DNA from: Desulfobacterales bacterium
Lineage (GTDB): Bacteria; Desulfobacterota; Desulfobacteria; Desulfobacterales; UBA5852
Assembly (NCBI GenBank): GCA_963674755.2
Contig: CAXXVS010000001.1
Span: 576,001-640,000 of the forward strand
Length of the DNA stretch: 64,000 bases
Direction: 5' to 3'
Shown here: positions 1 through 64,000 of the stretch, piece after piece
Numbering within the stretch: the stretch's first letter is position 1
How the letters are laid out: each line of letters opens with the position of its first letter
Notes under the pieces: generated by a model
What the model was told of the DNA's origin: nothing
What the model saw: the letters and a program-made list of their open reading frames with translations, nothing else
The model's database searches: none
Translations under genes and position numbers: made by a program

Positions 1-180
1 GATGCCTTTGCCGCCATGCTGGCCATTGGTTATTTGCGCGGCTGGCCGGCCGCGCGTATCCTGTCGCTGGCCGACCGTTTTGCGACGGCAGTGTGCGGCA
101 TCGAAGGCGCGGTACCCACCGAAGCCCGCTTCTATGAACCATTCCGCCAAGCGCTCGCCCTGGGGAGCGGCCATGAGTAG
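1..180 (+). CDS. 3' end of PfkB-family carbohydrate kinase (probable fructokinase), truncated by window edge
   Basis: Frame 1 reads DAFAAMLAIGYLRGWPAARILSLADRFATAVCGIEGAVP...GHE*; the (G)DAF motif and C-terminal helix pattern match PfkB; overlaps the sps start. Not in ORF track. Confidence 0.75.
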   Translation, partial: DAFAAMLAIGYLRGWPAARILSLADRFATAVCGIEGAVPTEARFYEPFRQALALGSGHE

Positions 181-2362
181 CGCCTATTACATCCAAATGT
201 TCAGCTTGCATGGTCTGATTCGGGCCGACAACCTGGAACTCGGCCGGGACGCCGACACCGGCGGCCAGGTGACCTATGTCCTGGAACTGGCCCGGCAGCT
301 CAGCACTCTCGAGGCCGTGGCCCGGGTGGACTTGTTCACCCGCCTGATTTCCGACAAAACCGTGTCGGACGACTACGCCCGGGCGGTCGAGACGGTGAAC
401 GACAAATTCCGGATCGTCCGGATTCAGTGCGGCGGACGCAAATATCTGCGCAAGGAATTGCTGTGGCCGCACCTGGATGAGTTCGTCGACAAGACCGTCA
501 AGTTTATCAAGCGCGAACAGGCCATACCCGATATCGTCCACGGGCACTATCCGGATGCGGGCTATGTGGCCATGGAACTGGCCCGCTTTTTCGGCGTACC
601 GTTTATCTTCACGGGGCACTCCCTGGGCCGGGTCAAAAAGCAGAAGCTGCTCAACGACGGGATTCCCGCCGCCGATCTCAACCGGCGCTACAAAATCGAC
701 CATCGTATCCGTGTGGAGGAGGAGCTTCTGAGCCAGGCCGACCTGGTGGTCACCAGCACGCGTCAGGAAATCGACGAACAATACGGTTCCTACCGCAATA
801 AGGACCGACCGAAGTTCATGGTAATCCCGCCGGGCCTGGATGTGGAGCGCTTTCATCCCTATTACCGGGACATGCTGCCGCAAAACGAAAAGGACGAAGC
901 GGCCATGTATGCGCGGGCCTCGTTGCTCCAAGAGCTGAACCGCTTTTTTATCCACCCCGACAAACCGCTTGTCCTGGCCCTGTGCCGGCCGGACAAGCGC
1001 AAAAATATTTCCGGACTGGTGCGCGCTTTCGGTGAGGATCTGGATTTGCAGGCCATGGCCAATCTGGCGGTCTTTGCCGGCATCCGCAAGGATATCGAGA
1101 GCATGGAGGACAACGAGCGGGAAGTGCTCACCGAAATGCTTCTGCGGCTGGACCGTTACGATCTCTACGGCAAGATGGCCATCCCCAAGAAGCACGATTT
1201 CGAGTCGGAGGTCCCGGAACTCTACCGGATTGCCGCCGAAAAAGGTGGGGTCTTTGTCAATCCGGCTCTGACCGAACCTTTCGGCCTGACCCTCCTGGAA
1301 GCCTCCGCCACCGGGCTGCCCTTCGTGGCCACCAAGGACGGCGGACCCAAGGACATCGTGGCCAATTGCCAGAACGGCATCCTGGTGGATCCTTCCCAAC
1401 CGGCCGAGATCGCCGCAGCCCTGAAGACGATCATCGTCGACCGGGAACAATGGGACACCTTTTCCAAAAACGGCATTATGAATGTGCGCCAGCATTACAC
1501 CTGGGAGAGTCATGCCCGCAACTACATGGCCAAGATCGAAAAGCTGGCCGCCGCGGTGGAGACCACCGACATGAAGACCGCCCGCCCCAAGGATGCCATC
1601 GGCAGGCGCCTAATGCGGTTGAAGGCCCTATTCGTTACCGATATCGATCATACCCTGATCGGGGAGGACAACACCCATCTGCCCGGCCTGCTGAAGACCC
1701 TCAAGGACCATCGATCCACAGTGGGGTTCGTGGTGGCCACCGGGCGCACCGTCACATCGGCCAAGAAACACCTCAGGGAATACGGCATCGAGGGCGTCGA
1801 TATCCTGATTACATCGGTGGGCGCGGAAATCTACTATGGACCGCAGTTGCAGCCCAGCCGCAGCTGGGAATCCCATATCGCCGGGAAGTGGGAGCCGGAC
1901 AAGATCCGCCGGACCCTGCGGGATCTGCCTTACCTGGAAGACCAGGAAGAGGACACCCAGCGTCCCTTCAAGATCAGCTACTATATGGATCCCGGAAAAG
2001 ACCGGCTGGCCGAGATCCACAACCGGCTGCTGGCCCAAAAATGCCAATACAACCTGGTCTATTCCCACGACCAGTTTTTGGATATTCTTCCCTACCGGGC
2101 CTCCAAAGGCAAAGCGATCCGGTTCCTGTCCTACAAATGGGAAATTCCCCTGCGCCATATCGCTGTGGCCGGCGATTCCGGCAACGATGAAGAAATGCTG
2201 CGGGGGGAGCCCTTGGCCATCGTGGTGGCCAATTACAGCCGGGAGCTGGACGCGCTGCGCAAAAGCAGGCATGTCTATTTTGCCACCCAGCCCTTTGCCG
2301 GCGGTATCCTGGAGGGGCTTGCCAAATACCGCTTTTTCGAAAAGGCGACGCGTGACCCATGA
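173..2362 (+). CDS. sps: Sucrose-phosphate synthase (GT4) with C-terminal HAD sucrose-phosphatase domain
   Basis: SLHGLIR..ELGRDADTGGQVTYV, HGHY, RPDKRKN and EPFGLTLLEA motifs; C-terminal TDIDHT, ATGR and GDSGND HAD motifs. Start set at ATG 173 after GGGGAG. Confidence 0.93.
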   Translation: MSSAYYIQMFSLHGLIRADNLELGRDADTGGQVTYVLELARQLSTLEAVARVDLFTRLISDKTVSDDYARAVETVNDKFRIVRIQCGGRKYLRKELLWPHLDEFVDKTVKFIKREQAIPDIVHGHYPDAGYVAMELARFFGVPFIFTGHSLGRVKKQKLLNDGIPAADLNRRYKIDHRIRVEEELLSQADLVVTSTRQEIDEQYGSYRNKDRPKFMVIPPGLDVERFHPYYRDMLPQNEKDEAAMYARASLLQELNRFFIHPDKPLVLALCRPDKRKNISGLVRAFGEDLDLQAMANLAVFAGIRKDIESMEDNEREVLTEMLLRLDRYDLYGKMAIPKKHDFESEVPELYRIAAEKGGVFVNPALTEPFGLTLLEASATGLPFVATKDGGPKDIVANCQNGILVDPSQPAEIAAALKTIIVDREQWDTFSKNGIMNVRQHYTWESHARNYMAKIEKLAAAVETTDMKTARPKDAIGRRLMRLKALFVTDIDHTLIGEDNTHLPGLLKTLKDHRSTVGFVVATGRTVTSAKKHLREYGIEGVDILITSVGAEIYYGPQLQPSRSWESHIAGKWEPDKIRRTLRDLPYLEDQEEDTQRPFKISYYMDPGKDRLAEIHNRLLAQKCQYNLVYSHDQFLDILPYRASKGKAIRFLSYKWEIPLRHIAVAGDSGNDEEMLRGEPLAIVVANYSRELDALRKSRHVYFATQPFAGGILEGLAKYRFFEKATRDP

Positions 2363-3807
2363 CTCTCAAGAACAAGGTCCAACTCATTACCTACCCGGAT
2401 TCGTTGGGCAAAAATCTGCTCGAGCTGCACTACGTGCTGCGCCGCTATCTGCGTAACGCCATCGGCGGGGTGCACATTCTGCCTTTCTACCCGTCCTCGG
2501 CCGATCGGGGTTTTGCGCCGCTGACCTATGACGAGGTGGATCCCGCCTTCGGTACATGGGAGGATGTGGAATACATCGGCCGGGACTTCGACCTGATCGT
2601 CGATTTCATGGTGAACCATATTTCCCGCCAGTCCGTCTTCTTTCAGGACTATATGGAGCGCGGCGAAGAGAGTCCTTACGCCGATATGTTCCTGAGCTTC
2701 CGCAAATTGAGCCCGGAAGGGGAGGTGTCCGCGGAGGACCTGGCCAAGGTGTACACCCGCAAGCCCCGGCCGCCCTATACCGTCATCCACCGTCCGGACG
2801 GCTCCCGCGAAAAAATCTGGTGTACCTTCGACTATGAACAGATCGATCTGGATTACCGCTCGCCGGTGACCCGCGAGGTGGTGCGCCAGTTCCTGATCCG
2901 TCTGGCCCGCAGCCGCCCGAAGATGATCCGGCTGGATGCCTTTGCCTACACGACCTTTAAACTGGGAACGAACTGTTTTTTCCAGGAACCGGAGGTGTGG
3001 GAGCTCCTGGAATGGTTCAGCGGGTTTACGGCGCCTTTCGATGTCGAAATCCTGCCCGAAGTCCACGAACACCACCGCTACCAGTTCAAGCTGGCCGAAA
3101 AGGATTACTGGACCTACGATTTCGCCTTGCCCATGATCATGCTGCACACCCTCTACCACCATACCAACCGGCGCCTGCTGGAGTGGCTGCGGATCTGTCC
3201 CCGCAAACAGATTACCACCCTCGACACCCATGACGGTCTGGGCGTGGTGGATGTGGTCGAGTTGATGACCCAGGAGGAGATCGACCGCACCATCGAAGGG
3301 CTTTATGACAAGGGCTCCAACGTCAAGCGCATCTATTCGGGGGAGGACTATCAGAACCTGGACGTCTATCAGGTCAACTGCACCTATTACTCGGCCCTGG
3401 AAAACAACGACGATTCCTATCTGGCGGCCCGGGCGCTGCAATTCTTCTGCCCGGGAATTCCCCAAGTCTATTACGTCGGCCTGCTGGCGGGCAGCAACGA
3501 TATCGACCTGGTGGAGCGGACCAAGAACGGGCGGGACATCAACCGGCACGGCTACGGTCTGGATGAAATCGACCGGGAAGTCCAGCGCCCGGTGGTCCAG
3601 CGCCTGCTGCGCTTGATGACCTTCCGCTCCTACTACCCGGCCTTCGACGGGACGTTTAAAATCGAAGCCACACCGGAAGATCAGGTGGGCCTGACCTGGC
3701 GCAGGGACAACTTCACGACCACCCTGCATGTGGACCTGCAGACCTATAAGGCCCGCATCACCTATTACGATCCCACGGTGGACACGCGCAAGCGGCTCGC
3801 GGTGTGA
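2359..3807 (+). CDS. gtfA: Sucrose phosphorylase (GH13_18)
   Basis: KNKVQLITYPD, GVHILPFY, RLDAFAY, ILPEVH, TLDTHDG, NLDVYQVN; ATGA overlap with sps. Confidence 0.88.
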   Translation: MTLKNKVQLITYPDSLGKNLLELHYVLRRYLRNAIGGVHILPFYPSSADRGFAPLTYDEVDPAFGTWEDVEYIGRDFDLIVDFMVNHISRQSVFFQDYMERGEESPYADMFLSFRKLSPEGEVSAEDLAKVYTRKPRPPYTVIHRPDGSREKIWCTFDYEQIDLDYRSPVTREVVRQFLIRLARSRPKMIRLDAFAYTTFKLGTNCFFQEPEVWELLEWFSGFTAPFDVEILPEVHEHHRYQFKLAEKDYWTYDFALPMIMLHTLYHHTNRRLLEWLRICPRKQITTLDTHDGLGVVDVVELMTQEEIDRTIEGLYDKGSNVKRIYSGEDYQNLDVYQVNCTYYSALENNDDSYLAARALQFFCPGIPQVYYVGLLAGSNDIDLVERTKNGRDINRHGYGLDEIDREVQRPVVQRLLRLMTFRSYYPAFDGTFKIEATPEDQVGLTWRRDNFTTTLHVDLQTYKARITYYDPTVDTRKRLAV

Positions 3808-3934
3808 CCTGGGCTTCCGTCTACCATGGCAATCGCATGCGGCGCGTCAGAGAGCGAAGCGTTGGAAGCCTTCGGTGCGTTCGACGTTCCTTGATCTTCA
3901 GGGCGGTATGAATTTCCCCGCGAAGAGGGGACAT

Positions 3935-4384
3935 TCATGGGAAAATCAGATGATCCAGGATGAGCCCCCAGAAGGCGGCCCCGGAGGGCGCGGCAAAGCA
4001 CCAGCCCAAATGGGCCAGACAGCCCCGGCATACCCCCACCCGCCAGGCAAAACCATTAAACCAGGTGAATTCATCCGAGGCGGGGCCTACCTGGGCACAC
4101 CCTTCGGCCGTGCGGAAACAGCCGATGGTAAACACGATGCCGGCCGGGTTGGCAAACGTGTGCTGAAAAGCCCCCGACATGGTGGTGCGGTCCTCTTCCC
4201 GTGCAATCGGGAACAGGCATTCCCGGCAGAGAATCAGGGGCTCGTCACGTTCTTCTTCGCGGACCGCGTCGGCCGGTGCCGTGCCGTCGTTTCTTTCGGG
4301 TGCCGCCGGTGTTTTCAGCCACATGGCGGCCGGCCGCGGCAGGGGTACGGTTGGGCGACGGGGCCGGGGGGCTTGGATGCGCAT
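3935..4384 (-). CDS. Bacterial cereblon (CULT/Yippee-like zinc-binding) protein
   Basis: CRECL...FANPAG.VF.IGCF...FTWFNGFAWRVGVCRGCLAHLGWCF: two CxxC pairs and the three-Trp cage. Start uncertain (4384 or 4324). Confidence 0.85.
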   Translation of the reverse strand: MRIQAPRPRRPTVPLPRPAAMWLKTPAAPERNDGTAPADAVREEERDEPLILCRECLFPIAREEDRTTMSGAFQHTFANPAGIVFTIGCFRTAEGCAQVGPASDEFTWFNGFAWRVGVCRGCLAHLGWCFAAPSGAAFWGLILDHLIFP

Positions 4385-4582
4385 AGGCGATGTTCCACAG
4401 AACGGTGAAACCAGTATGGATGCCACGACAGTCCTTCTGACCGAACTATAGGGCCTTTTCACGCCGGGGACAAGATGAGTGTGATGCCGGACGGCTTTAC
4501 AGCGGGGATAACAGGATATAGGTTATCCCTGCATCGGAAACCGAACGAACCGATGACATGACGCGGGAAAGGAGACCGTACC

Positions 4583-4690
4583 ATGGACGATACCCCACGC
4601 GACGGCACGGGTGAAACCGACTGCGCCATTACGGTGTATGACGGTGCTTATATCACGTGCGATATGATCGAGGAGGAGGATGACGGCTAG
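4583..4690 (+). CDS. Putative 35-aa acidic small protein (MDDTPRDGTGETDCAITVYDGAYITCDMIEEEDDG)
   Basis: AAAGGAGA RBS 7 nt before the ATG; followed by an intrinsic terminator; below the ORF track length cut-off. Confidence 0.5.
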   Translation: MDDTPRDGTGETDCAITVYDGAYITCDMIEEEDDG

Positions 4691-4731
4691 TGCCGTCCGA
4701 TCTGCACTTGCAATAATAGACTGAATCCATT

Positions 4732-4774
4732 AAGGGTTTGCGTGAGAATTCCCCCTTGCGCAAACCCTTTTTTA
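4732..4774 (+). terminator. Rho-independent terminator
   Basis: AAGGGTTTGCG...CGCAAACCCTT followed by a T-run. Confidence 0.7.
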
Positions 4775-4925
4775 TGCCGTTTCCCTAGTTTTCCGGTTAA
4801 TCCGTCGTTAACCTACCTTGGCCACGATGGAATGGATCGTCGCAAGGCAGGATTGGATCAGGTCAATGTTTCCCAACGGGTTGTGTGGATGGCGTGACAC
4901 ATGGCCCCCATCTGACCCCGGAGCT

Positions 4926-7355
4926 ATGGACATGAAAAAAGCGCTTATCCCCCTTGTTGTGATCGGTTTGTTCCTATGGGCTGCCCCGGCCCTGGCCGTC
5001 AATCCGATGCTGCTTCAACAAAAGAAGGTTGCCAAGGCTAAACCGGCCAGCGAAAGCATCCAGCTGCCGGAGGATTTGCGCTCCGAAGATGTCGATGCCC
5101 TTATCGCCCGTCTCGATGACGATCAGGTAAGACGGCTGCTCATCGCCCAACTGCAGGCCGCCGCCCGGAAATCGGCGGGAACGCCTTCCCGGCCGGCGGT
5201 CGGACCGATGGAACAGATCGTCCAATGGTTTGAAAGCCGGACGGACCTTCTCGTTTCCCGGATCTATCGGTTGGGGGTCAGCCTGCCCACTGTGCCCGGG
5301 GATCTCGGCCGCGCCATGGACCAGTTGACGGATTACCAGGGGGCCGGACGGTTCGGGTTCATGGTGCTGGTGATTCTGGGATTTCTCGTCGCCGGCTACG
5401 GGGCGGAGCGGCTCTTTTATCGCCTGAGCGCGGCGTTCCGCGCGCAGATGGACAGCATGCCGGCGATGGACGGCATCCTCAAGTTCTGGGGGGCGGTCAT
5501 GGGCCTCATCCCGGAATTGCTCGGGCTTCTGATATTCGCCCTGACGCCCTTCATCCTGTTCTTCCTGCTGGTCGACAAGGAAGACAAGGGCTTGCGCCTG
5601 TTGTTTTTGGCGTTTCTCCTGACCATCGTGGTGATCCGCCTGTGCGCGGCCCTGCTGCGCCTGGTATTATACCCCCGGGTCAGGAAAGTGCGGCTTGTCA
5701 AACTGACGGATGGGGTGGCGCTTTACTTATACAGACGTCTGCTTCTGGTGGCCGGCATCCTGGTGGTCGGTATGATCCTGCAGCTTCTGCTCCAGCGTCT
5801 TGGCGCCACCCTTATGTCGCGCGTATGGGTGGTCCTGACCTACGGATCGGCGATCATTCTGATATTCGCAGGCATGATCTGGCGCCATCGCCACCCGGTA
5901 AGGGACCATCTTATGACAAGGGCGACGGACGGAAGTGAAAAAAGCATATGGTTGCGGGACCAGTTCGCCGGCATGTGGCATACGTTGGCCCTGGCCTATC
6001 TTTTCCTGGTGTGGGGCCTGGGCTTCGTCAACGTGGTGATGGCGGACGAGTTGCGGCTTCGCGGGACCTTCGTCATCAGTTTCCTCATCGTGCCCATTTA
6101 TCTGGCCCTTGATCGTCTGGCCATCTGGTGCCTGGACTCCACCGTGGCCCCCCAGATCGAAAACCTCGCACCGCCCCCCCAGGATGAAGGCTCCGGTCGT
6201 GATGACCCGGCGCATGATGATGCTTCCGTTAAGAAGGGCGGCAACTACCTGGCCATCGTACGGCGGGTGTTGCGTCTGGTGGTGTTCGCGGCCGTGGCCC
6301 TCTGGTTCCTGGATATCTGGGGTTTCCACGTTCCCCTCGGGGACGCGGCGGTGGAGGCCATTTTCAACATCCTGGTGACGCTGGTGCTGGCGCACATTCT
6401 CTGGGAGTTGATCAGTGCGGCCATCAGCCGCAAATTGGCCCAAGGCGGCTTTGTCGAGGCGGCTGAAAAGGCGGACGACGATGCTGAGTGGGGCGGGGGG
6501 GCCACCCTGGACCGTGCCCATACGCTGCTGCCCATGCTGCGCAAATTCATCGGGGTCGTCATCGTCGTGATGACGACCCTGATCGTGCTTTCCGCCCTCG
6601 GGGTGGACATCGGCCCCCTGCTGGCCGGCGCCGGGGTGGTGGGACTGGCCATCGGTTTCGGTGCCCAGAAACTGGTCCGCGACATCCTCTCGGGCATCTT
6701 CTTTCTCATGGACGACGCTTTCCGGGTGGGAGAATACCTGGATGCCGGGGGCGTTTCCGGCACCGTGGAACAGATCACCCTGCGCACCATCAAACTGCGC
6801 CATCACCGGGGCATGCTGCAGATCGTCCCCCTGGGGGATCTCAAGTCCATCACCAACTTCATGCGGGGCGGGATGGTGGTAAAATTCGATTTGAAGCTGC
6901 CCTACGACACGGACATCGAAAAGGTGCGCAGGATCATCAAGAAGGTCGGCAAGAAAATGCTGCTGGACGAGGAACTGGGCCCCGATTTCATCAAGCCCCT
7001 CAAATCCCAGGGGGTGCGCAGTGTGGGGGATTCGGTCATGACCTTCCGGGCCAAGTTCACGGCGCGGCCGGGCACCCATTTCGTCATCCGCCGCGAGGCC
7101 TACCGGGAAATCACCGCGGCGCTCGAAAAGGCCGGTATCCACTATGCCCACCGCAAGGTGATCGTGGATCTCGCGCCCGAACTGGCCGAGAAGATGGATG
7201 TTGCTCCCGCCAGCACGGACCGCACGGGCGGGCTCTCGTCCGGTAAGCTGACCCCGGAACAGCAAGTGCAGGTGATTACCACGGGGGCGGCGGCCGCAAT
7301 GGATACCATTGCAGAGGAAGAGGAGGGCGGTGGAAAAGGAAAAAAGAAGACGTAA
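4926..7355 (+). CDS. Large MscS-family mechanosensitive channel with N-terminal signal and multi-TM region
   Basis: GPLLAGAGVVGLAIGFGAQKLVRDILSG..FRVGEY..GTVEQITLR MscS core; many TM helices; start at 4926 or 4932. Confidence 0.9.
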   Translation: MDMKKALIPLVVIGLFLWAAPALAVNPMLLQQKKVAKAKPASESIQLPEDLRSEDVDALIARLDDDQVRRLLIAQLQAAARKSAGTPSRPAVGPMEQIVQWFESRTDLLVSRIYRLGVSLPTVPGDLGRAMDQLTDYQGAGRFGFMVLVILGFLVAGYGAERLFYRLSAAFRAQMDSMPAMDGILKFWGAVMGLIPELLGLLIFALTPFILFFLLVDKEDKGLRLLFLAFLLTIVVIRLCAALLRLVLYPRVRKVRLVKLTDGVALYLYRRLLLVAGILVVGMILQLLLQRLGATLMSRVWVVLTYGSAIILIFAGMIWRHRHPVRDHLMTRATDGSEKSIWLRDQFAGMWHTLALAYLFLVWGLGFVNVVMADELRLRGTFVISFLIVPIYLALDRLAIWCLDSTVAPQIENLAPPPQDEGSGRDDPAHDDASVKKGGNYLAIVRRVLRLVVFAAVALWFLDIWGFHVPLGDAAVEAIFNILVTLVLAHILWELISAAISRKLAQGGFVEAAEKADDDAEWGGGATLDRAHTLLPMLRKFIGVVIVVMTTLIVLSALGVDIGPLLAGAGVVGLAIGFGAQKLVRDILSGIFFLMDDAFRVGEYLDAGGVSGTVEQITLRTIKLRHHRGMLQIVPLGDLKSITNFMRGGMVVKFDLKLPYDTDIEKVRRIIKKVGKKMLLDEELGPDFIKPLKSQGVRSVGDSVMTFRAKFTARPGTHFVIRREAYREITAALEKAGIHYAHRKVIVDLAPELAEKMDVAPASTDRTGGLSSGKLTPEQQVQVITTGAAAAMDTIAEEEEGGGKGKKKT

Positions 7356-7536
7356 ACCGGCTTGCCCGGCCGGCACCGTTCGGGTTGGAGGGCGGACGAG
7401 GGCTTAGAACGAAGGGGGCCTCCAGCGGATTTGCGGGTTGCGATTTGGTCAGACGGTATTAGTTTGACTGCTTGGAAATAGACCGGCGGAAGCATGCCGT
7501 GTCGATTCACCATGATACGCAATCAAGGAGGGTCCC

Positions 7537-8136
7537 ATGAGCATTCTGGTCGCGCAAGCGGCGCCGGATTTCGAGGCGCCGGCCGTCATGCCCAGCGGCG
7601 TGATCGAAGAACATTTCAAACTGTCCGACCTGCACGGGCAATACGTGGTGCTTTTTTTCTGGCCCCTGGATTTCACTTTTGTCTGCCCCACCGAGATTCT
7701 GGCCCACCACAAGCGCATGGCCCGGTTCAAGGAAAAAGGCGTGGCCGTGGTGGGGGTGTCCATCGATTCCCAGTTCACCCATTTCGCCTGGCGCAACACC
7801 CCTGTCGCCGAGGGCGGCATCGGCCCTGTCGACTTTCCCATGGTGGCCGACGTGAAACACGACATCACGCGGGCCTATGGTGTCGAACATCCGGACGGTG
7901 TCGCCCTGCGGGCATCCTTCCTCATCGACCGGGACGGCATCGTCCAGCACCAGGTGGTCAACAACCTGCCCCTGGGACGCGAGGTGGACGAAATGCTGCG
8001 CATGGTGGATGCCCTGCAATATACCGAGGAACACGGGGAAGTCTGCCCGGCCGGCTGGCACAAAGGCGAAACCGCCATGAAACCGGACGCGGCCGGTGTT
8101 GCCGATTATTTGCGCACCAACGCGGACCGTCTCTGA
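7537..8136 (+). CDS. ahpC: 2-Cys peroxiredoxin (AhpC/TsaA)
   Basis: FWPLDFTFVCPTE and GEVCPAGW; AAGGAGG RBS. Confidence 0.95.
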   Translation: MSILVAQAAPDFEAPAVMPSGVIEEHFKLSDLHGQYVVLFFWPLDFTFVCPTEILAHHKRMARFKEKGVAVVGVSIDSQFTHFAWRNTPVAEGGIGPVDFPMVADVKHDITRAYGVEHPDGVALRASFLIDRDGIVQHQVVNNLPLGREVDEMLRMVDALQYTEEHGEVCPAGWHKGETAMKPDAAGVADYLRTNADRL

Positions 8137-8152
8137 GGTGGTTTCAATATCG

Positions 8153-8200
8153 AAATCCGGCCCGTTTCACCGGCCCCGGCCCGAGGGCCGGATTTCTTTT
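8153..8200 (+). terminator. Terminator after ahpC
   Basis: AAATCCGGCCC...GGGCCGGATTT then TCTTTT. Confidence 0.6.
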
Positions 8201-8298
8201 CGACTATGGATCATCGCTGTTTCTTTCCTGTGATGCCCCGGCGACCGAGCGGTTGACGACGATCGACGGACGCTGTAGTATGCATTATCTTATGCCAT

Positions 8299-8442
8299 TG
8301 CGCATCCATAAATGGCATCTTTTGGCCTCTGGCGGCGTTCTCGCCTCCTGTCGGTCCTCGGCGTAGCCGGGCTACGCCTGTGGGCGCCAGTCGGCTGCGG
8401 CCTTGCCAGAAACCAAAATCTACCATCTCTGGATGGGCACTA
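8299..8442. repeat. Palindromic intergenic element, copy 1 (GCGTT...CGGCGTA-n-TACGCCT...GCCTTG family)
   Basis: Nearly identical to 41231-41369; terminal inverted arms (CATCCATAAATGG / CCATCTCTGGATG); central hairpin GGCGTAGCCGGGCTACGCC. Confidence 0.9.
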
Positions 8443-8595
8443 TGCTAGGTTGAGGTGATTTTTCTACCCCTTCCATGGGCGCCAACCGGCCCTAAGATGC
8501 GTGCGCAGGCAGCTGAATTTCCCCGGGGTGCGAAGGCCTTGCGGCATTACCCTCCCCATCATGACGCCGGGGGCATATCCGACAGGGAGCGAGTC

Positions 8596-8832
8596 GTGAA
8601 TGACCATCGTGAAACCCAGCGGCCATTGGATGGCGACCTGATCGAAGACGAGCAGCGTGAAAACTGCCTGGTGGACCGTCGTTCGGGCTTTGACCGGCGG
8701 CGGGCTTACAGCCTGGCGTATTTCGCCAACGGCGGGATCGAACGGCGCCAGGGCTGGGATCGCCGGGGAGACCGCGACCGACGCCGATTCTGGGAAATGC
8801 GGGAAACGCCCTGCCCCGTTAGTTCCGGCTGA
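8596..8832 (+). CDS. Small hypothetical protein with repeated (D/E)RR motifs
   Basis: VDRRSGFDRRRAYSLAYFANGGIERRQGWDRRGDRDRR; GTG start after AGGGAG. Confidence 0.6.
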   Translation: MNDHRETQRPLDGDLIEDEQRENCLVDRRSGFDRRRAYSLAYFANGGIERRQGWDRRGDRDRRRFWEMRETPCPVSSG

Positions 8833-8901
8833 AGCGCCCCCGACACGCGCCTCCTTTTAACCGCCTTCCGCCAACGGTGTTTTCAAGAAAGGACCATAAC
8901 C

Positions 8902-9171
8902 ATGACCCGACGCGCCTGGCTTGTGGTGTTTACCCTGGTATTTATTCCGGGACTTCTGTTGAGTGGCTGCAGCAAAATCACCCAGGCCAACTACGACAAG
9001 ATCGAAATGGGGATGACCTATCAGGAGGTCGTCGATATCCTGGGGGCTCCCGATGAGATGCAGGCTGTCATGGGGGCTAAAAATTGCGTGTGGGGGAAGG
9101 AACCGAAAATCATCGATATCAAATTTATTGGCGACAAGGTGGTGTTTCATTCCGCTAAAGGCCTGTCCTGA
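8902..9171 (+). CDS. Small lipoprotein (SmpA/OmlA-like, DUF3862-like)
   Basis: Lipobox LLSGC; NYDKIEMGMTYQEVVDILG motif; AAAGGA RBS. Confidence 0.8.
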   Translation: MTRRAWLVVFTLVFIPGLLLSGCSKITQANYDKIEMGMTYQEVVDILGAPDEMQAVMGAKNCVWGKEPKIIDIKFIGDKVVFHSAKGLS

Positions 9172-9234
9172 CCGGTCAGCCGGACCCGTGAACCGGCCGC
9201 CCATTTCTCGATTTGGGCTGACCGCGCGACCTGG

Positions 9235-9642
9235 ATGGATGAGATGAATGCTCAGCTTTTAGACGCCTTGAGATCGCTGATGACCGGCGCAGGTGAAACA
9301 GACCTAACGCCCACCCGTTTGGAGCCTTTCTTCGTTCATTGCGCCCGGCGTCCGTTAGCGCTTGACGGTCGGCCTGTTTTGCTCCCTTTGAAAGCGCTTT
9401 TGTTGAATCAGGCCTACCTGCGTCCGGAAGTAAAAGCGGCCCTGGACAAGACGCTTCATGAACAATGGCGCCGGTTTACAGCGGCATCGCCGTCACCCGC
9501 CGTTGTTGCCAGAGAACCGCAGCCTCCCGCACCTGTGCCTGAACCGGCCCTGCCTGACGACGATCGTCCTGTCGTCCGGACAGTCAAAGAAGACTGGTTC
9601 GACCGTTTTTTAAACGGGGTGCGCTGTCTGTTTTTCCTTTAG
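9235..9642 (+). CDS. Hypothetical protein
   Basis: 135-aa ORF filling the gap, with a Pro-rich linker; no recognisable motif. Confidence 0.45.
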   Translation: MDEMNAQLLDALRSLMTGAGETDLTPTRLEPFFVHCARRPLALDGRPVLLPLKALLLNQAYLRPEVKAALDKTLHEQWRRFTAASPSPAVVAREPQPPAPVPEPALPDDDRPVVRTVKEDWFDRFLNGVRCLFFL

Positions 9643-9670
9643 CGGGGGTGTTCGCCCCTGACGATCCCAA

Positions 9671-10049
9671 TCAAAAACACGATGCCAGAGAGCCCTTCGA
9701 GGCATTACACGGCCTTTCAAGATGAGGGATCTGCCGCCAGTCGAGCCTCAGGAGTCCGGCGGCCTGGCGATCGACTGCCACGGGATCGACCCCGGCGATA
9801 ATGGCGCCGGCGGGCGGATCACAGCAAGGACCTCCCAAATGAAAAGCGGACAGCCCCAGCGATGCTTCCATGACGCTTAGATCCGGTGCGCGGCAGGCGT
9901 TGAGCTCACGGATGCTCTGGTGTAACTCTTCGTGGAAGGCGGCTTTGCGCCAGGAGCCCCATCCTGTTTTTCAAGGAGCCGGTGATGTCGGCCAGGGAAT
10001 GGGCTTTGAGCACCGGGACCGAGACCAGGTAGTGCGTGAAAGCGATTTC
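9671..10049 (-). pseudogene. DUF362-family pseudogene (5'-truncated, frameshifted)
   Basis: One frame gives EIAFTHYLVSVPVLKAHSLADITGSLKNRMG; a second gives GSWRKAAFHEELHQSIRELN..PDLSVMEAS..IIAGVDPVAVD; frames switch near 9960; no N-terminal half. Confidence 0.75.
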
Positions 10050-10074
10050 CGATATCGGACAAATGACGCAACCG

Positions 10075-11112
10075 TCAGCGGAAACGGTTCATGTTGGGGC
10101 GCCGCACCACCTCCGGGGCCTGGTCGAAGAAGCCTTCCAGGGTATCCCGCACGGCATCCATGCCCTGGGCCCGCATCAAGCGGGCATAGAGGGCGTGCCC
10201 GTAGAGAAAATTGGCGGAGAAGTAGCTGGCATAGCGCCGGAATCGCCGCAGGGCGGTGGCGGGCAGGTAATAGCGCTCCAGCAGATGGGTCAACTGTCGG
10301 GCACATTCCCGGTAGATCGCCGGGGGCGGCACCAGACGCCCGGTCCATTCGCCGAAGATCCAGGGCTTGGCCAGTGCCAGGCGGCCCAGGGCCACGCCGT
10401 CGCAGCCGGTGGTGCGCACCAGGCGCTCGCAGTCGGCCAGGTCGAAAACGTCGCCGTTGCCGAAAACCGGAATCTTCACGGCGGCTTTGATCTCGCCGAT
10501 ATAGGCCCATTTGGGCGGCCGGGTGCGGCGGTCCGGGGCCACCCGGGGATGGAAAGTCAGGGCATCGGCTCCGGCGGCCTCGAAGCGGCGAGCCAGGGCC
10601 ACCGCCGCCGCAGGCCGGTCTTCCCAACCGGTGCGGAATTTCACGAAAAGGGGAATATCCACCGCCCGTCGCACCGCGGCGACGATGGCCGCGGCCTTTT
10701 CCGGCTGCCGCAGCAGGGCCGCCCCGCAGCCTTTGCGGCAGACCGCGGCCACCGAGCAGCCGAAGTTGAGGTCCACCCCGAAAAACCCCTCCGCTTCGAT
10801 AATGGCGGCCGCCCGGGCCATGGCCTCCGGGTCGTTCCCGAAGATCTGGCACACCACCTCCTGGAGATTTTCCCCGGCGTGCCACATGAAGCCTCCCTGG
10901 TCGTGGCCGTTGCCGCAGGGCACCGAGCGGGCCCAGCACATCTCGGAGAACAGCAGGCCATAGCCGCCGTAGCCGGCGACCACCTGGCGAAAAGCGGTAT
11001 TGCCCAGTTTGGAGAGCGGTGCCAGGAACAGGCGGCCGGGAATCCGGCGGCCCCGCAGGGTTAAGGGCTGCCGCAGGAAGGCGGCAATGGTGTCGGTTGT
11101 TTCAGACGGCAT
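10075..11112 (-). CDS. tRNA-dihydrouridine synthase family protein
   Basis: LAPL, QIFGND, DLNFGCS, GCGAALL, VKFRTGW, FHPR, GNGDV, VALGR. Confidence 0.9.
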   Translation of the reverse strand: MPSETTDTIAAFLRQPLTLRGRRIPGRLFLAPLSKLGNTAFRQVVAGYGGYGLLFSEMCWARSVPCGNGHDQGGFMWHAGENLQEVVCQIFGNDPEAMARAAAIIEAEGFFGVDLNFGCSVAAVCRKGCGAALLRQPEKAAAIVAAVRRAVDIPLFVKFRTGWEDRPAAAVALARRFEAAGADALTFHPRVAPDRRTRPPKWAYIGEIKAAVKIPVFGNGDVFDLADCERLVRTTGCDGVALGRLALAKPWIFGEWTGRLVPPPAIYRECARQLTHLLERYYLPATALRRFRRYASYFSANFLYGHALYARLMRAQGMDAVRDTLEGFFDQAPEVVRRPNMNRFR

Positions 11113-11220
11113 GGTTCCAAGACGTCTCGGTGGAGCGATTTCGCAGGGAGAGGCATGGTTTCACAGGACGTCCGAAATGGTCAACCCGCGAAGCGGGCGG
11201 CCAACCGGATGCCCGGGGGA

Positions 11221-12699
11221 TCAGCGCTCGCCATAGATCAGGTCGAAGAGCCGATCGGCCTGCTGCGCATCCAGTTTTTTAAGGATCTTGTATTCCTCCA
11301 AGGCGGCATGGCGCTCGCCGCGGCGCAGGAAGTAAAGACCCATGTTGTAATGGGCTTCGACAAAGTCCGGGTTGATGCGCAGCGCTTCCTTGTAGGCGTT
11401 GGCCTCCTGGCGGTCATTGCCCATGTTGGCGTAGATCAGCCCCAGGGCGAAATGGGCCGGGGCGAAATCCGGCTTGAGCGCCAGGACCTTTTGCTGGGCG
11501 TCCAGGGCGTCTGCGTACTGGCCGAGCCGGTTGCAGACCAGGCCCAGGCGGAAGTAGGCCGGGTAGAATTCAGGGTTCTGGGCGATAATGTCGCTGTAAG
11601 CCTGCTTTTCCTCCCCGGTTCGGCCCATCTGGCCCAGCGTCTCCCCCATCTCCAGGCGGGAAGGAATGTGTTTGGGATCGACGCCCAGAGCGTCCTGGAA
11701 GGTCGCCAGGGCGGATTCATAGCGGCCCAGCTGCCGGTAATAGATCGCCAGGTTGTAGTAGGCGTTGACATTGAGAGGGTCGGTGTGGATGACCTGACGG
11801 TAGGCGTCGATGGCTTCTTCGGGCTGTTCCAGACCGATGTAGCAGTTGCCCAGCCCGAACCAGGCGTTGGTGTCGTCCGGGTGGGTTTCAACGGCTTCCT
11901 GAAAATAGGTCAGGGCCTTTTTGTACTGTCCGCGGATGGTGAAGCGGAAGCCCTCCCGGCAGAGGTTTTGTACTTCCTTGGGATTGTCCTTGATCCGGGC
12001 ATAGGCCCACTCCCCAAGGGACGGTTGGGGGTCGTTGGCTTTCAATTTCGGCAGGTTGGTGCTGGCAATGGCAAAATTCAGATTCTGTCCCACCCGGGAC
12101 TGGAAAGAAATCACACCCAGCACCTCCCCGCGCCGATTGACCACCGGGCTGCCGCTGGACCCGCTGGAAATGGGGGCCGTGACCTGGAAAATAGCGCCCA
12201 CCTCGGGGATTTCCCGTATTGCCGATACGATGCCTTCGCTGACGGTTTGTTCCAGCCCCAGGGGGCTGCCCACCACCACGATGGGGTCGGCGATCTCCGG
12301 CAGGGTTTCGGTGATTTCCAGCCAGCGGCGGTGTTCGGCCGGTATATCCGCTGAAAGTTCGACCAGGTCCACCGTCTTGTTTTCGGCCAGAACGGAGATC
12401 ACCGGATAGGATTGACCCTCCCGGGTCTTGACGGTGGCCGCGTAGGCCCCTTCCAGCACGTGGTAGTTGGTGATCAGGTGGCCCTGGTTGTTGATGAAAA
12501 AGCCGGTTCCCAGACCGACGGGCTTCATATCCGGATCGAAGGTGCGGATGGTGACCACCGCCGCCTGCACCCGGTTCACCAACTGGTGGATGGCCACCGG
12601 CGGCTCCGGCCGCGGCGTCTTCCCGGCGCAGGCCACGAGCAGTCCCCCGATCAATAACAGGGCCGTCCATTGAAACGATTTTCCCGTCAAGGTTTTCAT
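11221..12699 (-). CDS. Lipoprotein with trypsin-like serine protease domain and C-terminal TPR repeats
   Basis: Lipobox LLVAC; GTGFFI..ITNYHV, DL, ISSGSSGSP triad; multiple TPR units. Confidence 0.88.
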   Translation of the reverse strand: MKTLTGKSFQWTALLLIGGLLVACAGKTPRPEPPVAIHQLVNRVQAAVVTIRTFDPDMKPVGLGTGFFINNQGHLITNYHVLEGAYAATVKTREGQSYPVISVLAENKTVDLVELSADIPAEHRRWLEITETLPEIADPIVVVGSPLGLEQTVSEGIVSAIREIPEVGAIFQVTAPISSGSSGSPVVNRRGEVLGVISFQSRVGQNLNFAIASTNLPKLKANDPQPSLGEWAYARIKDNPKEVQNLCREGFRFTIRGQYKKALTYFQEAVETHPDDTNAWFGLGNCYIGLEQPEEAIDAYRQVIHTDPLNVNAYYNLAIYYRQLGRYESALATFQDALGVDPKHIPSRLEMGETLGQMGRTGEEKQAYSDIIAQNPEFYPAYFRLGLVCNRLGQYADALDAQQKVLALKPDFAPAHFALGLIYANMGNDRQEANAYKEALRINPDFVEAHYNMGLYFLRRGERHAALEEYKILKKLDAQQADRLFDLIYGER

Positions 12700-12853
12700 T
12701 GTGCCTTATTCCATACTGGGGAGGGTTGGGAGCGTCGGTCCTCGCTTATACGATTACAATATGCGGCGACCCGCCGGCAGTGTCAATTGGCGATGGCGCT
12801 GGAATGTGAGACCGGCGCTGTGGACGGTCTTCGGCTGACCGGCCTGGCAGGGA

Positions 12854-14425
12854 TCAGACAATCGTGAGGCTTTTGGGGCCTGCGGACATGCGATCACCGT
12901 TTGCCCGGTCGCGCCGCACAGCTTCCGGCAGGTTTTCCAGGATGTCCCGGGCCGTGACGCCGTCGGCGCCCTTGGCCGCGGCCGCGATGTCGCCCGCCGC
13001 GCCGTGCAGGGCGACGCCCTTGCAGACCGCCATGTCGAGGGGCAGACCGGCGCCCCGCATGGTCGCAATGACCCCGGTCAGGACATCGCCCGCCCCGGCC
13101 GTCGCCATGGCATGGCTGCCGGTGGTGTTGATGAAGATCCGCCCGTCCGGGCAGCCGATGAGCGAATGAGCGCCTTTGAGCACCATATAGGCGTTCAGCC
13201 GGGCGGCGGTTTGCTGCAGGATGCCCACGGGGTCCTCCCGGATGGCCGCCACCGTCAGGCCCGTTAAACGGGCCATCTCGCCTAAGTGTGGGGTGAGTAC
13301 CGTTTCACCGGGCCGGTCCGCCAGGCTTTCCCTGGTCGTGCTGACGGCGGTCAGCCCGTCGCCGTCGATGAGCAGCGGCTGCGGCAGGGTTTCCACCAGG
13401 CGTCGGACGAGCCGGTCGGTCTCCTCGTCCCGGGACAGACCCGGACCGATGACCACCATGTCCCGGGAGCGGGCGGCCTCGATCAGGCGGTCCAGATTAT
13501 CGAGGGCCAGGCTGCCGGCCGCGGTTGCGACCTGGGGCAGGAAGACCAGCTCCGGTCCCAGGGCGCCGATGGTCGGCACGATGGCGGCCGGCGCGGCCAG
13601 GCGGGCATACCCCCCGCCGGATTTGAGCAGGGCCATGGCGGCCAGGAAGGGCGCCCCGAAATAGCCGGCGGCCCCGCAGATGAACAAAGCGTCGCCGAAG
13701 GAGCCCTTGTGACCGGCCGGATCACGGTCCGGCAGGGGCGGGGGCGCATTGAGGGCGATGGCCAGTTCGGAGGCCCGGGTCAGGGCCGGTGGAAATGAAA
13801 TGCGGGTCACAAAAAGGTCGCCTCCGTTGGCAAAGCCGGGATAGAGCAAATTGCCGACCTTGGGCAGCCCGAAGGTAACCGTCAGATCGGCCCGGATGGC
13901 GGTTCCCATGACCTGCCCGGTGTCGCCGTGGATGCCCGAGGGAATGTCCAGACTGACCACCGGCCGCCGGCTGGCATTGACACGTTCGATAACTTCGGCA
14001 TAGGCGCCCCGCACGGGCTTGGAGAGACCGGTGCCGAGAATAGCGTCCACCACGAGCTGGCCGGCGGCCAGGTCTTCATCCAGGGCCTCCGGCGAGGCAT
14101 AGGGCTGCACCGGAATGGCCAGACTTTGAATGATTTTCCAGTTGACCGCGGCTGCGCCCCGGTAGCGTTCCGGATCCCCCAGCAGCACCACTTTCGGCTT
14201 GCCGCCATCGGAGAAGATCTTACGGGCCACCACCAGACCGTCGCCGCCGTTGTTGCCGCTGCCGCAGAGCACCAGGATGCGCCGGCCGTTCACCGGGAAG
14301 CGCTCCCCCAGGACCCGGTAGGCGGCCAAGCCGGCGTTTTCCATCAAAAGGGTCTCGGGAATACCGTAGTCTTCGATGGCGCGGCGGTCCATGGCGCGCA
14401 TTTGGGAAACCGTAGCGATTTTCAT
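12854..14425 (-). CDS. nnr: Bifunctional NAD(P)H-hydrate epimerase/dehydratase (YjeF/Nnr)
   Basis: LMENAG, CGSGNNGGDG, DIPSG, GHKGSFG, TPHLGE, MATAGAGDVL. Confidence 0.93.
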   Translation of the reverse strand: MKIATVSQMRAMDRRAIEDYGIPETLLMENAGLAAYRVLGERFPVNGRRILVLCGSGNNGGDGLVVARKIFSDGGKPKVVLLGDPERYRGAAAVNWKIIQSLAIPVQPYASPEALDEDLAAGQLVVDAILGTGLSKPVRGAYAEVIERVNASRRPVVSLDIPSGIHGDTGQVMGTAIRADLTVTFGLPKVGNLLYPGFANGGDLFVTRISFPPALTRASELAIALNAPPPLPDRDPAGHKGSFGDALFICGAAGYFGAPFLAAMALLKSGGGYARLAAPAAIVPTIGALGPELVFLPQVATAAGSLALDNLDRLIEAARSRDMVVIGPGLSRDEETDRLVRRLVETLPQPLLIDGDGLTAVSTTRESLADRPGETVLTPHLGEMARLTGLTVAAIREDPVGILQQTAARLNAYMVLKGAHSLIGCPDGRIFINTTGSHAMATAGAGDVLTGVIATMRGAGLPLDMAVCKGVALHGAAGDIAAAAKGADGVTARDILENLPEAVRRDRANGDRMSAGPKSLTIV

Positions 14426-14558
14426 GATATTTTTCCTCAGGCGGCATAGCTGCCAGGCCCATAGATAATGGACGTCCGGTGCGGACGCTGATGATTTCCC
14501 CTACCAGACAAGCTTCGGGACGATCAAGGGAAAAGGGGATCGCCGGATGTCGAGATGC

Positions 14559-14587
14559 TTGACAAACCGGGCGGCCTCGGCTATGGG
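14559..14587 (+). promoter_or_regulatory. Putative sigma70 promoter of the leader-iorAB operon
   Basis: Perfect TTGACA, 17-nt spacer, weak -10 TATGGG. Confidence 0.5.
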
Positions 14588-14610
14588 CAAATGACTTGAG
14601 AGGAATCGGG

Positions 14611-14658
14611 ATGCAAATGATCATGGGCTACGGCAACTGGTGGTGGCCGGCAGTTTGA
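14611..14658 (+). CDS. Trp-rich leader peptide MQMIMGYGNWWWPAV (trpL-like)
   Basis: GAGAGGA RBS; three consecutive TGG codons just before the stop; overlaps attenuator helix 1. Confidence 0.85.
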   Translation: MQMIMGYGNWWWPAV

Positions 14659-14751
14659 AGCGGCTCGCCACCAGACCCTACATCCTTTAAAGAACAGGGC
14701 TGTGAGCGGCTTCAGCGTGAGGCGTTGGAGAAGTTCATGGCTCTTTTTTTT
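14637..14751 (+). promoter_or_regulatory. Ribosome-mediated transcription attenuator (helices 1:2, 2:3, 3:4 plus U-tract)
   Basis: CTGGTGGTG pairs with CGCCACCAG; GCTCGC..CCCT pairs with AGGG..GTGAGC; terminator AGGGCTGTGAGC-CTTCAGCG / CGTTGGAG-GTTCATGGCTCT followed by T8. Confidence 0.82.
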
Positions 14752-14894
14752 GACGGCTTCATAAATCGCTCAAAATCGGCGCTGTGCGGCCTTCGGCCCC
14801 GCGCTAGCGGTATTCCTCGTCGCGGCGGCGTTCTGATGCACGCCGCTCTCCTCGGAATTCGCACGCCGTATCTTGAACGGTTTATGAAGCCGTC
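14752..14894. repeat. Palindromic intergenic element (GACGG...CCGTC subtype)
   Basis: GACGGCTTCATAAA...TTTATGAAGCCGTC terminal IR; central CGGCGTTCTGATGCACGCCG hairpin; aligns with 20629-20755. Confidence 0.85.
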
Positions 14895-15022
14895 GGAATA
14901 GTTACGCTCCTCGAAACTCATTCCTTGGAGGAGCACCACGGGTTCGTCCCCTTCTGCTATCACCCGGTTGGATTCGGTGGGACCGATCGCACGAAGAAAC
15001 TGGAACGAGGAAATTTCAAACG

Positions 15023-16831
15023 ATGCGCCGATTGATGTTGGGCAATGAAGCGATCGCCCGGGGACTGCTGGAAAACGGCTGCGCCATGGCCACCTCCTAC
15101 CCCGGCACGCCCGCTTCGGAAATCTTGGCTTCCCTGGCGGCCATGCGCACGGCCGAGCAGGTCGACATGCACGTGCAGTGGGCCGTCAACGAAAAGGTGG
15201 CCTTCGAAATCGCCTATGCCGGGGCCATGAGCGGTTTGCGCACGGCGGTCAGCATGAAGCAGGTGGGCCTCAACGTGGCCTCGGACCCCTTGATGAGCGC
15301 AGCCTACATGGGCACCAAGGGCGGGTTCGTGGTGATCAGCGCCGACGATCCCGGTCCCCACTCGTCCCAGACCGAGCAGGACAGCCGCATGATGGCCATG
15401 ATGGCCAAGATCCCGGTCCTGGATCCGGATTCCCCCCAACAGGCCAAAGCCATGGTGGCGCTGGCTTTCGATCTGTCGGAGGCCTTTGAGATCCCGGTCA
15501 TGGTGCGGCCCACCACCCGGGTATGCCACGCCCGCCAGGACATCGCCCTGGATGCCCTGACGCCCCTTGGTCGTCAGCCGGTATTCGAGCGCAATCCCGC
15601 CCGCTGGGCGGCCACGCCCAAGTTTCGGTACCATCTGCACGGGGAGCTGGAAGACAAGCTGGCCAAGATCGCGGCCTATGAGGCCACCGCTCCGGTTCAG
15701 CTCAACCCCCACGTCACCGGCCCCCAGGCCGTGGTCGCGGCCGGTGTGGCCCTGGCCCACACGATGGAAATCATGCGGGGGCTGGGGCTGTGGGATACTC
15801 TGCCCATCTACCAGGTGCGCCAGCCCTATCCCCTGCACACGGACTTCATCGCCCGGCTGGAAGACGCCCATGCCTCGCTCCTGGTGATCGAAGAGACCAC
15901 GGGCATGATCGAGATGCAGTTGGGGGACCGCCATCGGGTGGCCGGCAAACAAAGCGGGGCCGTGCCCCGGGTGGGTGAGCTGGCGCCGGAAGCCATCGAA
16001 GACATTTTATGCCGTTTCAGCGGACGATCCCGTACCGTCGCGCGGCCGCCGGCCGTGGCCGGCCGACGGCCGACCCTGTGTGCCGGATGCCCCCACCGGG
16101 CCAGTTTTTTTGCCATCAAGAAAGCGGCCCCCCGGGCCATCTACACGAGTGATATCGGCTGCTACACCCTGGGACTGAACCTGGGGGCCGTGGATACGGT
16201 GTTGTGCATGGGGGCCGCCATCAGCCAGGCGGCCGGCTTCTATCACGCGTTCAAGGACCAGGCCAAACCCCGGGACGTGGTGGCCACGATCGGGGATTCC
16301 ACCTTCTTCCATGCCGGTTTGCCGGCCCTGGTGGATGCGGTGGCCCATCGGGTCAAGATGGTGCTGGTCATCCTGGACAACCGTACCACGGCCATGACCG
16401 GCAACCAGCCCACTCCGGAAAGCGGGTGGGGGGCCTGCGGCGAACCGTTGCAGGCCGTCAACCTGGAACAATTGGTGCGCGGCTGCGGCGTCGACTTCGT
16501 GCGGGTGGCCGACCCCTACCGGACCGAGGCCCTGATCAAGGTTCTCAAGGAAGCCCTGGCCCATAGCCGGGAGACCGCAGCGCCGGCGGTGGTCATCTCC
16601 CGGGCCCCCTGTCTGATCGACAAACAGGCCACGCTCACCAAAAGCACGGGCGCGCCCCCTGTTGTAAGCGATGTGTGCGACGGCTGCGGATATTGCGTCC
16701 AGCAGTTCGAGTGCCCGGCCATCGTCATGGCCGAAGACGAATCCCATGTGACCATCGACTCCGTGCTGTGCAGCGGATGCGGTGTGTGCGCGCAGGTCTG
16801 CCCGAAGCATGCCATCCGAGGCGACGCTTAG
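15023..16831 (+). CDS. iorA: Indolepyruvate:ferredoxin oxidoreductase alpha subunit
   Basis: [64 protein letters not shown], two C-terminal 4Fe-4S motifs. Confidence 0.95.
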
Positions 16832-16879
16832 GGCCGGTGATCGTTTTGACGAAAGAAGATCGAGAGTGAAGGAAGTCCT

Positions 16880-17434
16880 ATGACGGAAACGACGCGCCAG
16901 CAGGTGGTCATCAGTGGAGTGGGAGGCCAGGGGGTGCTGTTCGTTACACGCCTGCTGGCGGAAGCCGCCATTCGCAAAGGGTTGCCGGTCCTGACATCGG
17001 AAACCCATGGCATGGCCCAGCGGGGCGGTACGGTTATCTCCCACTTGAAGGTGGGCGATTTTACCAGCCCCCTGATCCGTAGCGGGCATGCCGATGTCCT
17101 ATTGGCCCTGAAGGCCGAAGGCGCCGCCCAGCACGGTCATTATCTGCATGACGGGGGATGGGCGCTGGTCAATGACCGTCACGGCAAAGAGGATACGGCA
17201 GGCGGTTGCTGGCAACGGCTGGATGCCGATCGCCTGGCGCAGGATAGCGGCAACCCGCGGGCCGTCAACCTGGTGGTCCTGGGCGGGGCGCTGGACCAAT
17301 CGGCGCCGTTGCCGCTGTTTTGCACCTTGAACGATATTCAGGCGGTTCTGGCAGCGCGCCTGGCCGCCAAACCGGATTTGTTGGAGATGTCCCGCAAGGC
17401 GCTGGCGGCAGGGTTGCAGGCGGTTGCCCCCTGA
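16880..17434 (+). CDS. iorB: Indolepyruvate:ferredoxin oxidoreductase beta subunit
   Basis: GVGGQG and SETHGMAQRGGTV. Confidence 0.92.
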   Translation: MTETTRQQVVISGVGGQGVLFVTRLLAEAAIRKGLPVLTSETHGMAQRGGTVISHLKVGDFTSPLIRSGHADVLLALKAEGAAQHGHYLHDGGWALVNDRHGKEDTAGGCWQRLDADRLAQDSGNPRAVNLVVLGGALDQSAPLPLFCTLNDIQAVLAARLAAKPDLLEMSRKALAAGLQAVAP

Positions 17435-17534
17435 GGGACCCGTAAGAGGGGAAAAGCCCGCGAGTGCCCATCATTAATCGCAGTCACACCGGTGCCCGGC
17501 ACCGGTGTACTGAAGGGGTGGAGGAGAGCGAACG

Positions 17535-18554
17535 ATGAGAAGAAAATCAGTTGCATGGACGACGCTGGGCCTGCTCGTTGGGGTGCTGAGCCTGCTTTTG
17601 ATGCCGGGGGCGGTCAGTGCCGGGACGATCACCTTGAGCTATGCCAATTTCCCGCCGGCCCCGACCTTTCCCTGTGTCCAGATGGAGCGCTGGAAGACCG
17701 AGGTGGAAAAGCGCACCAACGGGCAGGTGGCCATCAAGACCTATCCCGGCGGCACCCTGCTGGGCGCCAAGGAAATGATGGACGGCGTGATTGCCGGCCA
17801 GGCCGACATCGGCAACCTGTGCATGGCCTACCAGCCCGGCCGCTTCATCGTGACCAACGCCACCAGCCTGCCGCTGGGTATCCCCAACGCCCGTACGGGC
17901 AGCCTGGTTCTCTGGGCGCTTTATAACAAATACCACCCCAAGGCCTTTAGCCAAGTGAAGGTGCTCACCATGTTTACCACGGCACCGGCCAATATCATGT
18001 CGAAAACCCCCGTACGCAGTCTCGACGATATCAAAGGCCTGGATCTGCGCGCTTCCGGCGGGGCCGCCCAGATCCTGAAAGCCTGGGGCGCCAACCAGGT
18101 GGGCATGCCCATGTCGGCCACGCCGGAAGCCTTGCAGAAAGGTGTCGTACAGGGGCTTTTTTCCTCCCTGGAAGTCATGAAAGACCTCAAATTTGCTGAA
18201 ATTTGCCGCTATGTCACCATGACGGACACCGTCATCTACCCCTTTGCCGTGGTCATGAACATGGACCGCTGGCAGGCCCTGCCGCCGGATGTCCAGAAGG
18301 TGATGGACGACCTGGCCGAGGAACAGGCCGAATGGACCGGTGCTTACATGGATCAGCATGTGAAGGAAGCCATGGATTGGTCGGTCAAGGAATATAAGGT
18401 GGACGTCATCCAGCTGGACGCCAAGGCCAAGGCCGCCTGGGACCAGAAGCTGAAGTTCATCACGGACCAGTGGATGGCCGACGCCAAGGCCAAGGGGTTT
18501 CCCGCCGAAGCCATCGTGACCGACATCCGGAAGCTGACGGAACAATATCAATAG
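17535..18554 (+). CDS. dctP: TRAP transporter substrate-binding protein
   Basis: Signal peptide; EVEKRTNG..YPGGTL, DDIKGLDLR, EALQKGVVQG, WQALPPDVQ. Confidence 0.92.
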   Translation: MRRKSVAWTTLGLLVGVLSLLLMPGAVSAGTITLSYANFPPAPTFPCVQMERWKTEVEKRTNGQVAIKTYPGGTLLGAKEMMDGVIAGQADIGNLCMAYQPGRFIVTNATSLPLGIPNARTGSLVLWALYNKYHPKAFSQVKVLTMFTTAPANIMSKTPVRSLDDIKGLDLRASGGAAQILKAWGANQVGMPMSATPEALQKGVVQGLFSSLEVMKDLKFAEICRYVTMTDTVIYPFAVVMNMDRWQALPPDVQKVMDDLAEEQAEWTGAYMDQHVKEAMDWSVKEYKVDVIQLDAKAKAAWDQKLKFITDQWMADAKAKGFPAEAIVTDIRKLTEQYQ

Positions 18555-18570
18555 AAACATCAGGCCAGCG

Positions 18571-18605
18571 GGGCCGCAATCGTCGCCGGCGATTGCGGCC
18601 CTTTT
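18571..18605 (+). terminator. Stem-loop after dctP (partial terminator or mRNA stabiliser)
   Basis: GGGCCGCAATCG-TCGCCGG-CGATTGCGGCCC followed by TTTT. Confidence 0.6.
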
Positions 18606-18619
18606 GTTGAGGGGGCACC

Positions 18620-19111
18620 ATGGCAGTCCTGGAGCGCGTCACGCGTTTGCTGAACCGGCTGTTCGTTTTTTGCGGCGGCATGTTCCTGGTGGGCATGATC
18701 CTGCTCACCTGTGCCAATATCGCCTGCCGGGCCGTGTGGGAGCCGATTCGGGGCACGTTCGAACTGATGGGCTATTTCGGGGCCGTAGCCACCGCCGCGG
18801 CCCTGGCCTTTACCCAGATCAACCACGGCCATATCGCCGTCAATGTGTTGATCAACCACTTTTCCCCCAAGACCCGCCGATGCCTGAACGCCTTCAACAA
18901 CGCGACCTGCGCCCTTTTCTTCGCCGTGATCGCCTGGCAGATCGGATTGAAGGCTCATGGGTTCATGCAGACGGGTGAGGTGTCGGAAACCCTGCGGGTG
19001 ATTTTTTATCCCTTCACCTATATGGTGGCCGCCGGCTGCGGGGTGATCGCGCTGGTGTTTGTGGTGGATCTGCTCCGGCCGCTGCGTTCCGGCCCGGGAG
19101 ACCCGCCATGA
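18620..19111 (+). CDS. dctQ: TRAP transporter small permease
   Basis: Four TM helices, GHIAVN motif, position between dctP and dctM. Confidence 0.9.
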   Translation: MAVLERVTRLLNRLFVFCGGMFLVGMILLTCANIACRAVWEPIRGTFELMGYFGAVATAAALAFTQINHGHIAVNVLINHFSPKTRRCLNAFNNATCALFFAVIAWQIGLKAHGFMQTGEVSETLRVIFYPFTYMVAAGCGVIALVFVVDLLRPLRSGPGDPP

Positions 19112-20412
19112 GCGCGGCCGTCGTGGGACTTCTGGGCATCGCCGTTCTGCTGGCGGTGTTGTTCCTGCTGGGCATGCCGGTGGGTATCGCCATGGCCATG
19201 GTGGGCTTTGGCGGCTTCTGCTACCTCGTGTCCTTCAATGCGGGCCTCCACATGCTCAGTTCGGTCTTCTGGGACACCTTTTCCACCTACGGCCTGACCG
19301 TGATTCCCCTGTTTATTTTCATGGGGCAGGTGGCCTTTTATTCCGGCGTCAACGAAAAGCTTTACCGGGCGGCCTATAAATGGGTGGGGCATATCCGCGG
19401 CGGGATTGCCATGGCCACGGTGCTGGCCTGCTCCGCCTTTTCCGCCATATGCGGGTCCAATGCCGCCACGGCCGCCACCATGACCACGGTGGCCCTGCCC
19501 CAGATGCGCAAATACCACTATCACCCCAAGTTGAGCACCGGCGCCATTGCCTGCGGCTCTACCCTGGGGGTGGTGATTCCGCCCAGCGTGGTCCTGATCG
19601 TCATCGGGTTGTCTACCGAGCAGTCCATTGCCCGGCTCTTCTACGGCGGCATCGGTGCCGGGATGTTGCTGACCCTGACCCTGATGGCCACGGTGGTTGC
19701 GGTGTGCCGCCGGCATCCGGACTGGGGCCCCGTGGGCCCCCCCACCACCTGGGGGGAGCGCTGGCGGTCGCTCTACGGGGCGTTGGAGATGGTGGTATTG
19801 TTTCTGCTGGTGATGCTGGGCCTGTTCTTCGGCGTGTTCACGCCCACGGAGGCCGGTGCGGCCGGAAGCCTGCTGGCGCTTCTGATTGCCGGGGTCCAGG
19901 GCCGCCTGAGCTGGAAGGGGTTTCTGGCATCGGTTAGGGATACCCTGAAAATTTCCTGCATGGTGATCGTGATCGTGACGGGCGCCATGGTGTTTGGCCG
20001 GTTTTTAGCCGTCACCCGCATTCCCTTCGACATCGCCGACTGGGTGGTGGGGCTGCCGATTCCCAAGGTCGCGGTGATGGGGATTATCTTTCTGATCTAT
20101 ATCATCGGCGGGGCGGTTATGGATGCCCTGGCGCTGCTGCTGATCACCATCCCGATTTTCTTTCCGGTGGCCTCTGAACTGGGATATGACCCCATCTGGT
20201 TCGGGGTGACCATTACGGTGGTGACCACCCTGGGGGCGGTGACACCGCCCGTGGGGGCCACGACCTACGTCGTGGGAGGCATGGCCGGTGATATCCCCCT
20301 GGAGGATGTCTTCCGGGGGGTGGCCTATTTCCTGCCGGCCTATATCGTCTGCATCCTGATTTTGATGATGGTGCCGGAGATCGTTACGTTTATGCCGCAT
20401 CTTTTACGGTGA
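19108..20412 (+). CDS. dctM: TRAP transporter large permease
   Basis: IPLFIFMG, GSNAATAA, TLGVVIPPS, FTPTEAG, TPPVG. Confidence 0.93.
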   Translation: MSAAVVGLLGIAVLLAVLFLLGMPVGIAMAMVGFGGFCYLVSFNAGLHMLSSVFWDTFSTYGLTVIPLFIFMGQVAFYSGVNEKLYRAAYKWVGHIRGGIAMATVLACSAFSAICGSNAATAATMTTVALPQMRKYHYHPKLSTGAIACGSTLGVVIPPSVVLIVIGLSTEQSIARLFYGGIGAGMLLTLTLMATVVAVCRRHPDWGPVGPPTTWGERWRSLYGALEMVVLFLLVMLGLFFGVFTPTEAGAAGSLLALLIAGVQGRLSWKGFLASVRDTLKISCMVIVIVTGAMVFGRFLAVTRIPFDIADWVVGLPIPKVAVMGIIFLIYIIGGAVMDALALLLITIPIFFPVASELGYDPIWFGVTITVVTTLGAVTPPVGATTYVVGGMAGDIPLEDVFRGVAYFLPAYIVCILILMMVPEIVTFMPHLLR

Positions 20413-20554
20413 CGCGGATAGCCGGTCGCCGAAGCGGGCTCACCCGCTGTCAAAAAAAGCTTGAAGGGATGGCCGTGGGCTGATAGGGACGTTTGAAAAA
20501 TTTTTGAAAGCCATGTCATCCCACCGTTTGCGGCGGGGTGTCCGGGACCGATTT

Positions 20555-20628
20555 GAGCCCGAACCGTTTTCTTCAACCTGTGCGAGCAATTGGTAGCCTC
20601 CACGGAACGGTTCGGGCTCTCCTTTTTT
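20555..20628 (+). terminator. 14-bp stem with long loop and T-tract (terminator, possibly of a small RNA)
   Basis: GAGCCCGAACCGTT...AACGGTTCGGGCTC-TCCTTTTTT. Confidence 0.55.
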
Positions 20629-20755
20629 AGACGGGTTCGTAAAACAACCAATCTCCGCGTTACGCGGCATTTTGAATTGCTGCGGCGTACCTGATGTACG
20701 CCTCACAATTCAAAACACCGCAAGCCTTGACCTTGGCCGTTTTACGAACCCGTCT
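20629..20755. repeat. Palindromic intergenic element (GACGG...CCGTC subtype)
   Basis: AGACGGGTTCGTAAAA...TTTTACGAACCCGTCT; inner stem TTTTGAATTG/CAATTCAAAA; GGCGTAC-CTGAT-GTACGCC hairpin; GCCTTG. Confidence 0.88.
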
Positions 20756-20832
20756 TTTTTCTGGGGTTAATGGGAACGCAAGGAACAGATCCACTTTCAG
20801 CGGTGGGTGTAATCCCGAAAGAAGAGGAATAG

Positions 20833-20978
20833 TGTACCCGCTTCAGAAATGAGGATTTTTAGTTCTGATCAAGGCCCGACGAGGGTTTGTGGTGAGGCGT
20901 ACGCCAGTACGCCGCAGCCGCAGAACCCGAGGAGAACGAAGATCAGGGCTAAAAATCCTCATTTCCGGAGCGGGTACA
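20833..20978. repeat. Palindromic intergenic element (reverse orientation)
   Basis: About 30-bp terminal IR TGTACCCGCTTCAGAAATGAGGATTTTTAG / CTAAAAATCCTCATTTCCGGAGCGGGTACA; central GGCGTAC..GTACGCC. Confidence 0.88.
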
Positions 20979-20981
20979 AGG

Positions 20982-21971
20982 TTACCCGCCGATGGAGGAC
21001 ATGCGGGCGTCTACTTTTTGGCCGCCGGTCACCAGGCTGTGGGCCATGGGTTTGAGGCGGGCACCTTCCAGGAAGATGGCGGCCAGTTCCTTGTCGGAGG
21101 CGCCGGCCCGCAACGGACCAAGCAGATCGTATTCCCGGTTGGAAAGCAGGCAGGGGCGCAGTTTGCCGCCGGCGGTCAGGCGCAGCCGGTTGCAGGTGTC
21201 GCAAAAATGATGGCTCATGGGACTGATGAAGCCCACCTCGCCGGGCGCCCCGGGATAGCGGAAGCGGCGGGCGGGTCCGTCGTTTTCGCCGCGGGGTACC
21301 GGTTCCAGCGGGGCGATCCGCTCGACCCGGCGGCGCACTTCATCATTGGGCATGTAGGGATCGCCGGGCAGATTGGAATTGCCCATGGGCATATACTCGA
21401 TGAAACGCACTTGCAGGGGGCGGGTAAGGGTCAGGGCGGCGATATCCTCGAATTCGTCGTCATTGATGCCCCGCATGGCCACGACGTTGAGCTTGATGGG
21501 GTGAAAGCCCATGGCCTGGGCGGCTTCAATGGCCTCCCAGACCTGCTGGAAATGATCCCCCCCGGTGATTTCCTGGAAGCGTTGGCGTTGCAGCGTGTCG
21601 AGACTGATATTGAGCCGTTTGATACCGGCCGTCTGCAACGCGTCCAGATAGGGCTTGAGGAGCACCGCATTGGTGGTCAGGGCCATGTCGGTGAGGCCTT
21701 CCAACTGGCGGAGCTCTTCCAGAAAAGGCAGGAGATCGCGGCGGACCAGGGGCTCGCCGCCCGTAATGCGGACTTTGGTAATCCCCAGGGTGATGCCGAT
21801 GCGCAGGATACGCAGGATTTCCTCGTAGCGCAGGATTTCCTCATGGGCCATGCGGGGGATGCTTTCCCGCGGGACACAATAGGCGCAGCGCAGATTGCAG
21901 CGGTCGGTCACCGATACACGCAGGTAATTGAGCCGGCGGCGATAGCGATCATGTAACAAGGGTTTATGCAA
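20982..21971 (-). CDS. moaA: GTP 3',8-cyclase MoaA
   Basis: YLRVSVTDRCNLRCAYC, TGGEP, FCDTCNRLRLT, C-terminal MSSIGG; TTG start after AAAGGA. Confidence 0.95.
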   Translation of the reverse strand: MHKPLLHDRYRRRLNYLRVSVTDRCNLRCAYCVPRESIPRMAHEEILRYEEILRILRIGITLGITKVRITGGEPLVRRDLLPFLEELRQLEGLTDMALTTNAVLLKPYLDALQTAGIKRLNISLDTLQRQRFQEITGGDHFQQVWEAIEAAQAMGFHPIKLNVVAMRGINDDEFEDIAALTLTRPLQVRFIEYMPMGNSNLPGDPYMPNDEVRRRVERIAPLEPVPRGENDGPARRFRYPGAPGEVGFISPMSHHFCDTCNRLRLTAGGKLRPCLLSNREYDLLGPLRAGASDKELAAIFLEGARLKPMAHSLVTGGQKVDARMSSIGG

Positions 21972-22079
21972 AGGCTTTCCTTTGAGCCTGAATTCGGGGG
22001 CCTGCCTAAAGCGACCCCTTTGCGGCGCAAGCCAGCAAGGGGCATCAATACCCCCGGGGAATCGACCTGTCAATCCAAA

Positions 22080-23099
22080 CTAAGCGGTCTCTTCCTCCGG
22101 TGCAAGCGACTTGGGTGGGGTTTTTACGGAAGCGGCGAATTTTTCCCGGTATTCGGGGATGCTGATCATGGGCGGCCGCTCGATGCCGACCATTTTGAGC
22201 ACTTCCGGCGTGATATCGTTTTTGACCAGCTGGTACTGGATCATCTCGTTATAAATATCATTTTTGAGTTCGATGAGGCCCAGATTCTCCAGCCGCTTGA
22301 GGAAGGTTTTGATCACCACGAACGACATGCGCCCCAGGGCCCGGGTGTCCTGGTTGCGATGCACCCGGCGCTCGAGATCCACCTGGGCGATGACATCCAG
22401 TCCCCATTTTTCACAGATATCCAGAATCATGCTGGTTTCCACCCCGTAGCCGATGGGGAAGGGGATGTTTTCAAACACCTCCCGATACCCCGCGTATTCC
22501 CCCGAAAGGGGCTGCAGGATCTGGGTCAGTTCCGGGAAGAACAGGGAAAAGAGGGGGCGGATGACCAGTTCGGTGACCCGCCCGCCCCCGGTGGGGCGGA
22601 TCTTGCTCTTGCCGATGGCGATCGGCCGATCATAAAAGGCCTTGGTGTATTTGATGCGGTCGTCCGTTAGCAGGGGCCCCAGCAGACCGTAGCAGAAGCG
22701 ATGGTGAATGTTTCTGATGTCGGCATCCAGATAGACGATGATGTCTCCGGTGGTGACATAGAGCGCCTTCCACAGGTTTTCCCCCTTGCCGCGATAGCCG
22801 CCATGGGCGGGCAGCAGTTTGTCGGCCAGGTAGACCTTGGCATCGAAGGATTCCGCGATGCTTACCGTCTGATCGGTGGAGCCTGAATCGATGACAACGA
22901 TTTCGTCCAGAAGGGGATAGCGCGTCATGAGTTCGGATTTCATGATGATGATTTCTTTGGCGATGGTGTTCTCTTCATTCAGGGTCGGCAGACAGAGGGA
23001 GATTTTGAGCCCTTTGCGCTGCTTTTCCTCGACCAGGCGGCCCAGATCGCTGAAGCGGCTGTAGTGAAAGGTATGGGAAGCCAGCCAGGAATTATTCAT
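22080..23099 (-). CDS. gpgS: Glucosyl-3-phosphoglycerate synthase
   Basis: LPTLNEE, DSGSTD, GKGENLW, YLDAD, GGGRVTELV, QPLSGEYA, GYGVE, RVHRNQ. Confidence 0.9.
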   Translation of the reverse strand: MNNSWLASHTFHYSRFSDLGRLVEEKQRKGLKISLCLPTLNEENTIAKEIIIMKSELMTRYPLLDEIVVIDSGSTDQTVSIAESFDAKVYLADKLLPAHGGYRGKGENLWKALYVTTGDIIVYLDADIRNIHHRFCYGLLGPLLTDDRIKYTKAFYDRPIAIGKSKIRPTGGGRVTELVIRPLFSLFFPELTQILQPLSGEYAGYREVFENIPFPIGYGVETSMILDICEKWGLDVIAQVDLERRVHRNQDTRALGRMSFVVIKTFLKRLENLGLIELKNDIYNEMIQYQLVKNDITPEVLKMVGIERPPMISIPEYREKFAASVKTPPKSLAPEEETA

Positions 23100-24249
23100 C
23101 ACACACCCCGCTGTCGATGGCCTGCAGAACGCCGATGATCTGGGCGATACCCGTGAACATCGGCTCGATTTCCATTTGCGATTCGGGTTGGTGGTATTGT
23201 TGGCCGCGGGTCAGGCCCAGGGTGACGGCCGGGATTTTGCGGGACAGCAGGATGGAGAGCTCGGATTCGCTGGGTTCACCGATCGTGTGGATATCCAGGG
23301 CCTGCATGACTTGGCCGGCGGCTTTGACCAGGGGGTGGTTGTAGCGCAGCCGCGAGGAGGTGGCATTGCTGATCGTTTCCAGCTCCAGGCGGACGCCGAA
23401 TTCGTGGCGGATGCCGATGACCATATCCTTGATGTCTTCAAAGATGGCTTTGACCATCCAATCGGTGTCGCTTTGGATTTCCAGCCCCAGGGTGGCTTCA
23501 AAGGCGATGATGCCGTGTTTCTGGCCGCCTCGGATTTTGCCGATGATGACCCGGCTGCGGGGTTTCTGGGGCAGCCGAATGGCCATGATCTGGTTGATCA
23601 GTTCATGCAGCACCAGAATGGCGTTGGGTTTGAACCGGTAGGCGACCCCCTTTTCCTCGGAAATGTGGCAGGTGATGTCGCAGCGGATCATGCCTTCGGA
23701 ATAGTAGCTCAGGCGTCCCAGTTCGACCCCCTCCATGCAGATGGCCCCCCGGATGGGGGTCGGCCAGGTTTTCACCAGATGACGCATGCCCCGCAGGTTG
23801 CCTTTCCCCAGGGACTGAATGACGCCGGCCAGGATGATATCCGAGTCGAAGGTCAGGCCGAGGTGTTTGAAAATGGCGGACAGCGAGGCCAACACCCCCA
23901 CCGCGACCGAGTTGTCGAGCACACCGGCGCCCCGGATGGTGTCGGCGGTGATGGTGTAGTTGTGGTCGATGTCTCTGGCAAACATGGTGTCTAGGTGGGC
24001 CACCAGCAGGATGGGCGGCAGGTCGCTTTTTTGGCCGCGGATAATACCGATGGGATTTTGGTAGCCGTCGGTGGTGCACTCGTCCACATGGTTTTCCACC
24101 AGGCGGTCCATAAATTTGATGGCGCGCCGCTTTTCATGAAAGGTGGGCGCCGGAATCTGACCCAGGAAGACGATGTTGGCGATAATGGTTTCGCGGATGC
24201 GTCGTATGGCTTCGGTATAAGCGGCAAGATTTTTAAGATAGGGTGGCAT
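23092..24249 (-). CDS. M20/M25/M40-family metallopeptidase
   Basis: IPAPTFHE, VAHLDT, GAGVLDNS, GNLRGM; AGGAGA RBS; overlaps the gpgS start. Confidence 0.8.
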   Translation of the reverse strand: MPPYLKNLAAYTEAIRRIRETIIANIVFLGQIPAPTFHEKRRAIKFMDRLVENHVDECTTDGYQNPIGIIRGQKSDLPPILLVAHLDTMFARDIDHNYTITADTIRGAGVLDNSVAVGVLASLSAIFKHLGLTFDSDIILAGVIQSLGKGNLRGMRHLVKTWPTPIRGAICMEGVELGRLSYYSEGMIRCDITCHISEEKGVAYRFKPNAILVLHELINQIMAIRLPQKPRSRVIIGKIRGGQKHGIIAFEATLGLEIQSDTDWMVKAIFEDIKDMVIGIRHEFGVRLELETISNATSSRLRYNHPLVKAAGQVMQALDIHTIGEPSESELSILLSRKIPAVTLGLTRGQQYHQPESQMEIEPMFTGIAQIIGVLQAIDSGVCDE

Positions 24250-24619
24250 GGGGTCTCCTATCCGCACAGATTCCCGCGGTTCCGGCATGGCAACCTCACG
24301 CAGACAAGGTCGGGCTCAACAGAATCGCCGAAGGCGGTCGCCTGAAGGGCCTTTTTCAAAACATCAAGACCAAGGGCCCGGGTCGGTTTATCCCTGTTGG
24401 GTAATCCGGCTGTTGAGCGGCCTGGGATCACCACTTGTCGATTTGATAGCGGTCTGGTACGAGGGGGGCCACAGAGCGAACGACCGGCCCGGCGAAGGTC
24501 ATGGACAGCTTCAGAGAGTTCTTGCGCGAGAATACACCAGATAGACACGGGAGGTCAATGCCTGGCTTCGGCTGCGGCCGGATCATCGCCGGCAGTCGGG
24601 TTTGCCGCCAAACATCTGA

Positions 24620-26143
24620 TCAGCGGGCCGTAAAAAAAGCCTCGATGGCCTGGCAAAGTCCCGGGATGGTATATTCGTCAGCCGTAATATCCACTTGAAA
24701 TCCCAGGGATTCGGCCGTTTCGGTGGTGATGGGGCCGATGCTGGCAATGTGCACGTCGGCCATGAGCTGATCCCGGCGGTCGGGGGGCAGCAGCTGGTTG
24801 AAATGCCGGACGGTGGAAGAGCTGGTAAAGGTCACCATGGCGACCCGGCCGTTTTCCAGGTCCGCGATCAGCTCGGTCGCCCCGGTGGTGACCGGCCGGG
24901 TGTGATAGATGGCGATTTCGTCCACTTGGGCGCCCAGGCGCCGCAGTTCTTCCGGCAATATCGGGCGGGCTTCGGCCGCCCGGGGCAGCAAAACCCGCCG
25001 GCCGGTCATATCCTCGCTGCTGAAAGCCTCGATCACCGCTTCAGCCCGGTAGCTTTCCGGTAGGATGTCGCTGCACAGGCCCCGCCGCCGCAGGCGTTCG
25101 GCCGTGGCCGGACCGATCACGGCCGTGCGTATCTGGGCAAGCGCCCGCACATCCCGGCCCTGGGCAAAGAGCCGGTCGAAAAAGATGTCCACCCCGTTGA
25201 CGCTGGTGAAGATCAGCCAGTCGTAAGTCGCCAGGGCTGCGATGGCCTGATCCAAGGCGGCGGTATCTTCGGCGGGCATCACCGCGATGGTGGGGTATTC
25301 CAGGCAGCGGGCCCCCAAGGCGGACAATCGTTCCACCAGGTCGCTGGCCTGGGCCCGGGCCCGCGTTACGACGATCGTGCGGCCGAACAGGGGACGTGTC
25401 TCAAACCACTGCAGGCGCTCGCGCAGACCCACGACCCTGCCGATGACGATGATCGCCGGGGCTTGCATGCCGGCCTGTTGCGCGATAGCCACAATCGTGT
25501 TCAGGGTGCCGGTGACGGTCTGCTGGCGCGGGGTCGTGCCCCAGCGAATCAAGGCCACCGGTGTCTCAGGGGGCATGCCGTTGTCCTGCAGACGGGCCGT
25601 GATCAGGGGCAGGTTCTTGACCCCCATGAAAAAGACCAGAGTTCCCATGCCGGTGGCCAGCGCCTGCCAGTCGATGCTGGAGCTGTCCTTGGTGGGATCC
25701 TCGTGGCCGGTCACGAAGGCCAGGGTGGAGGTGAAATCCCGGTGTGTCAGAGGAATTCCGGCATAGGCGGCGCCCGCCACGGCCGATGTCACCCCGGGCA
25801 CCACCTCGAAGGGGATGCCGGCGGCGACCAGCTCTTCGGCCTCTTCCCCGCCCCGTCCGAAAATATAAGGGTCACCGCCCTTCAGGCGGGCCACAACGCA
25901 CCCCTGCCGGGCTTTGTCGACAATCAGTTGGTTGATGCCGCCCTGGGGCAGGGTGTGATCCCCCCCTTTTTTGCCCACGTAAATCATTTCGGCCTGCGGT
26001 GCGGCATGGGCCAGCAAGGCCGGTGCGGCCAGATAGTCGTAAACAACCACGTCGGCCGCCTGGATGCAGGCCTGGCCCTTGACCGTAATCAGTCCGGGAT
26101 CCCCGGGGCCGGCCCCGATGAGGTAGACTTTGCCTGTTTTCAT
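24620..26143 (-). CDS. cobA: Uroporphyrinogen-III C-methyltransferase / uroporphyrinogen-III synthase fusion (CobA-HemD)
   Basis: GKVYLIGAGPGDPGLIT, RLKGGDP.IFGRGGEE, then VVTRA, FTSVNGV, FTSSSTV, SIGPIT. Confidence 0.95.
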   Translation of the reverse strand: MKTGKVYLIGAGPGDPGLITVKGQACIQAADVVVYDYLAAPALLAHAAPQAEMIYVGKKGGDHTLPQGGINQLIVDKARQGCVVARLKGGDPYIFGRGGEEAEELVAAGIPFEVVPGVTSAVAGAAYAGIPLTHRDFTSTLAFVTGHEDPTKDSSSIDWQALATGMGTLVFFMGVKNLPLITARLQDNGMPPETPVALIRWGTTPRQQTVTGTLNTIVAIAQQAGMQAPAIIVIGRVVGLRERLQWFETRPLFGRTIVVTRARAQASDLVERLSALGARCLEYPTIAVMPAEDTAALDQAIAALATYDWLIFTSVNGVDIFFDRLFAQGRDVRALAQIRTAVIGPATAERLRRRGLCSDILPESYRAEAVIEAFSSEDMTGRRVLLPRAAEARPILPEELRRLGAQVDEIAIYHTRPVTTGATELIADLENGRVAMVTFTSSSTVRHFNQLLPPDRRDQLMADVHIASIGPITTETAESLGFQVDITADEYTIPGLCQAIEAFFTAR

Positions 26144-27075
26144 GAAGGGAGTTCCATCTGTAAACGGTCCAGAATCGGGCCCGCGCCTTGCGCGAGGAGG
26201 TGCTCGGCCAGGGCCAGCCCGATGGCTTGCGCCTCGGCCGCGGGACCGTCCAGGGTGTGACGCACCATGGTCCGGCCGTCGAGGTCGGCCACCAGCCCGC
26301 TCATGCGGAGACGATCGCCATCCAGGGTGGCATGCCCGGCAATGGGCACCTGGCAGCCCCCCTCCAGGCGGGCCAGGAAAGCCCGCTCGGCCAGGATGGC
26401 CCGGCGGGTGGGGGCATGGTCCAGGGAAGCCATCAGGGGCGCCATCACGGGATCCGCGTCGCGCGTCTCGACGCACAGGGCGCCCTGCCCCACGGCGGGC
26501 AGCATGACCTCCGGCGCCAGGATTTCGGTGATGCGATCCGCCAGACCCAGGCGCTTGACCCCGGCGGCGGCCAGCACGATGGCATCCATTTGTCCTTCGT
26601 CCAATTTGCGCAGGCGCGTGTCCAGGTTGCCCCGCAGGGGAACGATGACCACATCCGGCCGGGCGTGTTGCAGCTGGGCGGCCCGCCGGAGGCTGCTGGT
26701 GCCGATGCGGGGGGCCTGGCCCAGTTGGTCCAGGGTCACACCTTCACGCGTAATCAGCACGTCCAGCGGTGTTTCCCGCTCCGGAATCGCGCCAATGCAC
26801 AGACCGGCCGGTATCTCGGCCGGCATGTCCTTCATGCTGTGTACGGCAAGGTCGACCCGACCCGCCAGCAGCGCTTCCTCGATCTCTTTGACGAAAAGAC
26901 CTTTGCCACCCACTTTGGCCAGGGGGACGTCCAGAATTTTATCCCCCTTGGTTTTGATGACGTTCAGGGCGACCCGGGTCCCGGGATGGAGGGTTTCCAG
27001 ACGGTCTTTGATCCAGTTGGCCTGCCAAAGGGCCAGTTTGCTGCCCCGCGTTCCGATGGTAACCGTGGATCCCAT
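26140..27075 (-). CDS. hemC: Hydroxymethylbilane synthase
   Basis: IGTRGSKLALWQA, GKGLFVKE, HSMKD, GTSSLRR, RGNLDTR, EGGCQVP. Confidence 0.97.
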   Translation of the reverse strand: MGSTVTIGTRGSKLALWQANWIKDRLETLHPGTRVALNVIKTKGDKILDVPLAKVGGKGLFVKEIEEALLAGRVDLAVHSMKDMPAEIPAGLCIGAIPERETPLDVLITREGVTLDQLGQAPRIGTSSLRRAAQLQHARPDVVIVPLRGNLDTRLRKLDEGQMDAIVLAAAGVKRLGLADRITEILAPEVMLPAVGQGALCVETRDADPVMAPLMASLDHAPTRRAILAERAFLARLEGGCQVPIAGHATLDGDRLRMSGLVADLDGRTMVRHTLDGPAAEAQAIGLALAEHLLAQGAGPILDRLQMELPS

Positions 27076-27305
27076 CAGTGACCGCAGCCCGCGCAGCTCG
27101 AGGCGCTGCAGCCGCCGCAGGAAGATGTGGCGGCCGAAGACCGGACGGTTTCACCACCGGATCCCTTGCTGTAGAATCCGCAGGTCGACATCAGGCGGCA
27201 GACCTTCTTGCTTTGGCATTCGGTGCATTCCGGCTCGGGTTTCCCGATGACCAGATATTCGAAGGTCTTGCCGCAGTCTTGGCATTGGTATTCGTAAATC
27301 GGCAT
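27075..27305 (-). CDS. FmdB-family zinc-ribbon regulatory protein
   Basis: MPIYEYQCQDCG..FE..CTECQS; C-terminal CGGCSASSCAGC. Confidence 0.88.
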   Translation of the reverse strand: MPIYEYQCQDCGKTFEYLVIGKPEPECTECQSKKVCRLMSTCGFYSKGSGGETVRSSAATSSCGGCSASSCAGCGH

Positions 27306-27458
27306 GGAGCATCTCCTTGTACATTGTGCGGCCTTACTTTCACAAACGGCGGAAGGGGCGCGCCGCCCCCTCGGGGTTTCGACTCAACCGGTGCCCCTCT
27401 TTACACAGCTTTCCCCGTTTTGGCAAGACACACGCGGCATCGATACGACCGTCGGCGT

Positions 27459-28052
27459 TCATTGCTGATCAGGTGCGGAGGGCCCTTTCGGGAACAGGAT
27501 CGTGTCCACCAACTGGCAGAGGATGTGGCCCATGAGGATATGCGTTTCCTGGATCCGGGCCGTGGTGGCCGAAGGGACCGCCAAAAGAAGGTCGCTCACC
27601 TCCTCTAGGGTCCCCCCTTTCCCGGTCATTCCCAGGCAATGCAACCCCAATTCACGGGCCTCTTGCAAGCCGGCCACGACATTGGGCGAATTGCCGCTGG
27701 TACTGATGCCCCAGGCCACGTCGTCCCGTCTTCCGAGGGCCTGAATCTGTTTGGCGAAGATCAGGTCAAAGGCGTAATCGTTGCCGATGCTGGTGATGAT
27801 CGAGCTGTCCGTGGTCAGGGCCAGGGCCGCCAGGGGAGGGCGTTCGATCTGAAAGCGGTTGACGAATTCCGCCGCCAGGTGCTGGGCGTCCGCGGCGCTG
27901 CCGCCGTTGCCGAAAAGGAGGATCTTATGGCCGGAGGCCACACAGGTGGCCAGCATGTCGGCGGCCTGGATCAATCGTTCCATCTGGTCCGTGACCGCCT
28001 GCTTTTTGGTGGCCAGGCTGTCTTCCAGAATGGCCTTAATCATATCGTTCAT
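27459..28052 (-). CDS. gmhA: D-sedoheptulose 7-phosphate isomerase
   Basis: GNGGSAADAQHLAAE, GNDY, ISTSGNS, TARIQETH. Confidence 0.95.
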   Translation of the reverse strand: MNDMIKAILEDSLATKKQAVTDQMERLIQAADMLATCVASGHKILLFGNGGSAADAQHLAAEFVNRFQIERPPLAALALTTDSSIITSIGNDYAFDLIFAKQIQALGRRDDVAWGISTSGNSPNVVAGLQEARELGLHCLGMTGKGGTLEEVSDLLLAVPSATTARIQETHILMGHILCQLVDTILFPKGPSAPDQQ

Positions 28053-28110
28053 GGGTGGGGGGATGTTCTCCTTCGATGTTGATTTCCGTCGGCCGGTTCG
28101 GGGGTCCGTT

Positions 28111-29466
28111 TTAGGAGGCCCGGGTGACGCCGCGTTCCTCCAGATCCAGGATGGACTGTCGCACGTCTTCCCCTAAAGCTTCGGCTTTGCGGAAAGCCGT
28201 CAGGGCCTTTTGATACTGGCCGGTTTTGCGTAACAGCCGCCCCAGGCGGATATGAAAGCGCCCCTCGTCAGGTTTAATGTCGACACTTTGCTGGCAGAAG
28301 GCAAGGGCGATATCCAGATTTTCATTTTTCAATTCATAGCAACGGCCCAAGCCCGACAGGGCCGGGGCATCGTTGGGGTGCAGCCGCAGGGCCTTTTTGT
28401 AGGGTGCCACCGCCTGGTCCACGAGGCGCTGGGCCAGGAAAATATCCCCCAGAAAACGTTGCACCAGGGCGGATTCGGGTTTGAGGGCGGCGGCACGCTG
28501 GATCAGGCCCTGGGCTTTTTCGGGTTTGTCCATTTCCAGCAGGAGCTTGCCGGCCTGGAAGTTGAGCTCGAACACGTCTTTTCCCAAAGGTGCGGCTTTC
28601 AGCCAGCAGGTGAGCGCCTTGTTCCGCCGGTCCATCAAAAGGTTGACCAGGCCGGCGTTGTAGAGGGAGAGAATTTCCGTGGGATTGATTTTGAGGGCCG
28701 TTTCGAAGGCCGTGAGGGCTTTGGGGTAGTTTTGCTGCACGCCGAAGCATACTCCCAGACTGTTGAGCACATTGACATTCTTGGGATCCAGCCGCAGCGC
28801 GTTACGGAACTCCCCGATAGCGCCGTCGATGTCGCCGGCATCGTAGCAGCGGTCGCCGCTGATGTTGAGGCTTACGGCATCGAAACAGGCACGGCCCCCG
28901 GGCCCCAGGAAAAGGGCGTGCTCCAGCGCCTTGTGCGCATTGGCCAGAACATCCGCCGCGGCGTACTTGAGACAGGGAAAGGCCGACAGTCCGATGGTAA
29001 GGCTGATCCCGAAGGCGGCATTGAGGCGGTCCTGGAGCGCTTTGGCGATGGCCAGCGAGGAGGCCATATCTTTGCCGGGAAAGACACAGCCGAAAATATC
29101 GCCGGCCACCAGCCCCCAGCGGCCGTTTTCAGCGGCGCATTTTTTGTCGATGGCGTCGGCCACGGCCAGGCGCAGCTGCTGAAAACGTTCCAGGTCGTCG
29201 GCGTAGCGGGCACTATTGTCGATGCGCAGGGCCAGGGCAGTGAAGTGAGGTTGGCCGGCGGCCTGGTGGGCCGCCCAGGTCGTGTAGGCCGTTTCCGTCC
29301 GCAGGTCCGGGTAGCGCCGGCGCAGAGGGTCATCGGCCCCGGTGGGCATTCCGGGCAAGAGGGCCGCGTTCGGTGCCGTGCGGGCCCCCTCGGCCGGGGT
29401 CTTGGCGTAGAGAAAGTGTTCGCTGGCGGTGAGATCGCGGTCCGCGCGGTTTGCGGCTGACGTCAT
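28111..29466 (-). CDS. TPR protein with N-terminal degenerate GGDEF-like domain
   Basis: ALRID...GRWGLVAGDIFG...SLTIGLSAF..ANAHKALEHA..G.G cyclase-like fold, then TPR repeats. Confidence 0.72.
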   Translation of the reverse strand: MTSAANRADRDLTASEHFLYAKTPAEGARTAPNAALLPGMPTGADDPLRRRYPDLRTETAYTTWAAHQAAGQPHFTALALRIDNSARYADDLERFQQLRLAVADAIDKKCAAENGRWGLVAGDIFGCVFPGKDMASSLAIAKALQDRLNAAFGISLTIGLSAFPCLKYAAADVLANAHKALEHALFLGPGGRACFDAVSLNISGDRCYDAGDIDGAIGEFRNALRLDPKNVNVLNSLGVCFGVQQNYPKALTAFETALKINPTEILSLYNAGLVNLLMDRRNKALTCWLKAAPLGKDVFELNFQAGKLLLEMDKPEKAQGLIQRAAALKPESALVQRFLGDIFLAQRLVDQAVAPYKKALRLHPNDAPALSGLGRCYELKNENLDIALAFCQQSVDIKPDEGRFHIRLGRLLRKTGQYQKALTAFRKAEALGEDVRQSILDLEERGVTRAS

Positions 29467-30884
29467 GAAGACTCCTTTTTCAGCATGTGCCGGAAAGCCT
29501 GTTCGATAGGGGGCAGGTCGTCATCCTGCAGGGTACGGGCGTCCATGATAAAATGGTCTTTTTCGATGCGGCCGACAATGGGCGGGGTGTGACGTCGCAG
29601 GAAGGCTTCCGTGCGCTGGGCCGAACCTTCCTGGAAAGCGACCGCCACCCCGTGGCTGGGAAGCACCAGGCGCGGCAGCGAGCCGCCGCCGATGCGCGAT
29701 GGGACCGAAACCTTTTCAAAGGTCAGGCCGGGGAAACCGATACGCTGCAGGCGCTTCCACAGACGCTCGGCCCGGTCGGCCAGAACCTTGTCGGGGGCCA
29801 TCATCATGGCCAGGGTGGGAATGGCGGCCATGGCCCGGGACTCCTCGCGGTATAGCCGCAGGGTGCTTTCCAGGGCGGCCAGGGTCAGTTTGTCGATGCG
29901 CAGGGCCCGGTTGATGGGGTTCTTTTTGATGGCCTCCAGATAGGTGCGCCGGCCGACGATGATGCCGGCCTGAGGCCCCCCCAGCAATTTGTCGCCGCTG
30001 AAAGTGACGACATCGGCACCGCTGGCCACCGCATCCTGGACCGTGGGCTCATAGGGCAGGCCATAGCGCCTGAAATCCACAAACGTGCCGCTGCCCAGAT
30101 CTTCCATGACCGGCAGTTCCTGCCGGCGGCCGAGGTCCACCAGCTCCTTGAGCGATACGGCCTTGGTAAAGCCGGTGATGGCGAAATTGCTCTGGTGGAC
30201 CTTGAGCAGCAGTCCGGTGGCTTCGCCGATGGCGCCGGCGTAGTCCCTTAAATGGGTGCGGTTGGTGGTGCCCACTTCCTTGAGCAGCGCCCCGCTCTTG
30301 GCCATGACGTCGGGAATGCGGAAAGCGCCGCCGATTTCAACCAGCTCGCCCCGGGAGACCACGACCTCGCGGTCCCTGGCCAGGGTTTCCAGGGCGATCA
30401 GGACGGCCCCGGCATTGTTGTTGACCACCAGTCCGGCTTCGGCGCCGGTGATCTCGCAGAGCAGGTCTTCCACCGCGCTGTAGCGCGAGCCGCGGCGGCC
30501 CTCTGCCAGATTGAATTCCAGGTTGGAATAGCGGCGGGCGATAAGGGTCAGATTGTCGACCGCCTCCTGGCAGAGCAGGGAGCGCCCCAGGTTGGTGTGA
30601 ATGACGATGCCGGTGGCGTTGATGGCCGGTCGCAGGTTGGGCTGCATGGCAGTGGCCACCAGGGCTTCCATGCGGCGCAGGATGGCCGCTTCGTCCACAT
30701 CGGCGGTGTCCACCCGGTCCTTGTCGTGCAGCAGCTGGTGGCGCAGGGCCTCGATAGCGGTGCGGGCGGCATTGGAAAGCACGGAATGCGGCGTTGTACG
30801 CAGGGTGTCGGAAGTTTTAGCGCATTCCAGCAAGCGATCGACAGCGGGCAGGCGTTGCAGCAGGATTTGGGTATGATCGTCCAT
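29463..30884 (-). CDS. selA: L-seryl-tRNA(Sec) selenium transferase
   Basis: INATGIVIHTNLGRS, VNNNAGA, SRGELVEIGGAFRIPDVM, EVGTTNRT, EDLGSG, FSGDKLLGGPQAG. Confidence 0.97.
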   Translation of the reverse strand: MDDHTQILLQRLPAVDRLLECAKTSDTLRTTPHSVLSNAARTAIEALRHQLLHDKDRVDTADVDEAAILRRMEALVATAMQPNLRPAINATGIVIHTNLGRSLLCQEAVDNLTLIARRYSNLEFNLAEGRRGSRYSAVEDLLCEITGAEAGLVVNNNAGAVLIALETLARDREVVVSRGELVEIGGAFRIPDVMAKSGALLKEVGTTNRTHLRDYAGAIGEATGLLLKVHQSNFAITGFTKAVSLKELVDLGRRQELPVMEDLGSGTFVDFRRYGLPYEPTVQDAVASGADVVTFSGDKLLGGPQAGIIVGRRTYLEAIKKNPINRALRIDKLTLAALESTLRLYREESRAMAAIPTLAMMMAPDKVLADRAERLWKRLQRIGFPGLTFEKVSVPSRIGGGSLPRLVLPSHGVAVAFQEGSAQRTEAFLRRHTPPIVGRIEKDHFIMDARTLQDDDLPPIEQAFRHMLKKESS

Positions 30885-31043
30885 CCTTCACCTTCAGCGG
30901 CCCGGCACGTGTCAGCGGGTCCTGTGTTGCGATTGAAAGGGTAATCTCAAACTTTACTTTTTAGCATCGAAAAGCTAAATAATTCAATCAATTTATTGCC
31001 CACAAGCGGGCCCCCGGGATACCCGGCGGCCGGAGGGAGGTCT

Positions 31044-31772
31044 ATGCGAACGCCGCAGGATTACATTGTCTTCCCCCTCGATGTGGCCACACGCGCCGAG
31101 GCGGAACAACTGGTGGGGCAGCTCAGCGGCCATGTGGGGCTGTTCAAGGTGGGGCTGGAATTGTTCATCCGGTCCGGGCCGGATCTGATCCGATGGATCC
31201 AGGCCCAGGGAACGGCCGGGATTTTTCTGGATCTCAAGCTCCACGACATCCCCGTCACCGTGGCGCGCGCCATGGAAGGTATTTGCGATCTGGGAGTCGT
31301 CCTGACCACGATCCATTGCGGTGAAAGCCCCCGCATGCTGGAAGCGGCGGTGGCGGCCGGCCGCGGGCGGACCAGAATCCTGGCAGTGACGGTGCTGACC
31401 AGCGTGGGGCCCGAAGAGCTGCAGCAGGCCGGTCTGTCCCCGGCCCTGGCCGGGGACCTGGAAGCCCTGGTCCGGCAGCGCGCCCGCATGGCGCGGTCCG
31501 CCGGCTGTGACGGGGTGGTTTGTTCCGGCTGGGAGGCGGGGGCGATCAAAGGCGACTTGGGGCCGGACTTTTTAGCGGTCACGCCGGGCATCCGCCCGGC
31601 CTGGGAGGCGAGCGGGGCCGATGATCAGCGGCGCGTCATGACACCGGCGGAAGCCGTGCGCAACGGGGCGGACTATATCGTCATCGGGCGGCCCATCCGG
31701 ACCGCGCCCGATCCGGTGCTGGCCGCCCGGCGGGTGGCCGAGGAGATTGCAGTGGAATTGTCGCAGGGATGA
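31044..31772 (+). CDS. pyrF: Orotidine 5'-phosphate decarboxylase
   Basis: FKVGLELF, FLDLKLHDIPVTV, VTVLTS, VTPGIRP, DDQRR, IGRPI. Confidence 0.96.
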   Translation: MRTPQDYIVFPLDVATRAEAEQLVGQLSGHVGLFKVGLELFIRSGPDLIRWIQAQGTAGIFLDLKLHDIPVTVARAMEGICDLGVVLTTIHCGESPRMLEAAVAAGRGRTRILAVTVLTSVGPEELQQAGLSPALAGDLEALVRQRARMARSAGCDGVVCSGWEAGAIKGDLGPDFLAVTPGIRPAWEASGADDQRRVMTPAEAVRNGADYIVIGRPIRTAPDPVLAARRVAEEIAVELSQG

Positions 31773-31859
31773 CCCAATAGGGTGGGCGATGGTCCGGCAT
31801 TCGTTTGGAATTAAGTCCTCGGTCTTTGGTGGAGGATCCGGGGAGGTTTTACGTAAATG

Positions 31860-32070
31860 ATTTCTTCATTTTCTTCCACGTGGAAGAAAACGAAGCAAAA
31901 GAAGACGCCCGTGTCCCGCGGCCCCTTTGGGGCTTCCCTGCGCGTCGTCGCGGCGGTCGGATCACGCGGAAACTCGCCCCGCCTTCGCTATCGCTACGGC
32001 GGGACTCAAACAGTCCGCGCGATTTTTCCCGACCGCCCCGCCGATGCTCGGCGCGGGACAAAGGGAAACC
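31860..32070. repeat. Structured intergenic element between convergent pyrF and lysC (MITE/REP-like)
   Basis: Hairpins TTTTCTTCCACGTGGAAGAAAA, TGTCCCGCG..CGCGGGACA and GCGGTCGG..CCGACCGC; one copy in the window. Confidence 0.5.
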
Positions 32071-32141
32071 AGAAACCGAAGCCAAGCCCCCTTCGAGGGG
32101 GCTTCCTGAAGCTTCCCGCTATGCGGGAGGAGGCTTACTGG

Positions 32142-32237
32142 TCAATACCAGCAAAGATACCGGACCAGGGTCAGGACGGCCACCACCGCGGTCAGGAGAA
32201 TTACCAGCACGAGCTGATCGCGGGAAAAGGAGCGCAC
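32142..32237 (-). CDS. Possible 31-aa single-TM peptide (MRSFSRDQLVLVILLTAVVAVLTLVRYLCWY)
   Basis: GTG start 13 nt after the lysC stop; strongly hydrophobic core; weak RBS. Confidence 0.35.
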   Translation of the reverse strand: MRSFSRDQLVLVILLTAVVAVLTLVRYLCWY

Positions 32238-32250
32238 CGTTCGGGTGTTC

Positions 32251-33468
32251 CTAGGGGTTGTCCAGGTCAAAGGCCGTGTGCAGGACGCGGACGGCCAGTT
32301 CGGCGTATTTTTCCGTCACGACACAGGAAATGCGGATTTCCGAAGTGGCGATGAGGCGGATGTTGATATTTTCGCTGGCCAGGGTTTCAAACATCTTGGT
32401 GGCCACGCCGGAATGGTTTTTCATCCCCACCCCGATCACCGAAACCTTGGCGATGTTCGGATCGCCCAATACTTCCTCCGCCGCGATTTCCCTGGCCACT
32501 TGCTCTTGGATGGCCAGGGCCTGCTTGAAGTCTGTCTTGGGCACGGTGAAGGTGAGATCCGTCTGTCCGCCGGAGCGCATGTTCTGGATGATCATGTCGA
32601 CCACGATGCCGGCTTTTGCAATCGGGGAGAACACCTTGGCGGCCACCCCCGGCTGATCCGGGACTTTTTTCAGTGTGATCCGGGCCTGGTTCTTGTCGCA
32701 GGTCACACCGGATACCAAAAGCTTCTCCATGCTGGCGTCTTCATTGACCACCATCGTTCCCTCCTCATCACGGAATGACGATCGCACGTGTACGGGCACG
32801 TTGTATTTCTTGGCAAATTCCACCGACCGGATCTGCAGGACCTTGGCGCCCAGGCTGGCCATTTCGAGCATTTCGTCGTAGCTCACTCGCGTCATCTTAC
32901 GGGCCCGGGGGCAGATATTGGGGTCGGTGGTGTAGATGCCGTCCACGTCGGTGTAGATTTCGCAGCTGTCCGCCTTGACAGCGGCGGCAATGGCGACGGC
33001 CGAAGTGTCCGAGCCGCCGCGTCCCAGGGTGGTGATGTTGCCGTTGATGTCGCTGCCCTGAAAGCCGGCCACCACGGCGATTTTATGGTTCCCGACGAGG
33101 TGCCGGATGGTATCGGCGCTGATGTCCAGGATGCGGGCATTGCCGAAGTCGCAGTCGGTCACCACCCGCGCCTGGTGGCCCAGGACGGACGCGGCCGCGT
33201 AGTTCATGGATCGCAGGGTCATGGCCAGGAGCGCCGCCGTGGTCTGCTCACCTGTGGCCAGCAGGACGTCCAGTTCCCGTTTTTCCGGAATGTCGGTGAC
33301 CTGATGTGCCATGCGGATCAGGTTGTCGGTCACGCCGGCCATGGCCGACAGGATAACTACGACATCGTTGCCGCTGTCATAGGTGCGGGCAACCCGTTTG
33401 GCGACGTTGCGGATGCGATCCAGATCCGCCACCGAGGTGCCGCCGTATTTCTGTACGATTAAGCCCAT
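32251..33468 (-). CDS. lysC: Aspartate kinase
   Basis: VQKYGGTSV, SAMAG.TD, TTLGRGGSDTSA, YTDVDG, two ACT domains, TSEIRISC. Confidence 0.97.
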   Translation of the reverse strand: MGLIVQKYGGTSVADLDRIRNVAKRVARTYDSGNDVVVILSAMAGVTDNLIRMAHQVTDIPEKRELDVLLATGEQTTAALLAMTLRSMNYAAASVLGHQARVVTDCDFGNARILDISADTIRHLVGNHKIAVVAGFQGSDINGNITTLGRGGSDTSAVAIAAAVKADSCEIYTDVDGIYTTDPNICPRARKMTRVSYDEMLEMASLGAKVLQIRSVEFAKKYNVPVHVRSSFRDEEGTMVVNEDASMEKLLVSGVTCDKNQARITLKKVPDQPGVAAKVFSPIAKAGIVVDMIIQNMRSGGQTDLTFTVPKTDFKQALAIQEQVAREIAAEEVLGDPNIAKVSVIGVGMKNHSGVATKMFETLASENINIRLIATSEIRISCVVTEKYAELAVRVLHTAFDLDNP

Positions 33469-33477
33469 AGATTCCTC

Positions 33478-33957
33478 TCAGATGAAGTCCGGGAGCCCTT
33501 GTAGCAAAATCGACGGCGCAAGTCCATATGCCGTGATGGTGATCCGGCGGGAAGTTTCATCCACCAACCGGATGTCCACCGACAGGTGTTCCCGGGGCAG
33601 GTCGCTTGTCAGGCGCTCCGACCATTCGATGGCTGTGACGCCGGGCTCTCCCATGAGATCCAAAAGGCCGATATCTTCCAGATCACCGCCGGCAAGGCGG
33701 TAGAGATCGACGTGGTGGAGGGTGAGGCGTCCCGGATAGGAATGGATGAGCGTGTAGGACGGACTGGTGACATAGTGGTCGGCAGGCACCCGAAGGCCCC
33801 GGGCCAGCCCCTGCACGAAGCAGGTCTTACCGCTGCCCAGATCCCCGGTGAGAGTGATCACCAGCGACGGCTCGGCCCGCCGGCCGACGTGCGCGGCGAT
33901 TGCGCGGGTGCGTTCGGGTGAATCGGAGACGAGGGTGCAGGATGTCGTCGTGGTCAT
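33478..33957 (-). CDS. tsaE: t6A biosynthesis ATPase TsaE
   Basis: LTGDLGSGKT, VTSPSYT, HVDLYRL, IEWS. Confidence 0.95.
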   Translation of the reverse strand: MTTTTSCTLVSDSPERTRAIAAHVGRRAEPSLVITLTGDLGSGKTCFVQGLARGLRVPADHYVTSPSYTLIHSYPGRLTLHHVDLYRLAGGDLEDIGLLDLMGEPGVTAIEWSERLTSDLPREHLSVDIRLVDETSRRITITAYGLAPSILLQGLPDFI

Positions 33958-34003
33958 GGAACCTGTCCTTCAGGGGAGAGAAACCGGCGAAAGGACGCTT
34001 TGC

Positions 34004-34175
34004 ATCGGGATCGAAATCACTATCGGTATCGTCTTTCGAGGTGCCTTAGGCCGCCGGTTTTTCGCTATCCCATATCCGGCCTCCCGGCGGAATCGATGGC
34101 AGGAAGTCTGGCGAAAGACTTTACCGTTGCGCAGGATGCCATCGCGATAACGATCCCGGATTTGATGGCGATGGC
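34004..34175. repeat. Inverted pair of ATCGNN hexamer arrays
   Basis: ATCGGG ATCGAA ATCACT ATCGGT ATCG (34004-34031) and CGATAA CGATCC CGGATT TGATGG CGATGG (34145-34175). Confidence 0.6.
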
Positions 34176-34224
34176 ATGGCCGGCCCGGTACGGCCGGCTT
34201 GCGCATGTTCTGATCCGCTGACGG

Positions 34225-34944
34225 CTAAGTGTTTTCAAGCTGGATGATCATCTCCCGCACGGCGGTTTCCATGCCCACCAGCAAGGCCCGGGCGACAATG
34301 CTGTGCCCGATGATGCAGGTTTCGATTTCGCCGAGCTTGCCGATGGCCCGGGCCGTGGCGTAGTGCAGACCGGCCCCGGCCGCCACCCGCAGCTTCAACT
34401 TGGCGGCGATTTTGGCCGCATCCACCAGCCGGGCCAGAAGGCGTTCGCGGGTGGCCGGCAGGACGTGGCCGGAATAGGCGGCGGTATGGAGCTGCACCCC
34501 GTCGACATTCAGGCGGTGGGCCATTTTGATATGTTCGGGATCGGGGTCGGTCAGCAGGAACACCGGGATGCCGCTGTCCCGGATGGTGGCAATCGTATCC
34601 TTGACGTCGGCATGATCGAGGACCAGATCGAGCCCCCCCTCGGCCGAGGCTTCATCAGGGCGCTCGGGCACCAGGACGACCTCATCCGGTTTGACATCGA
34701 GGGCCACGCCCATCATTTCGGAAGAGGGCGCCATGGCCAGGACAAAACGCCCTTGAACGATCTCCCGCAGGACACGGACATCCCGGTCGTTGACAGTGCG
34801 GCGGTCGGCCGTAAAACGGACGGCAATGCCGACCGCACCGGCCAATTCCGCCAGAACGGCGGCGGCGGCGGGATCGGGCTGATTGCGGCCGTGGCGCTGA
34901 CGCAGCGCAGCCACATGATTTACATTGACGACGAGATCCGGCAT
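34225..34944 (-). CDS. pdxJ: PdxJ (pyridoxine 5'-phosphate synthase) homologue with a degenerate active site
   Basis: VNVNHVA.LR, PDP..AA.LAE.AGA.GI, DRR...DRD, LVPE....EGGLD, LHT, IGHSI.ARAL; several catalytic residues substituted. Confidence 0.8.
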   Translation of the reverse strand: MPDLVVNVNHVAALRQRHGRNQPDPAAAAVLAELAGAVGIAVRFTADRRTVNDRDVRVLREIVQGRFVLAMAPSSEMMGVALDVKPDEVVLVPERPDEASAEGGLDLVLDHADVKDTIATIRDSGIPVFLLTDPDPEHIKMAHRLNVDGVQLHTAAYSGHVLPATRERLLARLVDAAKIAAKLKLRVAAGAGLHYATARAIGKLGEIETCIIGHSIVARALLVGMETAVREMIIQLENT

Positions 34945-34996
34945 GGTTCCTCCACGAATCGTTTGGCGGCGTACTTTTTGGGATTTTCCCGGCGCG

Positions 34997-35446
34997 CTAT
35001 AGCTCCGGCATCGGCGCAACGCATCGCAGGAGTTCTTCGCTTTTGGCCTGCATGCGGTGCTCTTCCTCCTCCGATTGCTCATGATCGAAGCCGAACAGAT
35101 GCAGGATGCCATGAATCAGCAATTCGGTGAAATGGAACGCAAAGCTGACGCCGGCCGATTGGGCCTCACGCCGGCAGGTTTCCACTGAAATGACCACATC
35201 GCCCAGCAGCTGGGGAGCGAGGTCGCCGAAGGCGCCCTCTTTCATGGAAAAGGCCAGGACGTTGGTCGGGCCGGAACGACCGCGGTAGGTTTGATTGAGG
35301 GCGGCGATGCCGGGATCGTCGACGATCAGAAGCGACAGCTCGCCGTCAGGACAGTCCAAGGCGTCTAAGATGGCCGTGGCCGTTTTCTTCAGCTCGGCGT
35401 TGGGAATCGCTAGCTGACTTTGCTGATTGTCGATCAGGATTTCCAT
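34997..35446 (-). CDS. ybeY: rRNA maturation endoribonuclease YbeY
   Basis: LNQTYRG..PTNVLAF, LGDVVIS, HGILHLFGFDH. Confidence 0.95.
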   Translation of the reverse strand: MEILIDNQQSQLAIPNAELKKTATAILDALDCPDGELSLLIVDDPGIAALNQTYRGRSGPTNVLAFSMKEGAFGDLAPQLLGDVVISVETCRREAQSAGVSFAFHFTELLIHGILHLFGFDHEQSEEEEHRMQAKSEELLRCVAPMPEL

Positions 35447-37822
35447 TGTGACCCCTCTTCCGGGCAAGGGTACCGACGCGCTTTTCGGGGTACTCGATAC
35501 GGTGATGGTGAATGCCGTTCAAAATCGTGTTGAAGGATTTGGCGATACTGTGAAGATCGCGCAAGGTCAACTCGCAGTTGTCCAACTGCCCATCGGAGAA
35601 AATCCGGTTGACGAGCTTTTGCACGAGTCCCTGGAGACGTGACGGCGTGGGATTGTCAAGCACCCGGGAGGCCGCCTCGACAACATCGGCCAGCATGACC
35701 AGGCCGGCTTCGCGGGTTTGGGGTTTGGGGCCGGGTAGCGGTAGTCGTCGATGTTGACGGCATCTTCGCCTTTGAGCTGTTTGGCTTTGTCGTAGAAGTA
35801 ATGAATCAGACTGGTGCCGTGATGCTGGCGGATCGTATCCGTGATGGGCTGGCCCAGCTTGTATTGACGGGCCATGTCCATGCCGTCTTTGATATGGGCG
35901 ATCAAGATGAGGGCCGACATGGAGGGCGCCAATTTGTCGTGCCGGTTGCGTCCGTCGCTTTGATTTTCGATAAAGTAGGCCGGCTTGCGGATTTTGCCGA
36001 TGTCGTGGTAATAGCCGCAGACCTTTGCCAGCAGGGGGTTGGCGCCGATTTCTGCCGCGGCGGCTTCGACCAGATTGCCCACGATGACCGAGTGATGGTA
36101 GGTCCCTGGTGCTTCAATCATCAGCCGGCGCATGAGGGGCTGGTCCAGATTGGCCAGCTCCAGCAGTTTGATGTCGGACGTATAATCGAAGAGCATTTCG
36201 ATGATCGGAACGAGCCCGGTGGCGATAATGGCTGAGGCCATACCGCCGATAAAGCCGAAGAGACAGCCCCACAGAATGGCCGCCGGGCTTTCGAAGCCGG
36301 CATAGATGCCGATCGCGGCGGCCAGCGCGATGTTGAGCAGGCCCGTCATCAGACCCGCCTTGATGAAGACCTTGCGCTGCCGGCAATTCTGAACCCAGTA
36401 GGCGGCCATGGCGCCGCTGATCATGAAGAAGACCAGTGCTTCAAAACTGCCGTGAAAAACGATGGCCGTGCCGATGGCGAGGATCACGCTTAATAAAACA
36501 GCACTTTCCAAGCCCATGAAGAGACAGATCAGCATGGTGGCCGAACTGATGGGCGTGGCATAAAAGAGCGAAAGGGCCTCGAAAGAAAAAGGCACGTTTT
36601 GGGAGAGGGTGCGCGACAGCGACCCGGCCACCTCGGCCAGCATGAAAAAAGCGCACAGCACAACGGAAGAGAAGATGATGTCGCGGTTGAGCGTGCGCGC
36701 AGGGGGTGGATTGGCCTGGGGGCGATAGCGGAGAAGATAAATGGACAGCAGGACACACAGCATGAGCAGGGCGGCGCCTAAACTGCTCAAGGCGATCCGC
36801 TGGCTCTGGTGCTCTTCCTGGATGGCCTGCAGCTTCAGCACCTGGACGGGCGTTACCCGTTCCCCCTCGCGCAGCAGCATTTCGCCGGCCTTGATTTTGT
36901 GGAAAACAGGCTTGACCTCGGCGACGGCCGCATCCCGTCTTTCCTGGGTTTCCCGGCGGTTGAGGGTGATGTTGGGCTGCAGCAGTTCCTGGGTGAGGTC
37001 GACGATCAAATCCGCATCACGGTAGCCAAGGTCTTTCAGTACGGGCTGGCCCATGATGCGGACCATCATCTGGGCTTCTTCCAGATCGTAAAACTGACGC
37101 AAATTGCGGACGATGCGTTCCTTATCGGTGCCGACCGTGCGCAGGATAATGCCCCGGTCCGATTCGCGCAGCAGAATCTCTTTGTTGGCGACCACACCGG
37201 TTTTCAGGATTTCATAGAGGATTTGGACCATGCGATCGGCGATGTTCTGGGAGAAGCGGGATTTCACCAGCAGGCGGTAGACGTCGTCCGGGATGTTGAT
37301 GCCGAGTTTTTCGCCAAATTCGCTTTGCTTTTCCAGGAGGGCCTTGGGGACCGCCAGCCCGCCTTTTTTCTCGACCGGCGGGGCGGCCGGGAGAGCCGGC
37401 ACTTCAAGCTGGGGATGGCCTAACGCGGGGGCCTTGTCGGCCGGTTGAACGGCCGCGGCGCGCAATTTTTCTTTGGCCTCGAGCTCGGCCAGGCTGCTGC
37501 GCATGTCGCGGAAGACCTGGTCGATATTGCGCGTCAGGTTGCGAGACAGGAGAACGTCGTAATCATAGACCGTCAAGGTCTCCTCGGCGGCCTTGCGCTG
37601 ATTGGCTTCAGTGGCCTGGCGGTCTTCGATCAGAAAATCCCGGGAGGCCTTGATATCGCGTTCGGCCACGTCGCCGACGCGGTAGGTAAGATCCGTCACG
37701 GCCAGGCCGGGGTAAAGCAGCGCGGTGAAGACCAGCAGGACCGCCAGCAGCATCAGCCAGCGTACCCGGTGTTCGGAAACGGCAAGTTTCAAAGCGCTAA
37801 ATTTGAATCGGTCGGAATGCAT
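35346..37822 (-). pseudogene. 7TM-HD phosphohydrolase (PgpH/YqfF-like), split by a 1-nt frameshift near 35730
   Basis: 7TM-HD extracellular region, TM bundle, EAPGTYHHS, YYHDIGK, HHGT; the expected YRYPGPKPQTREAGLVMLAD reads across two frames (ORFs 35567-37822 and 35346-35696). May be a sequencing error. Confidence 0.85.
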
Positions 37823-37921
37823 ATGCGCGTCTGCTTCGACAATTAGAGAAAGCGATGGCCATCAGCGGTCCCCGGCCATGAACCAGGACGATTGGGGCGC
37901 ACGGCGCGAAACGCTTCTGTT

Positions 37922-38902
37922 TTATTTAGAACGGGTTTTCTCCACGCTTTCATAGGCCCGGATGATGTCCTGCACCAGCCGGTGGCGAACGACATCCGTG
38001 TTCGAGAAAAACACGAATCCAATCCCTTCAATATCCCGCAGAATCTGGTTGGCCTCCACCAGGCCCGACGTCTTGGCCGCAGGGAGATCGATCTGGGTGA
38101 TATCGCCGGTGATGACGGCTTTGGAATTGAAGCCGATCCGCGTCAGAAACATTTTCATCTGTTCGGAGGTGGTGTTTTGGGCCTCGTCCAGGATGACAAA
38201 GGAATCATTCAGGGTACGGCCCCGCATGAACGCAATGGGGGCCACCTCGATCACCCCCTGTTGCATCAGGTTGTTGACTTTTTCAAAGCGCATCATGTCA
38301 TGCAGGGCATCATAGAGGGGGCGTAGATAGGGGTCGACTTTTTCGGCCAGATCGCCGGGCAGAAACCCCAGGGTTTCTCCAGCTTCGACCGCCGGCCGGG
38401 TCAGGATGATGCGGTTGACGATTCCTTTGGTCAATGCGGCGATCGCCATGGCCATGGCGAGATAGGTCTTGCCGGTGCCAGCCGGGCCGATGCCGAAAAC
38501 GATATCGTAGCGCCGCATGGCGTCGATGTAGTTTTTCTGGGCAGGATTTTTGGGCGTGATGGATCGTTTCTTGGCGGTGATATAGACGGTGTCCAGGAAA
38601 ATATCTTCCAGGTGGACACGGTCGTCGGCGCTCAGGATGCGGATGGCATAGTCGATATCGTTGAGATAGACGGGGTAGCCTTTTTGGATAAGCCCATAGA
38701 GCTGCTTCAGGATATTTTCCGCCAGGGCCGCCGCGATGGCATCCCCGCTGATATGGACGGCACTGCCGCGGGTGTTGATCTGCAGATCCAGGGCCGTGGC
38801 AATGCGCTGCAGATGGCTGTTGTGTTCCCCGAAAAGCATGCGGGTCAGTTCGACATTCTCGAATGATACCCGCCGAACCGGGTTTTGAAGATTCTCCAAC
38901 AT
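37922..38902 (-). CDS. phoH: PhoH-family ATPase
   Basis: GIGPAGTGKTY, LTRPAVEAGE.LGFLPG, AFMRGRTL, LDEAQN, GDITQIDLP, DVVRH. Confidence 0.95.
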   Translation of the reverse strand: MLENLQNPVRRVSFENVELTRMLFGEHNSHLQRIATALDLQINTRGSAVHISGDAIAAALAENILKQLYGLIQKGYPVYLNDIDYAIRILSADDRVHLEDIFLDTVYITAKKRSITPKNPAQKNYIDAMRRYDIVFGIGPAGTGKTYLAMAMAIAALTKGIVNRIILTRPAVEAGETLGFLPGDLAEKVDPYLRPLYDALHDMMRFEKVNNLMQQGVIEVAPIAFMRGRTLNDSFVILDEAQNTTSEQMKMFLTRIGFNSKAVITGDITQIDLPAAKTSGLVEANQILRDIEGIGFVFFSNTDVVRHRLVQDIIRAYESVEKTRSK

Positions 38903-38922
38903 AAATCCAATTCGATACTATT

Positions 38923-38993
38923 TAGTGTCTGTCCGAGGCGGTCGATTTTGGTTCCGGCCAAGGCTAGAAGAGGCCATTTGTGGACGGGCACTA
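38923..38993. repeat. Internally deleted copy of the palindromic element
   Basis: TAGTGTCTGTCC..GATTTTGGTTCCGGCCAAGGC matches the reverse complement of the copy-1 end; closes with GGACGGGCACTA. Confidence 0.7.
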
Positions 38994-39281
38994 TTTAAGG
39001 ATCAAAGCCGGCGGCACAGATAAGGCCGCGCCGCCGGTATGGGACCCCGACATCCTAAAGGCGAATAATATCATACTGATCTTCAAGAATGCAAACCGCA
39101 AATCGCCGCGGTGCTCCAGCGGCTGAAAACCCTTGACCCCTTATAATGCCTCTGTTAAGTCAACCTCTTGATTCATTTAGCCTTTCGGGCGTCCGCCGCC
39201 CAGGATAGCGTCCGCCGGGAATGCCGCGTGATAGCGGGCGATCCTCATTTGAAAGGTGTCTAAAGAAGGTACGAGACGGAC

Positions 39282-39809
39282 ATGAATGCGCTGGACATTG
39301 TCATCGGCATCATTTTGGTATTCGGTTTGGTGCGCGGGATATTCCGCGGCCTGGTGGAAGAGATTTCCTCCATTATCGGCATATTCGGCGGTATCTACGG
39401 GGCGGTGTTTTACTACGGCGACGCGGCAGCCTTTTTACGGCGCTGGATCTCCGACACGGCCTACGCCAATATCATCGGGTTTCTGGTGATATTCGGGCTG
39501 ATCTTCATCCTGGTGAGCGTTTTGGGGGTGTTGATCAAATACCTTCTCAATATTGCCTCGCTGGGCTGGTTCGATCGCTTGTGCGGGGCCGCTTTCGGCG
39601 CCGTTAAAGGGGTCCTGATCGCATCGGTTCTGCTGTTTACCCTGACGACATTTCTGCCCGGCGGCAGCCCGCTCATCGATACATCCCGCCTGGCGCCGCA
39701 CGTGGCCGTGGTTACCGAAACTCTGGTCAAGATCATCCCCCATAAGCTCAAGCAACGTTTCAGCGACAAATACAAGGAAGCCCAACAGGCATGGAAAAAG
39801 AAGAGCTGA
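39282..39809 (+). CDS. cvpA: CvpA-family membrane protein
   Basis: MNALD..RG.FRGLVEE, DRLCGAAFGAVKG. Confidence 0.88.
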   Translation: MNALDIVIGIILVFGLVRGIFRGLVEEISSIIGIFGGIYGAVFYYGDAAAFLRRWISDTAYANIIGFLVIFGLIFILVSVLGVLIKYLLNIASLGWFDRLCGAAFGAVKGVLIASVLLFTLTTFLPGGSPLIDTSRLAPHVAVVTETLVKIIPHKLKQRFSDKYKEAQQAWKKKS

Positions 39810-40627
39810 CCCCGGTGCCCAATACCCTGGGTGCGGTCATCGCCCTGGTGCGACGCCTCAGGGGCCAAGACGGCTGCCCCTGGGACCGCAAGCAGACCCC
39901 GCAGTCCCTGGCCATCTATCTCATTGAAGAAATGTACGAACTGGTGGATGCCATTACGTCCGGCGATGAAGAGGCCGTATGCGAAGAGCTGGGAGATGTT
40001 GTCTTCCAGCTCTTGTTTCTATCCGAGCTGTTCACCGAAAAAGGCGCCTTTGATCTGGACGCCGTCGTGCAGCGCAATCTCGCCAAGATGATCCGAAGAC
40101 ATCCCCATGTTTTCGGCGACACCGAGGTGACATCGACGGAAGATGTCCGGGAAAACTGGCATGCCATCAAAAAAGAAGAAAAAAAGGCCCATCAGCGGGA
40201 GGCAGGCTCCCTGCTGGATTCCATCCCGGCCAGCCTGCCGGCCCTCATGCGCTCCTATCGGGTTTCGGAACGGGCGGCCCGCACCGGGTTCGACTGGAAC
40301 GACCTGCCCGAAGTGATGGCCAAGGTGGAAGAAGAATGGGACGAATTCAAAGACGCTGCCCAAGTGGTCGACGATGAGCCGTCGCGCCACAAAGCGGCGG
40401 TCGAATTCGGCGACATCGTCTTTACCCTGTCCAACGTGGCCCGCTTTATGAAATTTCACCCCGAGACCGCCCTCACCGCCGCGATCAACAAGTTCGAGCA
40501 GCGCTTCCGCTGCATGGAGAACGCTTTCCGCAACCAGGGGCAGGAGCTGGAAGGGGCGACCCGTGAAGAACTGGATCGTGCCTGGGAAGCCGCCAAGGCG
40601 CAGACGGCCGCGGAGGAAGGCCTCTGA
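39791..40627 (+). CDS. mazG: Nucleoside triphosphate pyrophosphohydrolase MazG
   Basis: GCPWDRKQT, EE.YE, EELGD, RRHPHVF, GFDW, EFGD. Confidence 0.95.
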   Translation: MEKEELTPVPNTLGAVIALVRRLRGQDGCPWDRKQTPQSLAIYLIEEMYELVDAITSGDEEAVCEELGDVVFQLLFLSELFTEKGAFDLDAVVQRNLAKMIRRHPHVFGDTEVTSTEDVRENWHAIKKEEKKAHQREAGSLLDSIPASLPALMRSYRVSERAARTGFDWNDLPEVMAKVEEEWDEFKDAAQVVDDEPSRHKAAVEFGDIVFTLSNVARFMKFHPETALTAAINKFEQRFRCMENAFRNQGQELEGATREELDRAWEAAKAQTAAEEGL

Positions 40628-40647
40628 CCGGAAGGCATCTCAAAATC

Positions 40648-40775
40648 GATGGTGCTGTAAAAACGCCCTAAGCCACTCCTCCCGCGCCGGCGGGAGTCCG
40701 CAACGAGCTGGACGGGACCCCTGTTTGCGCAGGGATGACCAGACAGCGCCTTCAGAGACGTTCTACGCGTTCCTC
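40648..40775. repeat. Degenerate REP-like element (TCCCGCGCCGGCGGGA...CCCTGTTTGCGCAGGGATGAC)
   Basis: Two small hairpins resembling the GTCATTCCCGCG..GCGGGAATCC REP type, between convergent genes. Confidence 0.5.
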
Positions 40776-40837
40776 AAAATTGACGGTTTTGCAACAAGTC
40801 CGATCGCGGGCGGAAAGGCGTTTGGGAGATGTCTTCG

Positions 40838-41209
40838 TCACTCATCGGAGACATCGTCGCCGGGCGTATCGACCATGCTGAAAAAGCGATCGATGAGCTG
40901 GCGGGAGTCCTCGACGCAGAGATGATTTTTTAACTTGTGGTGGTGCTGGTCGAGGGTGTGGTAGTAAAACGTGGTAGGCTGGCGCTTGTCCACCGGCGAT
41001 GCCGGGTGGGCGCGGTCGGCACCCGTGCGTCGGATGCGGCGGCGGGCTTCCTCCTCACCGATACGGGTGACGCGGTCCATAATCGTCCCGGCCACCTTGT
41101 TGACCACGGTTTCGCGCCGATGACCGGCATTCGCCCGGCGGCTGCCGTCTTGTAATTGCTGGGTAAACTCTTTGAGAATATTGTGGATCTGGTAGTTGGG
41201 GATATACAT
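40838..41209 (-). CDS. Hypothetical protein (DVU0524-like)
   Basis: MYIPNYQIHNILKEFTQQL N-terminus recalls the DVU0524 family; GGAGA RBS. Confidence 0.6.
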   Translation of the reverse strand: MYIPNYQIHNILKEFTQQLQDGSRRANAGHRRETVVNKVAGTIMDRVTRIGEEEARRRIRRTGADRAHPASPVDKRQPTTFYYHTLDQHHHKLKNHLCVEDSRQLIDRFFSMVDTPGDDVSDE

Positions 41210-41230
41210 GGTCTCCGCTTTCCTAACCGT

Positions 41231-41369
41231 GTCCGTCCAGAGATGGCATCTTTTGGTCCCTGGCGGCGTTCTCGCCTCTTGTCGGTCCTCGGCGTAGCCG
41301 AGCTACGCCTGTGGGCGCCAATCGGCTGCGGCCTTGCCAGGAACCAAAATCTACCATCTCTGGACGGAC
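41231..41369. repeat. Palindromic intergenic element, near-identical to 8299-8442
   Basis: Perfect 16-bp IR GTCCGTCCAGAGATGG / CCATCTCTGGACGGAC; GGCGTAGCCGAGCTACGCC hairpin. Confidence 0.92.
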
Positions 41370-41377
41370 CCTGAATC

Positions 41378-41574
41378 GCCCATCCATACCATCCATGAAT
41401 GGCATCTTTTGGCCCCTGGCCCGCCGCCGGTGGACCAAATCCACCTTTGGCGGACAAGCTGGCGTTCTCGCTTGTTTTCAATCCTCGAAATAGCGAACTA
41501 TTCCTCCGGTTGAAAACACGCTCGGGCCTTGCCAGGAACCAAAACCCTAATTTTGCGATGGCTCATAAGCACTA
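41378..41574. repeat. Adjacent variant copy of the palindromic element with a different inner stem
   Basis: ATGGCATCTTTTGG..GCGTTCTCGC TGTTTTCAATC..GGTTGAAAACA ..GGGCCTTGCCAGGAACCAAAA. Confidence 0.8.
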
Positions 41575-41592
41575 TCCGTTTGAGAGCGCCTG

Positions 41593-42180
41593 CTAGTTTC
41601 CCGGCTTGACAGAGCTCGGACCGGGCGGCAGGCCGCCGCCCACAACCGTTTGGATAAAGATGCGGTGGCTGCCAAAGGCGATGGGCGGCAGTGCCTGGGG
41701 GGCGAACCAGTCCACGGCCATGGCATCGTCCCCGGCATGGAGGCGGCTGCTCAAGGGGGTGACGCGGTAGCCCGCCACCAGGACGGTCGTATAAATGCGA
41801 TTGGGGGTCGCCTCCAGCCCCAGGAGTCCGGCGACTTCTCCCTGTAGGCCGGTTTCTTCCGACAATTCCCGCAGAACGGCCTCCTCCGGCGTTTCCTCCA
41901 ATTCCATGAAGCCGCCCGGCAGGCACCATTCGCCCCGGCGCGGGGGGATCTTGCGCTGGACCAGCAGGATCCGGCGGCCCGTGTCACATACGACGGCACA
42001 CACGGCCGGCACCGGGTTGTCATAGAGCGGCAGCCGGCAGTGTCGGCAATAACGCCGCCGTCTGCCCTCCCATTCACGCTCGGCCACCGGGCTTCCACAG
42101 AAAGGGCAATAGCACCTGGCGCTCAAGCCCGGAATACAGGGCTCATCCGAGGGGCGCTGGCTTTCAGGATTGTCCCGCAT
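41593..42180 (-). CDS. NUDIX hydrolase with N-terminal zinc ribbon
   Basis: YCPFCG..YCRHC..YDNP; Nudix box PGGFMELEETPEEAVLRELSEETG. Confidence 0.9.
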   Translation of the reverse strand: MRDNPESQRPSDEPCIPGLSARCYCPFCGSPVAEREWEGRRRRYCRHCRLPLYDNPVPAVCAVVCDTGRRILLVQRKIPPRRGEWCLPGGFMELEETPEEAVLRELSEETGLQGEVAGLLGLEATPNRIYTTVLVAGYRVTPLSSRLHAGDDAMAVDWFAPQALPPIAFGSHRIFIQTVVGGGLPPGPSSVKPGN

Positions 42181-42258
42181 CGTCTCACCGATCAGAGGGA
42201 AGAGGCGAGGGGCGGGCGATTGCCGGACGGCCTGCGGTATCGCCCGGTATCCGCGCCC

Positions 42259-43554
42259 CTAGTCGTCAAAATCGCCCTGGGGGCCTTTGTCGCTGTCGAT
42301 GGCCGCCGCGCGTTCGCGGATTTGGGCTTCGGTCCACTCCTCGGGCGATTCGATGCGTTGGGCCTTGGGGCCCGGGTCGTAGCCGCCGGTCGCGCGGATG
42401 GCCTCGACCGCCAGGGGGGCGGTGTCCTGGGCGTTGAATACCTTGACGAGCATGTTGTAGACGAAATCCTTGACCCGGTTGACCATGCGCTCCCGCACGG
42501 CCTGGGGCTGCCCCAGGAGCTGGTTTTCAAAGGGCAGGTTCAGCTTTTTGAAATTGCCGGCCTTCCAGCCCTGTTGGGCGGCGTAGGCCACCATCCGTTC
42601 CCAGACATCCTCCATGACCCCCTGGTCGGGCACTTTTTGGAAATGGCCGTCGGCGTCCAGGATGGCGTTGCCGTAATCGTTGACTTCCAGGCCCCAGGAT
42701 ACCATCTGGAGCGCGGTGGCCACATTGGCCTTGGTGGTGCGCGTACGGGCCGCGATCTCCCGCAGGCGGTCGGAATTGTTGCCGGAAGTGCCGTGCTGCG
42801 CCCCGGAAACTTTGTAAGGCGCCAGGGCTTCGTGAATGGAGCGGGTCAGCTCGACCTGGATGCCCTGGCCGCTGGCCTCGATGCCGTGGGTGGTGCCGTT
42901 GTTCAAGGCGATCCAGTTGGGGAAGATGCCGTGGGCGTTCAGGCCCCGGATGAGGAACAAGGCCTCTGCGGGCGTGGAAAGCCCCTCCGAGCCCTTGATT
43001 TCCCCGACCTCGGTTTCCCGCCCGGCCCAGGCCGGAATAAAGGGGTTGAGTTCGATATTGGCCAGGAGATTGAGATGGTCGGGCATATGGGAGGCATCGA
43101 TGGCGATGGAGGTCATGCCTGCTTCGAATATGGTGGGGATTTCCTGTTTGGCCGGTCCGATGTCGCCTTCCGATTTGATGCCGTAATGATCGGCGTGAAT
43201 GGCCACCGGGATGGTGATGCCCAACTCGTTGCAGACGGCATTCACCTGGCGGGCGATGTTCCAATAGTTCACGGCGCAGTAGGCATTGGCCCCGCCTTCG
43301 GAACGGGCGATTTCGATGATCAGGCAGGCATTGGCCTGCTGGGCGGCCAGCAGGGCGCCGCGGATGACGATATGGCTGCGCCCGTTGGCGGCCATGGCAA
43401 TGGCGTGGCCTTTGGCCAGCATGGCCAGGTCGATGTATTTGCCGCTTACGATGAGCGCCCGGGATTCGGGAAACAATTTCGTGATGTTCGGGGGACGACC
43501 GATCTGTAATGCTTCCTGATAGGCTTTGGAATCTATCGACATTGCTGCGGCCAT
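42259..43554 (-). CDS. fba: Class II fructose-bisphosphate aldolase
   Basis: AIHADH, SIAIDASH, ETEVGEI, NGTTHG, AQHGTSG, KANVAT; AAGGAGG RBS. Confidence 0.88.
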   Translation of the reverse strand: MAAAMSIDSKAYQEALQIGRPPNITKLFPESRALIVSGKYIDLAMLAKGHAIAMAANGRSHIVIRGALLAAQQANACLIIEIARSEGGANAYCAVNYWNIARQVNAVCNELGITIPVAIHADHYGIKSEGDIGPAKQEIPTIFEAGMTSIAIDASHMPDHLNLLANIELNPFIPAWAGRETEVGEIKGSEGLSTPAEALFLIRGLNAHGIFPNWIALNNGTTHGIEASGQGIQVELTRSIHEALAPYKVSGAQHGTSGNNSDRLREIAARTRTTKANVATALQMVSWGLEVNDYGNAILDADGHFQKVPDQGVMEDVWERMVAYAAQQGWKAGNFKKLNLPFENQLLGQPQAVRERMVNRVKDFVYNMLVKVFNAQDTAPLAVEAIRATGGYDPGPKAQRIESPEEWTEAQIRERAAAIDSDKGPQGDFDD

Positions 43555-43878
43555 GGTTGCCTCCTTGGTCAAAAGGTTGCCCTGCTGTTCACCGTTGCCA
43601 TCCTATGGGATGACAGGCAGATAATCAAGTCTGTTTCCGTCCGCGGCGGGCAAGGATGGCGGTCGGGGAAAGGACTTGCCAGGATGGGGGGGCTTATGTA
43701 GTGTTCGTCCAGAGACGGTCGATTTCAGATGCAGGTCCACCGGCGGCATTCTGTGAGAAAATACCGGCCCTCGTGCACGATGGCCTCGCGGGATATTCAG
43801 TCGGGCATGCTGCCGTCCGGCTGCTCATCCATTGCGGGGCAGTGGCCCTTTAACGACCTTGAACGGGAGATATGACCC

Positions 43879-44559
43879 ATGAGCAAGTATCAGATCCGCA
43901 TCCCCATCGAACGGCAGCGGTTTGTGGAAGGACGCCTGGATATACCGGAGGGTGATGCCGGTGCCGGACACACCGCGGTGGTCATGGCGCACGGCGCCGC
44001 CAACGACATGCATGAGCCGCTGCTGCGCTATTTGGCCCAGGGCCTTTGCGCATCCGGATTTCTGGCCCTGCGCTTCAATTTTCCCTACCGCACGGAGGGC
44101 CGCAACCGGCCGGACTCCCAGCGCATCCTGGAATCTGCCTGGCTGGAGACGGTCAACTGGCTCCTGAGCCAGGAAGACTTCCCGGTGGCGCGCGTGGTGG
44201 CCGGCGGCAAGTCCATGGGGGCGCGGGTGGCCTCCCAGCTGGCCGGGGCGGGGCGCCTGGAAGCCGATCGGTTTGCCTTCTGGGGCTATCCGCTGCACCC
44301 GCCGGGGCGAAAAAGCCAGGTGCGGGACAATCATCTCGATCCTATCCGTAAACCGATGCTCTTTGTCACGGGCACCCGGGATGCCTTTTGCGATATGGAC
44401 TTGTTGCGCAATGTCGTTGCGCGTCTGGGAGAGCACGCCACCCTGGAGGCGGTCGAAGACGGCGACCATTCCTTCCGCCTGCCGAAATCTTCGGAAACCC
44501 CCCAGGAGGACGTATACGCCCACATCCTGGAGCGTACGCTCGCCTGGCTGCAAACCTGA
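43879..44559 (+). CDS. Alpha/beta-hydrolase (KANL3/Tex30-like)
   Basis: AHGA, RFNFPY, GGKSMGARVAS, GYPLHPPG, GTRD, GDHSF. Confidence 0.88.
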   Translation: MSKYQIRIPIERQRFVEGRLDIPEGDAGAGHTAVVMAHGAANDMHEPLLRYLAQGLCASGFLALRFNFPYRTEGRNRPDSQRILESAWLETVNWLLSQEDFPVARVVAGGKSMGARVASQLAGAGRLEADRFAFWGYPLHPPGRKSQVRDNHLDPIRKPMLFVTGTRDAFCDMDLLRNVVARLGEHATLEAVEDGDHSFRLPKSSETPQEDVYAHILERTLAWLQT

Positions 44560-44588
44560 GACATGGCAGGGCGGATGTCGGCGGCAAC

Positions 44589-44622
44589 AAAAAAGGCGGG
44601 GATGGTGGATCCCCGCCTTTTT
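44589..44622. terminator. Bidirectional terminator
   Basis: AAAAAAGGCGGGGAT-GGTGG-ATCCCCGCCTTTTT between convergent genes. Confidence 0.8.
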
Positions 44623-44671
44623 CTATCCGAAGCGTCTTAACGGCCAGATGATGTTCTTGTGCGTGAAAGCC

Positions 44672-45169
44672 TTATTCCTGGGGATGGCATTCGATGCAGC
44701 CCATGGGCAGATTCTGCAGTGTGCCGATATTGTCGCTGAGGTTGGTCATGCGGGCCTTCTTGCGGTTTTCGGCGTTGATGTCGCGATGACAGTCCCGGCA
44801 CATCTTGTGGTAGGCATATTTGTAGTAGCGAATGCCCTCCACGGTATATTTGCCGTCGACAATCGCCTTGTCAGGGGGCTCGGTGAGATCGTGGCATCCG
44901 GATGTCGTACAGGAATCCAGGACGGCATGGTGCTGCCATTTATGATGGCAGGTGTCGCAGCTGTAGGTCATGTGCCGCGAATGGGGGAAATCCACCGACG
45001 TGCGCTCCTGCTCCACACCGTCGGGTGCGCCGATTGACAGCATTCCCACCGGAAAGCACAGAGAGTCCTCCTCATCGATCCACTCAACCCACTGGCCTGC
45101 AGCCATCAGCGTTCCGCCCAGCATGAAAAACGTTGCGATGCACACGATGAACAGCTTTTTGTTGACCAT
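44672..45169 (-). CDS. Tetraheme class III cytochrome c (cytochrome c3)
   Basis: Signal peptide; FPHSRH, CDTCHH, CTTSGCH, YHKMCRDCH, CIECH. Confidence 0.92.
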   Translation of the reverse strand: MVNKKLFIVCIATFFMLGGTLMAAGQWVEWIDEEDSLCFPVGMLSIGAPDGVEQERTSVDFPHSRHMTYSCDTCHHKWQHHAVLDSCTTSGCHDLTEPPDKAIVDGKYTVEGIRYYKYAYHKMCRDCHRDINAENRKKARMTNLSDNIGTLQNLPMGCIECHPQE

Positions 45170-45569
45170 CTTTGTCCCCTCTCTTGTATGCGATTTTCGG
45201 GCCCGCGGTCCTTCCCGATCGTCCCGTGAAGGTACCGGGCGCGGGGGAAATCGGGCATGTCATTCAGGTTCAGCAGCATGATCGGCTGGTCGGTCCGATT
45301 CAGCAAAGGCCTATATCATAAAATCCGAAAAATGTAATGGGGGGATTGCAGAAAATATGAACGATATCCTCCAATGGGCGCCCTCCCGTCCGCCCTTGAC
45401 GATATGCAAAGATTTATGGGGATAGCGCCCGGGAAGACGCCTCTTGACCCCGTCGGCGTCCTATTTTAAACAAGCCCATACCGTCTTGGAGGAAGGGGCC
45501 CATACCCACCGCCCCGCCGTTTGACATCAACCTGACTGACAGCGCAGCGAGCGGAGGCCAACCGCGGTC

Positions 45570-46418
45570 ATGGATCATCACGCGGATAGCGAGCAACCGG
45601 CGGCCCCCTATCCGGGGCGGATCCTGGTGCGCCCTTATTCCCGCTTGCTGAAGACCAGAGTGGCCGCCCTTATCAAGGCCTGCCGCCTGTTCGACCTCAC
45701 CGGGGCGCCGGCCATCCCCTATATCGCCGCCTGGCAGGACCATGACGACATCTGGTATGAATTCGCCGGCCGTCGTTTTCTCGACCTTATGAACTGCCGG
45801 GCCGACCGCCTGGCGGAGACCTTCCGCAGCCGGGTCGTGGACCAGCGCGTCTACAAATGGGTCGACATGCAGGCGGCCATCGAACGGGAAGAACGCACCC
45901 AGGAGGAACTCCAGCACGACCGCAACCATCTGCGCCGGGAGGGGATCGTGCGGGGCGAGGTGGATGCCGTCTACAAGCTGGATGTGTCGCCCGAGGGCGT
46001 TGTCTGGCTCAAGGATCAGGCCGTCGTGGAGGCCTTCGAGGCCGATCATATCTGCCTGTCGGTGGGCCACCTGACCGTCGTGACCAAAGAGATGCGCTCG
46101 GAAGAGGAGCGGCTGGAAAAGGAGCGCCTCCAGGTCTCGCTGGAAATGGCCGGGGCCGTGTGCCACGAGCTGAACCAGCCGATCCAGGGCATTTCCAGCT
46201 ATGCCGAGAGCCTGTTGAACAGCTTACCCCCGGACAGTCCGGCCCACGGCCAGGCCAAAGGCGTGCTGGATCTGGCCGGGCGCATGGGGGTCATTACCCG
46301 CAAACTCATGCAGATCACCCGTTACGAGACCAAGGACTATCTCAAAGGCGTGCGCATTATCGATATCGACCGGGCCGCCGAAGACTCCCCCAATTCGGAT
46401 GATAGCGGCAGGCCGTGA
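45570..46418 (+). CDS. Sensor-like protein with a HisKA phosphoacceptor domain but no ATPase domain
   Basis: PAS/PAC-like VVWLKDQAVV segment, then EMAGAVCHELNQP H-box; protein ends soon after ITRYETKDY. Confidence 0.75.
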   Translation: MDHHADSEQPAAPYPGRILVRPYSRLLKTRVAALIKACRLFDLTGAPAIPYIAAWQDHDDIWYEFAGRRFLDLMNCRADRLAETFRSRVVDQRVYKWVDMQAAIEREERTQEELQHDRNHLRREGIVRGEVDAVYKLDVSPEGVVWLKDQAVVEAFEADHICLSVGHLTVVTKEMRSEEERLEKERLQVSLEMAGAVCHELNQPIQGISSYAESLLNSLPPDSPAHGQAKGVLDLAGRMGVITRKLMQITRYETKDYLKGVRIIDIDRAAEDSPNSDDSGRP

Positions 46419-46442
46419 CCACCAGAGGAGGCAAGCACAACG

Positions 46443-46805
46443 ATGAGCAATAACGATACCATCAGCGACGAGGAATGGGAAAACCGGCAGCTCTGCAGCG
46501 ACGGCAACTGCATCGGTGTCATCGGCCCGGACGGCCTGTGTACGGAATGCGGCAAGCCGGGCGAAGGGGGCGAAAATCCCAAGGAGGCGGCTCCCCCACC
46601 CGTCGCTTCCGAAGAAACGCCTGCCGATCAGGTCGAAGCCCCCGCCAGCGAAAATGAGGAGGTTGACGCCGAGGCGTCTGCGGAGGCTGATGCCCCGCAA
46701 GACGATGACGACTGGGCCAACCGCCGCCTCTGCCCGGACGGCAACTGCATCGGCGTCATTGGCCCGGACGGCAAATGCAAGGAGTGTGGCCGCCCGGCGG
46801 AATGA
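46443..46805 (+). CDS. Small acidic protein with two Cys4 repeats
   Basis: WENRQLCSDGNCIGVIGPDGLCTECGKP and WANRRLCPDGNCIGVIGPDGKCKECGRP; AGGAGG RBS. Confidence 0.85.
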   Translation: MSNNDTISDEEWENRQLCSDGNCIGVIGPDGLCTECGKPGEGGENPKEAAPPPVASEETPADQVEAPASENEEVDAEASAEADAPQDDDDWANRRLCPDGNCIGVIGPDGKCKECGRPAE

Positions 46806-46856
46806 GGCACTTTCCTCCATCCCCGTTTCGACAGCCAAGCCGCGATAGCGGCCATC

Positions 46857-46884
46857 AATTGGACAATCGTAAGATTGTCCAATT
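46857..46884. promoter_or_regulatory. Perfect 12-bp inverted repeat upstream of the tRNA promoter
   Basis: AATTGGACAATC-GTAA-GATTGTCCAATT, just before TTGAAA at 46891. Confidence 0.4.
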
Positions 46885-46976
46885 AGGGGGTTGAAATTTA
46901 GGAGGACCCTTGCTAAAGGACCCTTCACTGTTTGCGCAGGCGCATGCCCCGCGAACAGGTACCAACCTTGAAACAT

Positions 46977-47061
46977 GGTGGGGTTCCCGAGTGGTCAAAG
47001 GGAGCAGACTGTAAATCTGCCGGCCAAGCCTTCGGAGGTTCAAATCCTCCCCCCACCACCA
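46977..47061 (+). tRNA. tRNA-Tyr (GTA)
   Basis: GGTGGGG acceptor stem, GCAGA-CTGTAAA-TCTGC anticodon arm, long variable arm, GTTCAAAT, CCA. Confidence 0.97.
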
Positions 47062-47072
47062 TTTCACATTGC

Positions 47073-47150
47073 GTCCCCATCGTCTAGCCCGGTCCAGGAC
47101 ACCGGCCTTTCACGCCGGCGACAGGGGTTCGAATCCCCTTGGGGACGCCA
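47073..47150 (+). tRNA. tRNA-Glu (TTC)
   Basis: GTCCCCA acceptor stem, CCGGC-CTTTCAC-GCCGG anticodon arm, GTTCGAAT, CCA. Confidence 0.97.
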
Positions 47151-47220
47151 TTTGCAGACAACAGGCACCGAAAGGTGCCTGATCTATATAGTCCGGCAAT
47201 TGCCGGACGTTGGACTATTC

Positions 47221-47256
47221 AGCCCCCGGAAGCACAAGCTTTCGGGGGCTTTTTGT
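47221..47256 (+). terminator. Terminator of the tRNA operon
   Basis: AGCCCCCGGAAGC-ACAA-GCTTTCGGGGGCT then TTTTGTTT. Confidence 0.75.
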
Positions 47257-47579
47257 TTGGTGTTTTTGAGATCGATTCCATACCTTTTGCAATATTCAAT
47301 CGATTTTGGTAGCGTGTGTTCATTCCCTCTTTTTGAAGCCGGCCCAACCCCATTTCGCGCAATGCGATCCGATGAATCATCTTTGACACATAAAAGATGC
47401 AATCCTATGGCTTTTGTGATTACGCGATGTCAAAGGTTTTAAAGCGAAGAGACTTCTGAAATTTATAAGTGAGGGCATCCCTATAATGGCCTCTATCGAA
47501 TAAGATGGGTTATCCTTCTACATCGATATGCCGGCGAGGGGCTGCGATGAACGATGGTGCGTACCGCAGGGAGGGAAAA

Positions 47580-47635
47580 GGGACATTGACTAAGAGTGAA
47601 GGGTTTGGTTTGTACTCTTAGTCAACAACGTCCCC
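47580..47635. repeat. Short palindromic GGGAC...GTCCC element at the left boundary of the AT-rich islet
   Basis: GGGACATTGACTAAGAGT / ACTCTTAGTCAACAACGTCCCC; same GGGAC(A/G)T terminus as the transposase IRs. Confidence 0.7.
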
Positions 47636-47828
47636 AACTTTCCCCCAAAAAATGCATTGAAATGCGGTATTGGCAAAAATATTTTTTTTGCTTAATTCTA
47701 AATCGATATGCAGTATGAATGGATATAAAGTGGTTTGCAGCCCATTTTGACATAGATTAAGTCGTTTAACTATAGTGCGCAGTGTGAACCGTAGCTATCT
47801 ACAAAATATTTAATATTAAGTTTATTCC

Positions 47829-48590
47829 ATGAAATACGAAAAACCTCAGAAAGGGAATCCACACAGCATAGTTATTAATCAGCATGTTTTTCCTAGTAAA
47901 AGCATTGAAAAATATGTAAACAAAAAAGGCTTTGTTGAGGTCTTTATTAAGAAAAAATCAAAAAAAATAAGCGCTAAACCAAATAATAAGATATTCTGCG
48001 TCCAAAGAATTTGGGATCAGCGCGCTGAGATTGGATACATGAAAGACATTGAAGATAAGTTTCAAAAATTATCGTCTAAAATAATAGCTAATCCAACTGA
48101 AGCAATCGATGATCATGGGCATATATTAGTCACAATGTTTTATGCATTATGGGATTTAAGATTTAGCCGAAGCCTTGAGCCGATAGATGATGTAGAGCTG
48201 AAAGGAATTCAGCAGGGAGAAGTGTGGAGTAAAGATCAGGAAGAGATTCTTGAAAATAAAGGATATATATTGTCAAAGAATATTGATGGTAAGGCCTTTA
48301 TCCCCAGCAGGTTCAATACAGGCATGAATATCCAAATGACCATCGATAATATGATTTATAAGTATAAAAATTTGAAATGGGGGATAGTCATCTCAACTGA
48401 AGGGGATTTTCTTGTTCCAGATAATTTTAACAAAACAACTATAGTGCCTATTTGCCCTAATGTTATTTTGCTGGGAAGTTCTAAAGATATTTATATCGCA
48501 GAAAATGAAACTAAAATAATAAATCGGTTAGCTATTCAAAATAGCAAAGAAATATACTTTGCAAGGAAATTGTCTAATTGCCCGGTATAA
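47829..48590 (+). CDS. DUF4238-like hypothetical protein (AT-rich)
   Basis: N-terminal NQHVFP..IEKY motif, IEDKF, FLVPDN..IVPICP, IINRLAIQNS..YF pattern resembling DUF4238. Confidence 0.6.
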   Translation: MKYEKPQKGNPHSIVINQHVFPSKSIEKYVNKKGFVEVFIKKKSKKISAKPNNKIFCVQRIWDQRAEIGYMKDIEDKFQKLSSKIIANPTEAIDDHGHILVTMFYALWDLRFSRSLEPIDDVELKGIQQGEVWSKDQEEILENKGYILSKNIDGKAFIPSRFNTGMNIQMTIDNMIYKYKNLKWGIVISTEGDFLVPDNFNKTTIVPICPNVILLGSSKDIYIAENETKIINRLAIQNSKEIYFARKLSNCPV

Positions 48591-48690
48591 AACTTTGCTT
48601 TTACATCCGCCGGACATCAAATAGTTCAGCCGCAACGACACAGTAAATATAGGTTTACTAAAAGGGTGCAAGTCGTTAGCATTGAATATT

Positions 48691-49929
48691 ATGAATGACG
48701 GAATAATTAATCGATTATGCAGAAAAGCCAGATCAAACCAGCTTGTGATAGTTGTTGGAGATTCATTGAGCCCATCAGGATTGTCATTAAATTTCATAGG
48801 TAAAATGATTGCAAAAAAATACAGCATTAAGTTAACTTTAAAAAATGAATATGAAATATTCAGTAATTGGAATGGTCTTATCGATAAAGCCGAAAACAAT
48901 AAAAATAGAGAAAATATTAAAGATTATTTAAAAGATGTTTTTAGCAAAATTAGACCAGTATCTTTAATCAAACAAATCGCATCATTACCAATTTCTAACT
49001 ATATCGATTTAACGGTATCGCGATTATTGTATAGGGCTACAATCGAGTTAGGGAAGGAACCAATCCTTCACGATTTTGAAACACAGCGAATGGGTTCATG
49101 GCAACACAGTAACCCTTCAAATCCTAATATTTTTTTCTGCTTTGGTAATTGTTATAGTAATAATCCATGGATTGGTGTTCATGAACAAATTTTCCTTCAA
49201 GAGCAGAATAGAATACAAATTGAGAATATGATGGAAATGGTAGATAACAAAGATATTCTTTTACTGGATATTTCATCATATGAAGCAGAATACATGCTGC
49301 ATTTGAGCAGCTTAGTTCATTCTTCTTCCAAAATAGTTAATACAAGCGATGTCAATAATGACCCTGTATACTGGTCAAAAAATGGCGTTCTTATTTATGG
49401 GCAAAGCGTTAGTAGTGTAATAGGCAGACTATCACCTCATTTTGGAACAGAATATACAATGTGGGATCGATTTGGTTTGAGAAAACTCATCGACACTTCT
49501 CGAAAAAAGGATTTCGATTGTTTTATAAGCTATTTTAGCGGTGATAAAGATTTTGCTAAAAGAGTCGAGAATGATTTATCGCTTAGAGGTCTATATATTT
49601 GGCGAGACGATAATGAAATAGAAATTGGAGATTCTTTTACTGATCAGGTAGAAAAAGGATTGCGAAACAGCTATTCATTTATAGTTGTGTTAACGCATGA
49701 AGCTTTAAAAAGGCCATGGGTAAAAGAAGAATTGCGGGCTGCTTACAATTTAAGGTTAGCGGAAGAATTTAAAATCTTACCATTGCTTTATAAAGAGTGC
49801 GAAATACCATTATTTCTATCTGATTATAAGTATGCTGATTTCCGTGATGAAAAAAGATATACTGAGCAGATGGGATTGCTTGAAAAATCAATTAGAAATG
49901 CTGTGAAAAAAGCTCGTAATAAGAGTTGA
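48691..49929 (+). CDS. Degenerate SIR2-like domain fused to a TIR domain
   Basis: LVIVVGDSLSPSG N-terminus; C-terminal DCFISY..DKDFA..IWRD..IEIGD..VVLT..PWVKEEL..ILPLLY..IPLFL..YADF (TIR_2). Confidence 0.8.
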   Translation: MNDGIINRLCRKARSNQLVIVVGDSLSPSGLSLNFIGKMIAKKYSIKLTLKNEYEIFSNWNGLIDKAENNKNRENIKDYLKDVFSKIRPVSLIKQIASLPISNYIDLTVSRLLYRATIELGKEPILHDFETQRMGSWQHSNPSNPNIFFCFGNCYSNNPWIGVHEQIFLQEQNRIQIENMMEMVDNKDILLLDISSYEAEYMLHLSSLVHSSSKIVNTSDVNNDPVYWSKNGVLIYGQSVSSVIGRLSPHFGTEYTMWDRFGLRKLIDTSRKKDFDCFISYFSGDKDFAKRVENDLSLRGLYIWRDDNEIEIGDSFTDQVEKGLRNSYSFIVVLTHEALKRPWVKEELRAAYNLRLAEEFKILPLLYKECEIPLFLSDYKYADFRDEKRYTEQMGLLEKSIRNAVKKARNKS

Positions 49930-49995
49930 ATTCTAACATTATCGATAACGTTGGCGGGGAAGGGAATGCCGCCTAACAGATTTTTGTCATCACAT

Positions 49996-50316
49996 ATGAA
50001 AACAAAAATGATTATCCCATTTACAACACTTGATGATATATCAAAAAACTTTTTAGACTGGTCAAAAGAAATAGAAAGGTATTGGGAGCTATACGTTGGA
50101 AGGTATTCAGAAGTGCAAAATACCCCTAAAGCTGAATCTATTACAAAAAATACATGTGAAATTTTTAAATATTTACTTAAGTTGTTTGTAAAGCATTCAA
50201 GACACAATGACGATTTTACTTTTTCGAATTCCAATAATTGCATTTTGCCAGCAAAGGAAGCATCGGTAAAATCAGTAAAAACTGGGACAAAACACGGGAC
50301 GTCCATTCATAAATAA
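49996..50316 (+). CDS. Possible AT-rich ORF or gene fragment
   Basis: Open on both strands; no motif; runs into the transposase IR. Confidence 0.25.
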   Translation: MKTKMIIPFTTLDDISKNFLDWSKEIERYWELYVGRYSEVQNTPKAESITKNTCEIFKYLLKLFVKHSRHNDDFTFSNSNNCILPAKEASVKSVKTGTKHGTSIHK

Positions 50317-51384
50317 GTTGCTTACAGCCGCCTGATCTGCTATCTATGTTCCATGCCCCGCCAAGCCCGCATTGATGCCCCCGGTGCCGTTCACCACGTC
50401 ATTGTCCGTGGGATCGAGCGCCGCGACATTTTCCGCGACAATCAGGACCGTCACGACTGGATCGAACGTCTGGCGACGATCCTGGAAGAAACCGCAACAC
50501 CCTGCTTTGCCTGGGCCTTGATGTCCAACCACGCTCACTTTTTGCTCCGAACCGGCCGCCTGCCCCTGGCCGGGGTCATGCGCCGACTGTTGACAGGCTA
50601 TGCCGTCAGGTTCAACCGCCGATATATGCGGCATGGGCAGCTGTTCCAAAATCGATACAAGTCCATCCTGTGCCAGGAAGATCCCTATCTCAAAGAATTG
50701 GTCCGCTATATCCACTTGAACCCTTTAAGGGTTGGACTCGTCAGCGATCTGAAGGAACTGGACCGATACCCCTTCACGGGCCACAGCACTTTGATGGGGC
50801 ATAGCGAGCAGCCATGGCAGGATGCCGGCTACGTCTTGAACCTGTTTGCCAAACGGATTCCTACCGCCCGCAAACGCTATCGCGCCTTTGTCGAAAAGGG
50901 CGTCGACCAGGGAAGGCGGCCGGAACTGATCGGCGGCGGTCTGCTGCGCAGCATGGGAGGCTGGCAGGCGGTGAAAACGATGCGGGCGGCAGGGCAACGC
51001 ACCAAGGGGGATGAGCGCATCTTAGGCGATAGGAATTTTATCGATCGCGTCCTGGCCGCCAGCAACGACGCGTTGGAACGCAAGGCGGTTTACCGCAGCC
51101 AGGGCTATGATTTCGATTGGCTCGTTAAAAGGGTCGCCGAATTGCTATCAATAGACGTCGAGGATGTCTTAAAACGAGGGCGGTACCCGCAAACCGTCAA
51201 GGCCCGCAGCATTCTCTTGTACTGGGCCCACCGCGAGTTGGGTATCCCCACCACGGAATTGGCCCGGCGAATGAGCCTGTCGCAGCCGGCGGTCAGCCAT
51301 TCGGTGGCTCGGGGAGAATGGCTTGTCCGCGAAAATGGCTATACTTTGTCGGCTCATTTATAATTATATGTGAATGGATGTCCC
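50296..51384 (+). mobile_element. RAYT/Y1-type HUH transposase unit bounded by 21-bp imperfect inverted repeats
   Basis: Left GGGACGTCCATTCATAAATAA (50296-50316), right TTATATGTGAATGGATGTCCC (51364-51384), 18/21 match; GC-rich inside AT-rich flanks. Confidence 0.8.
50353..51363 (+). CDS. REP-associated tyrosine transposase (Y1_Tnp) with C-terminal HTH
   Basis: MPRQARID..HHVIVRG.ERRDIF, LMSNHAH (HUH), GQLFQNRYKS, RYIHLNP (catalytic Tyr), DnaA-C-like HTH. Confidence 0.92.
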   Translation: MPRQARIDAPGAVHHVIVRGIERRDIFRDNQDRHDWIERLATILEETATPCFAWALMSNHAHFLLRTGRLPLAGVMRRLLTGYAVRFNRRYMRHGQLFQNRYKSILCQEDPYLKELVRYIHLNPLRVGLVSDLKELDRYPFTGHSTLMGHSEQPWQDAGYVLNLFAKRIPTARKRYRAFVEKGVDQGRRPELIGGGLLRSMGGWQAVKTMRAAGQRTKGDERILGDRNFIDRVLAASNDALERKAVYRSQGYDFDWLVKRVAELLSIDVEDVLKRGRYPQTVKARSILLYWAHRELGIPTTELARRMSLSQPAVSHSVARGEWLVRENGYTLSAHL

Positions 51385-51412
51385 TCCAATTCCTGCAAAG
51401 GAAATTCGATCG

Positions 51413-52081
51413 ATGAACCTGAATTTTTACAAGACCATCTTCATTACATTTTTATTCATTATATTCACAGGAGATTATTTAATGGGACAATCTTCTTTAG
51501 GCATAGAACCGCAAAAATTAACTAAAGCAGATAAAGTCATAATGGAATTAATAAATAGGGAATTCCCAATCGATAAAACAACTTTTCATAATACGACACC
51601 CGATAGTACCTACCCCTACTGGATTAGGGACTTAAAACGATATCAAGCTATGGACGAAGGCTGGATTACGGCAGATCCGCCCGGACCGCCCATGACATTT
51701 ATAGTTAATCCTGCTAATAAAATCTTCCGTTCCATGGCCGAAGCCCTTTCTTCGATTAAATATGTACCCCAAAATGATGAAAATGCTTTGAAGGCGGCTG
51801 TTATGATTGCTACGCAATCATCCCACCCCAAGGGTAAAGTTATTGTCGATGGTAACGGAAAAGCCGATGGTATTCCGAAAGACGTATTAAGCAATTATGA
51901 TTTAGCGCCAGCCATCTCTAAAAATGGCAAAGAGTACAATATAATTGTTTTCTCATGGGTCTCATTCGAAACCCAAAACAAATTTGTACGAGGTTATCAT
52001 TCCCTATGGAGGCATATGATTTCTATTGATGGATACGCATATAAAGAAACAATAAAAATACTCTGGGAGAAGAAGGATTGA
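51413..52081 (+). CDS. AT-rich exported hypothetical protein
   Basis: AAAGGA RBS; hydrophobic N-terminus (KTIFITFLFIIFTG); no known motif. Confidence 0.7.
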   Translation: MNLNFYKTIFITFLFIIFTGDYLMGQSSLGIEPQKLTKADKVIMELINREFPIDKTTFHNTTPDSTYPYWIRDLKRYQAMDEGWITADPPGPPMTFIVNPANKIFRSMAEALSSIKYVPQNDENALKAAVMIATQSSHPKGKVIVDGNGKADGIPKDVLSNYDLAPAISKNGKEYNIIVFSWVSFETQNKFVRGYHSLWRHMISIDGYAYKETIKILWEKKD

Positions 52082-52134
52082 CGCAAGAGTTGTTTGAAAA
52101 CTTAACAGGGGGAAATGAAGAAACATAATCCCAA

Positions 52135-52333
52135 TTACTGACAATTGCACCGCGCAAATTCTGTCGAGCTCTTGGCGGCCTTCTTCCACGGTCAGGTCGA
52201 TATCGTTCCACGCCTGCTTGAGCGCGCGTATGATCCTATGGGCCAGCATCATCACCAGCCCATGTCCCCGGGTGCTGGCTTCGGTGCGGACAAACACCGG
52301 CCGCACCTCCCGGTGGTTGGTCTTGCAGGTGCG
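52135..52333 (-). pseudogene. IS1634-like DDE transposase C-terminal remnant
   Basis: RTCKT..EVRPVFVRTEASTRGH..MLA..I...L..AW..IDLTVEEG..EL..IC. Confidence 0.7.
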
Positions 52334-52637
52334 CAAGGCGGTTTACCGCAGCCAGGGCTATGATTTCGATTGGTTCGTTAAAAGGGTTGCCGAATTGCCG
52401 GCGATGGACGTCGGGGACGTTTTAAAACGAGGGCGGTACCCGCAAACCGTCAAAGCCCGCAGCATTCTTTTGTACTGGGTCCACCGCGAGTTGGGTATCC
52501 CCACCACGGAATTGGCCCGGCGAATGAGCCTGTCGCAGCCGGCGGTCAGCCATTCAGTGGCACGGGGAGAAAAGCTTGTCCGCGAAAACGGATATATTTT
52601 GTCGGCTCATTTATAATTATATATGAATGGACCTCCA
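52332..52637 (+). pseudogene. Second, 5'-truncated copy of the RAYT gene with its right end
   Basis: About 300-bp direct repeat of 51079-51384 with scattered substitutions; ends TTATATATGAATGGACCTCCA. Confidence 0.9.
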
Positions 52638-52656
52638 ACGCCTAAAGGCGAAAACT

Positions 52657-54771
52657 TCAGCTGGCGGCCGCCTGGCGGTTACTCCGGCCGACCACATTGG
52701 GGAACATTTCCAGATTGGTATGCGGCAGAAAGAGGGCTGAGGTGAATTCATCCATATAGCGGGGATTGCTGGAGAAATCGATGTAGGTCATGTTGCGGCA
52801 GATCGCCTGGGCCTCCTGGCGGTATTGAGCGGACATCAGGACCATATAGGCCCCGGCAATGGAACTGTTGCCCAAATAGGAAAATTTGGTGCGGTCGATG
52901 TCGGGCAGAAGACCAATCCGAATCGCCTTGTCGATGTTGAGATAATGCCCGAAGCCCCCGGTGATCACCATGCGCTCCACCATGGCAAACTCCAAGCCGG
53001 CCTCGTTTAACAAAGTCGCAAAGCCGGCATATACTGCTCCCTTGCTGTAAATCAGATTTTTCAGATCGGATTCGGTGAAGACGATATCTTCCTTCATCGG
53101 TGTCTGGTCGGCCCGCGCCAGGATGTAGGCCGGTTCGTCATTGACGGTTGTGATCCGGGGATGATGCAGATCGTCGATGAATTTACCGCGGCGGTCGATC
53201 AGGCCGGCTTGCAGGAGTTCCGATATCAGGTCGATCATCCCGGACCCACAGATGCCGCGGGGCGGTTGATCGCTCACGGTGGTGATGACGGGCTCGCGGG
53301 TCGTCGGATCGATGGACACTTTTTCGATGGCCCCGTCTTCCGCCCGCATGCCCCACCGGATGCCGCCCCCCTCGAAGGCCGGGCCGGCGCTGCAGGCGGC
53401 GGTCATCATCCAGTCCTTGTTGCCCAGCACGATCTCCCCGTTGGTGCCCACATCGATAAAAAGGGTCAGGGGCTCCTCACGGTGAATTCCGGTGTAGAGC
53501 ACGCCAGCGACAATGTCGCCCCCCACATAACTGGCCGGTCCCGGCATCACATACACGGCGGCAATCGGATTGGCCTTAAGCCCGATATCGCCGGCCTTGA
53601 GAATCGGGAATTCCGTTACGGTGGGGATATAGGGCTCCCGGCGGATGTAGCGCGGTTCGATCTCCAGCAGCAGGTGGGCCATGGTCGTGTTGCCCGATAC
53701 CACCGCGTTTTTGACATCCTCGGCCCGGGCTCCGGCACTGTCCAGGGCTTCTTCGATCAAATTATTGATGGTCGCCAGCGCCATGCGGCTGAGCTTCCGG
53801 ACGCCGTCTTTCTCGGCGCACACCATGCGGTTGATCACATCATCGCCGCAGGCGGCCTGCCGGTTGTGGCCGGAGGCGGCCGCCAAGATGGTGCCGTTGG
53901 TCATATCCACCAGATAGACCACGATGGAGGTCGTCCCCACATCGATGGCCAGACCCAAGGAGGGGGCACCACCGTTGCCCGGGTAGACGGCCAGAATTTC
54001 ATTGGAGCATTTGCCCGGCATCACGGCTACCGTCACTTTCCAGTTTTCCTCACGCACCGCGGCCGCGAGTTGCCGCATGACCGGGAGGCCGACATTGAGC
54101 CGGTCGATGTCGAGGTTTTCTTTCTTCACCCCCCGTTTTAGGCGGTCCAGATCACTCACGGCGTCTTCCAGTGTCGGCGGATCCAGCATCAGCAAAATCT
54201 CTTTGAGCATCGGTTCCGGCGACGGCACGAGTCCCTTGAGCCGGGCCGTGGCTTCCTGTCCCATACCAGCCACTTTGAGTTTGTGCTGCAAGGCCTCTTC
54301 CGGAATGCGCACGGTGACATCACCTGACACCTTGCTCAGGCAAGCCAGGACATACCCTTTGTCTTTTTCGCTATCGGTCAGAAGAGCCGTCGACGGCGCG
54401 TCAACGCGGCCGGACGTAACCACCAGCCGACACTTGCCGCAGGCCCCTTTGCCGTTGCAGGAAGCGTTGATATGCACACCGGCCAATCGGGCGGCTTTCA
54501 ATAGCGTGGTCCCTTCAGGCACGTGGATTTCCTTGCCATCGGGTCCAAAAACAACGCGATGTTCAGGAGGGGTATCCCTGGCCGCCGCGGGTGCTAAGTC
54601 GGCATCCAGACCTTCTTTTTTCTTGGTCATGAACCATATGGGGCAGGATTCCCGAAACTTGCAGTAAAGCTCCGGGCCCCGGCATTGAAGGCATTCGTCA
54701 CACAGGTAGATGTTGTGCTTCATGCAAAGATAGCTGGTTTCGCGCTCCGGGTGGTTGATACAGGTTCCCAT
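52657..54771 (-). CDS. ASKHA-domain 2Fe-2S protein (RACo/DUF4445 corrinoid reductive activator family) with N-terminal Cys-rich finger
   Basis: CNGKGACGKC..LAC, IDVGTT, GDDVINR, IDVGTNGE, CSAGPAFEG, GICGSG, GGFG, GNSS. Confidence 0.9.
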   Translation of the reverse strand: MGTCINHPERETSYLCMKHNIYLCDECLQCRGPELYCKFRESCPIWFMTKKKEGLDADLAPAAARDTPPEHRVVFGPDGKEIHVPEGTTLLKAARLAGVHINASCNGKGACGKCRLVVTSGRVDAPSTALLTDSEKDKGYVLACLSKVSGDVTVRIPEEALQHKLKVAGMGQEATARLKGLVPSPEPMLKEILLMLDPPTLEDAVSDLDRLKRGVKKENLDIDRLNVGLPVMRQLAAAVREENWKVTVAVMPGKCSNEILAVYPGNGGAPSLGLAIDVGTTSIVVYLVDMTNGTILAAASGHNRQAACGDDVINRMVCAEKDGVRKLSRMALATINNLIEEALDSAGARAEDVKNAVVSGNTTMAHLLLEIEPRYIRREPYIPTVTEFPILKAGDIGLKANPIAAVYVMPGPASYVGGDIVAGVLYTGIHREEPLTLFIDVGTNGEIVLGNKDWMMTAACSAGPAFEGGGIRWGMRAEDGAIEKVSIDPTTREPVITTVSDQPPRGICGSGMIDLISELLQAGLIDRRGKFIDDLHHPRITTVNDEPAYILARADQTPMKEDIVFTESDLKNLIYSKGAVYAGFATLLNEAGLEFAMVERMVITGGFGHYLNIDKAIRIGLLPDIDRTKFSYLGNSSIAGAYMVLMSAQYRQEAQAICRNMTYIDFSSNPRYMDEFTSALFLPHTNLEMFPNVVGRSNRQAAAS

Positions 54772-54905
54772 TCCGATTCCTTTTCGGTTGCTCTAGCAGA
54801 TGGGCCGTATGACGTGACGGACCTAACCGCCCAGGATGATATTTATAGTGTTGGGGTTCCATTTTTTTTTGACGTATTCAGCACCGTCGTCCTGTCTTGA
54901 GCCAG

Positions 54906-55226
54906 TCAAGCCAATACCTGATCCATGGCCTGTTTGAGGGTTTCCGCTTTCTGCAGTCCCACAAACCGGCCAACTTCCAGACCATCCTTAAAGATGATCA
55001 AGGTGGGAATGCTTTGAATCCCCAGGTTCAAAGCGACATCCGAGTTGTTGTCAATATTCATCGTGGCGATATCCGCCTTGCCATTGTACCTCTCGCCCAC
55101 CTCATTGAGAATCGGCGCCTGCGCGCGACATGGCGCGCACCAGGGCGCATTGAAGTCAACCAGCGTCACCCCCTGCTGAATTATTTTCTCCAAATCACTA
55201 CGGCCGTTCAATTCCTTTTCAGCCAT
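54906..55226 (-). CDS. trxA: Thioredoxin
   Basis: DFNAPWCAPCR, IQSIPTL. Confidence 0.92.
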   Translation of the reverse strand: MAEKELNGRSDLEKIIQQGVTLVDFNAPWCAPCRAQAPILNEVGERYNGKADIATMNIDNNSDVALNLGIQSIPTLIIFKDGLEVGRFVGLQKAETLKQAMDQVLA

Positions 55227-55320
55227 CGCCCTTCTCCCACATCGCTTCTCGTTAGTCGAAGGCCGCTATCGCACGACAGCGGCCTTGGGTTTTGCTTTCC
55301 ACAACGAAAGCCCATCTTTT

Positions 55321-55638
55321 TCAACCACCGAAATTTCCCGCTCCGAGACCCCGCATCGCTTGGTCGGTGTTGACGCGAAGGGTCGAAATGGCAGCATCGA
55401 AAGCTTTGCGTTCCGTCAGGATATCGTCCATACAGGTCTCGGGGCGGCAATTCTCCTTGATCTGCTCGATCCGGTCGTCCATTTCACCGATCAGTATATG
55501 CAGATCTTCGATGTTGGGCCGAATCTTCTCCCTTTCGCCACCCGGCAATTGTTCCATTTTACGGGTGATGTCGTAAACAATCGCCTTCCATGCGGTCAGT
55601 TCCATCTCCATTGTTTTGCAGCAGTTTTTGGCTAGCAT
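55321..55638 (-). CDS. Conserved hypothetical helical protein
   Basis: AAGGAGGAG RBS; NCCKTMEMELTAWKA..YD; first gene after a sigma54-like promoter. Confidence 0.75.
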   Translation of the reverse strand: MLAKNCCKTMEMELTAWKAIVYDITRKMEQLPGGEREKIRPNIEDLHILIGEMDDRIEQIKENCRPETCMDDILTERKAFDAAISTLRVNTDQAMRGLGAGNFGG

Positions 55639-55724
55639 GATGTTCTCCTCCTTTTGGGGTTCATGGTCATCGTCGGCTGCATCGCATTAGATCCGATGCA
55701 ATAACGATCTTTAAGAACCTTTAT

Positions 55725-55740
55725 TACAATATCGATGCCA
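55725..55740 (-). promoter_or_regulatory. Sigma54-like promoter TGGCAT-CGATA-TTGTA
   Basis: -24 TGGC with canonical spacing; GT in place of GC at -12; AT-rich tract and GTAACG repeats upstream. Confidence 0.55.
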
Positions 55741-56188
55741 AGCCGGAGCATTTAACACCGCCGCCAAATATTTTTTAACTATTCGATATAATTATAAATA
55801 TAGAAATTGTGAAACCGACCACATGATTTAGAGAAACCATTACTTTAAGATTGCGTTACCCAAGGTAACGATACGGGACCAAAAGTAACGGTGAGTAACG
55901 GATCAGGCCGGCGGAGGCGGCCGGCGGGGGGGCGATCAGTTCGAACCCGAATTTTGTTGGGTCAAAAGGGAATTCGCGTTGGCATGCGCGAAGCCGACCG
56001 CCGCAGAATCCCATGACCACCCCATCGGACGGGTGGTCATGAATCCTGTTAGGACTTCGAGTGTAATGAAGTCGACGGGGATGACGCTGGATTTTGGCTC
56101 GGGTACCCGAGGCGGCGACGGTTGCCGAAGCGCGCCTGGGCCGCACCAAACGCCCTTGCCGGGCGGGCGACCCAACACGATGCACGAT

Positions 56189-57538
56189 TTAATTGTTGCG
56201 AAGTCGGCTAAAATTGCGTGCGGCATCCCCGGTGGCAAATGTGTAGATATTATCGGAAGGCTTGGCCGCCAGTTCCGGATGGGTGCAGTACTGGTAGCGG
56301 CCAAGATCATCCATGGTGGCCCCCATTTGAATGGCCAAGGAGATAAAGTCAACCGCTTGGGCGGCGCAGCTTCCTTTCTGCATAACGCTGCCGCCAATCA
56401 ACCGTTTATCCTCACGATTAAAGACCAGCTTGGTCCGGATGGGCTGAACCGCGTCCATCATCGGGTATTTATTCGGGACCTCGGACCAGCCCGTCACCAC
56501 ATCCAGCCCGGCATCCCTGGCCATCTGTTCGGTCAGCCCGGCCGATCCCAGACTCAGGTCATAGACGGTCGTGGCGTTGGCGTTGATGACGCCGGGAAAC
56601 TCGACGGGGTCGCCAAGGATATTGCGGGCAACGACTTTGGCCATAAATACCGCGTTGGTTCCGAATTCCCCCCGGGTCGGCTGCCGGGTGACATAGGACC
56701 ATTTTTCAGTACAGTCGCCGCAGGTGTAAACGTTATCGGCCGTGGTCCGCAGATGCGCATCGGCGCAAATTCCCGCCCGGCTGATTTTGATCCCGGCCTG
56801 CTCGGCCAGCTCGGTTTCAAGGGCAACCCCGGCCGAAAGAACGACAAAATCAGCGGAAAGCGAATCGCCGCTTGCCAGGCGTATCCTTACGCGTTTGTCC
56901 GGCTGGTGTTCAAATGCCGCCACCTTTTCACGCGTCAACACACGAATGCCGTTGGCCGACAGCGTATCTTCCACATGATCGATAAATTCCGGTTCGGTGG
57001 TGGCCATCAGGATTCGAGGCAGCATTTCCAGGACGGTCACATCGAGTCCCATCTGCTTCAACACAACGGATACTTCGATGCCGATGTATCCGCCGCCGAC
57101 AACGACCACGTTTTGGCCTTTGGACGCAAAATCACGCAGTGCCGCCAGATCCTCGATTGACCGCACCGATGTGATCGCCTCCCCATCGATCCCGGGAATC
57201 GGCGGGACAACGGGACGGGCACCGGTGGCCAGTACCAAATGGGTATATCGATACATTTCGCCACCGCGTGTATGCACCTGCTTTTGCGCGGTGTCGATTT
57301 TCGTCACCCGGTCCACTACCAATTCAGCGCCGAAGTCGGTTACCAACTGGTTGGGAATCTGGAATTTTTCGATTCGCTTGCTTTGTGGAATTCCATACGG
57401 AATGGCACAGCGGTTCGCATTGGTGGCTTCATCTTTGATCAAGGTCACCGACATCTTGCGACCGGAAGCATGTAGCATATGAACAATGGTGCGGCCGGCC
57501 GGTCCTCCGCCGACGATGACGACATCGCGATCTTCCAT
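56189..57538 (-). CDS. FAD-dependent pyridine nucleotide-disulfide oxidoreductase (CoA-disulfide reductase / NADH oxidase-like)
   Basis: GGGPAG, single redox Cys in NRCAIPY, LATGA, GGGYIG.E, GDC, dimerisation domain. Confidence 0.88.
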   Translation of the reverse strand: MEDRDVVIVGGGPAGRTIVHMLHASGRKMSVTLIKDEATNANRCAIPYGIPQSKRIEKFQIPNQLVTDFGAELVVDRVTKIDTAQKQVHTRGGEMYRYTHLVLATGARPVVPPIPGIDGEAITSVRSIEDLAALRDFASKGQNVVVVGGGYIGIEVSVVLKQMGLDVTVLEMLPRILMATTEPEFIDHVEDTLSANGIRVLTREKVAAFEHQPDKRVRIRLASGDSLSADFVVLSAGVALETELAEQAGIKISRAGICADAHLRTTADNVYTCGDCTEKWSYVTRQPTRGEFGTNAVFMAKVVARNILGDPVEFPGVINANATTVYDLSLGSAGLTEQMARDAGLDVVTGWSEVPNKYPMMDAVQPIRTKLVFNREDKRLIGGSVMQKGSCAAQAVDFISLAIQMGATMDDLGRYQYCTHPELAAKPSDNIYTFATGDAARNFSRLRNN

Positions 57539-57685
57539 TCCAAATCTCCTTGTTACTTGTCTGGATCGGTAAGCGCTTTAAACCCTGCTGCCGTTGAATC
57601 CTCCCCGACCGCAGGTGGTGCGCAAATACGTCCGTGGCTGCCGAAGAAAGGCCATCTCCGCCCATGTATCGTTCGGCAACAGACT

Positions 57686-57997
57686 TTAACCGGTGCATCC
57701 CCCGCCGGCACACCCCGAAGTTCCGCTCTCCGGTTTCGAGCGGCCGGTTACCTTCAATCCCACAGGGGTATAGTCGATCGTCAGGGGCTGGATGCGATCC
57801 AGCAAATCGCGATCGACTAGATAATCAAACCCGCCCACAACAAATGTGACATCGGTTTCCTTGGGCTCATCCAGAGCCAAACCGAACTCGGGCGGGCCTC
57901 ACCCGCCGGTATCCAAAATGATGCGAATCGGAGAAATCGTGCGACTATGAAAATAGTCGGCAATGCGCTGCTGGGCCAATGGGCTGACGTGAAGCAT
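57686..57997 (-). CDS. HesB/IscA-like selenoprotein (in-frame UGA at codon 33, nt 57899-57901)
   Basis: AAAGGAG RBS; MLHVSPLAQQRIADYF..PIRIILDTGG-U-GPPEFGLALDEPKETD..YLVD...SGCAGGGC; family pattern continues on both sides of the TGA; selA in the window. Confidence 0.88.
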
Positions 57998-58128
57998 AGC
58001 GATCTCCTTTTACGATTCGTTGGGGCGTGTGCCTGCCAGGCAGACTGATCGTCAATAAAATGGCCCCGATGCGATCGGCCTTCGCAGGCGAAATATCCAA
58101 AGCCCCGGCTGTTTGCCCGCTGCGAGGT

Positions 58129-58464
58129 CTAGGACGCCCACGCGTGCGCTTCGTCCATGCAATCGCTGCAACCGATGTCAAGGTAATGGTGCACACGTCC
58201 CAGAAACTGCTCGAAAGCCATCATCCACCGGGCTTCATCACGGCATTGGGCGGCGACCGACCCGGTCAAAAAGGTGGCGAACCGTATGGCATATTGCTTG
58301 TCGCTTTCGATGGCGGACGCCTTGGCGGCAGCCATGCGACAGGCCAGATGGGCAATCTTGCGGGCGCCCTCGGAATCCAGGGCAATGGTTTCGGCACTGA
58401 ACGGCAGTCGGAACAATGCCTGCCCCGCGTTCTCCCGGACAGCTTGTTGTGCTTCTTGTTCCAT
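58129..58464 (-). CDS. Hypothetical protein with C-terminal CxxC
   Basis: Co-oriented ORF within the operon; GCSDC motif. Confidence 0.55.
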   Translation of the reverse strand: MEQEAQQAVRENAGQALFRLPFSAETIALDSEGARKIAHLACRMAAAKASAIESDKQYAIRFATFLTGSVAAQCRDEARWMMAFEQFLGRVHHYLDIGCSDCMDEAHAWAS

Positions 58465-58490
58465 GATGAGTTTCCCCGTTAAATGCGGTT

Positions 58491-60140
58491 CTATGAAAAA
58501 ATCGATACCGCCGACAAAGGATGCAGGGCCGCGCGTTTATCCCGTGCGGCGGGCCTGTCCGCTTCCCCCGGGAGGCGGACGACCATCACCGGCCGGGAGC
58601 TTTGGCGGATCACATCCTGGGTGGTGCTCCCGACCATTTTCTCCTCGAATTTCCCGTGGCCGTGGGTGCCCATGATGATAAGGTCGAATTCCCCCTCCTC
58701 GGCGGCGGCCAGAATCTGCTGCGCCGGATGGCCGACCTTGACGATCACCTTGTCGTCGCTCAGGGGACAGGCAGGCATATCCTTCCGCACCTGGCGCGAC
58801 GTTTCACTGATGCGCCGGTGAATGGCCTCCCGCGCCCGGGCCAAACCGTCACTATGGAAGGTCTGCCAGGCCTCCTTGCCCATATGATCCGCCAGGTTGA
58901 TGCCGGCTTCGGCCGAAAGGGTCTGAATGACATCGGGGATCACATGCAGCAGGGTGACCTCGGCCTGATAGGTGTGGCCCAGGCCACAGGCATAGCGCGC
59001 GGCATGGCGGGCCGTCTGCGAGAGATCCGTCACGTAAAGAATTTTTTGGAATTGCGGCACAAGCGGACGCTTGCGCTGTGGTTTCCTGGGCGGCATGGGG
59101 GGGAGGCTGGCCATCGGGGCGCGGGTCCCTTCGCCGGCCGGCACCGGTTGCGACAGGGCTCCGGCCGCGGTCTTCCCGAAGATCCAGTCCACCGCCCGGA
59201 CATACCAGGCGGCCGACTGGATCTGGATGACATAGGCCAGGGCGATCAGCAGGGCGATGGTCAGCCCCGCCTGGCCAAAGGCCGTCATGGCAATCGCCAG
59301 GGCAATCGACAAATCCCGCATGACGACCCCGAAGACCATGGCCACCGCATCCTCCCGGGTGAAAAAGAGGCGGCCGACAAGAGACAGCAACCCGTAGGAA
59401 AGGATGTAAAAAACCGCCAGAGGGATGAGAATCGCAACAATGTCAGCGGGATTGGCGATGATGGCCTTGGCTTTGAGGGCCATGGCCAAAAAGGCGATCA
59501 GCGTCACGCCCAGAGCGGAAAACGGGGGAAATTTCGGTTTGAGGCGTTGATGCCAGACCTGGGCTCCGAAGCGTTTCTTCGCGGCAACCTGGGTCAGAAG
59601 CCCGGCGGCCAAGGGCACGAACACGAACAGAACGATCTGGCGGAACATGTGGAGCATATCCACATTAACGGTGGCTCCCATGAAAACCTTGGTGTAGACG
59701 GGGGCCGCCAGGGCGCCCAGCACCAGGCCGAAGACCACCATCTTGATGGCGGCCTCCTTGTTGCCCTTGGCAAAGCCGGTCCAGGAAATGGTCATGCCCG
59801 AGGTCGGCAGCACACCGATTAAAAACAGGCCCACGGCCCACAGCCCGAATTTTTCCGCAGCACCATTCAAAAACAGCTTGCCCGTATAAAAAGCCAGCAG
59901 CGGGATCAGGACAAAATTGATCAGCTGGGTGGTCGCCTGTAGTTTGAGATCGTGCCCCTTGAATATACTTTGAACGTTCAGGGTCACCATCATGGGGTAG
60001 ACCATGATGAAGGTCACCGGAATGATAAAGCGCTTGAGCGGGCCGGCATCGAAAAAATAACCGAACAGCAGACCGCCGGCCATGGAAATAGGAATGGACC
60101 AGACCAGATTCTTTTGCAAAAACGACAGGGTTTTCAGCAT
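58491..60140 (-). CDS. ACR3/SBF-family transporter fused to a universal stress protein domain
   Basis: MVYPMM, NFVLIP, LPTSGMTISWTG.AKGN, RDLSIALAIA; then KILYVTDLS..GHPAQQIL..IIMGTHG..VGSTT. AAGGAGA RBS at MLKTL. Confidence 0.88.
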   Translation of the reverse strand: MLKTLSFLQKNLVWSIPISMAGGLLFGYFFDAGPLKRFIIPVTFIMVYPMMVTLNVQSIFKGHDLKLQATTQLINFVLIPLLAFYTGKLFLNGAAEKFGLWAVGLFLIGVLPTSGMTISWTGFAKGNKEAAIKMVVFGLVLGALAAPVYTKVFMGATVNVDMLHMFRQIVLFVFVPLAAGLLTQVAAKKRFGAQVWHQRLKPKFPPFSALGVTLIAFLAMALKAKAIIANPADIVAILIPLAVFYILSYGLLSLVGRLFFTREDAVAMVFGVVMRDLSIALAIAMTAFGQAGLTIALLIALAYVIQIQSAAWYVRAVDWIFGKTAAGALSQPVPAGEGTRAPMASLPPMPPRKPQRKRPLVPQFQKILYVTDLSQTARHAARYACGLGHTYQAEVTLLHVIPDVIQTLSAEAGINLADHMGKEAWQTFHSDGLARAREAIHRRISETSRQVRKDMPACPLSDDKVIVKVGHPAQQILAAAEEGEFDLIIMGTHGHGKFEEKMVGSTTQDVIRQSSRPVMVVRLPGEADRPAARDKRAALHPLSAVSIFS

Positions 60141-60229
60141 GCGATTCTCCTTATCCCGGCCCCCTTGACCAGGGACCGCACGCAGCGCCGTATGAACCAT
60201 GGGGGGGCACTTAACGGCACATCCGGTAT

Positions 60230-61210
60230 TTACGCTGGTATGCTTTCCAGAGGGACGGCCACTGCCCGGGGCGGTTGATCGACCGGGAAGCAATTCTCGA
60301 TATAATGTTCGGCCCCCACGGCGGCGATGGCGGCATCGCCCACCGCCGTGGCCACCTGCCGCAACGGGGTCACCCGCACGTCGCCGGCGGCAAACACCCC
60401 CGGCACCGTCGTCTCGAGATTGTGATCCGTAACGACAAAGCCATTGGGATCAAGCAGGAGGCTGCCCTTGAGAAACCCGCTGTTGGGCAGAATACCGATC
60501 CAGATGAAACAACCGTCGGCTTGAAGGGTCCGGGTGCGGTCGGTTTTGAGATGGCGGACGGTCACCGCTTCGACGTTGAAAAGGCCGCTGATTTCTTCCG
60601 GCACGGAATTCCACAAAATTTCGATATTGGGCGTCCTTAAGAGGCGCTCCTGAAGGATTTTCGCGGCCCTCAGGCGATCGCGGCGGTGGACCAGGTAGAC
60701 TTTACGGGCGAACTTGGCCAGATAGAGACTCTCCTGCACGGCCGTATCACCGCCCCCCACGGCCACGGCTACCCGATCTTTGTAAAAGGGTGCATCACAG
60801 GTGGCGCAGGTGGAAACGCCTTTGCCGAAAAATCGCTTTTCGCCGGGAATGCCCAGTTTACGCGGGCGGGCTCCGCTGGCGATGATAATGCTGCGGGCGG
60901 TGATGGTTTTGCCGGTGAGCTGCAGCTGCTTGACCGGTCGGGAGAGATCCACGGAAAGGACTTCGTTGATCTCGTTGCGCAGATCGAATTTACGGGCCTG
61001 CTCGCGCATTTTTTGCACCAGATCGGCGCCCGTGAGTCCTTCGGGAAATCCCGGATAGTTCTCCATCCAGTCCGTCAGCAGAATCTGCCCCCCCGGAACG
61101 GCCTTCTCTATCATCACGGTTTTCAGCCTCGCCCGTGAGGCATACATGCCGGCGGTAAGACCAGCCGGCCCGCCGCCAACAATGACCACATCGTAATCGG
61201 CGTTTTGCAT
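60230..61210 (-). CDS. trxB: Thioredoxin-disulfide reductase
   Basis: GGGPAGLTA, ENYPGF, GVSTCATCD, GGGDTA, VHRRD, AAGDV. Confidence 0.95.
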   Translation of the reverse strand: MQNADYDVVIVGGGPAGLTAGMYASRARLKTVMIEKAVPGGQILLTDWMENYPGFPEGLTGADLVQKMREQARKFDLRNEINEVLSVDLSRPVKQLQLTGKTITARSIIIASGARPRKLGIPGEKRFFGKGVSTCATCDAPFYKDRVAVAVGGGDTAVQESLYLAKFARKVYLVHRRDRLRAAKILQERLLRTPNIEILWNSVPEEISGLFNVEAVTVRHLKTDRTRTLQADGCFIWIGILPNSGFLKGSLLLDPNGFVVTDHNLETTVPGVFAAGDVRVTPLRQVATAVGDAAIAAVGAEHYIENCFPVDQPPRAVAVPLESIPA

Positions 61211-61287
61211 CGTTTTCTCCCTTAGGAAAAGGGCCAACCCGCCGCATGCCGGCGTCGGCCTGTTACAGGAATACCGGCAACCGTCTT

Positions 61288-61303
61288 TACACGTTTCATG
61301 CCA
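61288..61303 (-). promoter_or_regulatory. Sigma54-like promoter TGGCAT-GAAAC-GTGTA upstream of trxB
   Basis: Same layout as 55725-55740; divergent from the enhancer-binding protein gene. Confidence 0.5.
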
Positions 61304-61442
61304 TTGGCCTGAAATTCTATAACCGGTTGTATTTAATTGAATTATATAGATATTGACAATATAGGGAATCAACTGTACAGCTGATACGTAACGGCAGATA
61401 ACGTTAAGGTAACGCCATTCGCTCGACAAGGAACGATACCCC

Positions 61443-62849
61443 ATGGAACCCAAGACCCATGCCATCTGGAACGCCCGCTTTTTCAACATGATCGTCAATT
61501 CCATGGCCGACGGTGTCTTTACGATGGACGCCCTGGGGCGGATTTCTTCCTGGAACCCCGCTATGGAACGCATCAGCGGCTACACGGCCGAAGAGGCCCT
61601 GGGCCAGACATGCGCCCTGCTCCAGTGCAGCCGTTGTTTCGGACAGGAATGTCCCGCCGATATCCACAAATGCCAGATTGTCGAACAGGGGGTTTCCGAG
61701 GCCAAAGAATGCCGGTTGCGACACAAGGCCGGGCATGATGTGGAAGTCATCAAAAATGCCAATGTCGTCCGGGACGAGCAGGGCACCATCATCGGCATCG
61801 TCGAGACCGTGACCGATTTGACGGAACTGAGCCGAGCGCGGCAGAAGGCCAAGGAGGCGGCCCTGCGCTTGGCGGAAATCCACCGGATGGACAATATCAT
61901 CGGCAAAAGCACCGCCATGCGGCAGGTCTTCCAGAATGTCATGGCGGCCGCCTCCAGTGAAGCCACCATCCTGGTGCATGGTGAAAGCGGTACCGGGAAG
62001 GAACTCGTGGCGGGTGCGATCCATTTCAACAGTGAGCGCAAGCACGCCCCGCTCGTCACGGTCAACTGCAGCGCGCTTTCGGAAACCCTTCTAGAGAGTG
62101 AACTTTTCGGCCACGTCAAGGGTGCCTACACCGGCGCTGTGCGTGACCGCGTCGGCCGCTTCGAGGAGGCCGAAGGCGGCACCGTGTTTTTGGATGAAAT
62201 CGGTGAGTTGAGCCCGTTTATCCAGGTCAAGCTGTTGCGGGTATTGCAGGAAAGGGAGATTGAGCGCGTCGGGGAATCGCGCAAACGAAAAATTGATATC
62301 CGCATTATTACCGCCACCCACCAAAATCTCTACACACGGGTTCAGGAAGGAAGCTTCCGCGAGGATCTCTATTACCGCCTAAAGGTGTTTCCGATTCGCC
62401 TGCCGCCGCTTCGGGAACGGCGGGAAGACATCCCCCTGCTGGTCAATCACTTCATAAGCAGCATGAACGAGAAGACCGGCAAAAGGGTCCGCAACCTGTC
62501 ACGGCAGGCCATGCGCACCCTGATGGATTATCACTGGCCAGGCAATGTCCGGGAACTGGAGAATGCCATCGAGCATGCTTTCGTGCTCTGCAACCGCCGG
62601 CAGATCGAATTTGAAGATCTTCCGATTGAAATCCGCCAGCCACCCGGCTACGGTGCATGCGAAATGCCTGTCCAATCTGCGCCGACCACGCCAACCGGAC
62701 GCAAACGGCTGACTCGGGCAACCCTGATCGACGTCCTGGCAGAATGCGACTGGAACAAAGCCGAGGTCGGCCGGCGGGTTGGCTTGAGCCGCACGGCCAT
62801 TTGGAAATACATGAAAAAATGGGATATCCCGCTTCAGCCCGAAGAATAA
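61443..62849 (+). CDS. PAS-domain sigma54-dependent transcriptional activator
   Basis: PAS with five Cys, [39 protein letters not shown], Fis-type HTH. Confidence 0.95.
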
Positions 62850-62922
62850 CCCTGGGGTTGCGCCGCGCCCCCGGCAAGCCCTGTGAAAACCGCCATTCCC
62901 AACATCTATTTCTTTTGGGATT

Positions 62923-63852
62923 CTATGGAACAAGCCATAGCGCGCGATCCGTTATCCTCTGGGTTACATACCGGGAAACACTCCCAAAGTAGTGCGCACG
63001 GTCTGCGCCCCGCCTGCCGACAACCACTGTGCCGAACTTTCCCTTCTCCGCTTCTGCGAGGATCATCTTGCCGACGCTGGCCTTTCGTTTGGTCGTTATG
63101 ATGTCGACCCGATCAGCAGCGATACCGGCGTCCTTTAACTTTTGTTCTGCCGCGGCAAAGAATTCCCCCATCAGTCGCTTGGAGCTCTTTGCCACGATAT
63201 CTTGAATGTCCGGATCATCCTTGGCGAAAGAAAGGGCCTCTACGTCCCCTGCTTTCTGGGACACATGGAACAGGCAATACGTTGTCTCTGCATTTTCGAA
63301 GAGCATCGATAGGACATGATCGATTGCGCGATACGAACTTTCGGAGCCGTCAACCGCCACCAGGATCCTTTGCGAGGTCACCTTTCCGTCCACCATCCAC
63401 ACCGGGACCACATCGGCCTTTTCCAGCAACTCCGCACTGGTGCTGCCCATAAAGGTCTTTTGGATTCGCGACAACCCTCTCCGTCCCACCACGATGGCGT
63501 CATAAAGGCCTTTTCGTGCGTATTCCAAAATATCCTGAGATCGTCCCAGCATCCTTTGCGGGGAAACCATTTCGATGCGTTTGTCGGAAACCCCCTTTTT
63601 GATCATCCACTCTTTTTGCTTTTCAATGAGCATTTGGGCTTCCGCTGTGTTTTTTGTGATGACCTTTTTTAAGCTTGCATAGGCCTTTGAATTGGTTCGG
63701 GCCTCTTGCACAAGGTATTGTGAAATCATCGGTTGCTCGTGAAAAAGGGTAAAGGTGACATCTTTCGAACCACTGAACATTTTGGTTGCATAGCGCAATG
63801 ATTGATTCGAGTGGATTGAATCATCGACGGCTATCAGGATTTTTTTCTCCAT
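62923..63852 (-). CDS. Tandem-domain universal stress protein
   Basis: KILIAVDDS..VVGRRG..MGSTS and RILVAVDGS..VVGRRG..FGSVS; AAAGGAGG RBS. Confidence 0.9.
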   Translation of the reverse strand: MEKKILIAVDDSIHSNQSLRYATKMFSGSKDVTFTLFHEQPMISQYLVQEARTNSKAYASLKKVITKNTAEAQMLIEKQKEWMIKKGVSDKRIEMVSPQRMLGRSQDILEYARKGLYDAIVVGRRGLSRIQKTFMGSTSAELLEKADVVPVWMVDGKVTSQRILVAVDGSESSYRAIDHVLSMLFENAETTYCLFHVSQKAGDVEALSFAKDDPDIQDIVAKSSKRLMGEFFAAAEQKLKDAGIAADRVDIITTKRKASVGKMILAEAEKGKFGTVVVGRRGADRAHYFGSVSRYVTQRITDRALWLVP

Positions 63853-64000
63853 GATATTGCCTCCTTTTTTGGTGAAACGGCCATTCCCTCGTTTCGAATC
63901 ACACCACCCCTCGCCCATGGATCAAAACCAATACCCGTTCTGTTCTTTTTAAAGGTATCCCTCTTGCCCTACACAAGCGCTTTGAAACTTTACCACTGGC

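Follow-up and report, generated by a model that had tools for sequence, protein, structure and literature searches.

A predicted tryptophan leader-peptide attenuator before an iorAB–TRAP operon in Desulfobacterales and its six-segment relatives

The window (the whole 64,000-nucleotide stretch of Desulfobacterales DNA that was analysed) contains an operon for an indolepyruvate:ferredoxin oxidoreductase (IOR) and a TRAP transporter, iorAB-dctPQM, which appears to be controlled by a ribosome-dependent tryptophan attenuator of the trpL type. Relying on folding models and comparative analysis, we propose with high confidence both the switch and its sign (i.e. on at low charged tRNA-Trp). It is probable that this switch serves the salvage of indole-3-acetate (IAA) to tryptophan by iorAB-dctPQM, with IOR working reductively, a direction judged from regulation and neighbouring genes. 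On balance we also lean towards a broader proposal, namely that Desulfobacterota possess a family of Trp attenuators with six segments, so far undescribed, marking a complete CO2-fixing auxin-to-tryptophan salvage regulon (TRAP or ABC importer, IAA-CoA ligase, reverse IOR and, for free indole, TrpB2), which would have collapsed here to four segments with a former relay helix as the terminator. A trpL-type attenuator before iorAB-TRAP had been predicted in an earlier sequence-only reading, and the modelled geometry, conservation, compensatory changes and related leaders support that prediction.

The leader lies downstream of a divergent NAD(P)HX repair gene and consists of the following elements:

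14559..14587, + strand: predicted sigma-70-type promoter, from sequence (TTGACA at 14559-64, 17 nt, TATGGG)
14600..14604, + strand: Shine-Dalgarno sequence GAGGA of the leader ORF
14611..14658, + strand: leader peptide ORF, MQMIMGYGNWWWPAV, with three UGG Trp codons at 14638-14646
14637..14674, + strand: helix 1:2, CTGGTGGTG (14637-45) paired with CGCCACCAG (14666-74), -24.3 kcal/mol
14656..14714, + strand: antiterminator 2:3, including the leader stop codon (14656-61 with 14709-14; 14663-68 with 14702-07)
14696..14751, + strand: helix 3:4 (12-bp outer stem, 9-bp inner stem) and U8 tract (14744-51), predicted intrinsic terminator

The promoter, ribosome-binding site and Trp leader ORF of the sequence-only reading are each found where it had placed them, as are its pairing of the Trp codons in helix 1:2 (14637-45 with 14666-74) and its two-part 3:4 stem (14696-14744) ending in T8. 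Its antiterminator is right in one arm: GCTCGC (14663-68) pairs with GTGAGC (14702-07) in the 2:3 core, at -17.6 kcal/mol. The other proposed arm, CCCT (14676-79) with AGGG (14696-99), is present but is not the conserved one; that second conserved arm, which had been overlooked, pairs UGAAGC (14656-61), holding the leader stop codon, with GCUUCA (14709-14). The -10 box TATGGG is weak, and a simple consensus scan for promoters and terminators listed neither the ior-leader promoter nor the predicted 3:4 terminator. Nevertheless, a script placed TTGAC(A/T), followed by TA 17-18 nt further on, upstream of 40 of 41 leaders; in the 41st it is visible by eye in the printed row.

The 202-nt leader region folds into helix 1:2 and a long two-part 3:4 hairpin reaching up to U8, with a z-score of -3.29 and an equally good fold in 1 of 200 shuffles. 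The whole 3:4 stem amounts to -29.6 kcal/mol, and 4 of the 12 outer-stem pairs are G-U. Across the leader, contigs from two sequencing runs show 0 and 6 differences; one RNA run (0.13 of words) gave contigs outside which the leader lies. Between the terminator and iorA, outside the switch, there is a further element:

14752..14898, no strand assigned: dispersed repeat, matched by BLAST at 12 other places in this genome (66-88% identical)

No comparable hit to this repeat was found in the loci of other genomes, and it is absent from a 94%-identical relative (L002).

We modelled the switch by blocking ribosome-covered bases and folding the growing transcript. With 9 nt of 3' cover, the modelled probability of the 2:3 core is 0.95-0.96 when the A site stands on each of the Trp codons, 0.58 on the Pro codon and 0 from the Ala codon to the stop. 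Tyr, Gly and Asn codons likewise fall inside the permissive window, and at 12 nt of cover a stall at the third Trp gives just 0.58. When no ribosome is present, 1:2 is ahead of 2:3 (0.65 versus 0.33). The mutually exclusive helices claimed earlier therefore behave as proposed when folded with and without ribosome occlusion: a stalled ribosome yields 2:3, and a ribosome at the stop codon loses it. This stalled-versus-stop contrast recurs in most of the relatives shown. In these models a stall frees segment 2 and a ribosome at the stop blocks it, as expected of a trpL-type element, and the short ORF, ribosome site and tandem control codons are conserved. At equilibrium a completed segment 4 gives the terminator the advantage over 2:3, also when the ribosome is stalled, and read-through would therefore need kinetic persistence of 2:3.

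A plausible sequence of events is that (i) with enough Trp, a ribosome at the stop codon would cover segment 2, 3:4 would form before U8 and transcription would end near 14750; (ii) in untranslated RNA, 1:2 would be favoured and 3:4 would follow; and (iii) a stall on UGG would hide segment 1 and leave segment 2 free, 2:3 would precede synthesis of segment 4 and the polymerase would continue.

The search for WW leaders upstream of iorA orthologues that the sequence-only reading had proposed finds such leaders at part of the loci. Across 61 related genomes, a WW or WxW leader stands shortly 5' of iorA in 15 of the 30 best IorA loci (own locus included), compared with 0 of 20 upstream regions in a paralogous IOR clade (∼40% identical); two WW matches (L038 and L061) that lie inside upstream genes were dropped. 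The three aligned codons encode Trp in 34, 36 and 37 of 41 distinct leaders. In a first alignment of 16 leaders, 8 of them from one genus and judged by a shuffle control that ignores kinship, helix 1:2 is paired in 88.9% of cells, with 14 of 500 shuffles as high and weak covariation; helix 2:3 is paired in 95.3%, with both-side changes at 4 of 12 pairs and 0 of 500 shuffles; and helix 3:4 is paired in 87.9%, with both-side changes at 7 of 19 pairs. A segment 3 column co-varies with its partners in both segment 2 and segment 4 (U-A to C-G and A-U to G-C; five sequences each), as is required of a two-state switch. Compensatory change, with kinship uncontrolled, hence keeps the mutually exclusive helices weakly for 1:2 and clearly for 2:3 and 3:4. 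Chance origin of the leader was rejected on the shuffle z-score, the paralogue control and this conservation.

Leader-bearing loci are scattered across the IorA tree (FastTree), which suggests an ancestral leader with repeated loss; this is a suggestion only because the deep nodes are weakly supported. Those iorA-locus relatives that carry names are Desulfobacterales records, and most iorA orthologues lack the leader: it is present at just 7 of 80 iorA loci of named genomes, and 6 of these 7 repeat loci already counted. Several leaders have decayed (L007, L008, L009, L019, L072, L069 and L048): their Trp codons are gone, and the promoter remains together with some portions of the hairpins; the first three belong to the same genus as the window. 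In five others (L149, L151, L165, L166 and L168) the stop codon is shifted downstream and the peptide extends over segment 2.

With a covariance model built from the leader, 76 of the 151 genomes searched in the order gave a hit at E 0.05 or better. The best 29 non-self matches stand before iorA (17, of which 7 are training sequences), trpB2 (6), a PaaK-like CoA ligase (4) and dctP (2). Twenty operons were read, and their gene orders are iorAB-ligase-dctP(QM) (6), trpB2-iorAB-ligase-dctPQM (1), iorAB-dctPQM (2), iorAB-ligase (1), trpB2-iorAB (1), ligase with an ABC or TRAP importer (4), trpB2 alone (3) and dctPQM alone (2). A second tier of 20 weaker matches (out of the next 25) precedes trpE (6), DAHP synthases (5), ADH-synthase-like genes (4), iorA (3) and unclear genes (2). 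The sequence-only reading had considered iorAB-TRAP an unusual target and had overlooked this wider regulon, which accounts for it. Across the phylum, a second model matched 43 of 151 genomes. The 29 of its loci that were read, some of which lack Trp leaders, comprise trpB2 (7), trpE (6), ADH synthase (5), DAHP synthase (3), unclear genes (3) and one each of trpD, iorA, ilvB, a LivK-like protein and an aminotransferase. Similar multi-hairpin leaders stand before ADH synthase, acetolactate synthase and aminotransferase genes of other Desulfobacterota (L172, L177, L219, L225 and L235).

The IorA clade without the leader often keeps a link to tryptophan, with trpB2-serA-iorA in 16 loci. A conserved palindrome, TGTATAC-N-GTATACA, flanked by outward TTGAC boxes, is present at 14 of these 16 loci, e.g. 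∼140 nt upstream of trpB2 in L034, L067, L071 and others, and upstream of iorA in L025; it also precedes other genes and was rejected as a Trp-specific element. At one locus a TrpR-like ORF (L020:1184-1486) stands directly 5' of iorA, scoring 46.5 bits against TIGR01321, under the cut-off of 67.25. At L188:2049-3795, iorA after trpB2 is split across several frames (frameshift or sequencing error). Several loci contain an ABC importer operon divergent from iorA with a fused LivF-PaaK protein (e.g. L039:2448-4637).

This genome holds de novo trp genes as well as trpB2, so that salvage would be an economy rather than a need. Trp leaders with hairpins and a U-tract also precede its trpE-G-D-C-F cluster (G000:C2:474583, minus strand) and a DAHP synthase gene (G000:C2:571425, plus strand). 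Phe/Tyr leaders precede an AroF/G-like DAHP synthase gene (G000:C3:567591, minus strand) and a paaK-ACT-livKHMGF operon (G000:C2:886087, plus strand), a parallel aryl-acid module. Leader codons thus track the amino acid, and the ior leader reads Trp. A loose genome-wide search for leaders returned 14 loci in 15 rows; the iorA and DAHP-synthase leaders were the sole convincing ones among them, and the leader before trpE was overlooked. Model R1 missed both the trpE and the DAHP-synthase leaders of this genome, which indicates that these are related in plan and not close in sequence. No Trp leader was found at the genome's second IOR (39% identical). Attenuation by the Bacillus TRAP protein (MtrB) and repression by TrpR are not supported, as neither an MtrB (PF02081) nor a TrpR (PF01371) match was found in the 97% complete genome.

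The operon downstream of the leader contains five genes:

15023..16831, + strand: iorA, IOR alpha subunit with ThDP and 4Fe-4S domains (TIGR03336, 653.5 bits; cut-off 650.9)
16880..17434, + strand: iorB, beta subunit (PF01558; best match NF004916 just under its cut-off, 216.7 bits against 227)
17535..18554, + strand: dctP, TRAP solute-binding protein resembling Dde_0634 and Desal_3247 in sequence and fold
18620..19111, + strand: dctQ, TRAP small membrane subunit (PF04290)
19108..20412, + strand: dctM, TRAP large membrane subunit (TIGR00786, above cut-off)

No solved structural relative of IorA was found at E 1e-10. IOR is usually annotated as an enzyme of amino-acid fermentation. For DctP, an alignment-based model (pLDDT 93.7) has as its nearest solved structures 4n6d (Desal_3247, 57% identical) and 4pgn/4pgp and 4nap (Dde_0634, 49% identical), with Z-scores of 43-45 that lie far above the next rows; the match to Dde_0634 has a Z-score of 43.3 and an rmsd of 1.9 Å over 309 residues. 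Structures ranking below these have phenylpropanoids and other aromatic acids as ligands. We take the 4PGN ligand to be indole-3-pyruvate and the D-amino acid of 4NAP to be D-Trp. Dde_0634 is reported to bind IAA (PMC9973260 and PMC9543091), and PMC9543091 also describes anaerobic IAA degraders with an IAA-binding protein; indole acids appear among TRAP ligands in a review (PMC5812351), and PMC10443332 mentions a D-amino acid in 4NAP (Dde_0634). By overall identity and fold, DctP is a candidate indole-acid-type importer protein, an identity of 49% being too low to fix its ligand.

Induction of IOR by Trp shortage, and a leader common to a CoA ligase, an indole-acid-type importer and TrpB2, are most simply explained if IOR makes Trp. 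The TRAP transporter would import an indole acid, which a PaaK-like ligase (encoded in the operon in relatives and unlinked here) would convert to indole-3-acetyl-CoA. IOR would then form indole-3-pyruvate from indole-3-acetyl-CoA, CO2 and reduced ferredoxin, and an aminotransferase may complete the candidate route to Trp. A reductive IOR that makes aromatic amino acids from aryl acids, IorA2B2, is described for Methanococcus maripaludis (PMC3462420 and PMC4162585). The present system would resemble it in that respect and differs in being bacterial, apparently Trp-specific, and equipped with a TRAP importer and an RNA switch, with the direction of IOR judged from regulation.

It is also conceivable, if unlikely, that the attenuator works as described on behalf of a substrate other than IAA, e.g. 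indole-3-pyruvate, indole-3-lactate or D-tryptophan, or on behalf of aryl acids at large with Trp as their proxy. The D-amino acid in 4NAP and the aromatic ligands of the next-nearest DctP structures point that way, as does the leader on dctPQM alone in 2 of the 20 operons; furthermore, the nearest ligase to the attenuated ones (55-60% identical; G000:C2:965778) is unlinked to the ior operon in this genome and no Trp leader was found at it. However, neither IOR nor a CoA ligase would be required for imported indole-3-pyruvate or D-Trp, and IOR activity would deplete indolepyruvate; the leader is nonetheless common to ligase and IOR in many relatives. A broad aryl-acid role fits poorly with the Phe/Tyr supply of this genome, which is served by a separate F/Y leader at another PaaK operon.

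Most relatives outside the genus of the window carry a six-segment form that the sequence-only reading overlooked, with an extra G-C hairpin (5:6) and a U-tract. In an alignment of 23 relatives (L148 and L162 of the 25 listed were left out as atypical, as were matches without a clear third hairpin), helix 5:6 is 95.0% paired and covarying, and helix 4:5 is 85.9% paired with a covariation score that none of 500 shuffles attained. Folds and pairing indicate a his-like relay, with 1:2, 3:4 and 5:6 in the off state and 2:3 and 4:5 in the on state. An evident 5:6 hairpin was found in 0 of the 8 leader-bearing members of the window's genus. In the absence of this final hairpin 3:4 itself would have to terminate, and we infer that the relay helix 3:4 became the terminator in this genus.

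Alternatively, the loss of 5:6 may have left a decaying relic whose G-U-rich 3:4 helix terminates poorly, with the operon largely constitutive. The separate terminating hairpin of most relatives outside the genus, the decayed leaders of L007, L008 and L009 within it, and the failure of the terminator scan to list 3:4 are consistent with such decay. All 8 leader-bearing genus members nevertheless have a run of U7-9 directly 3' of the 3:4 stem and keep the leader frame and the 2:3 helix, despite a spacer beyond that varies from 45 to 282 nt, and we give decay into a relic little chance.

TnaC is a leader that induces tryptophanase at excess Trp, where arrest at Pro-stop in free Trp relieves termination. 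The ior leader does not fit an arrest peptide of this type, as the leader peptide ends in Ala-Val-stop, Pro is the last residue in 5 of 41 leaders and arrest at the stop codon would favour the terminator. A catabolic operon for the oxidation of Trp or indole acids, induced in the TnaC manner, has the usual annotation of IOR and the existence of anaerobic IAA degraders in its favour but is hardly credible, since in the models a ribosome held at the stop codon eliminates 2:3 and promotes termination (the wrong sign), Pro precedes the stop in so few leaders, the same leader family stands before trpB2 and related leaders before trpE, trpD and DAHP synthase genes, and no match over the cut-off was found in the genome for NF009709 (PRK13238), presumably tryptophanase.

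The mechanism of the proposed salvage switch is a textbook one, and its iorAB-TRAP target is without a description in the literature searched. Like the E. coli trpL leader (Rfam Trp_leader), the ior leader has tandem Trp codons in segment 1, helices 1:2, 2:3 and 3:4, a U-tract and a predicted on state at low Trp. It differs from trpL in that its antiterminator includes the leader stop codon, its predicted terminator is long, two-part and G-U-rich, and its target is IOR and TRAP instead of trpE. Rfam gave no relevant match in the window up to E 5 (Trp_leader, T-box and riboswitches), and none at the gathering score in 7 related loci. The his leader of Salmonella and E. coli resembles the leaders of the relatives in having three off-state and two on-state helices; by contrast, the ior leader senses Trp and has no sequence match to it, and in the window's genus 5:6 is lacking and the U-tract follows 3:4. 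No description of an attenuator before iorAB was found in the literature searched, a coverage outside which most subscription journals lie; the supplement of PMC4833913 consists of genome lists, in which the term 'indolepyruvate' does not occur.

Classical attenuation is poorly catalogued outside Gammaproteobacteria, according to PMC3766115. The predicted leaders extend it to Desulfobacterota and show a natural simplification from six to four segments. A starvation switch on iorAB points opposite to the annotation of these genes for breakdown, i.e. towards a biosynthetic direction. The conversion of IAA and CO2 to Trp was reportedly observed in old rumen labelling work, and to our knowledge no genes are known for it; our analysis names candidate genes for this conversion in anaerobic bacteria. 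It also offers a physiological role for a TRAP binding protein that ligand screening alone had brought to light. The salvage reading suggests that sulfate-reducer relatives rebuild tryptophan from scavenged IAA and do not burn it, and that sulfate reducers in sediments may take up auxin as an amino-acid precursor.

What the first reader, a model, noticed from the sequence alone, without database searches (positions are those of the whole stretch)
15023..20412. IOR plus TRAP as a probable indole-acid uptake and tryptophan salvage pathway
Seen: iorA-iorB-dctPQM co-oriented behind a Trp-starvation attenuator. Known: IOR is reversible, and methanococci use it to carboxylate aryl-acetyl-CoA to aryl-pyruvates for aromatic amino acid synthesis; TRAP systems import organic acids. 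Inference: induction by Trp shortage fits the biosynthetic direction (indoleacetate import, CoA activation, reductive carboxylation, transamination to Trp) rather than the catabolic role usually annotated. Caveat: no aryl-CoA ligase or aminotransferase is in this operon.
Basis: inference. Interest (0 to 1): 0.72.

Follow-up and report, generated by a model that had tools for sequence, protein, structure and literature searches.

The report
Tryptophan-starvation switch on indole-acid salvage operon
A sulfate-reducer-type bacterium places an aromatic-acid importer and a reversible carboxylating enzyme behind a switch that should turn them on when tryptophan runs short, which suggests it rebuilds tryptophan from scavenged indole acids such as the plant hormone auxin rather than burning them.

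Summary
The five genes are real and co-oriented. The attenuator is real: a 13-codon leader with three Trp codons, protector, antiterminator and a covarying U-tailed terminator. DctP is the nearest relative of Desulfovibrio Dde_0634 (indole-acid ligands recalled, not seen). The genome makes Trp de novo, uses Trp leaders on trpE and DAHP synthase, and lacks the known indoleacetate-degradation genes. A sister lineage replaces the leader with a palindrome also found before trpE and trpB2, and has a TrpR-family gene. A more distant order puts its own Trp leader on the transporter alone. Induction by Trp shortage is therefore well supported (about 0.9). Indoleacetate to Trp through reverse IOR is inferred (about 0.62); 19 of 53 related operons show no Trp signal. 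The chemistry is known from methanococci, and iorAB-paaK was already listed as a tryptophan operon in Geobacter. The regulation seems undescribed in the library searched.

The parts
14559..14587 (+). Probable sigma-70 promoter (TTGACA, 17 nt, weak -10 starting TA)
   Evidence: Sequence; TGACAA and the TA are invariant in 11 aligned leaders. Not reported by the consensus scan, which listed a weaker site at 14596-14624. Inference.
14617..14658 (+). Leader peptide ORF MIMGYGNWWWPAV*, Trp codons at 14638-14646; in-frame ATGs also at 14611 and 14623
   Evidence: A and G of the start codon, the GGTGG core and TGA are invariant in 11 aligned leaders
14637..14674 (+). Protector hairpin 1:2 (Trp codons pair with 14666-14674)
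   Evidence: -23.7 kcal/mol; 88.9% of cells paired in 11 leaders but no covariation above shuffles
14656..14714 (+). Antiterminator 2:3 (14656-14668 with 14702-14714)
   Evidence: Minimum-energy fold of stalled transcripts up to 14730; 95.5% paired, covariation only suggestive, 36 of 500 shuffles as high
14697..14751 (+). Intrinsic terminator 3:4 with U8 tail
   Evidence: -29.1 kcal/mol; 7 of 18 pairs change on both sides, 0 of 500 shuffles as high
14752..14894 (.). Repeat element with 25-nt inverted ends (MITE-like) between terminator and iorA
   Evidence: 35 BLAST pieces in the genome, 3 of at least 100 nt including itself; not present in this form in the relatives' leaders printed
15023..16831 (+). 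iorA, indolepyruvate:ferredoxin oxidoreductase alpha subunit
   Evidence: TIGR03336 above cut-off; ThDP-binding, proximal Fe-S and two ferredoxin-type Cys motifs present (motif roles recalled)
16880..17434 (+). iorB, beta subunit
   Evidence: NF004916 E 2.5e-64, 216.7 bits, under the cut-off of 227
17535..18554 (+). dctP, TRAP solute-binding protein of the Dde_0634 / Desal_3247 group
   Evidence: PDB 4N6D E 7.5e-123, 4PGN/4PGP and 4NAP E about 1e-100, next hit 1.3e-35; model pLDDT 96.8; 4NAP Z 47.5, rmsd 1.1, 309 aligned, 49% identity
18570..18612 (+). Hairpin with T-rich tail between dctP and dctQ (possible partial terminator or mRNA stabiliser)
   Evidence: 15-pair stem; role inferred
18620..19111 (+). 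dctQ, TRAP small permease
   Evidence: PF04290
19108..20412 (+). dctM, TRAP large permease
   Evidence: TIGR00786 above cut-off

Best explanation
This is a tryptophan-precursor salvage operon switched on by Trp shortage. With little charged tRNA-Trp the ribosome stalls on the three Trp codons, the antiterminator forms and RNA polymerase reads into iorAB-dctPQM. With enough Trp the ribosome reaches the stop codon, covers segment 2 and the terminator forms (anatomy shown, switching inferred). DctPQM imports indole acids, indole-3-acetate and probably indole-3-pyruvate (inferred). An AMP-forming aryl-CoA ligase, encoded elsewhere in this genome but inside the operon in many relatives, makes indoleacetyl-CoA. 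IorAB carboxylates it with CO2 and reduced ferredoxin to indolepyruvate, and a general aminotransferase gives Trp (all inferred). It spares the de novo pathway and is not the cell's only route to Trp.
For: Leader and hairpins. Trp-rich leaders before 14 of 53 related ior operons, against 134 of 3839 control ORFs. The same genome has Trp leaders on trpE and DAHP synthase; 14 of 15 family trpE loci have one. 20 of 53 operons, one IorA clade, carry TGTTTCT-N6-AGAAACA instead, 8 with a TrpR-family gene in front. That site is also before trpE in 5 of 5 such genomes, before trpB2 in 2, and before 0 of 6 trpE paralogues. In the order of G328, 13 of 17 stand-alone orthologous transporters have a Trp leader with a different terminator, against 0 of 30 distant iorA genes. 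A ligase lies in 32 of 55 ior loci, and the same subfamily is in trans in 14 of 17 family genomes. DctP and ligase relatives also occur in 13 of 80 loci with Mo-enzyme, hydantoinase or B12-mutase genes, resembling the indoleacetate cluster with ligase IaaB and mutase IaaGH (PMC8360864 passages). Those catabolic genes were not found in this genome (positive control). Aryl acids feed aromatic amino-acid synthesis in M. maripaludis (PMC4162585 passage citing Porat 2004).
Against: No expression, binding or enzyme data; the one RNA run laid is contigs only. 19 of 53 related operons show neither signal, including two in the same genus. This genome's ligase has no Trp leader and groups, on a long branch of a quick tree, with ligases of the catabolic-type clusters, not with the 35-row ior-operon clade; 3 of 17 family genomes lack it. 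In the order of G328 the transporter is Trp-regulated without a co-regulated IOR, and the best IorA there is only 36-42% identical. The terminator is the equilibrium fold even with a stalled ribosome (-34.4 kcal/mol for the full leader), so read-through depends on folding order. The TrpR-family protein is under the TIGR01321 cut-off and its best solved relative is a histidine repressor. A different IorAB is induced on phenylpyruvate in Desulfococcus multivorans (PMC5109826 passages).
Confidence: 0.62

Rival explanations
1. The transporter is the Trp-relevant part: it imports indole-3-pyruvate or tryptophan itself, which needs only an aminotransferase or nothing. IorAB is a passenger or serves another aryl acid.
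For: Transporter alone carries a Trp leader in 13 of 17 loci of another order while 0 of 30 iorA genes there do. The ligase is outside this operon and unregulated. Indolepyruvate and D-Trp are recalled as ligands of 4PGN and 4NAP.
Against: iorAB stays with this transporter in 55 of 80 loci, 32 with the ligase, under two different Trp-linked signals. An IOR running forward would destroy imported indolepyruvate during Trp shortage (inference). Orthologues of DctP serve indoleacetate-degradation-like clusters.
Confidence: 0.2
2. General aryl-acid salvage: phenylacetate, hydroxyphenylacetate and indoleacetate are all carboxylated to Phe, Tyr and Trp precursors. Trp codons act as a proxy for aromatic amino-acid shortage, as on the DAHP synthase leader.
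For: The methanococcal route covers aryl acids generally. The next-best structures bind cinnamate, coumarate and 4-hydroxyphenylacetate. The common-pathway DAHP synthase also has a Trp leader here.
Against: Aligned leaders conserve Trp codons, not Phe or Tyr codons. The other aromatic-acid binders are only 21-28% identical. The operon ligases are separate from canonical PaaK (40-42% identity).
Confidence: 0.1
3. Catabolic operon as usually annotated: indolepyruvate and indoleacetate converge on indoleacetyl-CoA for degradation, and the leader is vestigial or Trp-inducible.
For: IOR is described as oxidative in peptide fermentation and in phenylpyruvate use by D. multivorans. DctP and ligase relatives occur in catabolic-type clusters. 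19 of 53 operons lack a Trp signal.
Against: Tandem Trp codons upstream of an intrinsic terminator with a competing 2:3 helix are the starvation-type layout (established knowledge of trpL). The terminator covaries. The cluster's hydantoinase B was not found in 17 of 17 family genomes; the best Mo subunit here is 29% and the best mutase 35%; tryptophanase was not found. ior-type and iaa-type contexts never coincided in 80 loci.
Confidence: 0.06

Closest known systems
Aryl-acid route to aromatic amino acids in Methanococcus maripaludis (IorA2B2; Porat et al. 2004, seen only as cited in PMC4162585)
   Same: IorAB used to build aromatic amino acids from aryl acids; needs CoA activation and transamination.
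   Different: Bacterial; coupled to a TRAP importer and a Trp-specific switch; flux not shown here.
Dde_0634 TRAP binding protein of Desulfovibrio alaskensis G20 (PDB 4NAP, 4PGN, 4PGP) and Desal_3247 (4N6D)
   Same: 49% and 57% identity over 309 residues; Z 47.5, rmsd 1.1 to 4NAP. 'Indole acids' are listed among the TRAP ligands of Vetting 2015 in PMC5812351.
   Different: That Dde_0634 itself bound indolepyruvate, indoleacetate and D-Trp is recalled; the paper was not held and entry titles were cut before the ligand. Pocket residues were not compared.
iorAB-paaK of Geobacter, listed as a 'tryptophan' biosynthetic operon with a conserved 5' sequence (PMC2700814, Table 2)
   Same: Same enzyme pair and the same assignment to tryptophan synthesis.
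   Different: The section read gives no leader peptide, attenuator, transporter or mechanism.
E. coli trpL ribosome-mediated attenuator (Rfam Trp_leader; details recalled)
   Same: Short ORF with tandem Trp codons; 1:2, 2:3 and 3:4 helices; U-tailed terminator.
   Different: No Rfam match at E up to 1; controls a salvage and transport operon; the stop codon lies in the antiterminator helix.
iaa cluster for anaerobic indoleacetate degradation (Aromatoleum; IaaB ligase, IaaGH mutase; PMC8360864)
   Same: Uptake and CoA activation of indoleacetate; relatives of this DctP and ligase sit in similar clusters.
   Different: The downstream catabolic genes were not found in this genome; IorAB stands in their place.
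TrpR regulons of Gammaproteobacteria (PMC5343134) and HisR (PMC9413887)
   Same: In the sister lineage a PF01371 protein and a 20-bp palindrome accompany trpE, trpB2 and this operon.
   Different: PMC5343134 reports TrpR only in gammaproteobacteria among its genomes. The effector is untested. The window's family has no PF01371 match (0 of 17).

Membership tests
Trp leader-peptide attenuator (trpL type) | Short ORF with tandem Trp codons, conserved in relatives | tested here: met
Trp leader-peptide attenuator (trpL type) | Intrinsic terminator with U-run before the first gene | tested here: met
   (0 of 500 shuffles)
Trp leader-peptide attenuator (trpL type) | Antiterminator overlapping the terminator, freed by a stall at the Trp codons | tested here: met
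   95.5% paired in 11 leaders, covariation not above shuffles
Trp leader-peptide attenuator (trpL type) | Trp-dependent read-through | not testable with these tools
   Only contig data available
Rfam Trp_leader family | Match to the covariance model | tested here: not met
   No match at E up to 1 in 14400-21000
IorAB (TIGR03336 / TIGR03334) | Alpha subunit above the curated cut-off, with ThDP and Fe-S motifs | tested here: met
IorAB (TIGR03336 / TIGR03334) | Beta subunit above a curated cut-off | tested here: inconclusive
   Best 216.7 vs 227 (NF004916); 110.8 vs 205.8 (TIGR03334); all top hits are IorB models
IorAB (TIGR03336 / TIGR03334) | Aryl-pyruvate specificity and direction of flux | not testable with these tools
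   No close solved structure; best PDB hit E 4e-8
Dde_0634-type indole-acid TRAP | Nearest characterised relative by sequence and fold | tested here: met
Dde_0634-type indole-acid TRAP | Binds indole acids | not testable with these tools
   Ligands recalled; context evidence only
Aryl-acid to amino-acid salvage route | Aryl-CoA ligase available | tested here: met
   G000:C2:965790-967043, 56-65% to ligases from these loci vs 40-42% for canonical PaaK; in trans, unregulated, not in the operon-ligase clade; substrate untested
Aryl-acid to amino-acid salvage route | Aromatic aminotransferase available | tested here: inconclusive
   15 PF00155 matches; one resembles archaeal multiple-substrate aminotransferases; none assigned
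iaa indoleacetate-degradation cluster | Hydantoinase, Mo-enzyme and B12 mutase orthologues in the genome | tested here: not met
   positive control; genome 97% complete. Queries were cluster genes from my loci, not the Aromatoleum proteins.
TrpR regulon (sister lineage only) | PF01371 protein, with a shared site at trp genes | tested here: met
   (4 of 5 further genomes)
TrpR regulon (sister lineage only) | Tryptophan is the effector and the protein binds the site | not testable with these tools
   Under the TIGR01321 cut-off; best solved relative is HisR

The most novel reading that the evidence does not exclude
Many sulfate-reducing and related anaerobes assimilate environmental indole-3-acetate (auxin) into tryptophan by TRAP uptake, CoA activation and CO2-fixing reverse IOR. 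The module is tied to Trp status by three separate switches: one attenuator family, a second attenuator on the transporter alone, and an undescribed TrpR-family regulon with the operator TGTTTCT-N6-AGAAACA. The same transporter and ligase are reused for indoleacetate degradation elsewhere.
Probability: 0.5. Interest if true: 0.7.

Novelty: new variant of a known kind. Interest (0 to 1): 0.52.

Why it matters
IorAB in anaerobic bacteria is mostly read as catabolic, and metabolic reconstructions from metagenomes follow that. A Trp-starvation switch gives a sequence-level marker for the biosynthetic direction and makes the question directly testable in cultured Desulfobacter or Desulfocicer strains. 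It would also name a fate for indoleacetate in anoxic sediments and soils, and add a candidate TrpR-family regulon outside Gammaproteobacteria. Each chemical step has precedent, so this extends known biology.

Tried and rejected
Vetting 2015 was not held; a recalled PMC id gave an unrelated paper. Ten literature searches listed no paper on an attenuator or TrpR site at iorAB or this TRAP; the library lacks most subscription journals, and I opened no supplements (those of PMC2700814 and PMC5343134 may bear on novelty). Single-sequence folding failed (pLDDT 35.6). The Rfam scan gave only three weak, sub-threshold hits. The plasmid search found two distant Thermus proteins. One RNA run held 0.14 of the words as contigs, with no cover of the leader; contigs cannot show expression. 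The careful ligase tree did not finish; the quick tree is cited. Genome-wide counts of the palindrome at 2 mismatches are close to the reversed control (43 vs 50, 31 vs 28, 31 vs 18, 51 vs 45, 50 vs 32), so only its position counts; the motif was derived from the ior loci, so 20 of 53 is circular and trpE/trpB2 are the real test. 0 of 24 catabolic-context dctP genes have a Trp signal, but dctP is often internal there, so this is a weak control. Rejected: Trp auxotrophy, since trpEGDCF, trpBA and trpB2 are present; and my early note that C2:965790 is the direct orthologue of the operon ligase (one search does not support it).
Full report
Observation. iorA (15023-16831), iorB (16880-17434), dctP (17535-18554), dctQ (18620-19111) and dctM (19108-20412) are co-oriented with gaps of 48, 100, 65 and -4 nt, between a divergent NAD(P)HX-repair gene and a convergent moaA. 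IorA passes its family cut-off; IorB falls just under. Named relatives are mostly Desulfobacterales, so the host is probably one (inference).

The switch. Upstream lies a 13-codon ORF with three Trp codons (14617-14658). Folding gives a protector (-23.7 kcal/mol), a terminator with eight U (-29.1) and an antiterminator that shares bases with both. With bases to 14657 masked, mimicking a stall on the Trp codons, the antiterminator is the best fold of transcripts up to 14730. With bases to 14672 masked, mimicking a ribosome at the stop, it cannot form. On the full leader the terminator wins in both cases, so control must be kinetic. I aligned 11 leaders, chosen by eye from the 18 related upstream regions printed plus the window. 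The terminator has 7 of 18 pairs changed on both sides, with 0 of 500 shuffles as high. The antiterminator is 95.5% paired with covariation not clearly above shuffles, and the protector shows none. Related sequences can beat shuffles without structure, so this supports but does not prove. Rfam has no match. A repeat element with inverted ends follows the U-run.

Genome context. The genome (97% complete) has trpEGDCF, trpBA and trpB2, so the operon is not the only route to Trp. trpE has its own Trp-rich leader, as do 14 of 15 family trpE loci with upstream sequence. A DAHP synthase has one too. A second iorAB (39% identical) and a second related TRAP (37%) lie elsewhere. No TrpR-family gene was found in 17 of 17 family genomes. 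Tryptophanase was not found, nor the hydantoinase B of indoleacetate-degradation-like clusters (0 of 17; three control genomes matched at E below 1e-247).

The transporter. DctP's nearest solved relatives are Desal_3247 and Dde_0634, well above the rest. I recall Dde_0634 as binding indole-3-pyruvate, indole-3-acetate and D-Trp; I could confirm only that Vetting 2015 reported 'indole acids' as TRAP ligands (PMC5812351 passage). Of the best 80 of 514 related loci, 55 carry iorA or iorB, 13 carry Mo-enzyme, hydantoinase or B12-mutase genes, none carry both, and 12 carry neither, several being short. The second set resembles the iaa cluster (PMC8360864 passages; the match of individual genes is my inference), which points to indoleacetate as a cargo.

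The missing ligase. 32 of those 55 ior loci contain a PaaK-like ligase, usually between iorB and dctP. In this genome the best match is C2:965790-967043 (56-65%, against 40-42% for canonical PaaK). Such a gene exists in 14 of 17 family genomes and in 5 of 5 other genomes whose operon lacks it. Against a neat story: it has no clear Trp leader (one weak two-Trp ORF among 17 loci with upstream sequence), and a quick tree places it with ligases of the catabolic-type clusters rather than the ior-operon clade. An AMP-forming ligase works only towards the thioester (established knowledge), which fits acid uptake followed by carboxylation. Fifteen class I/II aminotransferases are candidates for the last step.

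Regulation across relatives. Among 53 ior operons with at least 400 nt upstream (8 duplicate loci and 1 short locus dropped), 14 have a leader with three or more Trp in six codons, 20 have the palindrome TGTTTCT-N6-AGAAACA within 2 mismatches, none has both at that stringency, and 19 have neither. Control rates in this genome are 134 and 7 of 3839 ORFs. The 20 form one IorA clade and so count as one event; 8 have a PF01371 gene directly in front, and 4 of 5 others tested have one elsewhere. The motif was derived from these loci. Its independent test is that it lies before trpE in 5 of 5 genomes of this group and before 0 of 6 trpE paralogues; of 7 further sites with at most one mismatch that I fetched from two genomes, 2 lie before trpB2 and 5 before other genes. 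The effector is unknown, and the protein's best solved relative is a histidine repressor. In the order of G328 (record titled Desulfohalobiaceae, so probably Desulfovibrionales), 28 of 81 genomes have the transporter. I fetched 20 of these: 13 of 17 stand-alone copies have a Trp leader, 10 of the 13 with a strong hairpin and U-run unlike the window's; 0 of 3 catabolic-context copies and 0 of 30 distant iorA genes do. Within the window's phylum only 1 of 30 other dctP loci has one.

Mechanism. Shown: genes, leader anatomy, conservation, context. Inferred: switching by Trp shortage (about 0.9), indole-acid cargo (about 0.85), and reverse IOR flux from indoleacetyl-CoA to indolepyruvate and Trp (overall about 0.62). 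The direction argument is that a forward-running IOR induced by Trp shortage would destroy the one-step precursor of Trp. The main rival is that the transporter alone matters.

Prior knowledge. M. maripaludis uses aryl acids for aromatic amino acids (PMC4162585 passages). Geobacter iorAB-paaK is tabulated as a tryptophan operon with a conserved 5' sequence (PMC2700814 section 9). IorAB is described as catabolic in D. multivorans and Ca. Nitrosocaldus (PMC5109826 and PMC5817080 passages). TrpR regulons were reported only in gammaproteobacteria (PMC5343134 passages). Ten searches listed no description of this attenuator or operator; no supplements were seen. Earlier AI notes of this scan describe similar leaders in other genomes; they are not independent support and show the pattern has been noted before in this scan.

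Verdict. Real, well-supported regulation and a plausible, unproven pathway: a new variant of known parts. Interest 0.52.

Noticed in passing
window 14752-14894 and 20629-20755: Two related repeat elements with 23-25 nt inverted ends flank the operon; 35 and 45 BLAST pieces in the genome.
   Followed up: partly
L246:712-1752 (G000:C2:571711), leader at C2:571425: A DAHP synthase has a Trp-rich leader and terminator; an aminotransferase resembling archaeal multiple-substrate enzymes lies 1.8 kb downstream on the other strand.
   Followed up: partly
L009:6606-9434; L083:10979-13777: trpBA is split from trpEGDCF and follows a GntR-family gene here and in Desulfobacter latus, where it lies just downstream of the ior-TRAP operon.
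   Followed up: no
L086, L091, L095, L097, L102, L111, L117, L118; L125-L129, L176, L179: Candidate TrpR-family regulon in Desulfobacter, Desulfobacterium and Desulfocicer with a 20-bp palindrome; 3 of 5 trpE genes there also keep a Trp leader.
   Followed up: partly
L037, L038, L041 upstream of iorA: Leader-like regions that have lost in-frame Trp runs (none in L037 and L038, one Trp in L041) although their trpE leaders are intact.
   Followed up: partly
L057, L062, L064, L073, L074: Nicotinate phosphoribosyltransferase sits between iorB and dctP; in L057, L062 and L073 a terminator-like hairpin follows the promoter with no leader ORF.
   Followed up: no
L247-L262: Stand-alone orthologous TRAP operons in the order of G328 carry longer Trp-rich leaders with a different terminator family.
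   Followed up: partly
L093, L098, L100, L106, L107, L115, L120, L145, L147, L148, L150-L152, L172: Indoleacetate-degradation-like clusters (Mo-enzyme, hydantoinase, B12 mutase, ligase) use this TRAP in many uncultured lineages.
   Followed up: partly
L114 upstream of the ligase: A ligase-dctPQM operon without iorAB keeps a Trp-rich leader.
   Followed up: no
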